Source: an uncultured Microthrixaceae bacterium (GTDB taxonomy: Bacteria; Actinomycetota; Acidimicrobiia; Acidimicrobiales; DATDAH01). From it: 64,000 nucleotides of DNA. The DNA is taken from assembly GCA_964470715.1 (NCBI GenBank), contig CAYYDZ010000001.1, positions 3,960 through 67,959 of the forward strand, given 5' to 3'. The notes below the pieces were generated by a model. The model had not been told where the DNA came from. It worked only from the letters and a program-made list of their open reading frames with translations, and ran no database searches. Both the position numbers and the translations under genes were made by a program. This document shows positions 1-64,000 of the stretch, one piece after another (positions within the stretch are counted from its first letter, which is position 1; each line of letters begins with the position of its first letter).

Positions 1-394
1 GGTACACGACCTCGGACTCGTACTGCGCGGTGACGCCGGCGAGGTACTTGCGCTCGGCCTCGGGGATGCCCAGCTTCTCGTAGGTGTTCTTGACCGAGTC
101 GGGCAGCTCGTCCCAGGCGTCCACCTGATGATCCGTGGGCTTGATGTAGTAGTAGATGTCGTCGAAGTAGATCTCGGACATGTCGCCGCCCCAGTTGGGC
201 ATGGGACGGCGCTGGAAGTGATCGAAGGACTTGAGGCGGATCTCGCGCATCCAGTCCGGCTCGCCCTTCATCCAGGACATCTCCTGGATGATCTCCTTGG
301 AGAGGCCGCGCTTGGGCTTGAAGACGTAGTCCTCCTCGTCACTCCAGCCCAACTTGTACCGCCCGAGGTCGAGGTCGAGCTCACTGGTGGCCAT
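1..394 (-). CDS. sufB: Fe-S cluster assembly protein SufB, N-terminal part (gene continues off the left edge)
   Basis: Absent from the ORF track because there is no stop in the window. Reverse translation from the ATG (complement of 392-394) gives MATSELDLDLGRYKLGWSDEEDYVFKPKRGLSKEIIQEMSWMKGEPDWMREIRLKSFDHFQRRPMPNWGGDMSEIYFDDIYYYIKP..., a typical SufB N-terminus. Confidence 0.85.
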   Translation of the reverse strand, partial: MATSELDLDLGRYKLGWSDEEDYVFKPKRGLSKEIIQEMSWMKGEPDWMREIRLKSFDHFQRRPMPNWGGDMSEIYFDDIYYYIKPTDHQVDAWDELPDSVKNTYEKLGIPEAERKYLAGVTAQYESEVVY

Positions 395-545
395 CGATGC
401 CGCTCCCTGGGTCGTTCGGTCGGCGAATTACTCCTACGCAGATAGTAACAAACCACCTACGCCTTGCCTCCTACAGGTGCCCACCGGCATGCCGATAGTG
501 CCAGGAGGGCGCGGCCGCGCCCCTGGGCCGAGTGCGATCGAGGCG

Positions 546-3413
546 ATGAGCACCACGACGACGACGACCGATGCGGAGGCGGGGCGCGCCGGCAACGTGG
601 CGACCCCGGGCTTCGAGGACGCGCCCGTCGGGCTGATCCTCGCCGACCCCACCGGCCGCGTGGTCGCCGCCAACGCCAAGTGGCGTGAGATCACCGGCTT
701 CTCGGGAGTGCTCCCCGTCGAGGAGCACGAGGCCTGGGCGCTGATCCACCCGGACGACCGTGAGGAGGTGCGGTCCGCATGGGCGGCCGCCCTGGCCGAG
801 GCCGGCGAGCTCGAGGTGCGGGCCCGCGTCGTCACCCGCGACGGCGCCGTGCGCTGGGTCGACACCCGCGCCACACCGGTGCGCGACCGGGTCGGCGGGC
901 TCGTCGGCTTCGCCGGCTCGTTGCTCGACCTGAGCCACGTCCTCGACCAGCAAGGTCGGCTGCCGCCCGCGGGCGACCTCCCGACCGAGGTGACCGACGT
1001 GCTCCCCCATGGGGTGATGGTCTACGCGCCCGACGGCACCATCGCCACCTGCAACACGGCCGCCCATGAATTGCTGGGGATCAGCCGCGAGGACCTGCTT
1101 GCCCTACGGGTCCCGTGGGCCACGTGGGATCCGATCGACGACGACGGGACGCCCCTCGCCCCGACCGACCTGCCCGTTGGTCGCGCGCTGCTCGGCGAAC
1201 CGGAGGCCAGTGCCATCGTGGGCTTCACCCCGCCCGGACGAGCACGGGTGTGGGTGGAGGCGATGGCCCGCCGCCTCGACGGGCGGACCGGCATCCTCCC
1301 GGAGGGGAGCGTCGTCGCCTCGTTCAACGACGTCACGCTGCGCAGGCGCATCGAGGAGAACCTGCGCGACAGCGAAGCCCACCTGCGCTCGCTCTCCGAA
1401 TCGGTGCCGGTGGGCGTGTTCCGCTGCAACCTCGACGGCCGCCTGACGTACGTGAACCCGAGATGGACGGAGATGACCGGGATCGAAGGACCCGACATCT
1501 TCCGGCTCCATGCCTTCGAGCTCATCCACCCCGACGACCGCGAGGCCACCCTCGATGACTGGGAGGCGACGCTGTCGAACGGGCTGCGCTACGACGGCCA
1601 GTTCCGCATCGTGGGCGTCGATGACGACCCCCGCTGGGTGCAGTGCCGCCTCAGCGTCGTTCGGGACGCCTTCGGCACCCCCACCGGCACGGTCGGCTCC
1701 TTCGAGGACGTGAGTGCGCTCGTCGCCGCCCGGGAGCAGAACGCCCGCCTGGCCACCATCGTCGAGTCCACCAGCGACCTCGTGGTCATGTTCGACGAGG
1801 CCACCGGCGACGTGCTGTACGTCAACGAGGCGGCCCGCGACCTGCTCGGCCTCGACGACGGCGACCTGACCGACCTGGCACTGCACGACCTCCTCACCGA
1901 GGAGTCGGACGGGATCTACGTCGAGGACGTGCGACCGGTGCTCCTACGAGGGGACACGTGGAGCGGCGAGCTCGTGATGTGCACCACCGCCGGCGAGCTC
2001 CGCCACGTGTGGCAGACCGTCGCCGGCGAGTTCGACAGCACGGGCGTGCTCGTGCGCGTGGCGACCATGGGCCGTGACGTCACCGACCGGCGCCTCGCCG
2101 AGAGCGAGTTGGCCCACCAGGCCACCCACGACCCCCTCACCGGCCTGCCCAACCGCTCCCTGCTGTTGAACCACCTCGCGCTCGCCATCGCCCGCTCGCA
2201 ACGCGACGCCACCCTGGTCGGGCTGCTGTTCCTCGACCTCGACCGCTTCAAGTCGGTCAACGACAACCGCGGCCACGACGTCGGCGACGAGTTGCTGCGC
2301 CAGGTCTCCCACCGCATCTCGGGCGTCCTACGCCCCGCCGACACCGTGGCCCGACTCGGTGGTGACGAATTCGTCGTGCTCTTCGACGAGGTCGAGAACG
2401 CCGACGACGCGCTGGCTGCCGCACGTCGCGTGTGCGAGGCCATCGAGGACCACCCCTTCCAGATCGCCAGCCTCGAGCTCGTGATGACCACGAGCGCCGG
2501 CCTCGCGGTCTCGACCCCGACCGACGACCCCGAGACCCTCATCCGCAATGCGGACGAGGCCATGTACCGGGCCAAGGAGAAGGGCCGGGCCTGCCTCGAG
2601 CTCTACGACGACGCGATGCGCCTGCGCACCAGCAACCGGCGCATGCTCGCCGAGCAGTTGAGCGCCGCCATCGCCGGCGGCCACATCGAGGTCGAGTACC
2701 AGCCGCAGGTCAACCTCCGCACCGGCGAGGTGGTCAGCGTGGAGGCGCTGGCCCGATGGAACCACCCGACCCGCGGACCGCTCGATCCCGCCGAGTTCAT
2801 CCAGCTCGCCGAGGACACGGGCCTGATCGTCGGCCTCGGCCTGAGCGTGCTGCACCAGGCGTGTGACGATGCGGCCCGCTGGCATCGCCAACTCGGTGCC
2901 CAAGCCCCACGCGTGGCCATCAACCTCTCGCTGCGTCAGCTCGCACAGAGCAACCTGCCCGAGTTGCTCACCGAGATGCTCACCCAGCTCGGCACGACGC
3001 CCGAACGCATCTGCCTCGAGGTTCCCGAGTCGGTGCTCGTGGGGGACGTGAACACCGCGATCGCCTCCCTGGAGGCCTTGGCCCGGGTTGGGGTCTCCCT
3101 GGCCATCGACAACTTCGGCAAGGGCGTCGCCTCCCTGCTCAACCTGCAGCGCCTCCCCGTGGACACCCTGAAGGTGGACCGATCGTTCGTCGACGGACTC
3201 GGCCCCGACCCGGAGGACTCGGCGATCGCCGCCGCCATCATCAGCCTCGCCCACAACCTCAACCTGGAGGTGATCGCCGAAGGCGTCGAGCGGGTCGAGC
3301 AGCTCGCCGAGCTGCGGGCGCTCGGGTGCGACGGCGGCCAGGGCTTCCTCTTCGCCAAGCCCATGCCCCCCGACGCCGTCCGCCCCTACTTCGGCCACGT
3401 GTACGCGGTCTGA
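546..3413 (+). CDS. Multi-PAS sensor diguanylate cyclase/phosphodiesterase (PAS x3-4, GGDEF, EAL)
   Basis: Lies in track ORF 354..3413. Repeated PAS-like blocks are present (W..ITG, IHPDDRE). GGDEF is intact (RLGGDEFVVLF). EAL signatures are intact (VEALARW, DNFGKG, LKVDRSF, EGVE, QGFLFAKP). The ORF start at 354 overlaps sufB. ATG 546 (MSTTTTTTD) has a weak GAGG upstream, and ATG 489 is an alternative. Confidence 0.9.
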   Translation: MSTTTTTTDAEAGRAGNVATPGFEDAPVGLILADPTGRVVAANAKWREITGFSGVLPVEEHEAWALIHPDDREEVRSAWAAALAEAGELEVRARVVTRDGAVRWVDTRATPVRDRVGGLVGFAGSLLDLSHVLDQQGRLPPAGDLPTEVTDVLPHGVMVYAPDGTIATCNTAAHELLGISREDLLALRVPWATWDPIDDDGTPLAPTDLPVGRALLGEPEASAIVGFTPPGRARVWVEAMARRLDGRTGILPEGSVVASFNDVTLRRRIEENLRDSEAHLRSLSESVPVGVFRCNLDGRLTYVNPRWTEMTGIEGPDIFRLHAFELIHPDDREATLDDWEATLSNGLRYDGQFRIVGVDDDPRWVQCRLSVVRDAFGTPTGTVGSFEDVSALVAAREQNARLATIVESTSDLVVMFDEATGDVLYVNEAARDLLGLDDGDLTDLALHDLLTEESDGIYVEDVRPVLLRGDTWSGELVMCTTAGELRHVWQTVAGEFDSTGVLVRVATMGRDVTDRRLAESELAHQATHDPLTGLPNRSLLLNHLALAIARSQRDATLVGLLFLDLDRFKSVNDNRGHDVGDELLRQVSHRISGVLRPADTVARLGGDEFVVLFDEVENADDALAAARRVCEAIEDHPFQIASLELVMTTSAGLAVSTPTDDPETLIRNADEAMYRAKEKGRACLELYDDAMRLRTSNRRMLAEQLSAAIAGGHIEVEYQPQVNLRTGEVVSVEALARWNHPTRGPLDPAEFIQLAEDTGLIVGLGLSVLHQACDDAARWHRQLGAQAPRVAINLSLRQLAQSNLPELLTEMLTQLGTTPERICLEVPESVLVGDVNTAIASLEALARVGVSLAIDNFGKGVASLLNLQRLPVDTLKVDRSFVDGLGPDPEDSAIAAAIISLAHNLNLEVIAEGVERVEQLAELRALGCDGGQGFLFAKPMPPDAVRPYFGHVYAV

Positions 3414-3496
3414 AGCCCGTCTGATCGCTCTTGCCCGAGGGGCGCCTCGCATCCTCGAGGCCCCGCTCGTCGCCCGCTTCGGCGCACCCGTGGCGC

Positions 3497-3540
3497 GATG
3501 CCTCGACCGAACCGCCCGAACCTGCCGGACGAACGTTCAG
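3497..3540 (-). repeat. Weak R1-like copy abutting the ABC exporter stop
   Basis: GATGCCTCGACCGAACCGCCCGAACCTGCCGGACGAACGTTCAGTC shares GCCGGACGAACG and GCCTC.GACCG with array unit 2. TCA 3537-3539 is the complement of the stop. Confidence 0.3.
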
Positions 3541-5317
3541 TCGCTCGGTGACCCGCTGGACCACGTGTCGAACAAGGCCCGGTAGCGGCCCTCCTGGGCC
3601 ACGAGGTCGTCGTGGGTGCCGATCTCGGCGAGGCCGCCGGCATCGACCACGCCGACCCGGTCGGCGCGCTCGGCGGTCGACAGGCGGTGGGCGATGACGA
3701 TCACGGTGCGACCCGCCATCAGGCGGTCCATGGCGTGCTCGACCAGGGCCTCGGTGCCGGGGTCGAGGCTGGAGGTGGCCTCGTCGAGGACCAGGACCGC
3801 AGGGTCGGCCAGCGCGGCACGAGCCAGGGAGACGAGCTGCTTCTCACCCGCGGAGAGCCGTGAGCCCCGCTCGCGCACCTCGGTCTCCAGTCCGTCGGGC
3901 AAGGAGGCGAACCGGTCGAGCACCCCGATGGTCTCGAGGGCGGCCTCGACGTCGGCATCGGAGGCGCCCTGGCGCCCGATGCGCACGTTGTCCCGGATGG
4001 ATCCGGCGAACAGGAAGCCCTCCTGGGGCACCACCACGATGCGCCGGCGCAGCGAGCGCATCGTGGCGTCGCGCAGGTCGACCCCGGCGAAGGTCACCCG
4101 ACCCCCGACGGGGTCGTACAAGCGCGAGCAGAGCTTGGCCAGCGTGGATTTTCCGGCGCCGGTGGGCCCGACCAGCGCCAAGCGCTCACCCGACGGGATG
4201 GTCAGGTCCACCGAGCGCAGCACGGGCGGGCCGTCGCCGTAGGCGAACGACACCCGGTCCACCACGAGGTCGCCCCGGGGTGCGAGGTCCACCGCCCCCG
4301 GACGCTCCTGCACCTCGACGGGCTCGTCGAGCACCTGGAACACCTTCTGGAGGCCGGCGCCGGCGGACTGCACGGTGTTGAAGAGCTGGCTCAACTGCTG
4401 CACCGGCTCGAAGAGGTTGGAGAGGGTGAGGACGAAGAAGGTGACGGTCCCGATGGTGACCGTGCCCTGGCTGACCAGCCAGCCGCCGACGCCGACCACC
4501 GCCGCAGTGGTGCCGATGCCGGCGAACTCGATGACGGGGAGGTACCAGGCCTGCACCTTCACCGACTGCATGTGGGCGTCGTAGAGCACCCGGTTGCGCT
4601 CGGCGAAGCGGCGGGTCTCCGTGCGCTCACGGCCGAAGGCCTGGATGACCCGGACGCCGGCGATGGACTCCTGGAGGTTCGAGAGCGTGCCGCCGATCTG
4701 GTCGCGCACCACGAGGTACGCCTCGTTCGAATCCCGCTGGAACTTGATGCTGGCGAGCACCACGAAGGGCAGCGCGATCAGGCAGACGAGGGCGAGCTGC
4801 CATGAGACGACGACGAGCACCACGATCGACAGGACGAGCAGCAAGACGTTGCTCACGAACTGGAGCAGTCCCATCTGGACGAGCTCGGCCATGGAGTCGA
4901 TGTCCGAGGTCATGCGCGACACGACCACCCCGGCCTTCTCCCGGTCGTAGAAGGGCATCGACAACCGCTGGAGCTTGTCGAAGACCCGCAGGCGGAGGTC
5001 GCGCAGGAACGACTCGCCCACCTGGCTCACGACCCGCACCTGGGACCGGTACACCACGTAGGCGACGATCGCGACGAGGACGTAGGCGATCACCGCAGCG
5101 TTGAGGGCGGCGGCGTCGCCCGGCGTGATGCCCTGGTCGATGCCGTAGCGGACGAGCAGTGGCCCGGCCAGCGTGGTCAGGGTCCACACCACGAGCAGCC
5201 CGCACGCGCCCACGACCTGGCGGCGGTACGGCCCCAGCATCCGCCCGGCGCGCCGCAGGACCCGCTTGGCCGCCTCGGCGTCCAGGCGGTCGGCCTCGTC
5301 GACCCCGACCTCGTGCA

Positions 5318-5321
<4 letters not shown>
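3537..5321 (-). CDS. ABC exporter, fused permease/ATPase (MsbA/type I exporter-like), subunit B of a heterodimer
   Basis: 594-aa ORF with an N-terminal 6-TM region. Motifs: Walker A GPTGAGKST, signature LSAGEKQ, Walker B VLVLDEATS. Confidence 0.9.
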
Positions 5322-7156
<1,835 letters not shown>

Positions 7157-7245
7157 GAGCTACGGGTGGGCACCGACGACGCGCCGCTGGTCACGGCGGT
7201 CGTCGCAGGGTCCGGGTGTCACCGCGTCAGGGTACGGCGCGGCGC

Positions 7246-7767
7246 TCAGTGCGACAGCAGGCGTTGTTCGTCCCGGTAGCGCCGGGCGCGCTCGACGTAG
7301 AGCTCGACGGCCTCGTCGAAGTTGCCCGGGGGCACCGCGTCGAGGCGCATCTTGGCCGGGACGCCGAGCGCCATGGCGAACGCCGGCACCTCGACGTCGG
7401 CCGAGACCACGGCGTTGGCCCCCACGAGTCCCCCGCTGCGCACCACCGCCCGGTGCAGCACCACGGATCCTGACCCCACCAGGCACCGGTCCTCGATGGT
7501 GCAGCCCTCGAGGTGGGCGTTGTGGCCGATGACGCACTCGGCGCCGATCACGGTGTCGTGTTGGCCGGTGGCGTGGACGATGGTGCCGTCCTGCACGGAC
7601 GTGCGGGCCCCGACCACGATCCAGCCGTCGTCGCCCCGCAGGACGGCGGTGGGCCACACCGAGGCGTGGGCACCGATCCGGACCTTGCCGATGACGACGG
7701 CATCGGGGTGGACGTAGGCGTCTGGGTGGATCTCGGGCTCGTCGGCTCCGAGGGCGTAGACGGGCAA
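7246..7767 (-). CDS. Gamma-carbonic-anhydrase-like / hexapeptide-repeat (LbH) protein
   Basis: 173 aa. The N-terminus IHPDAYVHPDAVVIGKVRIGAHASVWPTAVLRGD...GTIVH is typical of the YrdA/PaaY-type left-handed beta-helix family. Confidence 0.85.
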   Translation of the reverse strand: MPVYALGADEPEIHPDAYVHPDAVVIGKVRIGAHASVWPTAVLRGDDGWIVVGARTSVQDGTIVHATGQHDTVIGAECVIGHNAHLEGCTIEDRCLVGSGSVVLHRAVVRSGGLVGANAVVSADVEVPAFAMALGVPAKMRLDAVPPGNFDEAVELYVERARRYRDEQRLLSH

Positions 7768-7774
7768 CGGCAGA

Positions 7775-8278
7775 TCAGGGGGCGAAGCGCCCGTAGCCGC
7801 CCCGGTAGAAGATGAGGGGCAGGCCCTCGTTGGCGGCGTCGAGCTCGAGCACCCGGCCGATCACCACGAAGTGGTCGCCTTCGTCGTGCACCCGCTCGAT
7901 GGTGCAGTCGATGAAGCCCAGCACGTCGGCCAGCACCGGCGAGCCGGACGCACCGGGGCGGTACCCGACGCCGGCGAACTTGTCGTCGCTCTTGCTGGCC
8001 ATCACCCGGCAGACGTCCTCTTGTTCCGAGGACAAGATGTTGGCGCAGAAGCCACCCGACGCCTCGATCAAGGGCCAGCTCGATGAGGACTTCTGGGGGC
8101 AGAACAGGACCAACGGCGGATCGAGCGAGACCGACGAGAACGAGCCGATGGCCATGCCCACGGGCGCGCCCTCGTGCATCCCCGTGATCACCGTGACCCC
8201 CGTGGGGAAGTGGCCCAGGACGTTGCGGTAGTGGGCGGCGTCGATGCCCCCGGTGTCCGAGCTGGTGGGGTTGGTCAC
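7775..8278 (-). CDS. Flavin reductase family protein (FMN-binding split barrel)
   Basis: 167 aa. Contains HFPTGVTVITG...PVGMAIGSFSSVSLDPPLVLFC, the characteristic flavin reductase-like domain. Confidence 0.85.
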   Translation of the reverse strand: MTNPTSSDTGGIDAAHYRNVLGHFPTGVTVITGMHEGAPVGMAIGSFSSVSLDPPLVLFCPQKSSSSWPLIEASGGFCANILSSEQEDVCRVMASKSDDKFAGVGYRPGASGSPVLADVLGFIDCTIERVHDEGDHFVVIGRVLELDAANEGLPLIFYRGGYGRFAP

Positions 8279-8308
8279 GCTGGCTCCTCTTTCAGGGTCG
8301 CAGGCTGG

Positions 8309-8342
8309 GCGCTCACGGTCGTGGGCTCCTCGCTCACGGTCG
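8309..8342. promoter_or_regulatory. Direct 13-bp repeat pair upstream of the flavin reductase gene
   Basis: GCGCTCACGGTCG (8309-8321) and TCGCTCACGGTCG (8330-8342) are spaced 21 bp start-to-start, about two helical turns. They lie 31-64 nt upstream of the start at 8278. Confidence 0.25.
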
Positions 8343-8373
8343 CCGACTCGCCCTTGGTGGTCGGCGCCCGACC

Positions 8374-9234
8374 TTAGTGAGGAACGGCGACGGGCGACCC
8401 CAGCGAGACCGTGAGGCCCTCCTGGGCGCAGATCACCTCTTCGACCCGGTGGGCGTCCTCGAGGCCCCGCGCGTAGGCGGTGAGCTCATCGAGGGCGCCG
8501 TCGTGGTGGCCCGGGTCGTGGTGGAACAGCACCAGGCGCCGGGCGCCCGCCTCGGCGGCCACGTGGACGGCGTAGTCGATCGTGCAGTGCCCCCAGTGCG
8601 GCTTCTCGGTGAACTCGGCGCGAGTGAACTGCGAGTCGTGGATGAGCAGGTCCACCCCGTCACAGAGCTCGAGGACCGAGTCGGCGATCGCGAGGCTGCC
8701 GTCCAGCGGCTGCTGGTGGTCGCTGACGTAGGCGACGCTGACGCCCTCCCAGTCGATGCGATAGCCGTTCGTGAGCCCGACATGGGGAACCTGGCGGGCC
8801 CGGACCTTCGCATCGCCGACGGCGAAGTCCGCATCCACCACGTCGTGGAAGGTGACGTCGCCCTCGAGGTCGGCGATGCCCACAGGGAAGTACGGCGGAC
8901 ACATGAAGGTGTCGAAGGCGGCCTCGAGTTCGAGGCCGGGCTGCGACGGCCCGTAGATGTCGAGCCGGCTGCCCGAGCGGTGCAGCGGGGAGAAGAAGGG
9001 CAGGCCCTGGACGTGGTCCCAATGGAGGTGGGTGACGAGGGCCGCACCGCGGAAGGGCTCGCCGCCGTCGAAGGTCTCGCCCCAGAAGCGCAGGCCGGTG
9101 CCGAGGTCGAGGACGATGGGGTCGCCGCCGGGGGCGTCGAGGACGACGCACGCGGTGTTGCCGCCGTAGCGCTGGTTGGCGGCGCACGGGCACGGCGTGG
9201 AGCCGCGGACCCCGAAGAACGTGACGTTGAGCAG
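8374..9234 (-). CDS. MBL-fold metallo-hydrolase; start apparently non-canonical (CTG)
   Basis: Track ORF 8374..8904 is only the C-terminal part. The same frame upstream reads LLNVTFFGVRGSTPCP...VLDLGTGLRF...THLHWDHVQGLPFF (HxHxDH motif). An in-frame TAG lies at 9264-9262. No ATG, GTG or TTG occurs in frame before 8904. A strong GGAAGGGGGG lies just upstream of the CTG at 9234. Confidence 0.75.
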   Translation of the reverse strand: MLNVTFFGVRGSTPCPCAANQRYGGNTACVVLDAPGGDPIVLDLGTGLRFWGETFDGGEPFRGAALVTHLHWDHVQGLPFFSPLHRSGSRLDIYGPSQPGLELEAAFDTFMCPPYFPVGIADLEGDVTFHDVVDADFAVGDAKVRARQVPHVGLTNGYRIDWEGVSVAYVSDHQQPLDGSLAIADSVLELCDGVDLLIHDSQFTRAEFTEKPHWGHCTIDYAVHVAAEAGARRLVLFHHDPGHHDGALDELTAYARGLEDAHRVEEVICAQEGLTVSLGSPVAVPH

Positions 9235-9313
9235 CGCTTCCCCCCTTCCTCGGTGGAGAGCCTAACGAAGCCGACCGGCCCTCGGGACGCAGCCGCCGTG
9301 CCAAGCTCACGCG

Positions 9314-10180
9314 GTGGAACCTCGCACCGTCACCGTCCGCGGTACCGAACTCGCCTGTCTCGAGGCCGGCGAAGGCCCGCTCGCCCTCTGTCTGCACGGC
9401 TTCCCCGACACCGCCCGCACCTGGCGCCACCTCCTCCCCCGCCTCGCGGACGCCGGCTTCCACGCAGTGGCGCCGTTCAACCGTGGGTACGCGCCCTCTG
9501 CGGTGCCCGTCGACGGCTTCTTCCAGGCCGGTGCGTTGGCGGCCGACGCGAACGCGCTGCACGACGCCCTGGACGGCGACGGCGACGCCGTCGTCGTCGG
9601 CCACGACTGGGGGGCGGTGGCGGCCTACGGCGCCGCCGGCAGCGCCCCCGAGCGATGGCGCACGGTCGTCGGCCTGGCCGTTCCGCCCGCCAACGAGATG
9701 CTGGCCGCCTTCGTCGGGTACGACCAGCTGAAGCTGTCCTGGTACATGCACGTGTTCCAGAGCCCCTTGGCCGAGGTTCTGGTGCCCGGTGACGACTTCG
9801 CCTTCCTCGACCGCCTCTGGCAGGACTGGTCGCCCGGCTACGACGCCGCCGAGGACGTGGTTGCGGTCAAGGACGCGCTCCGCGGTCCGGGTCACGTCGC
9901 GGCGGCGCTGGGGATCTACCGGGCTGCCCTGGGCAACGCCCCGCTCGACCCCGACCTCGCGGCGGAGCAGGCGGCCTGCGGTGCGCTCCCGTCCCAGCCC
10001 ACGCTCTACCTCCACGGCGAGGACGATGGGTGCCTCGCGGTGGCCACTGCCCGGTCGAGCGAGTCCGCCTTCGATCGCCCGGGCTCGAGGTTCGAGGTCC
10101 TGGCCGACGTGGGCCACTTCCTGCACCTCGAGGCGCCCGACACCGTGAACGACCGCATCCTCTCCTTCCTCGCCGGCTGA
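9314..10180 (+). CDS. Alpha/beta hydrolase (epoxide-hydrolase-like fold)
   Basis: 288 aa with a GTG start. Contains LCLHGFPDTARTWRHLLPRLADAGFHAVAPFNRGY, HDWG and a C-terminal GHFLHLEAP. Confidence 0.85.
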   Translation: MEPRTVTVRGTELACLEAGEGPLALCLHGFPDTARTWRHLLPRLADAGFHAVAPFNRGYAPSAVPVDGFFQAGALAADANALHDALDGDGDAVVVGHDWGAVAAYGAAGSAPERWRTVVGLAVPPANEMLAAFVGYDQLKLSWYMHVFQSPLAEVLVPGDDFAFLDRLWQDWSPGYDAAEDVVAVKDALRGPGHVAAALGIYRAALGNAPLDPDLAAEQAACGALPSQPTLYLHGEDDGCLAVATARSSESAFDRPGSRFEVLADVGHFLHLEAPDTVNDRILSFLAG

Positions 10181-10261
10181 CCTCGCCGTGGCCCCGGGCG
10201 CGACGGCGCCCCGCCACCCGAGGGTGACGGGGCGCACCGGGCGCGTGTCGGCCGAGCAGTC

Positions 10262-10400
10262 TCAGCCGGCGGTGGTCGTGGTGGTCGCCCCGGCCGACGT
10301 GGTGGTGGTCGAACCACCCGCGGTCGTCGTGGTGGTCGACCCACCGTCGGTGGTCGTGGTGGTGTCGCCGCCGGCCGAGGTGGTGGAGGTGGTGTCCTCG
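10262..10400 (-). repeat. Degenerate roughly 30-bp tandem repeats encoding the Thr/Gly-rich tail of the ferritin-like lipoprotein
   Basis: GGTGGTCGTGGTGGTCG-type units recur, encoding TTSTTSAGGDTTTTTDGGSTTTTTAGGSTTTTSAGATTTTTAG. Confidence 0.6.
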
Positions 10401-11191
10401 ACTCCCACGAAGGCGTCCTCGGGGATGCGGTCGTCCACGGGTAGGAACGCCACCGGCACCTGCTCGGCGTTCTGGAACCCACGCAACACCGCCATGTGGC
10501 GGGCCTCGACGCCGCCGATGCCCATGATGGCCTGGCGCAGGGTGGTGGTGGAGAGCTGCCCCGCCGCCCAGGCGTAGGTCTCGGCCGCGGCGGTCTCGAG
10601 GGTCAGGGCCAGATCGATCACGCTGTCCTGGTCGGTGAGGTCGGCGAGGGCGGGGTCGATGACCGACTCCTGGAGGAAGCTGTTGGCCTCGGTGTACTCG
10701 GTGCCGCCCAGGTCGGTGGTGGCCTGCTGGAGGGCGCTGGCGTGGTCGTCGTGCTGGTCCCGGAAGAGCACCGCGGCGTCGACGACGTCCGGCGTGATCA
10801 CGAGACCCGAGTCGATGGCGGCCTGGTAGGTGTTCACCGCCAGGATCTCGAGCGACGTCGCGGTGCGCAGCAGGTCGAGGTCGAAGTCCGTGTCGGCCGG
10901 GTCCGCCGTGGTCGTGGTGGCGTCGTTCGGCGCGCCGCTCTCGGACACGTCGGGCACCGCCTCGCTGCCACAGGCGGCAAGGACTGCCGCGCCGAGGACC
11001 GTGGCCCCGCCGATCTTGAGGAACCCACGGCGCGACGGGACGCCGAGGAGCTGGGCCTTGGCCGACGACGGCAGGGCGTTGTCGCTGCCGAAGATGCGCA
11101 GCAGGGCCTCACGCCACGGGGCCATGGCGGCGTCGTGCTCGATGCGGGCCGCACGGAGCTGGCGGCGCACCTCGTCTCGGGAGTGGTTCAT
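10262..11191 (-). CDS. Tat-signal lipoprotein with ferritin-like (Ferritin_2-type) domain and Thr/Gly-rich C-terminal tail
   Basis: Lies within track ORF 10262..11581. Start taken at ATG 11191 (MNHSRDEV) with GAGAGGAA upstream. Twin-arginine motif SRRGFLKIGG is followed by lipobox LAAC. Ferritin-like blocks: LDLLRTATSLEILAVNTYQAAI, FRDQHDDHASAL, LALTLETAAAETY, GVEARHMAVL. The tail is (G)GSTTTTT repeated. Confidence 0.75.
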   Translation of the reverse strand: MNHSRDEVRRQLRAARIEHDAAMAPWREALLRIFGSDNALPSSAKAQLLGVPSRRGFLKIGGATVLGAAVLAACGSEAVPDVSESGAPNDATTTTADPADTDFDLDLLRTATSLEILAVNTYQAAIDSGLVITPDVVDAAVLFRDQHDDHASALQQATTDLGGTEYTEANSFLQESVIDPALADLTDQDSVIDLALTLETAAAETYAWAAGQLSTTTLRQAIMGIGGVEARHMAVLRGFQNAEQVPVAFLPVDDRIPEDAFVGVEDTTSTTSAGGDTTTTTDGGSTTTTTAGGSTTTTSAGATTTTTAG

Positions 11192-11219
11192 GGGTCGCGT
11201 TCCTCTCGTCTCGGGGCGG

Positions 11220-11948
11220 CTAGCTGTTGACCGGGTAGTCGGTCGGGCTGAGCGCGCCGTCCTGGCCCTGGAAGGTGGGGACGTACTGGTCGAGGTCCTG
11301 GCCGAGGGCCTGGCCGAGCACCACCGCGTGCTGCGACTCGATGGGCAGGATGGTCGCCACCGCGAGGGCGGCGTCCCGGTCCTGGAGGATGCCGAGGCTG
11401 TAGAAGTAGGTCGACGCCGCACCGTTCTCGAGGTCCTGTGCGATCTGGAGCAGCGCGGCCTGGTCGGCGGCGTCGGCGATCTGGGGACCGAACACGTCGA
11501 GGACCGCCTGGTTGGCCTCATCCGTGGCCGCCTCACCGGCGACGCCGGCGAAGGCCGCGGCGTGCTCGTCGTGGTGGCCACGGAAGATCTCGGCCACGTC
11601 GACGACCGACCCGTCGAGCAGGCCCGACTCGATGGCTGCGGTGTAAGCCTCCACGGCGGCCAGCTCGACGCTCTGGGCGAAGGCGGCGAGGTCGGCGTCG
11701 TCCAGCGTCTCCTGCGCCCAGGCCGCCGGCAGGAGCCGCGAGACCGGCACGAGGGTCGACCCGAGGGTCAGTGCCGCGCCGCCGAGGCCCGCGTTGCGCA
11801 GGAACCGGCGGCGACTACCGGCCAACACGCGGCTCGTCTCACCGAAGTGCACCTCGCGCAGGTCCTCGTGGATCGTGGCCATGGCCTCGTGGTGCTGGTC
11901 GTCGACGTCGGCGGCCAGCTGCCGCAACGCCCGCGTGGTGATCTCCAC
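11220..11948 (-). CDS. Tat-signal ferritin-like (Ferritin_2-type) domain protein, paralog of the downstream gene
   Basis: 242 aa. GTG start at 11948 with AAGGAG 6 nt upstream. Twin-arginine motif SRRRFLRNAGLGG, likely cleavage AWA-QE. Ferritin-like blocks: LAAFAQSVELAAVEAYTAAI, FRGHHDEHAAAF, IAQDLENGAASTY, IESQHAVVLG. Confidence 0.75.
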   Translation of the reverse strand: MEITTRALRQLAADVDDQHHEAMATIHEDLREVHFGETSRVLAGSRRRFLRNAGLGGAALTLGSTLVPVSRLLPAAWAQETLDDADLAAFAQSVELAAVEAYTAAIESGLLDGSVVDVAEIFRGHHDEHAAAFAGVAGEAATDEANQAVLDVFGPQIADAADQAALLQIAQDLENGAASTYFYSLGILQDRDAALAVATILPIESQHAVVLGQALGQDLDQYVPTFQGQDGALSPTDYPVNS

Positions 11949-11982
11949 TGACGGCTCCTTGTTCGGTGAATCGGTGGTCGTT

Positions 11983-11996
11983 CCACAGGGATCTTG
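11983..11996 (-). promoter_or_regulatory. Conserved upstream box (copy 1), 34 nt before the ferritin-like gene start
   Basis: The coding-strand sequence CAAGATCCCTGTGG is followed by GGAAC-containing sequence. See the paired box at 12569-12580. Confidence 0.35.
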
Positions 11997-12021
11997 TCGT
12001 TCGGGGACCCCCTGACGCCAA

Positions 12022-12060
12022 CAGGGCCGCCGATGGACACGTCGTCCAGCGGCGGCCCTG
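12022..12060 (-). terminator. Hairpin downstream of the cupredoxin gene
   Basis: CAGGGCCGCCG (12022-12032) pairs with CGGCGGCCCTG (12050-12060). An inner GGAC/GTCC pairing is also present. It begins 13 nt after the cupredoxin stop, and there is no U-tract. Confidence 0.5.
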
Positions 12061-12072
12061 CTGATCAGAGGC

Positions 12073-12531
12073 TCAGTCGGAGACGCTGACCGTGCCCGTC
12101 ATCTGCGGGTGGATGTTGCAGTGGTAGGTGAACTCGCCGGCCTCGTCGAAGGTCTGCTCGAAGGTGGCACCGCTGTCCAGGTTGCCCGAGTCGAACGAGT
12201 CGTCGTCGGCGGTCACGGTGTGGGCGAAGCCGTCCTCGTTGGTCCACGTCACCGCGTCCCCGACGGTGATCGAGATGGGATCGGGGTCGAAGGCGAAGTC
12301 CGAGATCACCGGGGCGGTCGCCTCGGCGGGGGCGTCCGATGGAGCGTCGGCGGACGTCGTGTCGGTGGTGTCGCCGTAGTCCGTGCCGCTGTCGGCCGCG
12401 GACGTCGCCGTGGTGTCACCCGAGCTGGACTCGTCGCTGTCGCTGTCGCTGCCGCACGCGGCCGTGCCGAACACCAGCAGGCCTGTCGCTGCGAACGCGA
12501 GCAGGCGCACCTTCATGGATCGCTTCACCAT
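12073..12531 (-). CDS. Cupredoxin (plastocyanin/amicyanin-like blue copper) lipoprotein
   Basis: 152 aa. Signal peptide with lipobox (FGTAAC) and a Ser/Asp/Thr-rich linker. The copper-binding domain reads ITVGDAVTWTNEDGFAHTV...YHCNIHPQMTGTVSV, carrying the H, C, H and M ligands. Confidence 0.8.
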   Translation of the reverse strand: MVKRSMKVRLLAFAATGLLVFGTAACGSDSDSDESSSGDTTATSAADSGTDYGDTTDTTSADAPSDAPAEATAPVISDFAFDPDPISITVGDAVTWTNEDGFAHTVTADDDSFDSGNLDSGATFEQTFDEAGEFTYHCNIHPQMTGTVSVSD

Positions 12532-12568
12532 CTGGATTCCCCCGTTGTTGGTTGGGACGTGCCGGTCA

Positions 12569-12580
12569 CCACAGATCTTG
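12569..12580 (-). promoter_or_regulatory. Conserved upstream box (copy 2), 37 nt before the cupredoxin gene start
   Basis: The coding-strand sequence is CAAGATCTGTGG. The downstream 5' regions of the two genes also resemble each other (..GACC..CAC...CC.AAC.A..GG purine-rich SD). Confidence 0.35.
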
Positions 12581-12586
12581 CCTCGC

Positions 12587-13516
12587 TCAGGAGGTGGATG
12601 TGGCGTCGATCCCCTCCGGGCGCAGTGCGCCGCTCACCAGAGGTGCCGACGTGGGTCGGTCGGCGCCGCCCCGGGTCTCGCTGGTGATGGCCAATGCGGT
12701 CATCGGGTCTTCGACCTTGAAGGCCACGACGCCCGGCTCCGGTCCCAGCACGCCGAGCGAGACCGCCCGGCGGTCGGTGAGGCCCCAGAGCTGGTAGGTC
12801 GAACCCACCCCCGCAGCGGGGAGGTTGCCGCCCAGCAGGTACCCGGTGCCCTCCTCGGTGACCACCGCCCGCATCACGAGCTGGCCGTCGCCGGAGGAGA
12901 GCCGCACCACCGTCGAGTCCGGGTCGGCGAGGGCGGCACCCGCGGAGCGCTGGTCGCGACCCGCAGCGACCTGCGCGGCCAAGTCGTCGACCCGTTCCTG
13001 TTGGTGGCGGAAGGTGAGGACGCCGACGGTGCCGGCGAGCAGCACGCAGGCGGCCGCCGCGGCCACCACGATCGCAGCGGGCCCGGGACGCCGGCGGGGG
13101 TGGCTGCGGCGCCCGCCGGCGGGGAAGGCCACCACCTCGGGCCCGGTTCGATCGGTGCGGTCGGTGCGGTCGGTGCGCTCGGTTCGCTCGCCGACGCTCG
13201 ACGTCGGGGCAGCGGCCGACCCCGAGCCGTTCCGCGACGCGGGGGCGTCGAAGGCGAAGGGCGCCTCAGCTCCCCGGTCGGTCCGCTCGGGCTCGTCGAG
13301 GGAGGCGGCGATGCGGTCCCAGAGGCCGGCGGGTGCCGCCGCCCCGACGTTGCCGAGGAGCGCAGCCACCGACCGGTGTTGCTCGACCTCCGCGCGGCAC
13401 TGCGGGCATTCGCGGAGGTGGTCCTCCACGGCTCGCGTCTCCTCGGGGTCGACCGCGTCGAGTGCATACGCGCCCAACAGGGCACGAAGCTCGTCGTGGC
13501 GTGGATCGTCCGTCAT
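12587..13516 (-). CDS. Anti-sigma factor, zinc-finger (ZAS) N-terminus with RskA-like extracytoplasmic domain
   Basis: 309 aa. Contains HLRECPQCRAEVEQH (HxxxCxxC), one TM segment (AAIVVAAAAACVLLAGTVGVL) and a C-terminal YQLWGL...ALAITSE block typical of anti-sigma-K. It overlaps the sigma gene by 4 bp. Confidence 0.85.
   Translation of the reverse strand: MTDDPRHDELRALLGAYALDAVDPEETRAVEDHLRECPQCRAEVEQHRSVAALLGNVGAAAPAGLWDRIAASLDEPERTDRGAEAPFAFDAPASRNGSGSAAAPTSSVGERTERTDRTDRTDRTGPEVVAFPAGGRRSHPRRRPGPAAIVVAAAAACVLLAGTVGVLTFRHQQERVDDLAAQVAAGRDQRSAGAALADPDSTVVRLSSGDGQLVMRAVVTEEGTGYLLGGNLPAAGVGSTYQLWGLTDRRAVSLGVLGPEPGVVAFKVEDPMTALAITSETRGGADRPTSAPLVSGALRPEGIDATSTS
13144..13188 (-). repeat. 9-bp tandem repeat x5 inside the anti-sigma factor linker
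   Basis: CGGTTCGAT CGGTGCGGT CGGTGCGGT CGGTGCGCT CGGTTCGCT, encoding ...ERTERTDRTDRTDRTG... on the minus strand. Confidence 0.7.
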
Positions 13517-14139
13517 GTGACCGCTCCGATGCCGAGTGCGTCGAGTGAGCCCCGCAGGCGGGACAACCCGCTCCGGATGCGGCCCTTCACCGTGCCCTCC
13601 GGTTCCCCCAGGATGCCTGCCACCTCCCGGTAGGTGTAGCCGCCGAAGTACGCCAACACGATGGCCGAGCGCTGTTCCTCCGGCAGGTCGCGCAGCGCGC
13701 CCCCGATCCGGTCGGAGACCTCGAGGTCCCAGACCTCACGCTCGAGGTCGTAGCCAGCGTCGACCGCCCGCCGGGCGTCGCGCTCCTCGCGTCGGCGCCG
13801 AGACTCTTCCGAGCGGATGACGTCGACCGAGCGGCCGTGGGATTGCGCCAACAGGAACGACCGCAGCGACCCCCGATCGGGGTCGAAGCGGTCGGGCTGG
13901 TTCCACAGTCGCAGGAAGATCTCCTGGACGACCTCCTCGGCGGCGGCGTCGTCGCCGAGCAGGCGCCGGGACAGCCCGTGCACCGCTCCACCGTGGCGAC
14001 GGTAGGCCTCCGCCAGGGCCGACTGCTCGTACCGGGCGATGGCGAAGACGAGTGCGGCGTCACCCATCTCGGTGAAGTCGGTCGGTGCCATCGGCTGCTG
14101 TTCGGAGCCACCCGCCTCGCCGGATCGCCCCATCCGCAC
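13513..14139 (-). CDS. ECF-type RNA polymerase sigma-70 family factor (SigK-like)
   Basis: 208-aa ORF. Region 2 reads VQEIFLRLW and region 4 reads AIVLAYFGGYTYREVAGILGEPEGTVKGRIRSGL. The start is ambiguous (GTG 14139, ATG 14133 or ATG 14091). Confidence 0.9.
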   Translation of the reverse strand: MRMGRSGEAGGSEQQPMAPTDFTEMGDAALVFAIARYEQSALAEAYRRHGGAVHGLSRRLLGDDAAAEEVVQEIFLRLWNQPDRFDPDRGSLRSFLLAQSHGRSVDVIRSEESRRRREERDARRAVDAGYDLEREVWDLEVSDRIGGALRDLPEEQRSAIVLAYFGGYTYREVAGILGEPEGTVKGRIRSGLSRLRGSLDALGIGAVT

Positions 14140-14151
14140 CTTTCTTCCCCG

Positions 14152-15030
14152 TCAAGGCGCGAGCGAGAACCGGCCGTCCTCGAGCACCACCATCCCCTCG
14201 GCCACGAGGCCGGCCGCGACCCGCCCGGCGCGGGCTTCGTCGCGGGGCCAGCCCATGATCGCGGCGAGGTCCGCGGCGTCGACCGGTGCCCGCCGGAGGG
14301 CGTCCACGAGACGCCCTCGCCCCTGGCGATCCGAGCCCTCGAAGCGCGACTGCCCCCCGCTCACCCCCGCGGAGCCGACGGCGGGGTCCGGATCGGGGTT
14401 TCCCGCCGTCGCCCACGCACACCCCGCGTTCACCGGACAGGTCGCACAGCCCGGGTTCCGAGGCGTGCACCGGCCGGCGCCGAGGTCGAGCATCCCCTGG
14501 TTCCACGCCCAGGCGGCGCCGGCCGGGAGCCATGCGTCGGCCGCCGCCTGGACCTCGGCGGGGCGGAGCGGGCGACCCGCCCGCCGGGCGAGCACTCGGG
14601 CGACGTTGGTGTCGACGATGGCGGCGTCGTGCTCGAAGGCGAACGCCAGGACCGCCCGCGCGGTGTAGGGGCCGACACCGGGGAGCGTGAGCAGCTCGGC
14701 GAGGGTCTCGGGCACCGCTCCGGCGTGGTCGGCGACGATGGCCGTCGCTGCCCGGTGGAGCTGCACGGCCCGGCGGTTGTAGCCCAGGCCGGCCCAGTGG
14801 GTGACGACCTCGCCCTGGGATGCGGCGGCGCAGGCGGCCGGCGTCGGGAAGCGGTCGAGGAAGGCGTGGTACTTCGGCACCACGCGCGCCACCTGGGTCT
14901 GCTGCAGCATCGCCTCGCTCACCAGCACCGCCCACGGATCCCGGGTGCGGCGCCAGGGCAGGTCGCGGTGGGCCTCTGTCGCCCACGCCAGCAGCGCCGC
15001 CTGGCTCGGGCTCACACCGTGGAGTGGCAC
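14152..15030 (-). CDS. mutY: A/G-specific adenine DNA glycosylase
   Basis: 292 aa. Contains LPWRRTRDPWAVLVSEAMLQQTQV, HhH-GPD LPGVGPYTA and the 4Fe-4S loop C..RNPGCATCPVNAGC. An alternative GTG start at 15015 would form a GTGA overlap with the upstream stop. Confidence 0.9.
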   Translation of the reverse strand: MPLHGVSPSQAALLAWATEAHRDLPWRRTRDPWAVLVSEAMLQQTQVARVVPKYHAFLDRFPTPAACAAASQGEVVTHWAGLGYNRRAVQLHRAATAIVADHAGAVPETLAELLTLPGVGPYTARAVLAFAFEHDAAIVDTNVARVLARRAGRPLRPAEVQAAADAWLPAGAAWAWNQGMLDLGAGRCTPRNPGCATCPVNAGCAWATAGNPDPDPAVGSAGVSGGQSRFEGSDRQGRGRLVDALRRAPVDAADLAAIMGWPRDEARAGRVAAGLVAEGMVVLEDGRFSLAP

Positions 15031-15812
15031 CAGTACACGACGGTGTGGTGGGGGAAGCCGAAGGTCGATCGCCCCGCGAGGTCGGGGTGGGTGGTGGCGA
15101 GGTCGCGCACCCGGTCGAGGGCGGCGGACCGGGCGTCGTCGGGCAGGGCCGACACGAAGCTGGTCGAGCCCGCCCGCCGCACGAGCAGGTCGGCGTCGAT
15201 CGGCTGCTCCCAGGCGACGGTGACCCGCTCGACCGCACTGAAGCAGCCGGTCGCGCCGATGAGGTGGGCCCAGTCCTGACCCTCCTCGTAGGGCTTGCCC
15301 GTCTCACGGAACGCGGCGCTCGACTCGTCCTCGGCGGCGCCCTCGACGAGCAGCTCGCCGAAGCGACGGACCCAGTCGACCGACTCGTCGCGGACGTTCC
15401 ACACGAGGGCGAGGGCGCCACCCGGGCGCAGCACCCGGGCCAGCTCGGCCAGCGCCCGCGGGGCATCGAACCAGTGGAAGGCCTGGGCGACGACCACCGC
15501 GTCGACGGCGGCGTCGGGCAGCGGGATGGCCTCGGCCGTGCCGTCGAGCACCTCGGCCTCGGGGACCAGGTCCGCCAGGGTCGCCCGCATGGCGGCGACG
15601 GGCTCGACCGCCACCACCGCGGCGCCGCTCGGGACGAGCAGGCGGGTGAGCTTGCCGGTGCCGGCGGCGAGGTCGAGCACCCGCCGACCCGGGGCCAGGT
15701 CGAGCATCTGGACCAGGAGGTCGACCACCTCGGGTGGGTAGCCGGGGCGGGCGGCCTCGTAGTCATCCGCGCCCCGCTCGAAGCCTCGGGCGGCGGCGTC
15801 GTGCACGGTCAT
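15012..15812 (-). CDS. Class I SAM-dependent methyltransferase
   Basis: 266 aa. Contains SAM-binding motif I VLDLAAGTGKLT and AFHWF. Confidence 0.85.
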   Translation of the reverse strand: MTVHDAAARGFERGADDYEAARPGYPPEVVDLLVQMLDLAPGRRVLDLAAGTGKLTRLLVPSGAAVVAVEPVAAMRATLADLVPEAEVLDGTAEAIPLPDAAVDAVVVAQAFHWFDAPRALAELARVLRPGGALALVWNVRDESVDWVRRFGELLVEGAAEDESSAAFRETGKPYEEGQDWAHLIGATGCFSAVERVTVAWEQPIDADLLVRRAGSTSFVSALPDDARSAALDRVRDLATTHPDLAGRSTFGFPHHTVVYWCHSTV

Positions 15813-15922
15813 CGGGCGGCCCTCCGGTCGGTCGGCGGGTCGGTCATCGAACGGTCACCGGCGAGCCTCCTGCGTGGTCGCCGCAGAGCGTCCTGCGTGG
15901 CCGCCGCCGCACCTCCGGTCGG

Positions 15923-16663
15923 TCACCGGTCGGCCTCGCGCGCCGCGACGACCGCGTCGGCCCACCGGGCGTAGCCGTCGTCGCTCGGGTGGTAGTCGTC
16001 GGCGGCGAACAGGTTGCCTGGATCCCGCCGGAAGGCCGGACCGGTCTGGCCGGCGATGTCCACGTACGTCCGGCCCGGGACGGCCGCGAGGTCGGCGATC
16101 ACGGCGTCGATGGTGCCACCTCGCACGCCGGCGACGAAGCGCAGCGGCTGGGCGAACCGTGGGGTCGAGCCCATGTCGGGCACCCCCAGCAGCACCACGT
16201 CGGCACCGTCGGGGAGCGCCTCGAGCACCTGCTCGTAGCGCCGACGGAAGTCCCAGGCGCGGGTGAGGTGGACCGTGTCGTTGGCGCCCACGCTGACGTA
16301 GACCGTCTCGGCGTCGGCGGGGACGTCGCCGACCTGATCGACCAGGACGTCGTCCACCCGGGCCCCCGACACCGCGAGGACGGTCAGCTCGACCGGGTGG
16401 CCGGCGCGCTGCGCCACCTGGCGGGGCAGGGCCTCGTCGGGCGCCGAGGCGCCGACGCCGGCTGCGGTGGAGTCCCCGAGCCACACCACCCGCTCCACCC
16501 GTCCGGGGCGACCGTCCCCGACCCGGCCGTCGAGGTCGTAGGGCGCCCGGTCCGACAGGTCGACCCCCCGCCGGGCCAGCAGGACCTCCGCGCCGAGGAC
16601 CACGACGGCGCCGACCACGAAGGCACCGGCCCCGAGGGTCACGAGGACCGCGATCCGGCCCAC
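15923..16663 (-). CDS. SGNH/GDSL hydrolase family protein, membrane-anchored
   Basis: C-terminal part of track ORF 15923..17113. Contains VVWLGDSTAAGVG (block I), SVGANDT and DDYHPSDDGY (block V). Start guessed at GTG 16663 (MGRIAVLVTLGAGAFVV, TM helix). Upstream alternatives exist up to about 16770. Confidence 0.7.
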   Translation of the reverse strand: MGRIAVLVTLGAGAFVVGAVVVLGAEVLLARRGVDLSDRAPYDLDGRVGDGRPGRVERVVWLGDSTAAGVGASAPDEALPRQVAQRAGHPVELTVLAVSGARVDDVLVDQVGDVPADAETVYVSVGANDTVHLTRAWDFRRRYEQVLEALPDGADVVLLGVPDMGSTPRFAQPLRFVAGVRGGTIDAVIADLAAVPGRTYVDIAGQTGPAFRRDPGNLFAADDYHPSDDGYARWADAVVAAREADR

Positions 16664-16746
16664 CCGTCGAGGGGTGCCCCCGCGGGTGGACCGATCGGAG
16701 CTCGCCCCCTCCGCTCCCGCCGGCGCGGCCGGCTCGGCGCTGGGGC

Positions 16747-17265
16747 TCAGCCCTCGGACCAGATGCTCTCGTCGTAGGGGCGCTGGCGCGGCGGGGCGGC
16801 GTCGCGCTTCCACACCATGACCTTGCGGCGGAAGTAGCAGACCTCTTCGCCACGCTGGTTGATGCCCTTGGTCTCGACGGTGACCACGCCGCGGTCGTCC
16901 TTCGACGACGACTCGCGCTTGTCGAGCACCTTGGTCTCGGCGTAGATGGTGTCGCCGTGGAACGTGGGCTTGCGGTGGGTGAGGGACTCGATCTCGAGGT
17001 TGGCGATGGCCGAGCCGCTGACGTCGGGGACGCTGAGCCCGAGCACCAGCGAGTAGACGAGGTTGCCGACCACCACGTTCTTGCCGTGGACGGTCTCGTG
17101 CTCGGCGAACCACGTGTTGGTGTGCAACGGGTGGTGGTTCATGGTGAGCATGCAGAACAGGTGGTCCTCGGCCTCGGTGATCGTCTTCCCGGGCCAGTGG
17201 CGGTAGACGTCACCCACCTCGAAGTCCTCGAGGTAGCGGCCGAAGGGGCGTTCGTAGGTGGTCAC
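16747..17265 (-). CDS. MaoC-like (R)-specific enoyl-CoA hydratase/dehydratase (hot-dog fold)
   Basis: 172 aa. Contains FEVGDVYRH...TITEAEDHLFCMLTMNHHPLHTN...GNLVYSL. Confidence 0.85.
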   Translation of the reverse strand: MTTYERPFGRYLEDFEVGDVYRHWPGKTITEAEDHLFCMLTMNHHPLHTNTWFAEHETVHGKNVVVGNLVYSLVLGLSVPDVSGSAIANLEIESLTHRKPTFHGDTIYAETKVLDKRESSSKDDRGVVTVETKGINQRGEEVCYFRRKVMVWKRDAAPPRQRPYDESIWSEG

Positions 17266-17497
17266 AGGGGGCCTTTCTCGCAGTCCGCGTGGTCCCCTCG
17301 TTGTAGTCGCAGGGCGGTCGACGGGGCGAGGCGGGCCGAGGCGAGGCCCTCCCGGCGGGTCCGCGAAGGTGCTGCGGCGGCCGCCAGTGCCTTCGAGTTG
17401 CGGTCGCGTGGCGGTCGGTTGGCGTCCGGGCCGGCGATCGTCGACGCCGCGGGGTCGGTGGCGGAGAGACCGAGGCCCGCTCGGATGGTCGCCGGCA

Positions 17498-17515
17498 GCT
17501 ACCGGTCGGTAACTT
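17498..17515 (+). promoter_or_regulatory. Imperfect palindrome overlapping a -10-like TAACTT just upstream of the ACAD start (leaderless candidate / operator candidate)
   Basis: GCTACCGGTCGGTAAC matches its own reverse complement at 12 of 16 positions. TAACTT (17510-17515) lies 7 nt before ATG 17523. There is no SD. Confidence 0.3.
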
Positions 17516-17522
17516 TCCCGTC

Positions 17523-19142
17523 ATGACCGATGTCTCCTCCCCCGACCTCGTCGCCGCCTCTGCGGCCATCGACCTCGCCCGCGGCGTGGTCGCCGCCGCC
17601 ACCTCCCGCCTCGCCGAGGTCGGCATCGACGACCACCAGGCCCTCGCCTACGACGTGGCCCACGCCGCTTCCGCGGTCGAGATGTCGAGCGGCCTGCTCG
17701 ACTACGGGGCCAAGGGCGACGTCGAGGGCCGCATCGCCTGTGCCTTCGTGGCCGACGCGGTGGCCGACCTCGCCGCCAAGACCTACGGCCGTGAGGCCGA
17801 CTGGGGCATCGAGGCCGGCGCACTCGACGCCGCCCGCCCGTTCCTGGCGACCTTCCGGGACCCGGCCTTCCTCGCCGCTCTGGCCGACGAAGAGGGCCCC
17901 CGCCACCTCGACGCCGACTTCGAGCTCGTGCAGGACACGTTCCGCCGCTTCGCCGAGGACAAGATCCGCCCGGCCGCCGAGCACGTGCACCGCACCAACG
18001 CCGACGTGCCCGAGGACATCATCTCGGGCCTCGCCGAGATGGGCGGTTTCGGCCTGTCCGTCCCTGAGGAGTACGGCGGCTTCGCCGGCGGCGGCGAGAG
18101 CGACTACCTCGGCATGGTCGTGGCCACCGAGGAGCTCTCCCGCGGCTCGCTCGGCATCGGCGGCTCGCTCATCACCCGGCCCGAGATCCTCACCCGCGCA
18201 CTGGTCAAGGGCGGCACCGAGGAGCAGAAGCAGGAGTGGCTGCCCAAGCTCGCCACGGCCGAGGTGATGGCCGCGGTCGCGGTGACCGAGCCCGACTACG
18301 GCTCGGACGTGGCCGGCATCAAGGTCACCGCCACCCCGACCGAGGGCGGCTGGCTCATCAACGGCGTGAAGACGTGGTGCACCTTCGGGGCCCGCGCCGA
18401 CGCCCTCATGCTGCTGGCCCGCACCGACCCCGACCGCTCGAAGACCCACCGGGGCCTCTCGATGTTCGTGGTGCCGAAGCCCCGCGGCGAGGGCCACGGC
18501 TTCGAGTTCACTCAGGAGGCCGGCGCCGACGGCGGCGCCCCCGGCGGCGGGAAGATGGAGGGGCGGGCCATCGACACCATCGGCTACCGCGGCATGCACT
18601 CCTACGAGATCGCCCTCGACAACTGGTTCGTGGCCGCCGCCAACCAGGTCGGCGGCGAGGAGGGGCTCGGCAAGGGCTTCTACTACCAGATGGAGGGCTT
18701 CGAGAACGGCCGCCTCCAGACCGCGGCGCGCGCCGTCGGCGTCATGCAGGCCGCCTACGAGGAGGCCCGCCAGTACGCCCAGGACCGTGCCGTGTTCGGC
18801 CACCCCATCGGTGATTACCAGCTCACCAAGGTGAAGCTGGCCCGCATGGCCGTGATCATCCAGGCCAGCCGCCAGTACTCGTACGCCGTGGCCCGCATGA
18901 TGGCCAACGGCGAGGGGGCGCTCGAGGCGTCGATGGTCAAGGCCTACGTCTGCCGCGCCGCCGAGTGGGTGACCCGTGAGGCCATGCAGATCCACGGCGG
19001 CTTCGGCTACGCCGAGGAGTACCCGGTCAGCCGCTACTTCGTGGACGCCCGGGTGCTGTCCATCTTCGAGGGCGCCGACGAGACCCTCTGCCTGAAGGTC
19101 ATCGCCCGCCGCCTCCTCGACCGCCAGAAGGCCACCGCCTGA
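17523..19142 (+). CDS. Acyl-CoA dehydrogenase with a roughly 150-aa N-terminal helical extension
   Basis: 539 aa. The ACAD core reads GLSVPEEYGG, AVTEPDYGSDVAG, NGVKTWCT, QIHGGFGYAEEYPVSRYFVDARVLSIFEGA. Confidence 0.9.
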   Translation: MTDVSSPDLVAASAAIDLARGVVAAATSRLAEVGIDDHQALAYDVAHAASAVEMSSGLLDYGAKGDVEGRIACAFVADAVADLAAKTYGREADWGIEAGALDAARPFLATFRDPAFLAALADEEGPRHLDADFELVQDTFRRFAEDKIRPAAEHVHRTNADVPEDIISGLAEMGGFGLSVPEEYGGFAGGGESDYLGMVVATEELSRGSLGIGGSLITRPEILTRALVKGGTEEQKQEWLPKLATAEVMAAVAVTEPDYGSDVAGIKVTATPTEGGWLINGVKTWCTFGARADALMLLARTDPDRSKTHRGLSMFVVPKPRGEGHGFEFTQEAGADGGAPGGGKMEGRAIDTIGYRGMHSYEIALDNWFVAAANQVGGEEGLGKGFYYQMEGFENGRLQTAARAVGVMQAAYEEARQYAQDRAVFGHPIGDYQLTKVKLARMAVIIQASRQYSYAVARMMANGEGALEASMVKAYVCRAAEWVTREAMQIHGGFGYAEEYPVSRYFVDARVLSIFEGADETLCLKVIARRLLDRQKATA

Positions 19143-19183
19143 CCGACCCTCAACCTCGCCTCGGGTTCGTGAGGCTGCGCTGC
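19140..19183 (+). repeat. R1 repeat, shortened inverted copy after the ACAD stop
   Basis: TGACCGACCCTCAACCTCGCCTCGGGTTCGTGAGGCTGCGCTGC parallels the reverse complement of copy A (TGACACCGGCTCCTCGTCCCTCGG...GGTTCGTGAGGCTTCGCTGC). The central CGCCTTCGGCATCC block is missing. Confidence 0.4.
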
Positions 19184-19211
19184 GGAGCTGTGCAGCGAAG
19201 CCTCACGAACC
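19164..19211. terminator. 20-bp-stem hairpin between convergent ACAD and lyase genes (candidate bidirectional terminator)
   Basis: GGTTCGTGAGGCTGCGCTGC (19164-19183), an 8-nt loop, then GCAGCGAAGCCTCACGAACC (19192-19211), with one mismatch. There is no U-tract. Confidence 0.5.
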
Positions 19212-19254
19212 GGATGCCGAAGGCGCTCCGAGGGACGAGGAGCCGGTGTCAGGC
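19192..19254 (-). repeat. R1 repeat, copy A (abuts the lyase stop codon)
   Basis: GCAGCGAAGCCTCACGAACCGGATGCCGAAGGCGCTCCGAGGGACGAGGAGCCGGTGTCAGGC. The TCA at 19249-19251 is the complement of the gene's stop codon. Confidence 0.6.
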
Positions 19255-20187
19255 GGTGCGGGTGAAGCCGGCGCGCTCGCCGCGGGCGACGACCTTGAGG
19301 GCGACCTTGCGGCTGGCCTCGTCGATCATCTCGTCGCCCATCATGACGGCGCCCTTGCGTTCGCCCGTGGTGGTGGCCTCCTCGTAGGCGTCGAGCACGG
19401 CCCAGGCGTGGTCGAACTGCTCCTGGTTGGGGCCGAACACCTCGTTGAGGATGGTGACCTGGTCGGGGTGCAGGGCCCACTTGCCGTCGTAGCCCAGGAT
19501 CTGGGTGCGGGTGCAGAAGTCCCGGAAGCCCTCGTTGTCACGGACCTTGACGTAGGGGCCGTCGATGACCTGGAGCCCGTTGGCGCGGCCCGCCATCAAG
19601 ATCTTCATGAAGGGGTAGTGGAAGTAGTCGCCGGGGTACTCGGGGATCTGGAGCCCACCCTGCAGCGAGGGCATCTCCATCGAGGCCGAGAAGTCGACCG
19701 GGCCGAGGATGATGGTCTCGGTGCGGGGGGAGGCGGCGCAGATCTCCTCGACGTTGATGAGGCCCTGGGCGGTCTCGATCTGGGCCTCGATGCCGATGTG
19801 GCCGATGGGCAGGCCCGCCTTCTTCTCGACCTGGGTGAGCAGCAGGTCCATGGCCACGACCTCGGCCGCGGTCTGCACCTTGGGAAGCATGATCTCCTCG
19901 AGGCGCTCGCCGGCGTTGCCGACGACCTCGATGATGTCGTAGGCGGTCCACTCGGTGTCCCAGGCGTTGACGCGGACGCACAGCACCTTCTCGCCCCAGT
20001 CCTGGGTCTTGATGGCCTCGACCACCTTGGAGCGGGAGGCCTCCTTCTCGAGCGGGGAGACGGAGTCCTCGAGGTCGAGGAAGATCATGTCGGCGGGGAT
20101 GTTGGGGCCCTTGCCGAGCATCTTCTCGCTGGAGCCGGGGATCGACAGGCAGGAGCGGCGCGGCAGGTTGCGGGTGCGTTCGGACAT
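19249..20187 (-). CDS. HpcH/HpaI-CitE family acyl-CoA lyase, malyl-CoA/beta-methylmalyl-CoA/citramalyl-CoA lyase-like
   Basis: Lies within track ORF 19249..20502. Start at ATG 20187 (MSERTRNLPRRSCLSIPGS). Contains FLDLEDSV, LCVRVN..DT, IMLPKV, GPVDFSASM and LGYDGKWALHPDQV..LNEVF, closely resembling Mcl-type lyases. Confidence 0.85.
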   Translation of the reverse strand: MSERTRNLPRRSCLSIPGSSEKMLGKGPNIPADMIFLDLEDSVSPLEKEASRSKVVEAIKTQDWGEKVLCVRVNAWDTEWTAYDIIEVVGNAGERLEEIMLPKVQTAAEVVAMDLLLTQVEKKAGLPIGHIGIEAQIETAQGLINVEEICAASPRTETIILGPVDFSASMEMPSLQGGLQIPEYPGDYFHYPFMKILMAGRANGLQVIDGPYVKVRDNEGFRDFCTRTQILGYDGKWALHPDQVTILNEVFGPNQEQFDHAWAVLDAYEEATTTGERKGAVMMGDEMIDEASRKVALKVVARGERAGFTRTA

Positions 20188-20300
20188 GGCGCCGATCGTA
20201 GGTCCGGCCCCCGCAGCCGCACCAAGGCGACGGACCCGGGGCGAGCTCGAGGACGCAGGCCGTCCGGCGACGACAGACCCGGTGCCGCGCCGGGCGACGT

Positions 20301-20378
20301 GGCGGAGCGAAGCGAAGCCGCAGCGGCGGCGAACCGGATGCCGAAGGCGGTCCGACGAAGGAGGACCCGGTGTCAGGC
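20301..20378 (-). repeat. R1 repeat, copy B (abuts the stop of the DUF885-like gene)
   Basis: GGCGGAGCGAAGCGAAGCCGCAGCGGCGGCGAACCGGATGCCGAAGGCGGTCCGACGAAGGAGGACCCGGTGTCAGGC. It shares CGAACCGGATGCCGAAGGCG and CCGGTGTCAGGC with copy A. TCA 20373-20375 is the complement of the stop. Confidence 0.6.
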
Positions 20379-21584
20379 CGGCTGGAGCTGCGCCGGCGTG
20401 AGGGGCTCGGAGAGGAGGCGCTCGAAGCGGGCGGGGTCGCCGCCGACCCAGGCCCGGCACAGGGGCAGGCCCTCGACGTAGCAGCTGATGTACGACCGCC
20501 ATGTGGGGTCCATCAGGAACGACACGGCCTTCTCGGCTCGGGCCTTTGGCAGCAGGGACCAGCGCGACAGGTAGGCGACGGCGTCGTCGGGGTCGGCGCC
20601 GTCCTCGTGCAGGAGCAGGGCGGCGTTGCCCCGGACCTTGTCGAGGGACCCTGCCGCCTCCGCCACCCCGGCCACGACCTCGGCGTCGTAGGGGATCCCG
20701 AGAGCCCGCAGGTGCTCAGCCACCACCGGTTCGGGCCGCTCCCCCAACAGCACCTCGAGGCCGAGGTCGGCGAGGCCCTCGGCCAGTAGGCACTGCGGCG
20801 TGCCCACCAGGAAGATCGTCTCTTCGAGGTGACCCCGCCGGCGCACGAGCCCGACCTCCTTGCGACTGTGCTCGGTGTGGTGGCCGGGGTAGGCCTCGTG
20901 GGCAACGAGGTGCGCGAGCGTCGGGCTGAGGACGGGCAGGTCGACGTTGATGGCCACCCGGCTGCGCAGGCCGCCCTCGTAGTAGTTGAAGCCCGACCAT
21001 GGCTGGTCGCGCACGAGCTCGAACTCGACGTGCTCGCCCTCCGGCAGGCCGAACATCGCGTCGGTGCGGGCCCGGAAGTCCTCGGCCAGCGAGGCGATGG
21101 CGGCGCCCAGCCGCTCGGGCGGGACCGCCTGCGATTCCCGCCACGTCCCGTAGCGCTCGGCCAGCGCCCCCGTGCCGGGCAGCACCTCGTCGAGGGCAGC
21201 GTGGGCGGCGGTGAAGCGCTCCTCCGGCACCCGCTCGGGGCGCACGCCGTAGCAGGACTCGACCTCGTCGGAGTACCCGATGGCGTCGCCCCGCAACTTC
21301 GCCGCGGTGGTGACGAGGCCGGCGCACTGGGCCCGCAACCAGCGCCGGCGACCGGCGTCCATGCCGTCGAGGTCGCCCGGCGCGTCGAGGTCGGCGACCA
21401 GCCGCGACGCCTCGGCCACCAGCTCGCCGAGATCGGTCTTCGCTTCGTCGTCCACCCGGCGGGCCAGCGCCGGCGGCCCGTAGTAGGCGTCGACCAAACC
21501 GTCGAGGTGCCGCCCGAGGCGCAGCCCGAGCAGCAGGTACCGCTCGACGACCGCGCCGGCGACTACGCCGGTGTGGTCGCTCAC
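20373..21584 (-). CDS. Putative metallopeptidase-like protein (HEAYPGHH motif; DUF885-like)
   Basis: Lies within track ORF 20373..22058. Start at GTG 21584 (VSDHTGVV) with GAGGGGGAG upstream. About 404 aa. The HEAYPGHHTEH motif resembles the DUF885 metal site. The functional call is tentative. Confidence 0.6.
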   Translation of the reverse strand: MSDHTGVVAGAVVERYLLLGLRLGRHLDGLVDAYYGPPALARRVDDEAKTDLGELVAEASRLVADLDAPGDLDGMDAGRRRWLRAQCAGLVTTAAKLRGDAIGYSDEVESCYGVRPERVPEERFTAAHAALDEVLPGTGALAERYGTWRESQAVPPERLGAAIASLAEDFRARTDAMFGLPEGEHVEFELVRDQPWSGFNYYEGGLRSRVAINVDLPVLSPTLAHLVAHEAYPGHHTEHSRKEVGLVRRRGHLEETIFLVGTPQCLLAEGLADLGLEVLLGERPEPVVAEHLRALGIPYDAEVVAGVAEAAGSLDKVRGNAALLLHEDGADPDDAVAYLSRWSLLPKARAEKAVSFLMDPTWRSYISCYVEGLPLCRAWVGGDPARFERLLSEPLTPAQLQPA

Positions 21585-21598
21585 CGCTCCCCCTCGCC

Positions 21599-21650
21599 CG
21601 TTCTGGCGCCTGATTCGATGCCCCTGGCCAGTAGATCGGGCGCCAGATCG
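21599..21650. repeat. R2 palindromic repeat, copy 1
   Basis: CGTTCTGGCGCCTGAT, a 20-nt loop, then ATCGGGCGCCAGATCG. The stem is 13 bp with one mismatch. It lies between the dienelactone hydrolase stop and the start of the DUF885-like gene. Confidence 0.55.
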
Positions 21651-21690
21651 AGAGCTCGACGGGAAGCGGCACCGACCGCGATCGGGCTCG

Positions 21691-22383
21691 TCATCCGAGG
21701 TGGGCCCGGAGGAAGGACAGGGTGCGGGTGAAGGCCTCGTGGGCGGCGTCGGCGTCGTGGGCCGGCGAGGTCTCGTCGAAGAAGCCCGGGGCGGCGCCGT
21801 AGGTGAACACGTCGAGGGACAATTTGAGATGGCGGGCGGCGTCCTCGACCCGGCCCAGTTCACCCCGGCGATCCGGCATCCCGGCCAGGCCGTAGTGGGC
21901 CTCGACCGGTGTCTGCAGGGCGGACCAGCTGCCGGCGACGTCCTCGGCCAGCACGGGGGCATCCACCAGGACCAGGGCCCGCACGTCGTCCGGGCGCCCG
22001 GCGGCGAGCTCGAGGCCCACGTGACCCCCGCCGTCGCCCGACCCCAGCACGCCCACACCCTTGCCGTGGACCATCGGGTGCACCTCCGCGGCGGCGACCA
22101 CGCCGGCGAGGCGCTGCAGCAGCACTGGCACGTTGATGGCGAGCACCGCCCGTTCGCTGCCCGCTGGCACCACGAGATCCGGCGCCGCCGCGGTGAAGCC
22201 CTCGGCCGCGAAGCGCTCGCAGACGGCGACCGCGGCGGCGTCAGCGGCCAGCGCCGGGCCCAGGACGATCAGCGCCGGGCCGGCGCTCCCGTGCCCGGGC
22301 GTGGCCAGGTAGCCGTCGACGGGCGCGTCGCCGGCGTCGACCGCACCCCCGGTCCCTTCGCTCAGACGGACACGGCCGCCCAT
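21691..22383 (-). CDS. Dienelactone hydrolase family protein
   Basis: Lies within track ORF 21691..22485. Start at ATG 22383 (MGGRVRL). Contains DGYLATP...GPALIVL, AEGFTAAAPDL and a C-terminal ...AHEAFTRTLSFLRAHL. The nucleophile motif was not clearly seen. Confidence 0.65.
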   Translation of the reverse strand: MGGRVRLSEGTGGAVDAGDAPVDGYLATPGHGSAGPALIVLGPALAADAAAVAVCERFAAEGFTAAAPDLVVPAGSERAVLAINVPVLLQRLAGVVAAAEVHPMVHGKGVGVLGSGDGGGHVGLELAAGRPDDVRALVLVDAPVLAEDVAGSWSALQTPVEAHYGLAGMPDRRGELGRVEDAARHLKLSLDVFTYGAAPGFFDETSPAHDADAAHEAFTRTLSFLRAHLG

Positions 22384-22384
22384 G

Positions 22385-22849
22385 TCAGTAGGTGCCGCCC
22401 AGCTTGTTGTGGTCCCAGGAGACGACCTTCTCGGCGGTGATGACCACGGCCGAGCGCTTGTGGGCGAGGCCGGCGGCCACGGCATCGAGGTCGTCGGGGT
22501 TCTCGACGCCGAAGTAGCGGTCCACCACCGAGCGGGCCACCGGCATCACGACCTCGGGATCCTCGGTGACCTCGGCGGTCCCCACGATCTCGACGCCGCG
22601 GAGCTTGTCGTACTCGTCGCCGTCTTCGACCAGCACGGTGATGCGGTTGTCGCGCTTGAGGTTCAGGATCTTCTGGGACTTGGTGAAGGTCTCGAAGGCG
22701 GGCTTGCCGTCGATGAACCCGTACCACATGGCCACGAGGTGGATGTTGCCGTCGGGGCCGAAGGTGGCGATGTTCATGGTCTGGCGCTCGTGGAGGAAGG
22801 CGTCGACCTCCTCATCGGTCATACGGACGAGATCACGGCGTGAAGGCAT
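22385..22849 (-). CDS. PPOX-class (pyridoxamine 5-phosphate oxidase family) probable F420-dependent enzyme
   Basis: C-terminal 154 aa of track ORF 22385..23680. Start at ATG 22849 (MPSRRDLVRMTDEEVDAFLHERQTMNIATFGPDGNIHLVAMWY...). Confidence 0.8.
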   Translation of the reverse strand: MPSRRDLVRMTDEEVDAFLHERQTMNIATFGPDGNIHLVAMWYGFIDGKPAFETFTKSQKILNLKRDNRITVLVEDGDEYDKLRGVEIVGTAEVTEDPEVVMPVARSVVDRYFGVENPDDLDAVAAGLAHKRSAVVITAEKVVSWDHNKLGGTY

Positions 22850-23049
22850 GGCGGCGATGCTACGGGGCGACCCGGCCGGGCGGCGCCGCCGACCGATCGG
22901 CGTCCGACGGCTACTGCGTTCGGGGCGCTGCCGTGTCGCGAACGACCAGGGGCGATCCCGATCCCGACGCGGATGTTCGCAAGGCGGCCATCGCCGTGAC
23001 GGTCGCCACCGAGGTGCTCGGCGTACCCACAGCGGGGCGATCGCCAGCG

Positions 23050-23847
23050 CTACAGATCGACGAGCAGTTCGGCCGCCACGGGGCAGTCGGTGCGCCGGAG
23101 GGCGTCGGCGACGGGGAGCGGGCCGGTGGGGCCGACCACCTGGTCGACGAGGTCGAGGGGGACGATCTCGTCGTCGGCCTCCCAGGGCTCGGCGGCCACG
23201 TCGACCCGGCCGACCAGGGCGTCCCACACCCGTTGGGGTACGAGACGGCCGACGCCGGCCACCAGCCAGACCGGGGTGCCGTTGTGGCGGGCCACGGCGG
23301 CCGCCGCCCGGGAGCCCGCCACGCCGACGAACCCCTCGGGGCCGACGGCCGAAGCCTCCAGCACCACGACGTCGGCGGCGGCGGCGGCCGCGCCCAGCCC
23401 GTGGGTGGCGACGTCCAGGGCGTCGACGTCGGCGGCGAGCAGGCGCCGCACCAGGCCCGAGCCCTCGCCCAGCACGTCCACCACGAGCGCCTCGACGTCG
23501 CCCCGGCGGGGCAGGGCGTCGCCGGCCACGTCGGGCCAACCGAGCAGGCAGAGGGTGGCGTCTTCGGGCAGCGCCCGGCTGAGCTCGAGGGCGGTGCGAT
23601 CGGCGTCCATCTCGTCGGCGGCCCGCCACGCCTCGGGCATGGGGTCGTTGGCGGTGAGCACCCGCCCGCACAGCCACCACAGCGCCCCGCAGGCCGGATG
23701 GCGGGAGACGATGCGTCGGCAGGCCGTCACCATGCCGGCGGGGTCCGACCCGAATGCGCCGAGCGCCGAGGCCGTCTCCTGCACCAGCAGCGACTGGTCG
23801 ACCCCCGAGGCCCGGGCCACGTAGCGGAGGCGCTCGATGGGGTGCAT
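23050..23847 (-). CDS. Hypothetical protein with eIF-2B alpha/beta/delta-like C-terminal fold
   Basis: Lies within track ORF 23050..24555. Start at ATG 23847 (MHPIERLRYVARASG). The block ALVVDVLGEGSGLVRRL...ADVVVLEASAVGPEGFVGVAGSRAAAAVARHNGTPVWLVAG resembles the eIF2B/MtnA Rossmann-like core. Confidence 0.5.
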   Translation of the reverse strand: MHPIERLRYVARASGVDQSLLVQETASALGAFGSDPAGMVTACRRIVSRHPACGALWWLCGRVLTANDPMPEAWRAADEMDADRTALELSRALPEDATLCLLGWPDVAGDALPRRGDVEALVVDVLGEGSGLVRRLLAADVDALDVATHGLGAAAAAADVVVLEASAVGPEGFVGVAGSRAAAAVARHNGTPVWLVAGVGRLVPQRVWDALVGRVDVAAEPWEADDEIVPLDLVDQVVGPTGPLPVADALRRTDCPVAAELLVDL

Positions 23848-23970
23848 GGCGGCGAGGGTACCGCCGGCCGGCCGCCCGGGGCCGGGCACATCCGGCCGGG
23901 ATCCGCGCCGAGATCGCGGCCGGCGCCGGAGTTCGTTCGGGTGGGGACGGGCCGTGTAGTTTCTGCGGCC

Positions 23971-24474
23971 GTGGCGACTGCTCCTCCTGCCGACCTCGAG
24001 CTCACCCCGCTGGACGGCGAGGGCCGCCCCCTCGCCGAGTGGCTCACCACCTTCCGCCTCGTGACGGTCGTCATCGACCCGTTCACCTGGGAGAGCAGCT
24101 GGCTCCTCAAGACCGCCGGCCGGGTCCTCAGCGCCTACGCCGACGCCGACTGCCGCACGGCCTTCCTCGTGACCGGCAACGAGGACGAGGCCCGTCAGTT
24201 CCTCGGCCCGTGGACCGAGCGCATCCTCACCTTCACCGACCCCGACCGAGCTGCGGTGAAGGCCCTGGGCCTCGAGCAGCTGCCGGCGCTCGTGCACATC
24301 GCCCAGGACGGCACCCTCGTGGGTGTCGCCGAAGGCTGGCAGGCCCCGGAGTGGAACGAGGTGGCGCACGAGCTGAGCCGCGTCCTCAGGTGGAGCACCC
24401 CGGTGATCCCCGCCCACGGCGATCCCGGCCCCTTCGAGGGCTCCCCCGCCCTCGGCGCCCCCGCCGACGTCTGA
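23971..24474 (+). CDS. Thioredoxin-fold (TlpA/AhpC-like) protein lacking the CxxC motif
   Basis: C-terminal part of track ORF 22840..24474. GTG starts at 23941 or 23971. Contains LVTVVIDPFTWESSWLL...AFLVTGNEDEARQF...LPALVHIAQDG. TWES replaces the position where a redox WCxxC would sit. Confidence 0.5.
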   Translation: MATAPPADLELTPLDGEGRPLAEWLTTFRLVTVVIDPFTWESSWLLKTAGRVLSAYADADCRTAFLVTGNEDEARQFLGPWTERILTFTDPDRAAVKALGLEQLPALVHIAQDGTLVGVAEGWQAPEWNEVAHELSRVLRWSTPVIPAHGDPGPFEGSPALGAPADV

Positions 24475-24537
24475 CGCCACCCGTCCACCACCGACGGTGG
24501 GCGACCGCTCCCGTCTGCCCGCCCCGACGCCACCTCT

Positions 24538-24575
24538 GGAGGAAATACCAGTCACAGGTGACGGGTATTTCCTCC
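24538..24575. terminator. Near-perfect 38-bp AT-enriched palindrome between convergent genes (candidate bidirectional terminator or protein site)
   Basis: GGAGGAAATACCAGTCAC-ag-GTGACGGGTATTTCCTCC. There is one mismatch in 18 bp. It stands out against the GC-rich background. Confidence 0.35.
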
Positions 24576-24631
24576 ACCTCGTCGCCCTCGGGCCGCCCTG
24601 GCCACCGTCCGTGGCGTCGGCGCCGGCTCGC

Positions 24632-26053
<1,422 letters not shown>

Positions 26054-26091
26054 CTACCCGACGCTACCGGTGCCACCCCGCCCCCCGCCGA

Positions 26092-26426
26092 CGTTCTGGG
26101 CGGCTCGAACCGCCGACAGCGGCTGACAGCGGCCTCATCGCTCCGAGATCCAGGCCGACGACGCGTCCGGCCCTGGATCTCGCGGTTCTGGGAAGCCTCA
26201 GACCGCTCTCGCCGGACGAACGGCTCCCGGAACGGGCGTGCAAGGCCGGGTGACCACGAGGCGCTCCACCCGCTTCGCACGGGGAAGCCGCCGACCGCTG
26301 CGCCGATCTGACCGGCTCCCGGAACGGGCTGGCAACCCTCAGCGACCGAGCGGCACCGCACCGCCCGTACTGGGAAGCCCCAGACCGCCCGGGACGGTCC
26401 ACGGACTCCGAGAAGACGGGTCAGGG
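26092..26426 (-). repeat. Tandem array of about 3.5 degenerate R1-like units (about 90-100 bp each) between the esterase stop and the fumC start
   Basis: Units begin near 26092, 26185, 26281 and 26370. The core GGGAAGCC(N3)GACCGC recurs three times. GGCTCCCGGAACGGGC recurs twice (26222, 26314). The last unit ends GGGTCAGGG, containing the esterase stop (TCA 26421-26423). Confidence 0.55.
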
Positions 26427-27305
26427 GGCGCCGGCGAGCGGGTGGGCGGCGAGGAAGGCCCAGATGGCGTCGTTGAGGAGGGCCTGCCCGGCCTGGGGCA
26501 GGGTCTCGAGCGCGGCGCCCTCTACACAGCCCTCGTAGACCGAGGCCGTGAGGCTGCCGGTGCCCGTGGCGCCGGCCGCCACCGTCTCAGAGGAAGGCAC
26601 GTCGTCGCAGCCGTAGCGCGCCACCCACGGGCCGATGCCCCCGTCGAAGCCGGGGAGCACCACCAGCGGGACCGGGCGTTGCTGGTCGCACGGGTCAGGG
26701 TCGATGACATCGCCGACGAAGGCGGCCGCGGCGACCTGACGGGACCGGTCACACACGAGCCGGGCGGCGAAGGAGGAGCCGTCGCCGTTGCCCGCCACGT
26801 AGATGCGCGCCGGGTCGACGCAGAAGTCCGCCGCCGCCCGCTCGAGCATGGCGTCCACGAAGGCCAGGTCGGCCGACTCGGCCGAGGTGTCCCACGTCGG
26901 AGGATCGCCCAGGGCCTGCGGGCTCAGCAGGACGAACCCGTCTGCGTCGGCCGACCCTCGCAGGCCGCTCGTCTCGTCCTGCTGCGCCGCGGTCGCTCCG
27001 GTGTTGTGGAGGCTCACCACCACCGGCATCGACACCCCCTCGTAGGAGGTCGGGATGTACTGGAGGTAGGAGCGGGCGGCGCCGTCCACCTCCACGGTCT
27101 CGACCGTGGCTCCGGGGGCGACGTCGCCGCCGGCCGTGCAGGTCGGATCGAGGTTCGCCTCGAGTTGCTCGGGGCTGAGGGTGGTGGCGGTGCTCGACGG
27201 CGGTCCCGCCACCGACGCCGGAAGGTCGGCGCTCCCGCACCCCGCGGCAACGGCGAGGACCAGCACCGCCGCCACACCACGCCTCACGACCGCCCGGTTG
27301 CGCAT
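26421..27305 (-). CDS. Secreted lipoprotein, PHB-depolymerase/LpqC-like esterase family
   Basis: 294 aa. Signal peptide with lipobox (VAAGC). Contains SYLQYIP..Y....MPVVVSLH and RIYVAGNGDGSSFA. The family assignment comes from overall pattern and the nucleophile position is ambiguous. Confidence 0.65.
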   Translation of the reverse strand: MRNRAVVRRGVAAVLVLAVAAGCGSADLPASVAGPPSSTATTLSPEQLEANLDPTCTAGGDVAPGATVETVEVDGAARSYLQYIPTSYEGVSMPVVVSLHNTGATAAQQDETSGLRGSADADGFVLLSPQALGDPPTWDTSAESADLAFVDAMLERAAADFCVDPARIYVAGNGDGSSFAARLVCDRSRQVAAAAFVGDVIDPDPCDQQRPVPLVVLPGFDGGIGPWVARYGCDDVPSSETVAAGATGTGSLTASVYEGCVEGAALETLPQAGQALLNDAIWAFLAAHPLAGAP

Positions 27306-27333
27306 CGCTTCGATCCGCCTATCGACGCGGCAC

Positions 27334-27410
27334 CGCGGAGCGGAGCAGCCGCGCCGCCAAACGGGATGGCGACGCCGCTCCGACGGCCGAGGAGCCGGTG
27401 TCGAGCCTCA
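27334..27410 (-). repeat. R1 repeat, copy C (3' of the ABC-F gene)
   Basis: GCGGAGCGGAGCAGCCGCGCCGCCAAACGGGATGGCGACGCCGCTCCGACGGCCGAGGAGCCGGTGTCGAGCCTCA aligns by eye with copy B along most of its length. Here GTGTCAGG has become GTGTCGAG, and the real stop lies 9 nt away. Confidence 0.5.
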
Positions 27411-29015
27411 CGCCATCGCCACCAGGTCGAGCAGGTCGTCGCTCCAGTAGTCGAGGTCGCCCTCGGGCATCATCAGCACGCGGTCGGGTGCGAGCTCGCC
27501 GACGAAGTCGCGGTCGTGGCTCACGATGATCATCGTGCCCGGCCACGCCGCCAGCGCGTCCGCGGTCGCGGTGCGCGACCCCGGATCGAGGTTGTTGGTG
27601 GGCTCGTCGAGCAGCAGCAGGTTGTGGCGGCCGGCCACCAGCTGGGCGAGGGCGAGCTTGGTCTTCTCGCCGCCGGAAAGCGTGGACGCGTCCTGGAAGG
27701 CCTTGTCGCCGGTGAGGCCGAACATGCCGAGCAGGGCCCGACGGTCCTGCTCGCCCAGCCCGGTCATGCCGTCGAGGTGCTCGAACAGCGACTTGCCCGC
27801 CTCGATGCCCTCGTGCTCCTGCGCGTAGTAGCCGAGCTCCGCGCCGAGGCCCGGCTTCACCTCGCCGGCGTCGGCAGTGGTGACCTCGGCCAGCACCCGC
27901 AACAGGCTGGTCTTGCCCGCGCCGTTGAGGCCCATGACCAGCAGGCGCTCGCCGCGGCCGAGGTCGAACGAGACGTCCTGGAAGACCTGGAGGTCGCCGT
28001 AGGCCTTGGCCAGGCCGGACACGGTGAGCACCGTGCGCCCGGCCTTGGGCGGTTCGGGGAAGCGCAGGTTCAGCTTCTGCTTGCGGGCCGGGCCCTCGAC
28101 CCGCTCGCGCTCCATGCGCTTGACCCGGCTGTCGAGGGTCTGCGCCTTGCGGGCCCGGTTGGCCGTGGAATGGCGCATCGAGTCGGCCAGCGTCGTGAGG
28201 CGGTTGATCTCCGACGCCTGGCGGGCGGCGACCTTGGCGAGGCGCTCCTCGTCCTTCTCCCGCGACACGAGGTACTGCGAGTAGGTGCCCTTGTACTCGA
28301 CCATCGAGCCCACGGCGTCCTCGCCCGAGCGGTCGAGGTGCAGAACGCGGGTGATGGCCTCGTCGAGCAGTTCGAGGTCGTGGCTCACCACCAGCAGAGC
28401 ACCCTTGTAGCCCCGGAGGAACTTCAGCATCCAGTCGCGGGCGTCGTTGTCGAGGTGGTTGGTGGGCTCGTCCAGCAGGAGGACGTCGCTGCCGGCGAAG
28501 AGGATGCGGGCGAGCTCGACCCGCCGGCGCTCGCCACCCGAGAGCACGCCGATGGGCAGGTCGAGGCGCTCATCGGTGAGGCCCAGCCCGGCGGCGATCT
28601 TGCGGGCCTCGGGCTCGGCCTCGTAGCCGCCCTCCATCCGGTAGACGTCCTCCTCGCGGCTGAAGCGGGCCACGTTGCGGTCGGACGGGTCCTCCTCGAT
28701 GGCGAGGCGCAGCTTCTCGAGGCGCACCCGGGCGACGTCGAGGCCCCGACCGGAGAGCACGTGGTCGACCCCCGACACGTTGACGTCGGTGGTGTCGAGG
28801 CGGGGGTCCTGCGAGAGGTAGCCGAGGCCGCCGGTGAGGTGCACCACGCCGGCCTTGGGCTGGGCGGCCCCGCCGAGCACCCGCAGCAGGCTGGTCTTGC
28901 CGGCACCGTTGCGGCCGACGAGGCCCACCTTGTCGCGAGCGCGCACGGTGAACGAGGCACCCTCGACGACGAGGTTGCCTCCCACCTCCACGTTCAGCTC
29001 GCGGACCTGCAGCAC
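27408..29015 (-). CDS. ABC-F family ATPase (tandem ABC domains, no TM; EttA/Uup-like translation factor type)
   Basis: 535 aa. Two Walker A motifs (GRNGAGKTS, GLNGAGKTS), two signature motifs (LSGGERRR, LSGGEKTK) and an interdomain linker. Confidence 0.9.
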   Translation of the reverse strand: MLQVRELNVEVGGNLVVEGASFTVRARDKVGLVGRNGAGKTSLLRVLGGAAQPKAGVVHLTGGLGYLSQDPRLDTTDVNVSGVDHVLSGRGLDVARVRLEKLRLAIEEDPSDRNVARFSREEDVYRMEGGYEAEPEARKIAAGLGLTDERLDLPIGVLSGGERRRVELARILFAGSDVLLLDEPTNHLDNDARDWMLKFLRGYKGALLVVSHDLELLDEAITRVLHLDRSGEDAVGSMVEYKGTYSQYLVSREKDEERLAKVAARQASEINRLTTLADSMRHSTANRARKAQTLDSRVKRMERERVEGPARKQKLNLRFPEPPKAGRTVLTVSGLAKAYGDLQVFQDVSFDLGRGERLLVMGLNGAGKTSLLRVLAEVTTADAGEVKPGLGAELGYYAQEHEGIEAGKSLFEHLDGMTGLGEQDRRALLGMFGLTGDKAFQDASTLSGGEKTKLALAQLVAGRHNLLLLDEPTNNLDPGSRTATADALAAWPGTMIIVSHDRDFVGELAPDRVLMMPEGDLDYWSDDLLDLVAMA

Positions 29016-29130
29016 CGGACCATTGTGGGGCGTGGGCGGGCGGATGACGCGGGAAATCGGGGTAGAGAGAAATACCTGGTGGCTCCCGTCGGTTGGCCGC
29101 CACGACCCCTCTCACCCTGGAGTGCCCGCC

Positions 29131-29517
29131 ATGCCCGTCGATCCCGCCGTCAAGACCCTCGCCACCGGACGCAACTTCGGCGCCCTCGCCTACCACCGCG
29201 CCGATGGCAGCATCGCCAACCACGTGATGTGGGTCGACGCCGACGACGAGCACCTCCTCATCAACACCGAGGTGCACCGCGGCAAGTTCAAGGCCATGAC
29301 CAAGAACCCCGACGTCACCGTCACCATTTGGGACTCGGAGAACCCCTACCACTACGCCGAAGTGCGCGGCGCGGTCGTCGGCACCGACGACAGCCAGGCC
29401 GCCCGAGACCACATCGACGCCCTGTCCCAGCGCTACAACGGCGGCCCGTACGGCAACCCGATCCAGAGCCGCCGGGTCATCGTGAAGATCGAGCCCGTGC
29501 GCCAGCGGGTCCAGTGA
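29131..29517 (+). CDS. PPOX-class probable F420-dependent enzyme
   Basis: Lies within track ORF 28834..29517. Start at ATG 29131 (MPVDPAVKTLATGRNFGALAYHRADGSIANHVMWVD...). 128 aa. Confidence 0.8.
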   Translation: MPVDPAVKTLATGRNFGALAYHRADGSIANHVMWVDADDEHLLINTEVHRGKFKAMTKNPDVTVTIWDSENPYHYAEVRGAVVGTDDSQAARDHIDALSQRYNGGPYGNPIQSRRVIVKIEPVRQRVQ

Positions 29518-29550
29518 CCCGCCGGCGCCGGCTCGTCCGGTCGGTGCCGC

Positions 29551-31095
29551 TCAGTTGACCTGGCGGTCGCGGCCCTCCCAGTAGGGGGCGCGGAGCTTGA
29601 ACTTCTGGAGCTTGCCGGTGGCGGTGCGGGCGAGCTCGTCCCGGAACTCGATCGAGGTGGGGCACTTGTAGTGCGCCAGCCGCTCGCGGCAGTGGTCGAT
29701 GAGGTCCCGCTCCGTGATGGCGTCGGCGCCGTCGCCGGAGAGCACCACGAGGGCCTTCACCGTCTCGCCCCACTTCTCGTCGGGGATGCCGATGACCGCC
29801 ACCTCGGCCACGTTCGGGTGGCTGAACAGGGCGTCCTCCACCTCGATGGACGACACGTTCTCGCCGCCCGAGATGATCACGTCCTTCTTGCGGTCCGAGA
29901 TGGTGAGGTAGCTGTCCTCGATGACCCCGCCGTCGCCGGTGTGGAACCACCCGTCGACGATGGCGTCGGCGGTGGCCTCGGGCTGCTCCCAGTAGCCCTC
30001 GAGCACCATGTTCCCGCGGGCGAGGACCTCCCCCTGACCGTCGATCTGGAGCTGGACGCCGACGACCGGCGCGCCGGCGCGGCTGAGCAGCTGCGCCCGC
30101 TCGTGGGGGTCCAGGTGGTCCCACTCGGCGCGGCCGCGGTTCATGGTGAGCACCGGGGCGGTCTCGGTGAGGCCGTAGATCTGGATGAACTCCCAGTTCA
30201 GCTCGGTCTCGATGCGCTCGATGGTGCGGGTGGGAGGCGGCGCGCCGGCCACGACGATGCGGGTGGTGCCGGCGCCGGGGACGGGCCCGTCCCAGTCGCC
30301 GGCGGCCTCCAGCACGGCGGCCACGACCGCCGGGGCGGCGCACAGCAGCGTGACGCCCTGGGCCTCGATCCGGCGCAGGATCTCGGCGCCGTCGACCTTG
30401 CGCAGCACGACCTGGCGCACGCCCATGCCCGACACCGCGTAGGGCATGCCCCAGCCGTTGCAGTGGAACATCGGCAGGGTGTGCAGGTACACGTCGCGGT
30501 CGTTCACGCCGGCGTGCCAGCCGAAGCCCATGGCGTTGATCCAGAGGTTGCGGTGGGTCATCTGCACGCCCTTGGGGCGGGCGGTGGTGCCGCTCGTGTA
30601 GTTGATGGTCGCGGTGGCGTCCTCGTCGGGCTCCCACGGCTCGGGCTCGACATCGAGGTCCATGCCGAACAGCTCGGTGTCGGTCTCCGCACCGATGACC
30701 ATTCGGCGGGGGGCGGTGACCGAGGACAACGCTTCGTCGAGCTCGGGGTCGACCAGCAGCAGGGACGCCCCGCAGTGCTCGACGATGTAGGAGATCTCCG
30801 CCGGGCTGAGGCGGAAGTTGATGGGGACGAACACCCGGCCCCAGGCGCTGACGCCGAAGAACGACACCAGCATGCGGGCGGCGTTCTGCGACACCATGGC
30901 CACCCGCTCGCCCCGGCCGATGCCCATGGCGTCGAGCGCGGCGGCCTGGCCCCGGGCCAGCTCGGCGATGCGGGCGTAGGTCAGCTCGCCCAGCGACGCC
31001 GCCGGCTGGTCGGGCTCGTCGACCACGCCGATGCGCTCGCCGTAGACGGCGGCGGCGCGGTCGAGGTAGTCGCGGACGGTGAGGGCGACCTTCAT
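29551..31095 (-). CDS. AMP-dependent acyl-CoA synthetase/ligase (FadD-like)
   Basis: 514 aa. Contains INYTSGTTARPKGV (AMP-binding motif), YGLTE, TGD and GKLQKF. Confidence 0.9.
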   Translation of the reverse strand: MKVALTVRDYLDRAAAVYGERIGVVDEPDQPAASLGELTYARIAELARGQAAALDAMGIGRGERVAMVSQNAARMLVSFFGVSAWGRVFVPINFRLSPAEISYIVEHCGASLLLVDPELDEALSSVTAPRRMVIGAETDTELFGMDLDVEPEPWEPDEDATATINYTSGTTARPKGVQMTHRNLWINAMGFGWHAGVNDRDVYLHTLPMFHCNGWGMPYAVSGMGVRQVVLRKVDGAEILRRIEAQGVTLLCAAPAVVAAVLEAAGDWDGPVPGAGTTRIVVAGAPPPTRTIERIETELNWEFIQIYGLTETAPVLTMNRGRAEWDHLDPHERAQLLSRAGAPVVGVQLQIDGQGEVLARGNMVLEGYWEQPEATADAIVDGWFHTGDGGVIEDSYLTISDRKKDVIISGGENVSSIEVEDALFSHPNVAEVAVIGIPDEKWGETVKALVVLSGDGADAITERDLIDHCRERLAHYKCPTSIEFRDELARTATGKLQKFKLRAPYWEGRDRQVN

Positions 31096-31171
31096 GGCTG
31101 GTCCTCCTGGGTTGCCGGGTGGAGCGAGTGTGTCGTCGGGCGGTCCGGGTGCGCAGAGCGGGCGCGGGGCG

Positions 31172-31954
31172 TCATCGGGCGGTGAACCCGCCGTCGACGG
31201 CCAGCACCTGGCCGGTCACGTAGGTGGAGGCGGCGCCGGCGAGGAAGAGCAGGGCGCCGTCGAGCTCGTGGGCGGCGCCGGGGCGGCGCATGGGCGTGTT
31301 GCGCTCGACCCAGCGCCGGCCGCCGTCGTCTTCGAACATGGCCTCGGTCAGCTCGGAGGCGAAGTACCCGGGGGCGATGGCGTTGACCCGCACGCCCTTG
31401 GTGGCCCACTGGCAGGCGAGCTCGCGCGTGAGCCCGATGATCCCGGCCTTGGAGGCCACGTAAGCGGCCTGGTGGTTGGGTGCCGCCGCGACCAGACCAT
31501 GCACCGAGGAGATGTTGACGATGCTGCCGCCGCCGCGCTCGACCATCAGCGCCGCCACCTGCTGGGTGAGGACGAACACCGCGGTGAGGTTCACGTCGAC
31601 CACCCGACGGAACAGGGCGGGGTCCTCGTCCAGTGCGGGCAGGGGCCCGTCGCTGATGCCGGCGTTGTTGACGAGCACGTCGACGCCACCGTCTCCCGCC
31701 GCGACTGCGGCGGCGACCAGCCGCGACAGGTCGGCGTCGTCGGCCACGTCGCAGGTCACGGGCACGAAGCGCTCGAGCTCGCCGGCGAGGGCCTCGAGCC
31801 GCTCGGCCCGGCGGGCCCCGCCGACCACGGTGGCGCCCGCCGCGTGCAGCACACGGGCGAACCGCTCGCCGAGGCCGCCGGAGGCGCCGGTGACGACGGC
31901 CACCTTCCCGTCGAGCCGGAAGGGTCCGTCGATCTCGACGTCGGTGGCATCCAC
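31172..31954 (-). CDS. SDR family oxidoreductase (FabG-like)
   Basis: 260 aa. Contains TGASGGLG, NNAG and the YxxxK motif (YVASK). Confidence 0.9.
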   Translation of the reverse strand: MDATDVEIDGPFRLDGKVAVVTGASGGLGERFARVLHAAGATVVGGARRAERLEALAGELERFVPVTCDVADDADLSRLVAAAVAAGDGGVDVLVNNAGISDGPLPALDEDPALFRRVVDVNLTAVFVLTQQVAALMVERGGGSIVNISSVHGLVAAAPNHQAAYVASKAGIIGLTRELACQWATKGVRVNAIAPGYFASELTEAMFEDDGGRRWVERNTPMRRPGAAHELDGALLFLAGAASTYVTGQVLAVDGGFTAR

Positions 31955-31971
31955 GGTGGCGAAGAGTAGTA

Positions 31972-32880
31972 ATGGTCGCCATGAAGGTGCGCGTGGGGTA
32001 CGGCCTGGGGGCTCGGAGCACGACCAACGACCAGGAGGGGTTCACCACCCTGGTCGACGATCTCGAGCGGCTCGGCTTCGATTCGCTGTGGGTGAGCGAG
32101 CGGGTGAGCGGCGAGGCGCCCGACCCGATCGTGGCCATGTCGTTCGCCGCCGCCCGCACCCGACGGCTGAAGTTCGGGATGAGCGTGATGGTGCTCCCCG
32201 GCCGTAACCCCGTCCTGACGGCCAAGGCGCTGGCCAGCCTCGACCGCCTGTCGAACGGCCGCCTCCTCCCCGCCTTCGGCCTCGGCGTGGCCGACCCCCG
32301 GGAGCAGCAGGCCTTCGGCGTCGAGCGATCCGAGCGGGCCGCGCTGTTCGACGAGGCCCTCCCCCTGATGCGCCGCCTGTGGGAGGAGGACGACGTCCAC
32401 CACGACGGCGCCCGCTGGCAGCTCGACGGCGTGACCGTGCGGCCGAAGCCCATCGAGCAGCCGCTCGACGTGTGGCTCGGCGGCCAGGCCCCGTCGGAGC
32501 TGCGCCGGGTCGGCCGGCTCGGCGACGGCTGGCTGCCCTCGTTCTGCGACGCCGACGACGTGCGCAAGGGTCGGGCCGCGGTCGAGGAGGCCGCCGACGC
32601 CGCCGGCCGCCGGATCGACCCCGAGCACTTCGGCGCCCTCGTGGCCTACGCCCACGGCGAGGTGCCGGAGGCCCTGGGCGAGTTCATCCTGCGCCGGCGG
32701 CCCGACCTCGACGACCCCCGCAAGATCGTGCCGGCCAGCCTGCCCGAACTGCGGGCCCGCCTCGAGGAGATGATCGAGGCCGGCGCCTCCAAGTTCGTGG
32801 TGCTGCCCCTGGCCGAGCCCGCTGACTGGACGGCCGAGCTCGAGGCCGTCGCCGCCGAACTGCTCCCCCTGCACAACTGA
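31972..32880 (+). CDS. LLM-class F420-dependent oxidoreductase (luciferase-like)
   Basis: 302 aa, with the likely true start at ATG 31981 (MKVRVGYGLG). Contains LGFDSLWVSERV and LDRLSNGRLLPAFGLG. Confidence 0.85.
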   Translation: MVAMKVRVGYGLGARSTTNDQEGFTTLVDDLERLGFDSLWVSERVSGEAPDPIVAMSFAAARTRRLKFGMSVMVLPGRNPVLTAKALASLDRLSNGRLLPAFGLGVADPREQQAFGVERSERAALFDEALPLMRRLWEEDDVHHDGARWQLDGVTVRPKPIEQPLDVWLGGQAPSELRRVGRLGDGWLPSFCDADDVRKGRAAVEEAADAAGRRIDPEHFGALVAYAHGEVPEALGEFILRRRPDLDDPRKIVPASLPELRARLEEMIEAGASKFVVLPLAEPADWTAELEAVAAELLPLHN

Positions 32881-32957
32881 GCCCGCCGGGCCGGCGCCTT
32901 CCGGGGCCCTTCGGGCACGCCGGTACAGTTGCGGCGCCACCGATGAGGGGGGATCTC

Positions 32958-34070
32958 ATGACGGCGCAGGTCGAATTCACCGAGCACGAGCTGCTCGAGA
33001 GCCACCCGTACGAGGCGCCGCTGATCGCCGGCGGCGTCACCTGCCACGGCGGGTTCGACGCCGACGGCGCCTACGTGTCGCCCCGCACCCTCACGCGCAC
33101 GCCGGCCATCGAGGCCTGGCAGGCCCAGCACCAGGAGCAGTTCGCCACCCCCCTGTTCCACCTGCCGCTGGACACCTGGCCGGCGCGCTACCCCAACGTC
33201 GCCCAGTCCAAGCACCTCATCGCCAGCGGCGTGCCCGAGCCGATCATCGCCGACCTCACCCGCATCGGCACCGTCGAGGGCTTCGGCGGGATGATCCGGC
33301 TGTCGGTCGTGCCGGACCTGCAACAGCGCTTCGACGAGGACGTCAAGGGCACCGCCATGGCCCACCTCGACCGCGGCCTGTACGAGGCCCACGCCCGCGA
33401 CGAGGCGGGGCACGCCGACGAGGGCGGCCACAAGCAGATGTGGTTCGTCGCCCGCGACCTCGCCTTCGAGCACCCGCTCACCCAGGACGAGACCGCCTTC
33501 ATGCTCGAACGCATGGGCATCACCCCGCCGGGCGGTCGCGGCAAGGCCGACCTCGCCGCGATGCGGGCCCAGGCCGAGGCCCGCCGGCTCTGGCCCCACG
33601 ACGTCGACTTCGACCTCGAGCTGCTGGTCGAGCGCATGGTCCGGCTCCTGCTGATCGAGATCTCCGCCTTCCACACCTTCGCCTGGGCCGAGGAGATCCT
33701 CGACGACCAGGACCTCGTCGCCGGCGACGGTGAGGCCGCCCGCATCGTGTCCTACATCCGCCAGGACGAGACCCCGCACGTCGACTACCTGCGCACCGTG
33801 CTCTCGGAGATGCGGGACCGCACGGTGGTGGGCGCCGACGGAAAGCGCCACGCCGGCGCCGACCTCATCGGCCGCACCTGGGATCGCGCCGTGGCCCAGT
33901 CGGTCGGCCCCGGCCGCATCGAGACCCTGGAGATCGTCCGACGCGAGATCGAGCACGCCATGGCCGGCCGCCCGGACCGGGACGACCTGCTGGCCCGCTT
34001 CGACGGGCTGGGCGACGTGGTCCCCACCGAGGACGGGCGCTGGGTCGACGCCGAGGGGCGGGAGGCATGA
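32958..34070 (+). CDS. Uncharacterised protein with two E...ExxH motifs (putative di-iron carboxylate/ferritin-like superfamily oxygenase)
   Basis: Track ORF 32943..34070. ATG 32958 has GGGGGG 6 nt upstream. In ORF numbering the motifs are E112...E154-A-G-H157 and E239...E276-T-P-H279. No family was recognised by eye. Its stop overlaps the next start (ATGA). Confidence 0.7.
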   Translation: MTAQVEFTEHELLESHPYEAPLIAGGVTCHGGFDADGAYVSPRTLTRTPAIEAWQAQHQEQFATPLFHLPLDTWPARYPNVAQSKHLIASGVPEPIIADLTRIGTVEGFGGMIRLSVVPDLQQRFDEDVKGTAMAHLDRGLYEAHARDEAGHADEGGHKQMWFVARDLAFEHPLTQDETAFMLERMGITPPGGRGKADLAAMRAQAEARRLWPHDVDFDLELLVERMVRLLLIEISAFHTFAWAEEILDDQDLVAGDGEAARIVSYIRQDETPHVDYLRTVLSEMRDRTVVGADGKRHAGADLIGRTWDRAVAQSVGPGRIETLEIVRREIEHAMAGRPDRDDLLARFDGLGDVVPTEDGRWVDAEGREA

Positions 34071-35422
34071 AATTCGGACTGTTCTACGAGCACCAGCTCC
34101 CCCGACCCTGGGACGCCGACAGCGAGCACCGATTGGTCCAGGAGGCGCTCGACCAGATCGAGTACGCCGACCGGCTGGGCATCGAGTACGTCTGGGAGGT
34201 CGAGCACCACTTCCTCGAGGAGTACTCGCACTCGAGCGCGCCCGAGGTCTTCCTCGCCGCCGCCAGCCAGCGCACGAAGCAGATGCGCCTCGGCCACGGC
34301 ATCATCCAGACCGCACCCGGCTACAACCACCCCGTCCGCACCGCCGAGCGGGTGGCCATGCTCGACCTCGTCTCGGGCGGCCGGGCTGAGTTCGGATCGG
34401 GCGAGTCCTCCTCCGAGGCCGAGCTCGGGGGCTTCGGCATCGACCCGGCGGTCAAGCGGGACCAGTGGCTGGAGGGCCTCCAGGTGGCCATCCGGGCCAT
34501 GACCGAGGACCCCTTCACCGGCCACGAGGGCACCTTCGCCAGCATCCCGCCCCGCAACGTCGTGCCCAAGCCGATGCAGAAGCCCCACCCGCCGCTGTGG
34601 GTGGCCTGCTCCCGGCGCGACACCATCCTCCTCGCCGCCGAGAAGGGCATCGGGGCGCTGGCCTTCGCGTTCATCGACCCCGAGGAGGCCCGCCACTGGG
34701 TCGACGACTACACCGCGGTCATGGCCGAGAAGTGCGTGCCCGTGGGCAAGGCCGTCAACCACAACATCGCCTGCGTCACCCCGATGATGTGCGCCCCCAC
34801 CGAGGACGAGGCCATCGCCATGGGCCTCGAGGGCGGCAACTTCTTCGGCTACTCGCTCGCCCACTACTACGTGTTCGGGGACCACGTCCCCGGCCACACC
34901 GACGTCTGGCAGGAGTTCATCGCCAAGCGCGACCAGATGGGCTACTCCCCCGAGGCCGCCATCGCTGCCAAGAAGGAGGTGCTCGGCGCCCAGGTGGCGT
35001 CCGGTGACACCAGCGGCCTGCGGGGCGCGGTGGGCACCCCGCACCAGATCCGGGAGTACCTGCGCCGCTACGAGGAGGCCGGCGTCGACCAGGTGATCTT
35101 CGTGATGCAGGCGGGCCGCAACCGCCACGAGGACATCATGTCCAGCCTCGAGCTCTTCGCCGCCGAGGTGCTGCCCGAGTTCAAGGAGCGGGACCCCGCC
35201 GCGTCGGCGGCCAAGGCCGCGCGCATCGCCCCCATCGTCGAGGCGGCGCTGGCCCGGCGGGTGGACGACACCCCGCCACTGCCCGAGGGCTACGTGATGC
35301 GGGCCATCCCCAAGGCCATGGTCGAGGCCGTGGACTCGGACGAGGGCCGCCAGTTCCTCGACCAGATGGCTGAGAAGAGCGCGGTCGGCGACGAGGACGG
35401 CCTGTCCAACCTGCTGGGCTGA
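34067..35422 (+). CDS. LLM-class flavin-dependent monooxygenase (luciferase-like), long form
   Basis: 451 aa. Contains MKFGLFYEHQLPRPW...IEYVWEVEHHFLEEYSHSSAPEVFL...LDLVSGGRAEFG. Confidence 0.9.
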   Translation: MKFGLFYEHQLPRPWDADSEHRLVQEALDQIEYADRLGIEYVWEVEHHFLEEYSHSSAPEVFLAAASQRTKQMRLGHGIIQTAPGYNHPVRTAERVAMLDLVSGGRAEFGSGESSSEAELGGFGIDPAVKRDQWLEGLQVAIRAMTEDPFTGHEGTFASIPPRNVVPKPMQKPHPPLWVACSRRDTILLAAEKGIGALAFAFIDPEEARHWVDDYTAVMAEKCVPVGKAVNHNIACVTPMMCAPTEDEAIAMGLEGGNFFGYSLAHYYVFGDHVPGHTDVWQEFIAKRDQMGYSPEAAIAAKKEVLGAQVASGDTSGLRGAVGTPHQIREYLRRYEEAGVDQVIFVMQAGRNRHEDIMSSLELFAAEVLPEFKERDPAASAAKAARIAPIVEAALARRVDDTPPLPEGYVMRAIPKAMVEAVDSDEGRQFLDQMAEKSAVGDEDGLSNLLG

Positions 35423-35443
35423 CCGCCGCCCTGATCCGCTGAA

Positions 35444-35486
35444 CTCGACGCTATGCCTGTCGGATTCCGACAGCTACTGCGTCGAG
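35444..35486 (+). terminator. R3 hairpin element, copy 1, 22 nt after the LLM stop
   Basis: CTCGACGC-tatgc-CTGTCGG-att-CCGACAG-ctact-GCGTCGAG. The outer stem is 8 bp and the inner stem is 7 bp. Confidence 0.45.
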
Positions 35487-35516
35487 AACGAATGGACTGG
35501 GCGCGAGGGGTCGGCG

Positions 35517-35575
35517 TGGGAAGCCGCACGGCGAGGAGCCATGCGCGCCGGCCCGACTGCCCGCGGCGTCAGCCG
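35517..35575 (-). repeat. Weak R1-like copy abutting the metallopeptidase-like gene stop
   Basis: GGGAAGCCGCACGGCGAGGAGCC...GGCGTCAGCC. It shares the GGGAAGCC, GAGGAGCC and GTCAG(G/C)C blocks. TCA 35569-35571 is the complement of the stop. Confidence 0.3.
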
Positions 35576-36840
35576 CAGGAGGTGAGCGTCGGCTGGTCGT
35601 CGGCGTTGGTGGTGACCTCGGCGCCGTCGCGACCTGCGGCCCACTCGTCGAGGGCGTCGGCGATCTCGGCCGTGTCGGTGTCCGTGTCGCCCTCGAACGA
35701 GACCCGCAGGCAGGCCTCGTCACCGTCGCGCCAGGCGACGTACTGGTCGCCACCCCAGCCGACCGCGGCCCGGGCCGCCTGCGGCTGGTCGACCCCACCG
35801 TCGGTGAGCAACAGGAGCAGCAGGTACTGGCCGAAGGTGCCCTGGTCGAACGACTCGCCGTCGGCGGGCGGCTCGGCCACGTCCAGCGGCTCGTCGCCGG
35901 ACAGGTAGACGGACGGGTCGAGCACCTGCTCGCTCGACACCGGCGGGTTCTCGAAAGCCTGGTCCACCGCGGTCTCGCCGCCATGGCCGACGATGGCGTC
36001 GATCAGCGGCGGGCCGAACTCGTAGGGCGCACCGATCAGCGCGAGAAGGATCTGCGGGAATTCGCTGAAGTCGGTCGACCCGCCGATGGTGGCCTCTTCG
36101 TCGTCGTACTGCTGCTGTTCGTCGTCGCTGAAGGTGTCCTTGTAAGCCTCTTCGACCGTCGCGGCGTTGCCCTCGACCAGGGTCGAGAAGGCGAAGCTGG
36201 TCTCGTCGTCAGCCTCGTCGAGCTCGGGCCGGAACAGCTCGAAGTGCTGGTCGTCGAGGGCGTGGGTCAGCTCGTGGACGATGGTCGCTCTGGCGTAGGG
36301 CGTGGGCGAGCCGCCCCGAACGACCAACTCGTTGGTCTCGGGGTCGTAGAAGCCGACCACGCCGGCGCTGAGCACGCCTTTGAGCTGGTCGACCAGGTCG
36401 TCATCGCCTTCCAGGAAGCCGAGCGCCCGGAAGATGCGCTCGGTGTCGCGGATGTCGGCCTCGTCCTCGGCCTCGAAGTCGTCCAGGAGGCGCTGCTCGA
36501 ACTCGTCGTCCTCGGCCAGCTCGACGTCGACGGGATCGTCGAACTCGAGCCCCCGCTGCTCCTCCACGAAGGCGCTCAGGTCGGCCACGACGGACTCGAG
36601 GTCGTCGCTGTTCGGCTGGCCCGGCGCCGTCGATGAGGTGGTGCTCGCCGGCCCGGCGCCGGCGGTGGTCGTCGTCGTCGCGCTGGAGCCCCCGGTGTCG
36701 CGGGTGGCCAGCCAGGCCACACCCATGGCGACCGCCACGAAGAGCACCGCCACCGGCACGGCCACGAGGGGCGAGACACCGCGCTTGGGCGGGACCGGCG
36801 CCGGCGGGGGCCCGGGGGCGGGCCCCGTCACGTCGCTCAC
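35569..36840 (-). CDS. Membrane-anchored putative zinc metallopeptidase (HExxH)
   Basis: 423 aa. Pro-rich N-terminus, one TM (LVAVPVAVLFVAVAMGVAWL) and a Thr/Ser linker. Contains HELTHALDD and an acidic extracytoplasmic domain. Confidence 0.65.
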   Translation of the reverse strand: MSDVTGPAPGPPPAPVPPKRGVSPLVAVPVAVLFVAVAMGVAWLATRDTGGSSATTTTTAGAGPASTTSSTAPGQPNSDDLESVVADLSAFVEEQRGLEFDDPVDVELAEDDEFEQRLLDDFEAEDEADIRDTERIFRALGFLEGDDDLVDQLKGVLSAGVVGFYDPETNELVVRGGSPTPYARATIVHELTHALDDQHFELFRPELDEADDETSFAFSTLVEGNAATVEEAYKDTFSDDEQQQYDDEEATIGGSTDFSEFPQILLALIGAPYEFGPPLIDAIVGHGGETAVDQAFENPPVSSEQVLDPSVYLSGDEPLDVAEPPADGESFDQGTFGQYLLLLLLTDGGVDQPQAARAAVGWGGDQYVAWRDGDEACLRVSFEGDTDTDTAEIADALDEWAAGRDGAEVTTNADDQPTLTSCG

Positions 36841-36906
36841 CGCCCGAACGGTACCGGCTGGATCTTCGCCTCCGGAGGCGGCCCCGGGGCGGCGCCCTGC
36901 GGGCCC

Positions 36907-38424
36907 TCAGCCCGCGGCAGGCGTGGGCGCGACCGGTGTCCTCGGCGGCGGCGGCGTCGAGGTCGAGGTCGAGGTGGAGGTCGACGACGAGGGTGACAGG
37001 CCCAGCGCCGACTGCAGCTCGGCGAGGGCGGCCGCCATCGCGTTCAGCACCTCGGCGAGGTCGGCGATGACGTCCCGGCACGCGATGGCGCTCACGTGCA
37101 CCTGGTCGAGGTAGCTCCAGGCGGTGATGTTCAGCCCGATGTTCTCCAGCACCGGGCCGACCGAGTAGATCGACTCGAGGCGGGCGCCGGCGATGTAGAG
37201 CGGCTCGCGAGGGCCGGGCACGTTGGACACGACGACGTTGATGGGCGGCCGATGGCGGTCGGCGATGCGGAACCGGGAGTACTGGCGGGCGAGATAGGCG
37301 TAGGGCCGCGGCGGGGTGAACTCCACCCAGTCCGCCAGCATGTCCACCCCCAGCAGGTTGTGGACTTCCTTGGCCGCCTTGGTCACCTCGTGCACTGCGG
37401 CGAGGCGGGCCCGCGGGTCGTCGAGGTGGGTGGGCAGGGCGGTGAACAGGTTCGAGACCTTGTTGCCACCGAGGCGGTGCACGTCCTCGGGTCGATCGGT
37501 GGACACCGGGACGCCGGCCACGAGCGGCGCTTCGGGCAGCTCGTCTCGCGCGAGGAGATAGGAGCGGAGGGCACCGGCGACGAGCGTCAACAGGACGTCG
37601 TTCACCGTGGCGCCGGCCGCCGACTTCACCGCACGCAGGTCGTCGAGCGGGAGGGTCGTGGTGGCGAACGACCGGCGGGGGGTCAGCGCGGTGGAGAACG
37701 AGACGTTTGGTGTGTCGAGCATCGGCACGGGCGGGGACACGTCCGCCCGGCGGCGCCGGCGGACCACCGCCACCAGGCTCCGCAGGGTGCGGCCCACCAG
37801 CGCCGGGACCCGGGCCAGGCCGGCGATCCCCTCGACCACGGCCGCCCAGAGGAGCGCCCAGCGAGACGGAAGCGCCTCGCCCGTCCACCCCCGGCCGCCG
37901 TCGGGGTCGATCGGCGGCTCCGGCGGATCGGGCTCGAGGTCCATGACGTTGGCCAGCAGCTCGGCCGCGGCGACACCGTCGGCGAGGGAGTGGTGCAGCT
38001 TGGCCACGAAGCCGATGCGGCCGTCGGGCATCCCCTCCAGGACGACGATCTCCCACAACGGCCGGTCCCGCGGCAGGGGGACGGAGGCGATGGCGCCGAT
38101 GGCCCGGTCCATCTCCCGCCGCCCGGCCGGCGGATCGAGGACGACGCGGCGGATGTGGCGATCGATGTCGAAGTCGGGATCGTCGACCCAGACAGGGTGG
38201 TGGAGGCCGAGGGGCACCTCGACGACTCGGCGCCGGAACGGTGGCAGCAGGTGCAGGCGCTCGCCCAGCACCTCCCGGAATCGCTCGAAGGTGTAGCCGC
38301 CTGGCACGGTGGCCGGATCGATGATCGCGGCCTTGATGGTGTGCATGTGGATGGTGGGCGTCTCCATGTACAGAAAGCCCGCGTCCATGCCCGTCATGCG
38401 CTCCATCGAGACAGAGTGTGACAC
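36907..38424 (-). CDS. Wax ester synthase/diacylglycerol acyltransferase (WS/DGAT)
   Basis: 505 aa. Catalytic motif HHSLADGVAA (HHxxxDG). N-terminus MERMTGMDAGFLYMETP. The C-terminal tail is (ST)n-Pro-rich. Confidence 0.9.
   Translation of the reverse strand: MSHSVSMERMTGMDAGFLYMETPTIHMHTIKAAIIDPATVPGGYTFERFREVLGERLHLLPPFRRRVVEVPLGLHHPVWVDDPDFDIDRHIRRVVLDPPAGRREMDRAIGAIASVPLPRDRPLWEIVVLEGMPDGRIGFVAKLHHSLADGVAAAELLANVMDLEPDPPEPPIDPDGGRGWTGEALPSRWALLWAAVVEGIAGLARVPALVGRTLRSLVAVVRRRRRADVSPPVPMLDTPNVSFSTALTPRRSFATTTLPLDDLRAVKSAAGATVNDVLLTLVAGALRSYLLARDELPEAPLVAGVPVSTDRPEDVHRLGGNKVSNLFTALPTHLDDPRARLAAVHEVTKAAKEVHNLLGVDMLADWVEFTPPRPYAYLARQYSRFRIADRHRPPINVVVSNVPGPREPLYIAGARLESIYSVGPVLENIGLNITAWSYLDQVHVSAIACRDVIADLAEVLNAMAAALAELQSALGLSPSSSTSTSTSTSTPPPPRTPVAPTPAAG
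36954..36995 (-). repeat. 6-bp tandem repeat in the WS/DGAT C-terminal tail
   Basis: Units of (GGTCGA)-type are repeated about 5-6 times, encoding the STSTSTSTST tract. Confidence 0.6.
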
Positions 38425-38564
38425 CGGCCCGGCGCTGCGGGTAGGGCCGTGGGGCCGGCGTCGTCTGCCGGCGCGAACACCGCGACCGCCAGCCTGGGGT
38501 GCCGGTCCACCCCGACCGTCCCCGACGCGGCACTAGCGTCGACGGCGATGAAGGAGGTGGTCCG

Positions 38565-39359
38565 GTGAGAGGCATCGACGAGCGGGTGGTGGTCGTGACC
38601 GGGGCGGCGTCGGGCATCGGCCGCGCCACGGTGGAGCGCCTGGTCAACGAGGGAGCGCGGGTGGTCGGTGCCGACCTCGGGGCCTCCGAACCACCGGGTG
38701 AGGCGGGCGAGCAGTACGTCGACGTGCCCACCGACGTCACCGACGAACGTGCCGTGGACGACCTGTTCCGGGCCGCGGCCACGTCGTTCGGCCGCGTGGA
38801 CGGCGTGGTGAACGCGGCCGGGGTCGCCGGTGGTGGGCCGGTCCACCTGGTCGACGACGCCGAGTGGCAGCGAGTGATCGACATCAACCTGCGGGGCACG
38901 TTCCTGGTCGCCAAGTACGCCGCCGGCGCCATGCTGGGCCAGGCGCCGCGACCGGGCGGCGAGCGGGGCTCGATCGTCACCGTGTCGAGCGTCGAGGGAC
39001 TCGAGGGAACGGCCGGCGGCAGCGCCTACAACGCGTCCAAGGGCGGCGTGGTGCTGCTGACCAAGAACCTGGCCATCGACTACGGCCGCCAGGGCATCCG
39101 GGCCAACGCCGTATGCCCGGGCTTCATCGACACCCCGCTCTACCAGGCAGTCCTCGGCTCGCCCGGCATGGAGGCGGTGGCCGAGGCCACCATCGAGGAG
39201 CACAAGCTGCGCCGCCTCGGTCGCGCCGACGAGGTCGCCGCGCTGTGCACCTACCTGCTGTCCGACGATGCCTCGTTCGTCAGTGGCCAGGCCATCGCCG
39301 TCGACGGCGGCTACACGGCCGGCCGCGACCACGGGGTCACCGCCCTCATGGGGCTCTGA
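38565..39359 (+). CDS. SDR family oxidoreductase
   Basis: Lies within track ORF 38499..39359. GTG 38565 is preceded by GAAGGAGGTG. Contains TGAASGIG, NAAG and YNASK. Confidence 0.9.
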   Translation: MRGIDERVVVVTGAASGIGRATVERLVNEGARVVGADLGASEPPGEAGEQYVDVPTDVTDERAVDDLFRAAATSFGRVDGVVNAAGVAGGGPVHLVDDAEWQRVIDINLRGTFLVAKYAAGAMLGQAPRPGGERGSIVTVSSVEGLEGTAGGSAYNASKGGVVLLTKNLAIDYGRQGIRANAVCPGFIDTPLYQAVLGSPGMEAVAEATIEEHKLRRLGRADEVAALCTYLLSDDASFVSGQAIAVDGGYTAGRDHGVTALMGL

Positions 39360-39438
39360 GGCCCGGTCGCCCGGGAATGCCAGTGCACCGTCTCCCGTTG
39401 TTCCTTGCACACGCAAGTATCGAGAGGACGCAGCTGAC

Positions 39439-40155
39439 ATGAGCGCCACCCCCACCATCGAGGTCCGCCGGGCCGACACCCGTCCGCACACCCGCATCGA
39501 CTGGCTCGACAGCCGACACAGCTTCAGCTTCGGTCGCCACTACGACCCCACCAACGTGGGCCACGGCCTGCTGCTCGTGTCCAACGACGACCGGGTCCGG
39601 GCCGGCACCGGGTTCAACACCCACCCGCACCAGGACATGGAGATCATCACCTGGGTGCTCTCCGGCCGCCTCGAGCACAAGGACTCCGAAGGCAACCACG
39701 GCGAGATCTACCCCGGCCTCGCCCAGCGCATGAGCGCGGGCACGGGCATCTGGCACTCCGAGATGAACCCGTCGGCCGGCGAGGACGTGCACTTCGTGCA
39801 GATGTGGGTGCTGCCCGACACCGAGCGCATCGACCCCGGCTACGAGCAGCTGGACATCAACGGCGAGCTCGACAAGGGCGGGCTCCAGCCCATCGCCTCC
39901 GGCCAGGGTCATGACGCGGCGATCTCCATCCGCCAGCGCGACGCCGTCCTCTGGGGTGGGCGCCTCCGGGCCGGCGAGGTGGTGTCGGTGCCCGAGGGTC
40001 GCCACGTCCACCTGTTCGTGGCCGAAGGCTCGACCAGCTTGGAAGGCGCCGGCGAGCTCGCCGAGGGCGACGCCGTCCGCCTCACCGGCGCCGGCTCCCC
40101 CGCCCTCACCGCCGGCCCCGTCGGCGCCGAGGTCCTCATCTGGGTCACCGCCTGA
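39439..40155 (+). CDS. Pirin family protein
   Basis: Lies within track ORF 39268..40155. Start at ATG 39439. Contains SFSFGRHYDP....G.L.V.NDD.V..G.GF..HPHQDMEIITWVLSG.LEHKDS.GN. Confidence 0.9.
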   Translation: MSATPTIEVRRADTRPHTRIDWLDSRHSFSFGRHYDPTNVGHGLLLVSNDDRVRAGTGFNTHPHQDMEIITWVLSGRLEHKDSEGNHGEIYPGLAQRMSAGTGIWHSEMNPSAGEDVHFVQMWVLPDTERIDPGYEQLDINGELDKGGLQPIASGQGHDAAISIRQRDAVLWGGRLRAGEVVSVPEGRHVHLFVAEGSTSLEGAGELAEGDAVRLTGAGSPALTAGPVGAEVLIWVTA

Positions 40156-40180
40156 CCTCACCCGACCCAGTTGCGCCCTT

Positions 40181-40223
40181 CTCGACGCAATAACTCTCGT
40201 TCTGAGGGAGCTATTGCGTCGGG
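40181..40223 (+). terminator. R3 hairpin element, copy 2, 26 nt after the pirin stop and 28 nt before the cutA start
   Basis: CTCGACGCAATA-a-CTCTC-gttctga-GGGAG-c-TATTGCGTCGGG. The outer stem sequence is the same as copy 1. The inner stem sequence differs but is still self-complementary. Confidence 0.45.
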
Positions 40224-40250
40224 TTCGGGGCGACGCGGGAAGATCGGGGC

Positions 40251-40589
40251 ATGGACGACGAACGCGCCGAGCACGTCGTGGTGATGACCACCACGGACGA
40301 CACCGAGGAGGCGGCGGCGCTGGCCCGTGGGCTCGTCGAGGCCCGCCTGGCGGCGTGCGTGCAGGCGATGCCCATCGCATCGACCTACCGCTGGGAGGGC
40401 GCGGTCGAGACCGCAGACGAACGCCTCCTGCTGGTCAAGACCAGGGCCGACCAGGTCCCCGTGGTGAAGGCCTTCCTCGCCGAGCGCCACTCGTACGACA
40501 CCCCCGAGTGCGTCGTGGTACCAGTGATCGACGGCCTGCCCGCCTACCTCACCTGGCTCGACGACTCGGTGGGCCGCTCCAGCACGTAG
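40251..40589 (+). CDS. cutA: Divalent-cation tolerance protein CutA
   Basis: 112 aa. Contains LVEARLAACVQ...STYRWEG.VE...E..L..KT and HSYD.PE. Confidence 0.9.
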   Translation: MDDERAEHVVVMTTTDDTEEAAALARGLVEARLAACVQAMPIASTYRWEGAVETADERLLLVKTRADQVPVVKAFLAERHSYDTPECVVVPVIDGLPAYLTWLDDSVGRSST

Positions 40590-40760
40590 ACGACGGCGGG
40601 ACCGGCGTCGGCGGGGTCCTCGGCCTCGAGGTCGCCCTCCCACACACGCACGAAGCCAGGGCGCTCGAGCGCCCGCCACGACCGGCGGTTGGCAGGGTCG
40701 ACGTCGACGACGAGGGCACGGACCTCGGGGTAGCGCCGCCGGGTGTCGGCCGCGAAGGCT
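40544..40760 (-). pseudogene. Probable remnant of a GNAT acetyltransferase (C-terminal roughly 70 aa only)
   Basis: The tail of track ORF 40544..41686 reads ...RRYPEVRALVVDVDPANRRSWRALERPGFVRVWEGDLEAEDPADAGPAVVYVLERP, a GNAT-type C-terminus. There is no room for the N-terminal half because the DUF2252 gene ends at 40774. No canonical start is present, and it overlaps the cutA 3' end. Confidence 0.35.
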
Positions 40761-40773
40761 CCACGGCGGGTTC

Positions 40774-42141
<1,368 letters not shown>

Positions 42142-42157
42142 GAGGAGGTCCGCCGAG

Positions 42158-42243
42158 TGCCCGGGGCGGGGATCGAACCCGCACGGGGCCGGAGCCCCAG
42201 AGGGGTTTAAGCCCTCCGCGTTTGCCAGTTACGCCACCCGGGC
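42158..42243 (-). tRNA. tRNA-Leu (anticodon UAA), class II with long variable arm; CCA not encoded
   Basis: The reverse complement folds by hand as GCCCGGG-TG-GCGT-AACTGGCAA-ACGC-G-GAGGG-CTTAAAC-CCCTC-TGGGGCTCCGGCCCCGT-GCGGG-TTCGATC-CCCGC-CCCGGGC-A. Confidence 0.9.
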
Positions 42244-42273
42244 CGGGCCGCTCACGCTAGTGCGAGCCGACGT

Positions 42274-42594
42274 TCAGGCGGCTTGGAGGCCGCCGCCCTC
42301 GACCGCGGTCCACATGGCGGTGCGGCACTGGTCGGCCGACGGGCCCTGGAGGCGGTTGGCCACCACCACGCCCTCGACCATGTCGGCGAGGACCGCGACC
42401 CAGGGCCGCCCCCGCAGGCGCACGGAAACGGTGGCGCCGCCGTCGGCGCGACGGCGGATCGAGCGGTCGACCCCCACCAGGCGCGGCGGACTGCGGAAGG
42501 CCGGCACGTCCAGCCCTCGCAGGCGGGCGGCGTGCCCGAGACTGCGAGCGGCGGCGGCGAACCGCAACGAGGTGGCTTCCATCCCCGTCATCAT
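42274..42594 (-). CDS. Small hypothetical protein
   Basis: C-terminal part of track ORF 42274..43581. ATG starts at 42594, 42591 or 42582 (MMTGMEATSLRFAAAARSLGHAARLRGLDVPAFRSPPRLVGVDRSIRRR...). The rest of that track ORF is antisense to the better-supported nuclease gene. Confidence 0.45.
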   Translation of the reverse strand: MMTGMEATSLRFAAAARSLGHAARLRGLDVPAFRSPPRLVGVDRSIRRRADGGATVSVRLRGRPWVAVLADMVEGVVVANRLQGPSADQCRTAMWTAVEGGGLQAA

Positions 42595-42624
42595 CCCCAC
42601 CACCTCTGACAGGAATGCCGGCCG

Positions 42625-42630
42625 TACGAT
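42625..42630 (+). promoter_or_regulatory. -10-like TACGAT, 6 nt upstream of the nuclease GTG start (leaderless candidate)
   Basis: The sequence reads TACGATccgagcGTG, with no SD in between. Confidence 0.3.
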
Positions 42631-42636
42631 CCGAGC

Positions 42637-43572
42637 GTGCAGGACGTCGCCCTCAACCCCGCCCAGGCCGACCTGCTGGCCCAGCTCCGCAGCACCGACG
42701 AGGACGAGCGCACGTTCGACCCCGAGCTCCGCCGGGAGCTGCGGGCCGAGCTCGAGGCCCGCATCGACCCGTTCGTGGGCTCGTTGCCCAAGGTGCCGCT
42801 GTTCCTCAACAAGCACACGCTGAGCCAGGTCCACGGCTGCGAGGTGCGCTTCCTCGCCGAGGACGCGGAGCGGGGCTTCGCGTGGACGCCGGCGCTGGCT
42901 CGAGGCACGGTCGCCCACAAGGCCATCGAGCTGTCGATGAACTTGCCCGGCAGTCCGGCGCCGCTCGTGCTGGTGGACGACGCCATCGACCGCCTCCGCG
43001 ACAGCGACCGAAGCCTTGGCGAGTGGCTCCAGACCTGCTCCGAAGGCGATCGCGCCGAGCTGCGAGGAGAAGCCAACGACCAGGTGGCCAAGTTCCTCGA
43101 GTGCTGGCCGCCCCTCAAGCGCACCTGGCGCCCGGTGACCGAGAGCAAGGTGAGCGCCGACCTCTGCGGTGACGCCGTGCGCCTGTCCGGCAAGGTCGAC
43201 CTCTCCATCGGCGCCGCCCGGGGCAACGTGGCGGGCAAGGTGCTCATCGACCTCAAGACCGGCATGTTCTCGCCCGCCCACGTAGACGACCTGCGCTTCT
43301 ACGCCCTCGTCGAGACCCTCCGCCTCGGCACGCCGCCCCGTCGGGTCGCCACCCACTACCTCGACTCCGGTCGACTCCAGCCCGAGGACGTCACCGAGGA
43401 CGTGCTCTTCGCCGCCATCGACCGCACCGCCGAGGGCGTCGCCCGCCTCGTCGAGCTGCACCACGACGGCCGCGAACCCGTCGTCCGCACCGGCCCGGTC
43501 TGTCGCTGGTGTCCCGTCCTGCCCACCTGCGATCCCGGTCGGCGCCACCTCGCCGACGCCGACCGCGACTGA
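42637..43572 (+). CDS. PD-(D/E)XK nuclease with Cas4/AddB-type 4-Cys (Fe-S) cluster
   Basis: 311 aa with a GTG start. An N-terminal Cys (VHGCEV) plus C-terminal CRWCPVLPTC (CX2CX5C). Nuclease core is GKVDLSIG...LIDLKTG, followed by RFYALV. Confidence 0.75.
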   Translation: MQDVALNPAQADLLAQLRSTDEDERTFDPELRRELRAELEARIDPFVGSLPKVPLFLNKHTLSQVHGCEVRFLAEDAERGFAWTPALARGTVAHKAIELSMNLPGSPAPLVLVDDAIDRLRDSDRSLGEWLQTCSEGDRAELRGEANDQVAKFLECWPPLKRTWRPVTESKVSADLCGDAVRLSGKVDLSIGAARGNVAGKVLIDLKTGMFSPAHVDDLRFYALVETLRLGTPPRRVATHYLDSGRLQPEDVTEDVLFAAIDRTAEGVARLVELHHDGREPVVRTGPVCRWCPVLPTCDPGRRHLADADRD

Positions 43573-43756
43573 CAGCATCATCGCCGGCCTGCCGACCTGG
43601 CGTCACCCACGCCCGCCACGCGGGCGCGGATGACGCAGGAACGCCGGACCCGGGCGTCAGCGACGCCCGCACGCCAGACCCGGACGGCGCCGCGGAACGC
43701 GATGCCCGGCAGGAACGACGCCAGAACGGGCCTGGGGGGGGCGGGTGGTGCTGGGG

Positions 43757-45088
43757 TCAGCCGTCCATGAGGCGGAGGCGCCGGCTGGTGGCCAGCCAGG
43801 CCACCACGGCGAGGAAGGCGGCGCCGCTCAGGGTCACGGTGATGCGGGGGCCGATGACCTCGGTCAGCCAGCCCTGGATGAGGTTGCCGAGGGGGACGGT
43901 ACCGGTGAGGCCCATCAGGTACAGGGCGATGACCTTGCCCCGCATGTGCTCGTCCACGAGCAGCTGGAGGGTGGTGTTGAGCGTCGACGCCACCGCCAGG
44001 TAGCCGGCGCCGGCCACCAGCAGGGCCAGCACCCCCCACCAGTACGTGGGTGAGAGGGCGAACGCCATCAGTGAGGCGCCGTAGACCACGAGGGCGCCCG
44101 ACATCAGGCGGCTGCGCAGGAGACCGCTCCCCCACCCCGCCACCACCGGCGTCCCGAGGATCGCGCCCAGACCGAGGGCGGCGCCGAGCAGTCCGTAGAG
44201 GCCCCGTCCGACGCCGTAGACGTCGTCGGCGAACACCACGAGCAGGGTGAACACCGGGCTGCCGAAGAGGCCGAGGGCGATCACCACGGTGATGCAGGTG
44301 ACGATGCCGGGCTTGGTCTTCGTGTAGCGGATCGTGTTGCGGAACTCGGCGAGGATCCGAGGCTTGCCGAGCGCCCGCTCGACGATCACGGGCACCGAGA
44401 TCAGCACGAGCGCGCCGAGCACGGCCACGAACGAGACGGCATTGATGAGGAACGCCCACGTCACGCCGAGGGTGGCAAGAACGATGCCTCCGAGTGCCGG
44501 CCCGAAGGCCCGGGAGGCGTTGAACTGCGCCGAGTTCAACGTGACGGCGTTGAGCAGGTCCTCGCGAGGTACGAGCTCGCTGACGAAGGCCTGCCAGCTC
44601 GGGATGTTGAGGCCGGCGACGACACCCGAGAGGGCGACGATGCCGACGATCACCACCGCGTTGCGCACGCCGGCCGCCCACACCGCCGCCTCGGCGAGGG
44701 CCAGCAGCGCCATCATCGTCTGGGTCACGAGCAGCACCGACCGCCGGGGGAAGCGGTCCGCCACCACGCCGCCGACCGGCCCCATGAGCCAGGCCGGGAA
44801 GAGTTGGGCGAAGCCCGCCACCCCGAGCCAGCCGGCCGAGCCGGTCAGCTTGAACACCACGAAGGGGACGGTGACGTTCTGGACCCAGCTGCCGGTGTTC
44901 GACAGCACGGCACCCGTCCAGAACAGGGCGAAGTTGCGGTGGCGGAAGGCGCGGGCCGCATCGCGCAGGCCGCGCTTCTCGGGGGACCGGACCGGCTGCG
45001 CCGCATCGGCGTGTGCCTCCTCGGGCGCGACGACGTGGCCGGCGTCACCGTCGTCGGGCCCTGCCTCCCCCCTCGTGATCTCCGTCAC
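43757..45088 (-). CDS. MFS transporter (EntS/MFS_3-like)
   Basis: 443 aa with about 12 predicted TM helices. Contains FRHRNFALFWTGAVLSNTGSW and VADRFPRR. Confidence 0.9.
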   Translation of the reverse strand: MTEITRGEAGPDDGDAGHVVAPEEAHADAAQPVRSPEKRGLRDAARAFRHRNFALFWTGAVLSNTGSWVQNVTVPFVVFKLTGSAGWLGVAGFAQLFPAWLMGPVGGVVADRFPRRSVLLVTQTMMALLALAEAAVWAAGVRNAVVIVGIVALSGVVAGLNIPSWQAFVSELVPREDLLNAVTLNSAQFNASRAFGPALGGIVLATLGVTWAFLINAVSFVAVLGALVLISVPVIVERALGKPRILAEFRNTIRYTKTKPGIVTCITVVIALGLFGSPVFTLLVVFADDVYGVGRGLYGLLGAALGLGAILGTPVVAGWGSGLLRSRLMSGALVVYGASLMAFALSPTYWWGVLALLVAGAGYLAVASTLNTTLQLLVDEHMRGKVIALYLMGLTGTVPLGNLIQGWLTEVIGPRITVTLSGAAFLAVVAWLATSRRLRLMDG

Positions 45089-45137
45089 CGCCCCCTGTCT
45101 ACCGGCACCGCCCCCCGTCGCGTCCTACGCTCCGCGC

Positions 45138-46832
45138 ATGGCCCACGACCTCGTGATCAAGGGTGGCGACGTGGTGGACGGGACCGGCGCGCCGGCCCGC
45201 CGCGCCGACGTCGCCGTGGACGGCGACCGCATCACCGCGGTCGGCGAGGTGGACGCCGGCGGCGCCGGCCGGGTGATCGACGCCGAGGGGCGTCTCGTCA
45301 CCCCCGGCTTCGTCGACCTGCACTCCCACCTCGACGCCCAGGTCGGCTGGGACCCGCTCATGTCCTCGTCGTGCTGGCACGGCGTGACGTCGGTGGTCAT
45401 GGGCAACTGCGGCATGACCTTCGCGCCCGTGCGGCCGGGCCAGGCCGAGACCCTCGCCACGATGATGGAGTCGGTCGAGGACATCCCTGCCGCCTGCATC
45501 CTCGAGGGCCTCTCGTGGGAGTGGGAGTCCTACGGTGAGTACCTCGACACCGTCGACACGCTGCCCCTCGGCATCAACGCCGGCGGATACGTGGGCGACG
45601 TGGCCCTGCGCACGTACGTCTGCGGCGATGCCGCCTGCGAGCCGGAGTTCGCCGCCAGCGAGGAGCAGATCGCCGAGATGGCCGCGCTCGTGCGGGCGGC
45701 GATCGAGGCCGGTGCTCTCGGCTACTCGATCTCGCGCAGCCTCTTCCACCGGGTCCCCGACGGGCGCAACGTCCCGGGCACCTGGAGCCACCCCGAGGAG
45801 TTCTTCGGCATCGCCGCCCCTCTGGGCGTCCTCGGCCGGGGCGTGCTCGAGAGCGCCCCCCGCTACAACGAGGAGAACGGCTCGGGCTCGCGTGTCGAGG
45901 AGGAGCTGGCGTGGATGGCGGAGATCAGCCGCCGCACCGGCCGCCCCTTCAGCTTCAACCTCCAGCAGATCGCCTCCCTCGGCGACCACTACCGCCAGGT
46001 CATCGCCCTCAGCGAGGCCGCCAACCGCACCGGTGCCCAATTGCGCCCCCAGATCACGCCGCGCAGCGTCGGCGTGCTGTTCAGCTTCGCGGCGAACACC
46101 CTCGTCGACGACCTGCCCTCCTTCGCCCCCCTCAAGGCGCTCGACCTCGCCGGCCGCCTCGCCGCCGTGCGCGACCCCGACGTCCGGGCCCGCCTCGTCG
46201 AGGAGGGCGCGGGCAAGGCCGTCGAGCCCTTCGAGCGCATGTACCTCGTCTCGCCCGACGACGTCCGCTACGCCTACACCGAGGCCGATTCCCTCGCCGG
46301 CATCGCCCGCGCCGCCGGCACCTCCCCGGTCGCCGCCTACCTCGACGCCATGGATGCGTCCGACGGGCGCGCCATCGTCAACTGGCCGGTCATGAACCAG
46401 GACGAGGCCGCCATCGAGGAGCAGATCACGTCGCCGGTCACCATCCTCGGCCTCGCCGACGCCGGTGCCCACGCCACCCAGATCATGGACGCCAGCCAGC
46501 CGACCTACCTGCTGGCCCATTGGGCCCGTGACCGGGGCGTGGTGAGCGTGGAAGAGGCCGTGCGCCGCCTCACCTCCGACACCGCCGACTTCATCGGCTA
46601 CCGGGACCGCGGCCGCGTGGTCGAGGGCGGCTTCGCCGACCTCAACGTGATCGACCTCGACGGTCTCGGCCTCGACGTTCCCGAGATCGTCCACGACTTC
46701 CCCGGCGCCGCCGCCCGCTTCGTGCAGACCGCCCACGGCATCGACCACACCATCGTCAACGGGCAGCCCTTCCTCGACCACGGCGAGCACACCGGCGCCG
46801 TCGCCGGCCGCCTCCTGCGCTCCACCGACTGA
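45138..46832 (+). CDS. N-acyl-D-amino-acid deacylase (D-aminoacylase) family amidohydrolase
   Basis: Lies within track ORF 44334..46832. Start at ATG 45138 (MAHDLVIKGGDVVDGTG...GFVDLHSHLD...GVTSVVMGNCG). Confidence 0.85.
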   Translation: MAHDLVIKGGDVVDGTGAPARRADVAVDGDRITAVGEVDAGGAGRVIDAEGRLVTPGFVDLHSHLDAQVGWDPLMSSSCWHGVTSVVMGNCGMTFAPVRPGQAETLATMMESVEDIPAACILEGLSWEWESYGEYLDTVDTLPLGINAGGYVGDVALRTYVCGDAACEPEFAASEEQIAEMAALVRAAIEAGALGYSISRSLFHRVPDGRNVPGTWSHPEEFFGIAAPLGVLGRGVLESAPRYNEENGSGSRVEEELAWMAEISRRTGRPFSFNLQQIASLGDHYRQVIALSEAANRTGAQLRPQITPRSVGVLFSFAANTLVDDLPSFAPLKALDLAGRLAAVRDPDVRARLVEEGAGKAVEPFERMYLVSPDDVRYAYTEADSLAGIARAAGTSPVAAYLDAMDASDGRAIVNWPVMNQDEAAIEEQITSPVTILGLADAGAHATQIMDASQPTYLLAHWARDRGVVSVEEAVRRLTSDTADFIGYRDRGRVVEGGFADLNVIDLDGLGLDVPEIVHDFPGAAARFVQTAHGIDHTIVNGQPFLDHGEHTGAVAGRLLRSTD

Positions 46833-46862
46833 CCCACCCCTGGCGCACCCGACCGGGTGACC

Positions 46863-46914
46863 CGTTCTGGCGCCTGATCAACTGGTCAGAGGCAGTACAT
46901 CGGGCGCCAGAAGG
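46863..46914. repeat. R2 palindromic repeat, copy 2
   Basis: CGTTCTGGCGCCTGAT, a 20-nt loop, then ATCGGGCGCCAGAAGG. The arms are identical to copy 1 and the loops are related (CTGG.CA...GTA). It lies between convergent stops. Confidence 0.55.
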
Positions 46915-46921
46915 CCAGGGG

Positions 46922-47347
46922 TCAGCGAGGCTCGACGGCGTCGGGGGCGGTGAGGGCCACCACCCGGTACGACAGGGCCACCGGCACGCGTCCCGTGGCC
47001 GAGATGTGCACCTGGACCCACGCCGGCCGGCCGCTGGGGTCGGGCACGAACGCCGCCGAGTACCCGAACAGGTTGAAGTGGTCGGAGACGTTGACGAGGC
47101 CCACGGTGACCGACAGCGAGCCGTCGGCGAGCTTGTCGGCCAGGTAAGGGAGGCTGTCGGGCAGGAAGAACGGCGACTCGATGCCGGCGCCCACCGTCAT
47201 GGTGATGGTCCCGAGGCTGCTGCGCTTCGGTCGGCCGCCGTACCAGACCACCCCCGAGTACTCGGTCATGCGCCGAGGCACGCCGGCGGCGGTCTCCACG
47301 AGCAGGTCCACACGGGCCTGAGGCTCCACCTCGATCGTCCCGGCCAT
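46922..47347 (-). CDS. Hypothetical protein (no recognisable domain)
   Basis: 141-aa ORF with normal composition for this genome. It sits divergent from the acyltransferase gene. Coding status is supported only by ORF length and codon look. Confidence 0.5.
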   Translation of the reverse strand: MAGTIEVEPQARVDLLVETAAGVPRRMTEYSGVVWYGGRPKRSSLGTITMTVGAGIESPFFLPDSLPYLADKLADGSLSVTVGLVNVSDHFNLFGYSAAFVPDPSGRPAWVQVHISATGRVPVALSYRVVALTAPDAVEPR

Positions 47348-47414
47348 GGCCCCCGACCGTAGCGGCGACGAACGTCACCTTTCAGGGACGACCCCGGGGC
47401 CGTAACATCGGTCC

Positions 47415-48305
47415 GTGGCCGAACCCGAACCGGAAGCGGCAGACGCCCTGCTCTCAGAGGCACCCAGCCAGGCCCTCGTGGCCCTGCCGCGAGAGGCCGA
47501 CGAGGCCGTACTCGACGACCCCCGAGAGAGCGACGTCGACGAGTGGGGTCGCTCCGAGCAGATGCGCAAGCTGGCCCGCCGCCTCTACGACCCGGTCTAC
47601 AAGCACTGGTTCCGGGTCGAGTGGGAGGGCCTCGAGAACATCCCCACCGACGGCGGCGCACTGCTCGTGGCCAACCACGCCGCCGCCATCCCCTCCGACG
47701 CCCCGGTGATCATGCACGGCATCGAGACCGAACTGGGCCGGCCTGTGTACGGCCTCGCCGACGACCTCTTCAAGGGGCTGCCCGTCGTGGGCACCCTCTG
47801 GTCGCGCACCGGCGGCGTCCCCGCCCATCCCGACAACGCCTACCGGCTCCTCCGCGAGCAGAAGCAGCTCGTGCTGGTGTTCCCCGAGGGCACCAAGGGG
47901 CCGGGCAAGAACTTCAGCCAGCGCTACCAGCTGCGCCGCTTCGGCCGGGGCGGCTTCGTCGAGATCGCCATGCGAGCCGGCGTGCCCGTCGTCCCCATCG
48001 CGGTCGTGGGGGCAGAGGAGTCCATGCCCACCCTCTACAACATGAGCCGCCTGGCCAAGGGCCTCGGGCTGCCGTACTTCCCCATCACCGCGAACATGTT
48101 GGCCTTCGGCCCCGTCGGGGCGGTCACCTACTTCCCCGCCAAGTTCAAGCTCCGCGTGCTGCCGCCGGTGCACTTCGACGTCACCCCGGACCAGCCCCGC
48201 TACTCCAAGAGCCGCATCATGGACGAGTCCGAGAGCGTCCGGGACAAGATCCAGCAGGCGCTCTTCGACATGTTGCGCAAGCGCCGCTCGGTCTGGTTCG
48301 GCTGA
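47415..48305 (+). CDS. Lysophospholipid/1-acylglycerol-3-phosphate acyltransferase family protein (PlsC-like)
   Basis: 296 aa. Contains LLVANHAAAIPSD and VFPEGTKG, the acyltransferase blocks I and III. Confidence 0.85.
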   Translation: MAEPEPEAADALLSEAPSQALVALPREADEAVLDDPRESDVDEWGRSEQMRKLARRLYDPVYKHWFRVEWEGLENIPTDGGALLVANHAAAIPSDAPVIMHGIETELGRPVYGLADDLFKGLPVVGTLWSRTGGVPAHPDNAYRLLREQKQLVLVFPEGTKGPGKNFSQRYQLRRFGRGGFVEIAMRAGVPVVPIAVVGAEESMPTLYNMSRLAKGLGLPYFPITANMLAFGPVGAVTYFPAKFKLRVLPPVHFDVTPDQPRYSKSRIMDESESVRDKIQQALFDMLRKRRSVWFG

Positions 48306-49348
48306 TGGGCCGGCGCATCCTCGTCACCGGCCTCGGGACCTTCTGGGGCGGTCGCGTGGCCCAGGCCCTCGAACAGGACCCGACGGTCGACATCATCGTC
48401 GGCCTCGACACCAAGCCGCCGTCGGTCGAGCTCGAGCGCACCGAGTTCGTTCGCGTCGACGAGAACTACTCGATCCTCTCCCGCATCGTGAAGGCCACCC
48501 AGGTCGACACGATCGTGCACACCTTCCTCGTGGTCAACAGCGACCAGATGCGGGCCAAGGCGATGCACGAGATCAACGTCATCGGCACCATGAACCTCTT
48601 CGCGGCGGCGTCCGCGGCGGGCAGCACCGTCCGCAACGTGGTGGTGAAGTCCTCGTCCCTCGTCTACGGGTCCGCGATCGGCGATCCGACCTGGTTCCGG
48701 GAGGACACCCCACGCACGAAGCCGCCCCACAACCGCGTCGAGCGCTCGCTCCTCGACGTCGAGGGCTACGTCCACGACTTCGCCGAGGACAACCCCCACG
48801 TGAACGTGTCGCTCCTGCGGTTCTCCAACGTGCTCGGGTCGGACAAGGTCACCCCCATCTCCCAGCTGCTCGAGCAGCCGGTGGTGCCCTACATCTTCGG
48901 CTACGACCCCCGCTTGCAGTTCGTGCACGAGACCGACGTCGTGCGCTCGATCATCTACGTGCTCGACAACGAGGTGGCGGGGATCTTCAACGTCGCCGGT
49001 GACGGGCTGCTGCCCTGGAGCGAGGTGGCCGCCATCTGCGCCAAGCGCCGCGTGCCGATGCTGCCGGTGGGCACGTCCCTCGCCACCCTTCCCCTGAAGG
49101 TGCTCGGCGGGGCCGACTTCAACCCCGAGACCATCGACCTGCTCAAGTACGGCCGCGGGATCGACAACCGACGGCTCCTCGGCACGGGATTCCGCTACCA
49201 CTACACGTCCGCGGGCACCGTGGCGGCCTTCGCCGAGGCCATGCGCCTGCGCAACACCATCGGCGACCACGAGCCCGGGTACCGCTACGAGAGCGACGTC
49301 GAGCAGTTCTTCCGCCACTCCCCCGCGGTCGTCCGCGAGCACCAGTAA
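48305..49348 (+). CDS. NAD-dependent epimerase/dehydratase family protein
   Basis: Lies within track ORF 47543..49348. ATG 48305 overlaps the upstream TGA (TGATG). The N-terminus ILVTGLGTFWGGRV is a Rossmann motif. About 347 aa. Confidence 0.85.
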   Translation: MGRRILVTGLGTFWGGRVAQALEQDPTVDIIVGLDTKPPSVELERTEFVRVDENYSILSRIVKATQVDTIVHTFLVVNSDQMRAKAMHEINVIGTMNLFAAASAAGSTVRNVVVKSSSLVYGSAIGDPTWFREDTPRTKPPHNRVERSLLDVEGYVHDFAEDNPHVNVSLLRFSNVLGSDKVTPISQLLEQPVVPYIFGYDPRLQFVHETDVVRSIIYVLDNEVAGIFNVAGDGLLPWSEVAAICAKRRVPMLPVGTSLATLPLKVLGGADFNPETIDLLKYGRGIDNRRLLGTGFRYHYTSAGTVAAFAEAMRLRNTIGDHEPGYRYESDVEQFFRHSPAVVREHQ

Positions 49349-49358
49349 GGGCCCCACG

Positions 49359-50120
49359 ATGACCTTCCTCCAGGTCGAGGTGGCCGACGGCGTGGCCGTC
49401 CTCACCCTCGATGACCCGCCTCGTCGCAACGCCCTGAACCTCACCCTCGTGGACGAGATCGTGGCGGCCCTCGACGACGTCGAGGCGCGAGATGACGTCG
49501 GGGCGGTCGTGGTCACGGGTGCGGCCCCCGCCTTCTGCGCCGGCGCCGACCTGTCCGATCTCGGCGACTCGCAGCGCGACGGCCTCAATCGGATCTACCA
49601 GGGGTTCCTGCGCTTCTCCCGGTCACCGCTGCCCACCATCGCCGCGGTGAACGGCGCCGCCGTCGGGGCCGGCATGAACCTCGCCCTGTGCTGCGACCTG
49701 CGCTTGGCCGGCGCCTCCGCCCGCTTCGACACCCGGTTCCTCCAGCTCGGCATCCACCCCGGCGGCGGGCACACCTGGATGCTGCGCCGGGCCGTCGGGG
49801 CGCAGGCCGCCGCGGCCATGGTGCTCTGCGGTGAGGTGCTCGACGCCCCGGATGCCGAGCGCATCGGCCTCGTGTGGCGCACCGTCGCCGACGACGAGCT
49901 GCTGCCCACCGCCCGGGCCATGGGCGCCAAGGCCGCCGGCGTCCCCCACGAGCTGCTGCGCCGCACCAAGGCCACCTTGGCCGACATGGCCACCATCGAC
50001 CACCACGACGCTGCCGTGGCCCGCGAGCTCGAAACCCAGGTGTGGTCCATCGGCCAGCCCGAGTTCAAGGCCCGCCTCGGGCAGCTCCAGGCGAGGATCA
50101 GCTCGAAGCCCCGGCCGTAG
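49359..50120 (+). CDS. Enoyl-CoA hydratase/isomerase (crotonase) family protein
   Basis: 253 aa. Contains VVVTGAAPAFCAGADL and AAVNGAAVGAGMNLALCCD. Confidence 0.9.
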   Translation: MTFLQVEVADGVAVLTLDDPPRRNALNLTLVDEIVAALDDVEARDDVGAVVVTGAAPAFCAGADLSDLGDSQRDGLNRIYQGFLRFSRSPLPTIAAVNGAAVGAGMNLALCCDLRLAGASARFDTRFLQLGIHPGGGHTWMLRRAVGAQAAAAMVLCGEVLDAPDAERIGLVWRTVADDELLPTARAMGAKAAGVPHELLRRTKATLADMATIDHHDAAVARELETQVWSIGQPEFKARLGQLQARISSKPRP

Positions 50121-50152
50121 AACGGGACCACGCCGGCGGGCTCGCCGCCGGG

Positions 50153-50788
50153 TCAGTCGATCCAAGCTGCCAGGAGGCCTTCTCGCTGCTCCACCCACTC
50201 CTCACGGGTGAGGGCGTAGCGGACGTGGTCCTCCCACGTGCCGTTGATCTCGAGGTAGCGAACCGCCGTCCCCTCGTCGCGGAGGCCCAGCTTGGCCACC
50301 ACCCGGCGGCTCGCGGTGTTGCGGGGGATGATGGCGATCTGCATCCGGTGCAGGTGCAGGTCCTCGAAGACGAACTTCGCCAGCGCGACCACTGCTTCGG
50401 GAACGTAGCCGTGGCCGGCGTGGCGCTCGTCGATCCAGTAGCCCACGTAGGCAGACTGGAACGGACCCCGTTGCACCGCGTTGAGGTTGATCTCGCCGGC
50501 GAACTCGCCCTCGACGAAGATGCCGAAGCCATAGCCGGTCCCCAGTTGTCGCTCGCGCTCACGCGCGCTGCACCGCACGAGGAAGGCGTCGCGGTCACGG
50601 GTGGTGTCGGGTTGGCCGGGGATGCGCTGGGGCTCCCACTTGGTGAGCCAGTCGACGTTGCGCTGGCGCACCTCCCGCCATGCCGAGAAGTCGTTGGCCC
50701 GCAGGGTTCGCAGGATGATCCGCCGCCCGATGAGCGTGGTCACGTCGGCGTCCCGGGCGCGCGCCCTCCCGGCATCAGTGCGACGCAC
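50153..50788 (-). CDS. GNAT N-acetyltransferase (RimJ/RimL-like)
   Basis: 211 aa. Contains RRIILRTLRANDF, GYWIDERHAGHGY, and RMQIAIIPRN.AS..V..KLG.R.EG. Confidence 0.85.
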   Translation of the reverse strand: MRRTDAGRARARDADVTTLIGRRIILRTLRANDFSAWREVRQRNVDWLTKWEPQRIPGQPDTTRDRDAFLVRCSARERERQLGTGYGFGIFVEGEFAGEINLNAVQRGPFQSAYVGYWIDERHAGHGYVPEAVVALAKFVFEDLHLHRMQIAIIPRNTASRRVVAKLGLRDEGTAVRYLEINGTWEDHVRYALTREEWVEQREGLLAAWID

Positions 50789-51179
50789 CGCGGCGCTGCC
50801 TGCGAGTCGGCTTGTCGACGGTCACGACCTGGAGCCCGCCCAGCATCGAGCTCAAGAGGTTGAAGATGATGGCGGCCACGACGTTGAACAAGGTGCCCAT
50901 CACGACGAGGATGAGCGCCACGCCCCACAGGCCCGAAAGCATCTGGCTGGGGAGGAACTCGAAGTCCCGATAGCCGGTGTCCTCCACGAAGCTCTCGAAC
51001 GCATCGACGGACCCGGTGCCGACGAGGAAGGCCCAGAGCAGGACGAGCAGGCCGACCCCCGTGGCGACGGCGGCGAGGTAGAACGGCAGCGACACCTTTG
51101 CGACCGACCACACGTTGACGCTGTAGACGACGGAGCGATGCTGCGCCGGAGACCGTTCCTGGTGGCTCATCGGAATCAC
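50775..51179 (-). CDS. DUF3566-type transmembrane protein
   Basis: 134 aa (GTG 51179 or ATG 51170). Contains VNVWSVAKVSLPFYL and NLLSSMLGGLQV, with two TM segments. Confidence 0.75.
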   Translation of the reverse strand: MIPMSHQERSPAQHRSVVYSVNVWSVAKVSLPFYLAAVATGVGLLVLLWAFLVGTGSVDAFESFVEDTGYRDFEFLPSQMLSGLWGVALILVVMGTLFNVVAAIIFNLLSSMLGGLQVVTVDKPTRRQRRGASH

Positions 51180-52075
51180 AATAAGCTGAGCACGAGCCCG
51201 TCGAGGATGTCCGCCTCAGAGACGTGGCACTCGTCGAAGCCGAAGCGGCGCATGATGGCCACCAGCACGCAGCAACCGCCGACGATCACGTCGGCCCGCT
51301 GCGCCTCCATGCCGGGGTTCTCCTTGCGCTGCTCGATGGTCTCGGTGGCCAGGGTGCGAAACACGTCTTCGGCCGCGGCCCGGGTCAGCACGAAGTGGTG
51401 GATCATCTCTGGGTCGTACTCGGGGAGGCCCTGTTCGACGGCGGCCACGGTGGTGACGGTGCCGGCGAGACCCACGAAGCGGCGGACGTCGCGAACCTGC
51501 GGGATCTCACGCTCGAGATCGTCGAGGTGGGCGTCCACCACGGAGAGGGCGGCACTCAGCTCGGCGGCCTGCGGCGGGTCGTGGTGGAGGAACTTCTCGG
51601 TGAGGCGGACGCAGCCCATGTCGAGCGACAGGACACCCTCCACCGCGGTGGTGCCCACGACGAACTCGGTCGAGCCGCCGCCGATGTCGGCCACCAGGAA
51701 GGGCCCGTCGGCGGGGTCGAGGTCAGCGGTCGCTCCTCGGAACGACAGCTCGCCCTCCTCGTGGCCGGCCAGCAACTCGGGGCGGGTGCCGACGATGGCC
51801 TGGGCGACGTCGAAGAACTCGTCGCGGTTGGCGGCGTCGCGCGCCGCCGAGGTGGCGGTGATGCGGACGCGCTCGACGCCGTGGCGATCCATCACCGCCC
51901 GGTAGCGGCGCAGGGTGTCGATGGTGCGCTCGATGGCGGCGGGGTCGAGGGCGCCGGTGGCGTCCACCCCCTGGCCCAGCCGGGTGATCTCCATGAGACG
52001 CTCGATCGGGCGCCCCTCGTCGTCGGCCACGAGCAGACGGGTGGAGTTCGTGCCGCAATCGATCGCCGCGTTCAT
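51176..52075 (-). CDS. ppx: Exopolyphosphatase / guanosine pentaphosphate phosphohydrolase family (Ppx/GppA)
   Basis: Lies within track ORF 51176..52213. Start at ATG 52075 (MNAAIDCGTNSTRLLVAD...ATSAARDA.N...F...DIGGGSTEF). Confidence 0.9.
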   Translation of the reverse strand: MNAAIDCGTNSTRLLVADDEGRPIERLMEITRLGQGVDATGALDPAAIERTIDTLRRYRAVMDRHGVERVRITATSAARDAANRDEFFDVAQAIVGTRPELLAGHEEGELSFRGATADLDPADGPFLVADIGGGSTEFVVGTTAVEGVLSLDMGCVRLTEKFLHHDPPQAAELSAALSVVDAHLDDLEREIPQVRDVRRFVGLAGTVTTVAAVEQGLPEYDPEMIHHFVLTRAAAEDVFRTLATETIEQRKENPGMEAQRADVIVGGCCVLVAIMRRFGFDECHVSEADILDGLVLSLL

Positions 52076-52578
52076 CCTTGCCCCTGCTTCGTCGGAGCGC
52101 CTCCGCCATCCGGTTCGCGATCGGGCGGCGCCGCGTCGAGGTGGTCCGCCACCCAGCGGCCGACGGGGTCGTCGCCGCCGGCCAGGTGCCAGGCGTAGTG
52201 GGCGTGCAGGCACTTGACCCCTTGGCGGGTGCCCCCGACGCCGCCGTAGGGGCGCGGGCCCTCGTGATCCGCCGGCAGGGCGGCATCGCGCTCGGCGGCG
52301 TAGCGCGCGTGCGCCTCGGCGAGGGCCGTCGGGTCGACCTCGCGCTCCGCCCGGCGCACTCCGCCGTCGGCCTCGAGCCGTCCGACCAGGGTGCGCGGGC
52401 GGGCACCGACCAGCCAGTACCGGGTGGGCATCGGCGTGCCATCGTCGAGCAGGGGTGCGTTGCGGATCACCAGCGAGCCACCGTCTTCGTCCACCACGAC
52501 GACCTCGTAGGCGCCCTGCGGCTCCCGTCCGAGCAGGTCGGCCACGGTGGGGGCCCCGTGCTCGTCGGTCAGCTCCAT
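52072..52578 (-). CDS. DUF501 domain-containing protein
   Basis: C-terminal 168 aa of track ORF 52072..53307. Start at ATG 52578 (MELTDEHG). Contains GGVGGTRQGVKCLHAHYAWHLAGG. It overlaps the ppx start by 4 bp. Confidence 0.8.
   Translation of the reverse strand: MELTDEHGAPTVADLLGREPQGAYEVVVVDEDGGSLVIRNAPLLDDGTPMPTRYWLVGARPRTLVGRLEADGGVRRAEREVDPTALAEAHARYAAERDAALPADHEGPRPYGGVGGTRQGVKCLHAHYAWHLAGGDDPVGRWVADHLDAAPPDREPDGGGAPTKQGQG
52085..52125 (+). repeat. R1 repeat core in opposite orientation, embedded in the 3' end of the DUF501 CDS
   Basis: CTTCGTCGGAGCGCCTCCGCCATCCGGTTCGCG matches the reverse complement of copy B (CTTCGTCGGACCGCCTTCGGCATCCGGTTCGCC) at about 29 of 33 positions by eye. Confidence 0.45.
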
Positions 52579-53123
52579 CGCTCGAGGTCCTCCAGCGTGT
52601 CGATGTCTCCGGGATCGCCCGGGCACGGTACCTCCACCACCAGGTCGGGGCGGTCCCGGAACAGGGCCCTCGCCCCTTCGTCGCCGCTGGTGGGCAGCAG
52701 GGGCCAGACCGAGCGGTGGAGGCGCACCGGGGGGCGGCGCTCGCCTGCGAAGGCCGCCGTCACCACGAGCCCCTCGGCCGGGGCCCCGGCGACCAGGCGC
52801 CAGGCCTCCGGCGGGACCAGCGGCTGGTCGGCGAGGCCGACGACCACGGCGTCGTGGCCGGCGGCGTCGGCGGCGGCGATGCCAGCGGCCAACGAGGTGG
52901 CCTGGCCCTCGGCCGCCCTCGGGTTCGCCACCGCGCGGGCCCGCGGCGGCAACAGGTCGGCGAGGCCGTCCTGTCCCACCACCACCAGTAGTTCGTCGAG
53001 GCCGGCGTCGGCCGCCGCGCCGAAGGCCCATTGGGCCAGCGGACGGCCCCGGAAGGGCGCCCGCAGCTTGCCGGGGAGACGGCGACCCAGCCCCGCCGCC
53101 AGGACGACGGCAGCGGTGGTCAA
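52569..53123 (-). CDS. MobA/MocA-like nucleotidyltransferase (NTP_transf_3; molybdenum cofactor nucleotidylyltransferase-like)
   Basis: 184 aa with a TTG start that overlaps the upstream stop (TTGA). Contains VVLAAGLGRRL and ADQPLV. Confidence 0.7.
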   Translation of the reverse strand: MTTAAVVLAAGLGRRLPGKLRAPFRGRPLAQWAFGAAADAGLDELLVVVGQDGLADLLPPRARAVANPRAAEGQATSLAAGIAAADAAGHDAVVVGLADQPLVPPEAWRLVAGAPAEGLVVTAAFAGERRPPVRLHRSVWPLLPTSGDEGARALFRDRPDLVVEVPCPGDPGDIDTLEDLERWS

Positions 53124-53671
53124 CGGCCGCCGGTGAAGGGCTTGGTGCGCACCGTGACGCCGCCGAGCACGGCGCGGGTCTCCACCCGCACGACCGGCAT
53201 GCCCGGCCGCACGGGCCCCTTCTTGACCCGGTAGTCACGGCTGCCGAAGACCGCGAAGCCGCCGAGGTCCACGTGCACGCCCTCGGGGACCAGGATCTCG
53301 ATCCCACCGACGATGGCCCACGCCCGGATCACCAGGTCGTGGTCGACCACCGCGTCGCACAGGTCGATCTGGGCGCTGCCGAACACCGCCACGGCGTCGA
53401 AGGACTGCGCCGGCCGCCAACGCCCGCACTGGCGCGCCCCGCTGAACACGCCGATGGCACTCGTCCGCTCGATCAGCGGCGGCGCCGCGGCCAGGGCGGG
53501 GAGGTCGGCGGTGGGCCGGGTCAGCTCGGCCCAGGTGCGGGCGGCGTAGACCTCGCCGACGCGCTCGGCGAACTCGTCCAGGGTCAGGCGCCCGTCGGAG
53601 GTGCACTGGCGGAGGCGCTCGATCTCCTGCTGGCGTTCGACGTCTCCGATCAGCTCGTCGGGCGCAGGCAT
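53120..53671 (-). CDS. DUF1707 protein with LiaF-like C-terminal domain (cell-envelope stress-associated)
   Basis: 183 aa. Contains DGRLTLDEFAERVGEVYAARTWAEL (DUF1707) and a C-terminal AVFGSAQIDL...GGIEILVPEGV. Confidence 0.7.
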   Translation of the reverse strand: MPAPDELIGDVERQQEIERLRQCTSDGRLTLDEFAERVGEVYAARTWAELTRPTADLPALAAAPPLIERTSAIGVFSGARQCGRWRPAQSFDAVAVFGSAQIDLCDAVVDHDLVIRAWAIVGGIEILVPEGVHVDLGGFAVFGSRDYRVKKGPVRPGMPVVRVETRAVLGGVTVRTKPFTGGR

Positions 53672-53677
53672 GCGCCA

Positions 53678-53687
53678 AGGGTACGGT
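53678..53687. promoter_or_regulatory. Overlapping back-to-back -10-like hexamers in a 23-bp divergent intergenic region (both genes likely leaderless)
   Basis: On the plus strand, TACGGT (53682-53687) lies 7 nt before ATG 53695. On the minus strand, TACCCT (complement of 53678-53683) lies 6 nt before ATG 53671. Neither gene has room for an SD. Confidence 0.35.
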
Positions 53688-53694
53688 CTCCCAC

Positions 53695-54438
53695 ATGGAT
53701 CTGGGACTGCGCGGCCGGGTCGCCGCGGTCGCCGCGGCGTCGACGGGGCTCGGCCTCGCCACCGCCCGCGCGCTGGCCGCCGAGGGCGTCCGGGTGGCCA
53801 TCTGCGGCCGCCACGCCGATCGCCTCGAGGCCGCCGCGGCCAGCATCGACGGGGAGGTCGTGACCGTCGTCGCCGACGTGAGCGACCCCGACGACGCCGC
53901 CCGCTTCCTCGCGGAGACCGCCGAGGCGCTCGGCCCCGTGGACATCCTCGTGGCCAACGCCGGCGGCCCCCCCGGCGGCACCTTCGCCTCCACCGAGCTC
54001 GCCGGCTACGAGGAGGCCCTGCGCCTCAACCTGCTCTCCACGATCGCCCTGTGCCAGGCCGCGGTCCCGGGCATGCAAGAGCGAGGGTGGGGTCGAGTCG
54101 TGGCCATCACCTCGGTGGGTGCTCGTCAGCCCATCGGCCGCCTCATCGCCTCGAGCACCGCCCGTGCCGGCGTCACCGCGTTCCTCAAGGTGCTGGCCAC
54201 GGAGGTCGCCGGCGACGGCGTCACCGTCAACTCCGTGCAGCCGGGCATGCACGCCACCGATCGACTCTCCCACCTGGGCACCGCGCTCGATGACCTCGCC
54301 CGCCAGATCCCGGTCGGCTTCGTCGGTGACCCCGCGGACTTCGGCGCGATCGTCACGTTCCTCTGCTCCGAGCAAGCCAAGTTCATCACCGGCTCGGCCC
54401 TCCCGATCGAGGGTGGCACCGTAGGAGGTCTCCAATGA
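53695..54438 (+). CDS. SDR family oxidoreductase
   Basis: 247 aa. Short-chain dehydrogenase pattern with NAGG, and a C-terminal FITGSALPIEGG. Confidence 0.85.
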   Translation: MDLGLRGRVAAVAAASTGLGLATARALAAEGVRVAICGRHADRLEAAAASIDGEVVTVVADVSDPDDAARFLAETAEALGPVDILVANAGGPPGGTFASTELAGYEEALRLNLLSTIALCQAAVPGMQERGWGRVVAITSVGARQPIGRLIASSTARAGVTAFLKVLATEVAGDGVTVNSVQPGMHATDRLSHLGTALDDLARQIPVGFVGDPADFGAIVTFLCSEQAKFITGSALPIEGGTVGGLQ

Positions 54439-54746
54439 TCCGACACGTCGTGCTGCTGCGGTGGACCGCCGAGTCCGGCGCAGACCAGCACCAGGCCGTG
54501 GTCGAAGCCCTCACCGAACTCCCGGTGGCGATACCCGAGATCGTCCGGTATCGCCTGGGCCGCGACCTCGGCTTGGCGGAGGGCAACGCCAGCCTCTCGG
54601 TGATCGCCGACTTCGCCACCGTGGCCGACTACGAGAGGTACCGTGACCACCCCGAGCACCAACGGGTCATCGCGGAGCTCATCAAGCCCATCCTGGCGGG
54701 ACGATCCGCCCTCCAGTACGAGTACGACCCCGCCGACGACGTCTGA
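54435..54746 (+). CDS. Dabb (stress-responsive alpha/beta barrel) family protein
   Basis: 103 aa. Contains MIRHVVLLRW...Y..HP.H. It overlaps the upstream SDR by 4 bp (ATGA). Confidence 0.85.
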   Translation: MIRHVVLLRWTAESGADQHQAVVEALTELPVAIPEIVRYRLGRDLGLAEGNASLSVIADFATVADYERYRDHPEHQRVIAELIKPILAGRSALQYEYDPADDV

Positions 54747-54778
54747 GGCACCGCCTCACCGGCCCTCCGGTCATGGGG

Positions 54779-55618
54779 CTAGCGCGAGGCGGTCTCGTCG
54801 AGGGCCCGACGTACGAGGACTCGGGCCAAGTGCTCGCGGAACTCGGGGCTGGCGTTGAGGTCGCCCGGCGCCTCGGTGCCCTCGGCCGCCAGCGCCGCCG
54901 CCTCCGCCGTGTCGGCACCTCCGTCGAGGGCGCCCTCGACCGCGATGGCCTGGAGGGGGGTGGCCCCCATGTTCACGAGCGCGACTCCCGCGCGGCGGCC
55001 GCCCCCGGGCTCGCCCGCCTGGGCGGCCACGCCGACGATGGCCCAGTCGCAGGCCCGCTGGGTGAACTTCTGGAACGACCAACCGAGGCCCGCCAGACGC
55101 GGCACCCGCACCTCGGTCAGCACCTCGTCCTCGCCGACCGCGGTCTCGAGGAAGCCGGTGAAGAGGTCGGACGCGGCGACGCTGCGCTCGCCGGTCGGCC
55201 CGGTCACGATGACGCGGGCCTTGAGGGCCAGGAGGACCGCGGGCAGGTCGGACGCGGGGTCGCCGTGGACCAACGAACCGCCGATGGTCCCCCGATGGCG
55301 CACCTGCGGGTCGCCCACCTGGCCCGCGGCATGGGCCAGCAGCGGCACCTCGCGGGCGAGCAACTCGCTCGTGTTGACCGCATGGTGGCGAGTGAGGGCG
55401 CCGATGGCGATCTCGTCCCCCTCCTCTCGGATGTAGGTGAGGTCGCTGAGCCCGGCGATGTCGATGAGCACCGCCGGCGTGGCCAGGCGCAGCTTCATCA
55501 ACGGCAGGAGCGAGTGACCGCCGGCGATCAGCTTGGCCTCGTCGCCGTGCTCGGCCAGCAGGCCCAGGGCCTCGTCGACCGTTGCGGCCCGCTCGTAGTC
55601 GAAGGCGACGGGGATCAC
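54779..55618 (-). CDS. Xanthine dehydrogenase/CO dehydrogenase family FAD-binding subunit (CoxM/CutM-like)
   Basis: Lies within track ORF 54779..56029. GTG 55618 ([11 protein letters not shown]) overlaps the upstream stop (GTGA). Contains [16 protein letters not shown] and RGTIGGSL. Confidence 0.85.
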
Positions 55619-56142
55619 GAGGCCACCTCCGGGCCGACCGTGGGCGCCGCGGTGGCGCCGGGGCGGACGGTGTCCAGGATGGCGACGGACTGACCCGAGG
55701 CCGAGAGCACCGCCTTCACGATGTTGTGGTAGCCGGTGCAGCGACAGAGGTTGCCTTCGAGACCCTCGCGCACCTCCCGCTCGGAGGGACGTGGGTTCTC
55801 GGCCAGCAGGGAGACGGCGGCCAGGACCATGCCCGGGGTGCAGTAGCCGCACTGGAGGCCGTGCTGCTCCCGGAAGGCGACCTGCATGGGGTGCAGGTCG
55901 TCGCCGTCGGCCAGTCCCTCGATGGTGGTGACGTCGGCACCTTCCGCCTGGACGGCCAGCACCGTGCACGACTTCACCGACTCGCCGTCGACGAGCACGG
56001 TGCAGGCGCCGCACGATGACGTGTCGCACCCGATGTTGGTGCCGGTCAGGCCGAGCACCTCGCGGAGGTACTGCACCAGCAGCAGCCGGGGCTCGACGTC
56101 GTGGTCCTGGGCCACGCCGTTCACGCTCATCGTCACCTGCAT
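55615..56142 (-). CDS. (2Fe-2S)-binding small subunit of the XDH/CODH family (CoxS/CutS-like)
   Basis: Lies within track ORF 55615..56292. Start at ATG 56142 (MQVTMSVNG). Contains [19 protein letters not shown] and CRCTGY. Confidence 0.9.
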
Positions 56143-56170
56143 GGGCAGATCCTGCCAGGTCGGCGGACGG

Positions 56171-56989
56171 TCAGCGCACCAATCGGCGGAAGCCGGTGAG
56201 CGTCCAGACGGAGAAGACGGCGAGCCCGACGGCGATGGCCACCAGGCCCGGCCACACCGCCGACCACGTGACCGGTCCGAGGAACCCCGCACGGCCCATG
56301 TCGATCACGTACGTCAGCGGGTTCACGCGTGCCACGTGCGGCAGCCAACCCTCCATGAGCTCGATGGGGGCCTGGCCGATCGAGAGGAACATGGTCACGA
56401 AGATGCCGACCTGGATGAGCGCACCCGACCGTTGGGTGCGGAGCCGGAAGACCACGCCGAGGCCCCAGAGGGCGGCCACCAGGGCGAAGCCCTCGGCTGC
56501 GACCACGAGGGTGACCATCCCCACCAACCCGTCGGTGAGGCGGGCGCCCGCCGCGAATCCCACGATCGAGACCGTCACGACGGGAAGCAGCACGCGGACC
56601 ACCGCGGCCATGAGCGGGCCGATCACGAGCGAGAGCCGGTGGGTCGGCGCCATGAGCAGCCGGTCGTAGAAGCCGTTCTCGAGGTCTCGGCCGATGCCGA
56701 AGCACACACCCATGCCGGCGAAGGCGGCGCCCTGCATGATCGCCCACGGCATGAACCAGTTGATGGCGTTGTCGGTCGGGAAGCCCGGGATGTCGGTGAG
56801 CGCGCCGAACGCGCCGCTGAACGCGACGATGAAGAACAGGGGCATGGCGATGGTCGGCACGACCGCTGATGGGGTCCGGGCGATGTTCACCAGGCTCCGC
56901 CGGGCCAGCTCCTGTGCCACACCGAGGACACTTCCGCCTGGCGCGAGGCTGTCTGCACCCGGCGCGCCGTGAACGGCCGCCAGGCTCAT
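56171..56989 (-). CDS. ABC-2 type transporter permease
   Basis: Lies within track ORF 56171..57412. ATG 56989 overlaps the upstream stop (ATGA). Six TM helices are predicted by eye. Confidence 0.8.
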
Positions 56990-57813
56990 CGGGCCCGCTC
57001 CAGTCGCCTTTGCATCTGGCGCACGGCGAGACCGATGGTGAACACCGCCAACACCGCCGGCACCGCCAGCGCGACGAGCGCGGCGTCCCACGAGAACCCG
57101 TAGATCACGAGCTCGCGGGCCCCGTCGATCATCCAGGACAGGGGGTTGTGCTCCGCTACCTGCTGGTACCACCCGCTCATGAGCGCCGTCGGGAAGAACG
57201 CCGAGCTCATGAACAGCAGGATGAACACGAGCGGGAACGTCGAGTCGACCGACTCCTGCTTGCCCGTGCGGACCCCGATCGCCGCCGTGATGCCGCCGAT
57301 CATGAGGGTGACGAGCACGGCCATCCCCGCCAGCACGACCACCGCGGCGGGCCCTCCCTCGACCCGGGCACCGAAGAGCGCGAAGACCACCACGAAGAAG
57401 ACCGCCTGGCACACCGCGAGCGCGGCGCCTCCCACCAGGCGGCCGACGAGGATGGCAGAGCGGGCCACCGGGGAAGCGAGCAGGCGCTCGAAGAACCCGT
57501 TCTCGATGTCGAGCGCGAGCGCCGACCCACCGGACACCGCGCCGAACATCACGCCTTGCACGATGGTGGCGGGCAGGAGGAACTGCAGCACCGAGTCAAC
57601 CGGCGGGAACCCCGGCAGGGCAACCGCCCGCGCCATGGCCGAGTTGTTCACCCCCGCGATCAGCAGGGGGAAGATCAGCGAGGGCAGCCAGGTCTCGGGC
57701 TGTCGGGCGATCCCACGGGCCGATCGGGCGCCGAGGGCGCGTGCCTGCGCGAAGGGGCGGATGCGACGGTCGGTCGCGTCGAGGGCGGGTGTTGGGACGA
57801 CGATGCCCGCCAC
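56986..57813 (-). CDS. ABC-2 type transporter permease
   Basis: 275-aa hydrophobic multi-TM protein, paralogous in layout to the downstream permease. Confidence 0.8.
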   Translation of the reverse strand: MAGIVVPTPALDATDRRIRPFAQARALGARSARGIARQPETWLPSLIFPLLIAGVNNSAMARAVALPGFPPVDSVLQFLLPATIVQGVMFGAVSGGSALALDIENGFFERLLASPVARSAILVGRLVGGAALAVCQAVFFVVVFALFGARVEGGPAAVVVLAGMAVLVTLMIGGITAAIGVRTGKQESVDSTFPLVFILLFMSSAFFPTALMSGWYQQVAEHNPLSWMIDGARELVIYGFSWDAALVALAVPAVLAVFTIGLAVRQMQRRLERAR

Positions 57814-57815
57814 GG

Positions 57816-58787
57816 TCAGGGCTCGTCGCCGAAGCGCTGGTCCCGGTCCTCGGCGCCCTCCAGGCGACGGCCGGTGGCCTCGGCGAACACGTCGTCCAGG
57901 CTGGGAGCGTTGAGCTCCATGTGTTCGATGATCACCGAGGCGTCGTCGAGCGCGCGCACGACGGCGGTCATCGCCGACGCCCCGCCCTCGAGGCCGAGCG
58001 CGATGACGCCCACCCGGTCAGGGCGCTCGGGGCCGAAGGGGACCAAGGTGGCACGTGCCACCGCTTCCTGGTCGTCGGGAACCTCCAGGCGCAGGGTCGG
58101 GGCCCCGACCGCCGCCTTGAGCTCGCTCGGCGCTCCTTCGCGGACGATGCGGCCGTCGTCGATGATGGCGATGCGAGCCGCGAGCTGATCGGCTTCCTCC
58201 AGGTATTGGGTGGTCAAGAACACCGTGGTGCCGTGCTCCTGGTTCAGCTTGCGCAGCTCCTCCCACAGGTTGAGCCGGCTCGTGGGGTCGAGGCCGGTGG
58301 TCGGCTCGTCGAGGAAGAGCACCTCGGGCTCGTGCAAGAGCGACAGCGCGAGGTCGAGGCGGCGGCGCATGCCGCCCGAGTACTTGCCCACCCGCCGGCC
58401 GGCGGCGGCGGTGAGGCCGACCCGGTCGAGCAGTTCGGCCGAGCGGGCCTCGGCCCGGCCCCGCGGCAAGCCGTAGAGCACCGCTTGCAGGCGCAGCAGC
58501 TCCCGGCCCGTCATGAGAGGGTCGATGGCGGCGTCCTGCAGGGCCACGCCGATGGCGCGGCGCACCTGCGCCGCCTCGGTGACCACGTCGAAGCCCGCCA
58601 CGCGGGCCGTGCCCGCCGACGGCACCAGGAGGGTCGTGAGCATGCGCACCGTGGTGGACTTGCCCGCGCCGTTCGGGCCGAGGAACGCGAAGACCTCACC
58701 TGCTTCGACGCGGAGGTCGACCCCGGCGACGGCCTCGATCTCGCCGAAGCGCCGGACGAGGCCGACAGCCTCCACGGGAACGGTCAA
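57816..58787 (-). CDS. ABC transporter ATP-binding protein (DrrA/ABC-2 exporter type)
   Basis: 323 aa with a TTG start. Motifs: Walker A GPNGAGKST, signature YSGGMRRR, Walker B VLFLDEPT. Confidence 0.9.
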   Translation of the reverse strand: MTVPVEAVGLVRRFGEIEAVAGVDLRVEAGEVFAFLGPNGAGKSTTVRMLTTLLVPSAGTARVAGFDVVTEAAQVRRAIGVALQDAAIDPLMTGRELLRLQAVLYGLPRGRAEARSAELLDRVGLTAAAGRRVGKYSGGMRRRLDLALSLLHEPEVLFLDEPTTGLDPTSRLNLWEELRKLNQEHGTTVFLTTQYLEEADQLAARIAIIDDGRIVREGAPSELKAAVGAPTLRLEVPDDQEAVARATLVPFGPERPDRVGVIALGLEGGASAMTAVVRALDDASVIIEHMELNAPSLDDVFAEATGRRLEGAEDRDQRFGDEP

Positions 58788-58809
58788 TGTGATGGGCTCC
58801 CGGGTCGGA

Positions 58810-59261
58810 TCAGCGCGAGGCGGCGAACAGGCGCGAGTACGGCCACCCCGAAGGCACCGCCACGGCCGGCGGGGCGGCGGGCAGCAAGGTGACGACCTCT
58901 TCGCCCGGCCGGGTCATGTGGTACTCCTCGCGAGCACGCCGTTCGATCTCGGCGTCGGTCTGCAGCCCGCCGATCTGGTCTTCGAGATCGGCGATCTCCG
59001 AATCGAGTGCGTCGAGATCGGACTCGGCTCGGGCCGTGGCCGACTGCTGGCGGAAGTAGGTGCGAGCAGGGAAAGCGCCGAGGAAGGCGATGCCGGCGAC
59101 CACGACGGCCACCACCCCCATCCAGAACAGCCGCCGCCGGCGCCGGGTGCGATCGACGGTGGCGGGCGTGTCGTCGACGGGGTTGCGGCCCCCCTTGCCC
59201 TGCGCCTGGCGGCGCACCGCCGCCGCTTCCTCCCGGGCGCGTCGCTCCTTGCGCGGCGCCA

Positions 59262-59262
<1 letters not shown>
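58810..59262 (-). CDS. ftsB: Septum formation initiator family protein (FtsB/DivIC-like)
   Basis: Lies within track ORF 58810..59400. Start at ATG 59262 (MAPRKERR). Basic N-terminus, one TM helix, a coiled coil (LDSEIADLEDQIGGLQ) and EYHMTRPGE. Confidence 0.75.
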
Positions 59263-61605
<2,343 letters not shown>

Positions 61606-61639
61606 GGGGTTCCTTTCCGCCCAGCGGGTGCAAGCGAGG

Positions 61640-63160
61640 CTACTGGTCGGGCGTGGTGACGAGGACGGGCACGTCGACCACCGGGGGGACACCCCACCCT
61701 GGCTCGTAGGCGAAGGCGTCGCGCGCCGAGCGGGCGCCGGCGGTGTCGTCGACGAGCTCCAGGCAGTCGAGGTCGACGTAGGCCGGGTGGGTCCGGCCGC
61801 AGGCACGGGCCAGGCGCAGCACCTCGTGGCGCAGGGCTCGCAGGTAGTTGGCACACCGCACCGACTTCAGGTCGGGGTCGAGGCCCCGCTCCAGCCACGG
61901 GGTCTGCGTGGCCACGCCGGCGGGGCACCGACCGGTGTGGCAGCGCTGGGCCTGGATGCAGCCGATCGAGAGCATGGCCTCGCGCCCGACGTTGATGAGG
62001 TCGCACCCGAGTGCCATCGCCATCAGCGCGGTGGCAGGCAGCCCGAGCTTGCCCGCACCGATGAACACCACGTCGTCAGCCAGCCCGGCCTGCGCGAAGG
62101 CGCGGTACACCCGGGGGAAGCCGACGCGGAACGGGAGCGAGACGTGGTCGGCGAACACGAGGGGGGCGGCACCCGAGCCTCCCTCGCCGCCGTCGATGGT
62201 GACGAAGTCGGGGCCCTCGCCCCGTTCGACCATCCGGGACGCGAGCTCGTCCCAGAAGGCCTGCTCCCCCACCGCCGACTTGATGCCGACGGGGAGACCG
62301 GTGGCGCCGGCGATGCGCTCGACGAAGTCGATGAGGCCGTCCACGTCGGAGAACTCGCGGTGGTAGGGCGGGCTGATGCAGTCCTCACCCACGGGGACGC
62401 CCCGCATGGCGGCGATCTCCTCGGTGACCTTCTCCCCTGGCACCACGCCGCCGAGACCCGCCTTGGCCCCCTGCGACAGCTTCACCTCGATGGCCCGGAT
62501 GGGTGAGCGCTCCACCTGTGCGACGAGGCGGTCGAGGTCGAACTCCCCGCGCTCGTCACGGCAGCCGAAGTAGCCGGTGCCGATCTGCCAGATGAGCTCG
62601 CCGCCGTGCTCGTGGTGAAGTGACACGCCACCCTCGCCGGTGTTGTGCAGGCAGCCGGCCAACGCCGCGCCCCGGTTGAGAGCCTCGATGGCCGCGCCGC
62701 TCAGCGACCCGAAGCTCATGGCCGAGATGTTCACGATCGAGCGGGGGCGGAAGGCGTGGGCGCGTGAGTGGCCTGCGCCGAGCACCTTCGCGCAGGCCAC
62801 CTCGACGTCGTGGGGCGCCGGGGGTACGTGGGCCGGGAAGGCGGCGTGCTTGACGATCAGGTAGTCCGGCGTGGTCTCGAGGTCGTTGTCGGTCCCGAAC
62901 CCGGTGAGGCTGTTCTCCTCCTTGGAGGTTGTGTAGACCCAGCGGCGCTGGTCCCGGGTGAAGGGCCGCTCCTGGTCGTTGTCGGTGACGATGTACTGGC
63001 GCAGCTCCGGGCCGACCGCCTCCAGCACGAAGCGCAGATGGCCGACGACCGGGAAGTTGCGCAGGATCGCATGACGGCGCTGCAACACGTCGTAGGCAGC
63101 GAGGCCACCCACGCCGGCGGCGGCACCCAGGGCGACGAAACGGCGGGCGCGCGTGCTCAC
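61640..63160 (-). CDS. FMN-binding glutamate synthase family protein (GltB domain-2-like), N-terminal TM anchor
   Basis: 506 aa. Contains ILRNFPVVGHLRF, ISAMSFGSLS and DFVTIDGGEGGSGAAP. Confidence 0.85.
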   Translation of the reverse strand: MSTRARRFVALGAAAGVGGLAAYDVLQRRHAILRNFPVVGHLRFVLEAVGPELRQYIVTDNDQERPFTRDQRRWVYTTSKEENSLTGFGTDNDLETTPDYLIVKHAAFPAHVPPAPHDVEVACAKVLGAGHSRAHAFRPRSIVNISAMSFGSLSGAAIEALNRGAALAGCLHNTGEGGVSLHHEHGGELIWQIGTGYFGCRDERGEFDLDRLVAQVERSPIRAIEVKLSQGAKAGLGGVVPGEKVTEEIAAMRGVPVGEDCISPPYHREFSDVDGLIDFVERIAGATGLPVGIKSAVGEQAFWDELASRMVERGEGPDFVTIDGGEGGSGAAPLVFADHVSLPFRVGFPRVYRAFAQAGLADDVVFIGAGKLGLPATALMAMALGCDLINVGREAMLSIGCIQAQRCHTGRCPAGVATQTPWLERGLDPDLKSVRCANYLRALRHEVLRLARACGRTHPAYVDLDCLELVDDTAGARSARDAFAYEPGWGVPPVVDVPVLVTTPDQ

Positions 63161-63290
63161 GGATCGACCCTACGGCGGGTCCTGCGCGGCGGGCAGGGCC
63201 GAACGGCCCGTCTGCGACGCCCGTTGGTCACCGGCCCCGGGCGGGCGTGTGACACTGCGGGCCATGGCTGACACAGGGCAGGATCCCGGG

Positions 63291-64000
63291 ATGGCGGACG
63301 ATCCGTACGACGTCGTGGTCATCGGGGCGGGGTACGGCGGCGCCACCGCGGCCGCGCTCCTCGCCCATGCCGGGCGGCGGGTGGCCCTGGTGGAGAAGAC
63401 GCCCCGCGCCGGCGGGAAGACCCAGACGCTCGACCGCAAGGGCTATCGCTACGAGATGTTCGGGGCGGTGGGCATCCCCGCGGTCGACTCGCGCTTCCAC
63501 GAGCTCGTCGACGTGCTGGGACTGGACGACGTCGAGCTCCTCATCCCCGAGGGCGAGCAGGCGGCCGTGCGCTACCGGGCCCCGGACGGCGAGTGGCGCC
63601 TGCTGCGCAGCGAGCTGCGCCAGAGCGGCTCCGAGGCCGAGCTGGCCGAGTTGCAGCGCGTCTTCGGGGCCACCGACGACGACGTCGCCGCGCTCGGCAC
63701 CTTCTACCTCACCATGCTCGGGCTCACCGACGAGGAGGTCGCCGCCCTCGACGAGACGACCATGGCCGACTACATGGCGCCCTTCGGGCTCGCCCCGGGG
63801 CTGGCCTCGCAGATCTTCGCCACCCTCAACATGTTGTTCGTGGTCGCGGTCGACCGTCTCGCCGCCTCCGAGGCCGTCCTCGTGCTGCGCAACATGGTCC
63901 TGGGTGGCGCCGGCCGCTTCCACAAGGGCGGCTACGGGCGGGTGGCCGAGGCCTGCGCCGACCTCGTGGTCGAGCGCGGCGGCCGCTACCTGACGAGCAC
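63291..64000 (+). CDS. FAD/NAD(P)-binding oxidoreductase, phytoene desaturase (CrtI)-like; 3' end outside the window
   Basis: Absent from the track because there is no stop in the window. Translation from ATG 63291 (or 63264) gives MADDPYDVVVIGAGYGGATAAALLAHAGRRVALVEKTPRAGGKTQTL..., a Rossmann GxGxxG motif. Confidence 0.8.
   Translation, partial: MADDPYDVVVIGAGYGGATAAALLAHAGRRVALVEKTPRAGGKTQTLDRKGYRYEMFGAVGIPAVDSRFHELVDVLGLDDVELLIPEGEQAAVRYRAPDGEWRLLRSELRQSGSEAELAELQRVFGATDDDVAALGTFYLTMLGLTDEEVAALDETTMADYMAPFGLAPGLASQIFATLNMLFVVAVDRLAASEAVLVLRNMVLGGAGRFHKGGYGRVAEACADLVVERGGRYLTS

Follow-up and report, generated by a model that had tools for sequence, protein, structure and literature searches.

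A SigK-type sigma/anti-sigma locus with a cupredoxin and two exported ferritin-like proteins in an Acidimicrobiia bacterium: a probable cell-surface redox system

Described relatives of the locus

The mycobacterial SigK–RskA system, encoded in the mpt83–sigK–rskA cassette (ECF18/ECF19), combines a translationally coupled zf-HC2/RskA anti-sigma factor with an autoregulatory promoter and a small regulon of exported proteins, including a soluble and lipoprotein paralogue pair. The locus described here resembles it in all of these respects, but the outputs differ: mycobacterial SigK controls the fasciclin-domain proteins Mpt83/Mpt70 and DipZ, whereas the outputs here are a cupredoxin and two Tat-signal paralogues of the Ferritin_2 family (Pfam PF13668), which we name FerA and FerB. 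Within that family, work from 2024 established the tardigrade proteins RvFeMP-1 and RvFeMP-2 and the Deinococcus protein DRB0118 (PDB 8kce, 8w9k) as Zn/Mg metabolite phosphatases; they share the four-helix-bundle fold of FerA and FerB, carry secretory signals, and are dimeric (PMC11616004). The di-iron and di-manganese carboxylate proteins—the bacterioferritin ferroxidase center, rubrerythrin, and Mn catalase—are likewise four-helix bundles with ligands on all helices, a helix-D ExxH, and a Tyr seven residues past the helix-A Glu, and rubrerythrin is a peroxidase supplied by a small electron-transfer protein. In periplasmic cytochrome c peroxidase with pseudoazurin or azurin as donor, in amicyanin systems, and in three-domain NirK (9cck) with its tethered cupredoxin domain, an extracytoplasmic redox enzyme is paired with a small type-1 copper protein. 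Metalloproteins may also be sorted by export route, as are the Tat-exported Mn-cupin MncA and the Sec-exported Cu-cupin CucA.

We analyzed a 64,000-nucleotide stretch of DNA (the window) from an Acidimicrobiia bacterium, in which five consecutive minus-strand genes group a dedicated envelope sigma/anti-sigma switch with a blue-copper electron carrier and a pair of exported ferritin-like proteins. The cupredoxin–ferAB operon stands where the Mpt83 (fasciclin) partner sits in the known SigK cassette, and no respiratory partner gene is encoded within the locus. An original prediction, made from the DNA letters alone, had placed these five genes in one block; each was recovered at the predicted coordinates, and Pfam and NCBIfam profile models upheld the sigma, anti-sigma, cupredoxin, and ferritin-like assignments. 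The same prediction knew of no described system that pairs such components, and our literature search likewise found no paper describing the combination of SigK/RskA, a cupredoxin, and a Ferritin_2 pair. The in silico analysis establishes which genes are present, their export signals, how well the module is conserved, and the promoter it shares; the most probable role of the conserved module is that of a redox enzyme system at the cell surface.

The sigma/anti-sigma switch and its regulon

The sigma ORF (13513–14139) matches Sigma70_r2 (1.3e-16) and Sigma70_r4_2 (9.8e-13) in Pfam. Its best NCBIfam match is SigK (PRK09646) at 163.8 bits, below the cut-off of 226, which sets it apart from the mycobacterial reference. 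The GTG at 14139, which opens the maximal ORF, is disfavored as a start because a promoter conserved in relatives occupies 14126–14101. Given this conservation, and the 190–196-codon sigK ORFs that open 3′ of the motif in relatives, the true start is probably ATG 14091, yielding a sigK-like ECF sigma factor of 192 aa (13513–14091, minus strand). The protein contains no cysteine, and therefore lacks the Cys133–Cys183 redox switch of M. tuberculosis SigK. The last 4 bp of sigK (ATGA, 13516–13513) overlap the gene for the anti-sigma factor (12587–13516, minus strand), as originally predicted. This second protein matches zf-HC2, RskA_N, and RskA_C (2.6e-14) in Pfam and, at 136 bits, exceeds the cut-off of 100 for NF052375, an anti-sigma equivalog model of NCBIfam. 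It has an N-terminal HxxxCxxC (ZAS) domain (H33, C37, C40), one transmembrane segment at approximately residues 147–169, and an extracytoplasmic RskA_C domain beyond it; M. tuberculosis anti-sigma chain 3hug_B is a weak PDB match.

The SigK-type promoter (14101–14126, minus strand) reads cGATCC-N17-CGAA, with GATCC at 14126–14122 and CGAA at 14104–14101 on either side of the 17-nt spacer, and is the only strict match to the motif in the region. The sigK ATG lies 10 nt 3′ of it, so that the transcript would be leaderless or nearly so. The general form, (C/G)ATCC-N16–17-CG(T/A)A, is of the CATCC … CGAA/CGTA type, which presumably resembles SigK sites. Against a background of 0.05 per kb, it precedes sigK in 26/27 loci and the cupredoxin gene in 32/54, including loci with sigK elsewhere; among the 24 loci that begin with ferA, it precedes that gene in 4. 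Start codons fall 6–12 nt past the -10 element at these promoters, which again implies leaderless transcripts. A motif common to sigK and the cupredoxin–ferAB operon marks that operon as an output of the SigK regulon, and so assigns all three structural genes to it.

The neighborhood was surveyed in 80 Acidimicrobiia genome loci, with denominators of 72, 77, or 80 depending on the feature, and the strong conservation found supports the proposal that the five genes form a functional module. ferB directly follows ferA in 71/72 loci, and sigK–rskA lies within 8 kb in 27/80. Four arrangements occur: upstream and divergent in 13 loci, downstream on the other strand in 8, upstream and co-directional in 5, and downstream and co-directional in 1. 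The predicted pairing of cupredoxin with ferritins holds for 55/77 loci, in which the cupredoxin gene is directly upstream of ferA; it is not universal, as approximately 29% of loci have no adjoining cupredoxin, so that FerAB can evidently work in some genomes with no cupredoxin beside it. Most loci have a short cupredoxin–ferA spacer and strong ribosome-binding sites, and ferA/ferB start/stop overlaps occur in relatives; together these features indicate co-expression. Divergent short-form homologues retain the Ferritin_2 pair, and a divergent ECF sigma gene adjoins it in two of the three checked, with RskA visible in one.

Neither the cupredoxin gene nor ferA has a strict SigK-type promoter directly before it in this window; the proposed link here is transcription that starts at the sigK promoter and reads through the co-directional genes. 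Directly 3′ of the cupredoxin stop codon lies a long GC-rich stem-loop (12006–12072, minus strand), a candidate terminator, attenuator, or mRNA-stabilizing hairpin; the RNA of the 127-nt cupredoxin–ferA spacer folds at -64 kcal/mol (z = -3.9, with 0/200 shuffles equally stable), and the close relatives (L001–L005) each carry a hairpin of their own here. Two minus-strand CAAGATC motifs each stand approximately 45 nt 5′ of a start codon. That before the cupredoxin gene (12574–12580) is conserved in place in L002–L005, and that before ferA (11990–11996) precedes an AAGGAG ribosome-binding site; CGACA(A/T)GATCC upstream of ferA is kept in the window and in L001–L005. CAAGAT may be a sigma-A-type -10 element, and these motifs, the stable hairpin, and the lack of a strict SigK promoter suggest that expression of the cupredoxin gene and ferA here may be partly SigK-independent. 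A 13-bp GC-rich hairpin read directly from the sequence (10205–10234, minus strand), between ferB and a convergent alpha/beta-hydrolase gene, is probably a bidirectional terminator closing the unit.

The missing strict motif and the strong hairpin would fit five genes that are mere neighbors, functionally unlinked. But the association is kept in four gene orders, the promoter motif is shared, and conservation of the flanking genes ends outside the local clade; these comparative data largely refute such a coincidence, which we regard as extremely improbable.

FerA, FerB, and their metal site

FerA (242 aa; 11220–11948, minus strand) and FerB (309 aa; 10262–11191, minus strand) are paralogous Ferritin_2 proteins, as had been proposed (Pfam 8.8e-14 and 4.2e-19; 35% identity, E = 6e-15). 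Their predicted twin-arginine motifs were upheld, with Tat and lipidation signals invariant across homologues. The Tat signal of FerA (SRRRFLR) passes TIGR01409 at 21.4 bits (cut-off 16.7) and precedes a signal-peptidase site, AWA-Q; across 61 aligned sequences R46 never varies and R47 reaches at least 90% conservation. That of FerB (SRRGFLK) is followed by a lipobox, LAAC (Cys74), and R54, R55, and C74 are invariant among 53 aligned sequences. A conserved extension, of 45 residues in FerA and 52 in FerB, lies N-terminal to the twin-arginine motif. FerB is also the lipoprotein with a long Thr-rich tail that was foreseen: 23 of its last 47 residues are Thr, with four 9-residue repeats that TRF detects as a 27-nt period at 10266–10390. 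A FerB start at 11581 (the full ORF) was rejected, as ATG 11191 has a GAGGA ribosome-binding site.

AlphaFold2 models (mean pLDDT 82 for FerA and 81.5 for FerB) give the four-helix bundle with high confidence in FerA and confidently in FerB. The two have in common a variant of the metal site, E / HxxH / E / ExxH, with His in place of the canonical bridging Glu, a substitution that makes the predicted site unusual. FerA residues E95, H125, H126, H129, E174, E204, and H207, along with Y102 and Y181, are invariant in the 61 sequences; in the 53 FerB sequences E115, H147, H150, E199, and R231 are invariant, with at least 90% conservation at E229 and H232. In helices A and C, a Tyr follows the first-shell Glu by seven residues.

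It is conceivable that FerA and FerB are exported metallophosphatases, with the cupredoxin unrelated or only tuning the redox state of the metal. Tat export is typical of PhoD/PhoX phosphatases, and RvFeMP-1 is both the best PDB fold match of FerB (8w9k; E = 1.3e-3, 22% identity) and the top profile match. Two of the six RvFeMP-1 metal ligands, however, are not conserved: helix-B E90 becomes an invariant His (H126 in FerA, H147 in FerB), and the M2 ligand D135 a near-invariant Ala (A177, A202). FerA and FerB also lack the IgG-like domain, carry Tat signals after their long extension, and form an obligate paralogue pair; they are under envelope ECF sigma control, with an electron-transfer copper protein co-operonic in 71% of loci, and no phosphate-uptake or Pho genes are conserved near the module. 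The only biochemically characterized PF13668 members are phosphatases rather than redox enzymes (PMC11616004), so the original statement that bacterial Tat-signal Ferritin_2 proteins have no established function needs correcting at the level of the family, but FerA and FerB lack two of those enzymes' ligands. We consider a phosphatase role improbable.

A role in metal handling, with FerA/FerB acting as an extracytoplasmic ferroxidase or as a Mn/Fe/Cu-binding buffer or chaperone, is unlikely but deserves some weight. The cupredoxin would then remove electrons from Fe(II)/Cu(I) oxidation, in metal-stress defense or iron acquisition. The site is ferritin-like, rich in His (3 His, 3 Glu), and has a ferroxidase-style Tyr at Glu+7 (Y102 in FerA, Y122 in FerB); the iron systems EfeUOB and FtrABCD pair cupredoxins with Tat-exported enzymes, and some Acidimicrobiia oxidize iron. 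Yet the neighborhood has no conserved permease or transporter, and the hosts are Acidimicrobiia of soil, sludge, lake, groundwater, and sponge, not iron-oxidizing acidophiles. FerA and FerB show no cage-forming features, and their Dps and Bfr fold matches are generic (E at least 0.006). They differ further from the di-iron/di-manganese proteins in having HxxH rather than ExxH on helix B, in their export to the cell surface, and in lacking a rubredoxin domain.

FerA and FerB could also be non-catalytic envelope or surface proteins, secreted and lipid-anchored paralogues like Mpt70/Mpt83, with a metal site that is structural or sensory and signals, for example, to the RskA extracytoplasmic domain. 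Mycobacterial SigK outputs offer a parallel, a soluble protein whose paralogue is a glycosylated lipoprotein (PMC7509140), and the sigK–rskA/ferAB association survives where the cupredoxin is missing. But six metal-ligand-type residues and a second-shell Tyr are strictly invariant in both paralogues at approximately 40% identity, which argues for a functional metal center; Tat export argues for loading a cofactor before crossing the membrane, and an electron carrier is often in the same operon. We regard a non-catalytic role as quite improbable.

The cupredoxin and a possible electron-transfer pathway

The cupredoxin (152 aa; 12073–12531, minus strand; Pfam Copper-bind 4.8e-11) is a lipobox protein with a complete H/C/H/M copper site, as predicted. 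A linker rich in acidic Ser/Asp/Thr sequence follows its lipobox Cys26 (TAAC). The copper ligands are H104, C138, H141, and M144, the last three within YHCNIHPQM, an amicyanin-type C-x2-H-x2-M loop found in 55/56 orthologues. PDB matches are the C-terminal cupredoxin domain of NirK (9cck, 1.1e-20), 5fc9, and amicyanins; its closest solved relatives, the NirK donor domain and amicyanin, are dedicated electron-transfer proteins and have this loop in common with it. In contrast to the cytochrome c peroxidase and NirK pairs, the partner here is ferritin-like rather than a heme or copper enzyme, and the cupredoxin is lipid-anchored.

Our preferred reading, to which we give about an even chance, is a SigK-controlled extracytoplasmic redox module in which a FerA/FerB di-metal enzyme exchanges electrons with the tethered cupredoxin. 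RskA would release SigK, which would then transcribe its own operon from the (C/G)ATCC-N16–17-CG(T/A)A promoter; transcription would continue into the cupredoxin gene and ferA–ferB in the window, while in most relatives SigK would use a separate promoter of the same type before the cupredoxin gene. The cupredoxin would be exported, lipid-anchored, and supplied with copper outside the cytoplasm, whereas FerA and FerB would fold and load metal in the cytoplasm before crossing the membrane by the Tat pathway—FerA as a soluble protein, FerB lipid-anchored with a probably O-glycosylated tail—and probably form a heterodimer. The split in signals, non-Tat lipoprotein for the copper protein and Tat for the carboxylate/His metal proteins, resembles the MncA/CucA sorting and would agree with copper being acquired outside the cell and Fe/Mn within it, by analogy only; some orthologous cupredoxins carry RR-containing signal peptides. 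At the outer face of the membrane, we infer, the FerA/FerB center and the type-1 copper protein would exchange electrons. Catalysis could run toward reduction of peroxide or another oxidant or toward metal oxidation; we favor the former, with electrons drawn from the cupredoxin. On this view, Actinobacteria would have their own version of the periplasmic pairing of cytochrome c peroxidase with pseudoazurin, with a rubrerythrin-like site at its core.

Some relatives have a 4-TM membrane protein that is joined to the cupredoxin as a fusion or lies next to it. This protein is also located after ferB or after rskA, with its own SigK-type promoter in one locus, and its placement would suit a point at which electrons enter from the membrane.

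Conservation of the ferritin-like pair and its neighbours

Profile searches against Pfam and NCBIfam bore out every one of the family assignments originally made for the five minus-strand ORFs at 10262-14139 of the window (GC ~72%): a SigK-like ECF sigma gene (sigK) and an RskA-type anti-sigma gene (rskA), a cupredoxin lipoprotein gene, and ferA (11220-11948) and ferB (10262-11191). The last two encode Tat-signal Ferritin_2 proteins that are indeed paralogous (35% identity between FerA and FerB). The closest genome loci to the window belong to Microthrixaceae MAGs from activated sludge, with FerA identity of 83-84%.

The five window proteins were used to find relatives in each of 80 loci with FerA relatives, 16 kb each, drawn from one-genome-per-species collections and nearly all labelled Acidimicrobiia or broader Actinomycetota; a sigK-rskA pair was counted where the sigma was at least 50% identical and lay within 8 kb. 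The neighbourhood put forward in the original prediction recurs in part. The pairing of the ferritin-like genes is kept, with ferB directly 3' of ferA in 71 of the 72 loci with enough sequence (the one exception is a split match), and the remaining members are frequent without being universal: 55 of 77 loci have the cupredoxin gene directly upstream of ferA and co-directional with it, and a sigK-rskA pair lies within 8 kb of ferA in 27 of 80. This pair takes four arrangements, being upstream and divergent in 13 loci, downstream on the opposite strand in eight, upstream and co-directional in five (the window's clade) and downstream and co-directional in one. An exhaustive HMM search for FerA relatives returned 2381 clusters at 50% identity with E ≤ 1e-3, and 240 with E ≤ 1e-30. 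Three divergent, shorter relatives that were looked up all sit in a Ferritin_2 pair, two of them with an adjoining divergent ECF sigma, one of these two with RskA visible; a cupredoxin beside the pair was found in none of the three. From these relatives and the locus counts together, FerA and FerB emerge as the core of the module, SigK/RskA as a recurrent partner and the cupredoxin as a frequent, non-obligatory third. The rival explanation, that the five genes are adjacent by chance, is largely excluded by the same comparative data. A tblastn search of 72,556 plasmids gave no match to FerA.

All-against-all ORF clustering yielded no further genes conserved across the 80 loci. Neighbours encoding YdjC, PIG-L, SCP2 and glycerol kinase or other glycerol-metabolism proteins were considered as module parts and rejected as local synteny, being present in 16-23 of the 80 loci and absent from the window. 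Genes for YdjC-family, SCP2 and PIG-L (MshB/Mca-like deacetylase) proteins border the Ferritin_2 pair at 20-23 of the 80 loci (e.g., in two relatives' loci, L081:298-1131 and 4596-5895; L082:2438-3271 and 4637-5889), and this flank could conceivably be tied to mycothiol or cell-envelope sugar metabolism. Some genomes hold a tandem second FerA-FerB pair, a second cupredoxin gene downstream of ferB or an extra FerB-like gene (L013:6139-7402 and 8001-9643; L037:9868-10269; L041:1985-2380; L055:9935-10276; L051:9797-10252), which indicates that parts of the module are under ongoing duplication.

The SigK/RskA-type switch and its predicted promoters

The window sigma consists of only sigma-70 regions 2 and 4, as ECF sigmas require (Pfam Sigma70_r2, 46-112, and Sigma70_r4_2, 144-195; TIGR02937, 91 bits against a cut-off of 42.9), and its best NCBIfam model is PRK09646 SigK (3.5e-48; 163.8 bits, under that model's 226-bit cut-off). 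The adjoining rskA overlaps sigK by 4 bp, just as originally described, and its product is recognised by zf-HC2, RskA_N and RskA_C in Pfam and by NF052375 (136 bits against a cut-off of 100). It has an HxxxCxxC motif, a single transmembrane segment and an extracytoplasmic RskA_C domain. The SigK of M. tuberculosis has a Cys133-Cys183 redox switch (PMC7826278, PMC7509140); this cysteine pair is conserved in 94% of ECF18 and 56% of ECF19, and is not universal in the group (PMC7509140). The translation of the window sigK contains no cysteine at all, the C133/C183 pair included, so a switch of this type cannot operate, and control of this sigma, as judged from its sequence, must go via RskA. As published, the cassette of SigK has the order mpt83-sigK-rskA and includes a conserved SigK site (PMC7509140). 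Among the conserved neighbours of the ferAB loci there is no mpt83 (fasciclin lipoprotein) partner; the target position that mpt83 holds in the published cassette is taken here by cupredoxin-ferAB.

All loci were scanned for the SigK-type motif (C/G)ATCC-N16-17-CG(T/A)A, which occurs at an overall density of 0.05 matches per kb. Where sigK and the cupredoxin gene diverge, a single ECF-type motif occurs twice in the intergenic region, pointing once towards each gene. The SigK-type motif precedes sigK in 26 of 27 loci, the cupredoxin gene in 32 of 54 and ferA in 4 of the 24 loci where ferA comes first; -35 variants (AATCC or GGTCC) were recognised by eye in several further loci, and the operon is preceded by the motif in many loci without a sigK within 8 kb. 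An ATG or GTG lies 6-12 nt past the -10 in nearly all cases, opening a sigK ORF of ~190-196 codons or a cupredoxin ORF of 112-166 codons, and with start codons so placed the transcripts should be leaderless. In silico, such a pattern marks an ECF sigma that regulates its own gene, together with a direct target of that sigma.

The sole strict SigK-type motif in the module region of the window is cGATCC-N17-CGAA at 14126-14101, 10 nt before an ATG at 14091. Because of this position, and because the arrangement is kept in the five closest relatives, the start of sigK was moved from GTG 14139 to ATG 14091; the first 16 codons of the maximal ORF (14089-14139, minus strand) hold the conserved promoter, and the sigK mRNA is probably leaderless. 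From this promoter SigK can drive all five genes by read-through, since they are co-directional, the gaps between them measure 55, 124 and 28 nt, and a ribosome-binding site is present before each of the cupredoxin gene, ferA and ferB.

It is also possible that expression of the cupredoxin and of ferAB in this organism is partly SigK-independent. A very stable stem-loop (12006-12072, minus strand) follows the cupredoxin stop codon, within a 127-nt spacer that folds at -64 kcal/mol (z = -3.9), and CAAGATC occurs on the minus strand at 12574-12580 and 11990-11996, ~45 nt upstream of the cupredoxin gene and of ferA, respectively. Conservation of the two features is confined to the window's Microthrixaceae clade (its close relatives L001-L005). 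CAAGATC resembles a sigma-A -10 element (CAAGAT) more closely than a SigK site, and hairpin and repeats may represent an attenuator plus sigma-A-type -10 elements. RNAalifold aligned the individual spacer hairpins of six relatives poorly and no covariation could be claimed from them; a sigma-70 promoter scan of the module region found no promoter, and both terminator-like matches lay inside genes. The conserved CAAGATCC upstream of ferA in this clade was set aside as an unproven SigK -35, since its distance to a CG(A/T/C)(A/T) -10 is anywhere from 9 to 19 nt among close relatives.

A 13-bp GC-rich hairpin (10205-10234), likely a bidirectional terminator, separates ferB from the alpha/beta-hydrolase gene convergent with it (9314-10180, plus strand). 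Elsewhere in the window, relaxed SigK-type matches (GATCC-N16/17-CGTA) at 21867-21906 and 63279-63319, both on the plus strand, may be due to chance, at a background of ~0.05 per kb.

Copper and ferritin-like proteins: predicted anchors, export signals and metal sites

The cupredoxin (Pfam Copper-bind, 4.8e-11) belongs to the plastocyanin/azurin family, and the lipobox and complete H/C/H/M copper site ascribed to it are present: the signal ends in a TAAC lipobox with Cys26, and the ligands H104, C138, H141 and M144 align with those of amicyanin and the NirK donor domain. Its score falls under the equivalog cut-offs of amicyanin, plastocyanin and halocyanin, and it was therefore assigned to no named subfamily. 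The nearest solved structures are 9cck, the tethered electron-donor domain of a three-domain copper nitrite reductase (1.1e-20), 5fc9, a Nitrosopumilus blue-copper protein, and amicyanins; the C-x2-H-x2-M loop of these relatives is kept in 55 of 56 cupredoxin orthologues. A lipobox is found in 44 of the 56 and a membrane anchor in most of the others, and by these features the cupredoxin is predicted to be a membrane-tethered electron-transfer protein.

Ferritin_2 (PF13668) is recognised at 52.2 bits in FerA and 69.5 bits in FerB, against a cut-off of 24.7. Both proteins carry the twin-arginine motifs reported for them, SRRRFLR in FerA (TIGR01409, 21.4 bits against a cut-off of 16.7) and SRRGFLK in FerB (Pfam TAT_signal, 16.6 bits, under its cut-off of 22.7). 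Among 61 FerA sequences R46 never varies and R47 is at least 90% conserved, among 53 FerB sequences R54 and R55 are invariant, and both proteins are by motif predicted Tat substrates. Ahead of the twin arginines, FerA has a net acidic segment of 45 residues (11814-11948, minus strand), with H19, M23 and H34 at least 90% conserved, and FerB a net basic segment of 52 residues (11036-11191, minus strand), with E7 and R10 invariant; AF2 models both as helical (pLDDT 83-95), and the more divergent, shorter relatives are without them. N-regions conserved at such length are unusual among Tat signals. The segments may serve to dock a Tat proofreading chaperone, to pair the two precursors or to control metal loading, and any role of the FerB segment would be exerted before export, since the segment must come off during lipoprotein maturation.

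That FerB is also a lipoprotein with a Thr-rich tail is borne out by its sequence. Its lipobox (LAAC) holds Cys74, invariant across the 53 sequences, and its C-terminal tail (10265-10405, minus strand) comprises four tandem 9-residue units of approximately GG(S/D)TTTTT(A/D) (TRF period 27 nt), which AF2 renders as four short beta-strands (pLDDT ~85). The tail, length-variable or missing among orthologues, is probably an O-glycosylated region.

One rival reading takes FerA and FerB for a non-catalytic pair of surface proteins, and it has to be set beside the putative metal site that was read from conserved residues of the 61 FerA and 53 FerB sequences. In FerA this site would comprise E95 of helix A, H126 and H129 of helix B, E174 of helix C, and E204 and H207 of helix D, with tyrosines at Glu+7 (Y102, Y181); in FerB the equivalent residues are E115, H147 and H150, E199, and E229 and H232, with Y122 and Y206. 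Neither protein matches the canonical E / (H)ExxH / E / ExxH ligand pattern of Ferritin_2: the helix B motif is HHxxH in FerA and QHxxH in FerB, as against canonical HExxH, an invariant His taking the place of the Glu. Set against the di-iron carboxylate pattern of the rubrerythrin or bacterioferritin type, in which two bridging carboxylates and two ExxH motifs bind two Fe, FerA and FerB retain a single ExxH, on helix D, and a single Glu that is a candidate for bridging.

A second rival reading, that FerA and FerB are a phosphatase, draws on RvFeMP-1, a tardigrade Ferritin_2 metabolite phosphatase. Sequence searches of both proteins against PDB chains gave no significant match, and profile searches gave a marginal match to RvFeMP-1 and a likeness of the Tat signals to Rieske proteins, and nothing more. 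AF2 predicts confident four-helix bundles (mean pLDDT 82 for FerA, 81.5 for FerB), for which the PDB fold matches of FerA are generic (Rv2844, Dps, mini-bacterioferritin) and that of FerB is led by RvFeMP-1 (E = 1.3e-3, 22% identity). RvFeMP-1 binds Zn and Mg via E51, E90, H93, E132, D135 and D162 (PMC11616004). In both FerA and FerB, E90 is replaced by His, D135 by Ala and D162 by Glu; given the first two of these substitutions, the phosphatase activity, the sole one characterised for Ferritin_2, is unlikely to carry over unchanged.

Possible reactions and a candidate membrane partner

What the sequences establish in silico are the export signals, the conservation and the sharing of promoters. 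With Tat signals on the carboxylate/His proteins and a non-Tat signal on the window's copper protein, FerA and FerB would acquire their metal inside the cytoplasm, and the cupredoxin its copper outside it. The paired genes, the translational coupling given by start/stop overlaps of ferA/ferB-type pairs in divergent relatives, and the dimeric state of characterised relatives all point to a FerA/FerB heterodimer, which would be held at the membrane via the lipid anchor of FerB. The co-operonic type-1 copper protein, in turn, suggests electron transfer to or from the FerAB site, in either direction. We consider the general reading of the block as a redox module to be slightly on the probable side of even. 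For the reaction itself we prefer the reduction of peroxide or another oxidant, modelled on rubrerythrin and on periplasmic cytochrome c peroxidase/pseudoazurin pairs, although even this preferred chemistry is unlikely to prove right; a third rival reading would have FerA and FerB serve metal oxidation or buffering instead.

Since all of the families are known and envelope modules under ECF control are common, the module is not categorically new. As the original prediction had anticipated, the searched literature contained no description of the combination, a SigK/RskA switch with a tethered blue-copper protein and an obligate Tat-exported, His-substituted Ferritin_2 pair with pre-Tat extensions, conserved across Acidimicrobiia. 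The mycobacterial antigens MPT70 and MPT83 have kept SigK/RskA under study for some twenty years; to our knowledge, no inducing signal has been described for it and no function for its outputs, and we are aware of only one biochemical study of Ferritin_2. Across a whole bacterial class, the Acidimicrobiia, this type of switch is predicted to act on another output that is chemically easier to read, namely an electron carrier and two metal-centre proteins. The module is therefore a tractable handle on what the switch senses, which most probably is the redox or metal conditions of the envelope. It also brings to light a distinct, widely distributed Ferritin_2 clade, whose metal site is altered and whose Tat signal follows an unusual conserved extension, and adds one more candidate extracytoplasmic redox system for Actinomycetota.

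The most far-reaching proposal is that FerA and FerB make up a class of ferritin-like metalloenzymes not recognised before, heterodimeric, His-substituted and exported by Tat. At the outer face of the actinobacterial membrane they would form a dedicated electron-transfer chain together with the tethered blue-copper protein (and, in some lineages, a novel four-TM partner), and the pre-Tat helices would be a new kind of export or assembly checkpoint. With the module as the direct SigK/RskA output in Acidimicrobiia, finding the substrate of FerAB would also reveal the signal logic of the SigK family. Taken jointly, these claims are tentative, possible and rather doubtful as a whole.

The four-TM protein, of ~135 aa and with no Pfam match, was found while other SigK-motif sites were being listed; its motif reads GGxxHLxLYxxGYR ... 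NLGRSFLLN ... SR ... GIFGFTE. It occurs in 12 of the 80 loci and is not encoded in the 64-kb window; a homologue search returned 244 relatives, the few named ones being Acidimicrobiales. It is fused to the cupredoxin N-terminus in L017 (7181-7969), L052, L058 and L059 (1942-2934), and its gene lies directly 3' of ferB in L039, L043, L057 (9596-10012), L073, L085 (5001-5408) and L086 (5001-5462), 3' of rskA and co-directional with it in L021, L028 and L033, and divergent from the cupredoxin gene, with its own SigK-type promoter, in L036 (7035-7451, minus strand). This protein may be a membrane entry point for electrons. At one further locus (L084:4611-6830), two vanadium-chloroperoxidase-like genes (VCPO_N, VCPO_2nd) take the place of the Ferritin_2 pair and are directly preceded by genes for a cupredoxin and for the four-TM protein, which suggests that the cupredoxin/four-TM unit is able to serve different extracytoplasmic enzymes and, as a single case, hints at peroxide chemistry.
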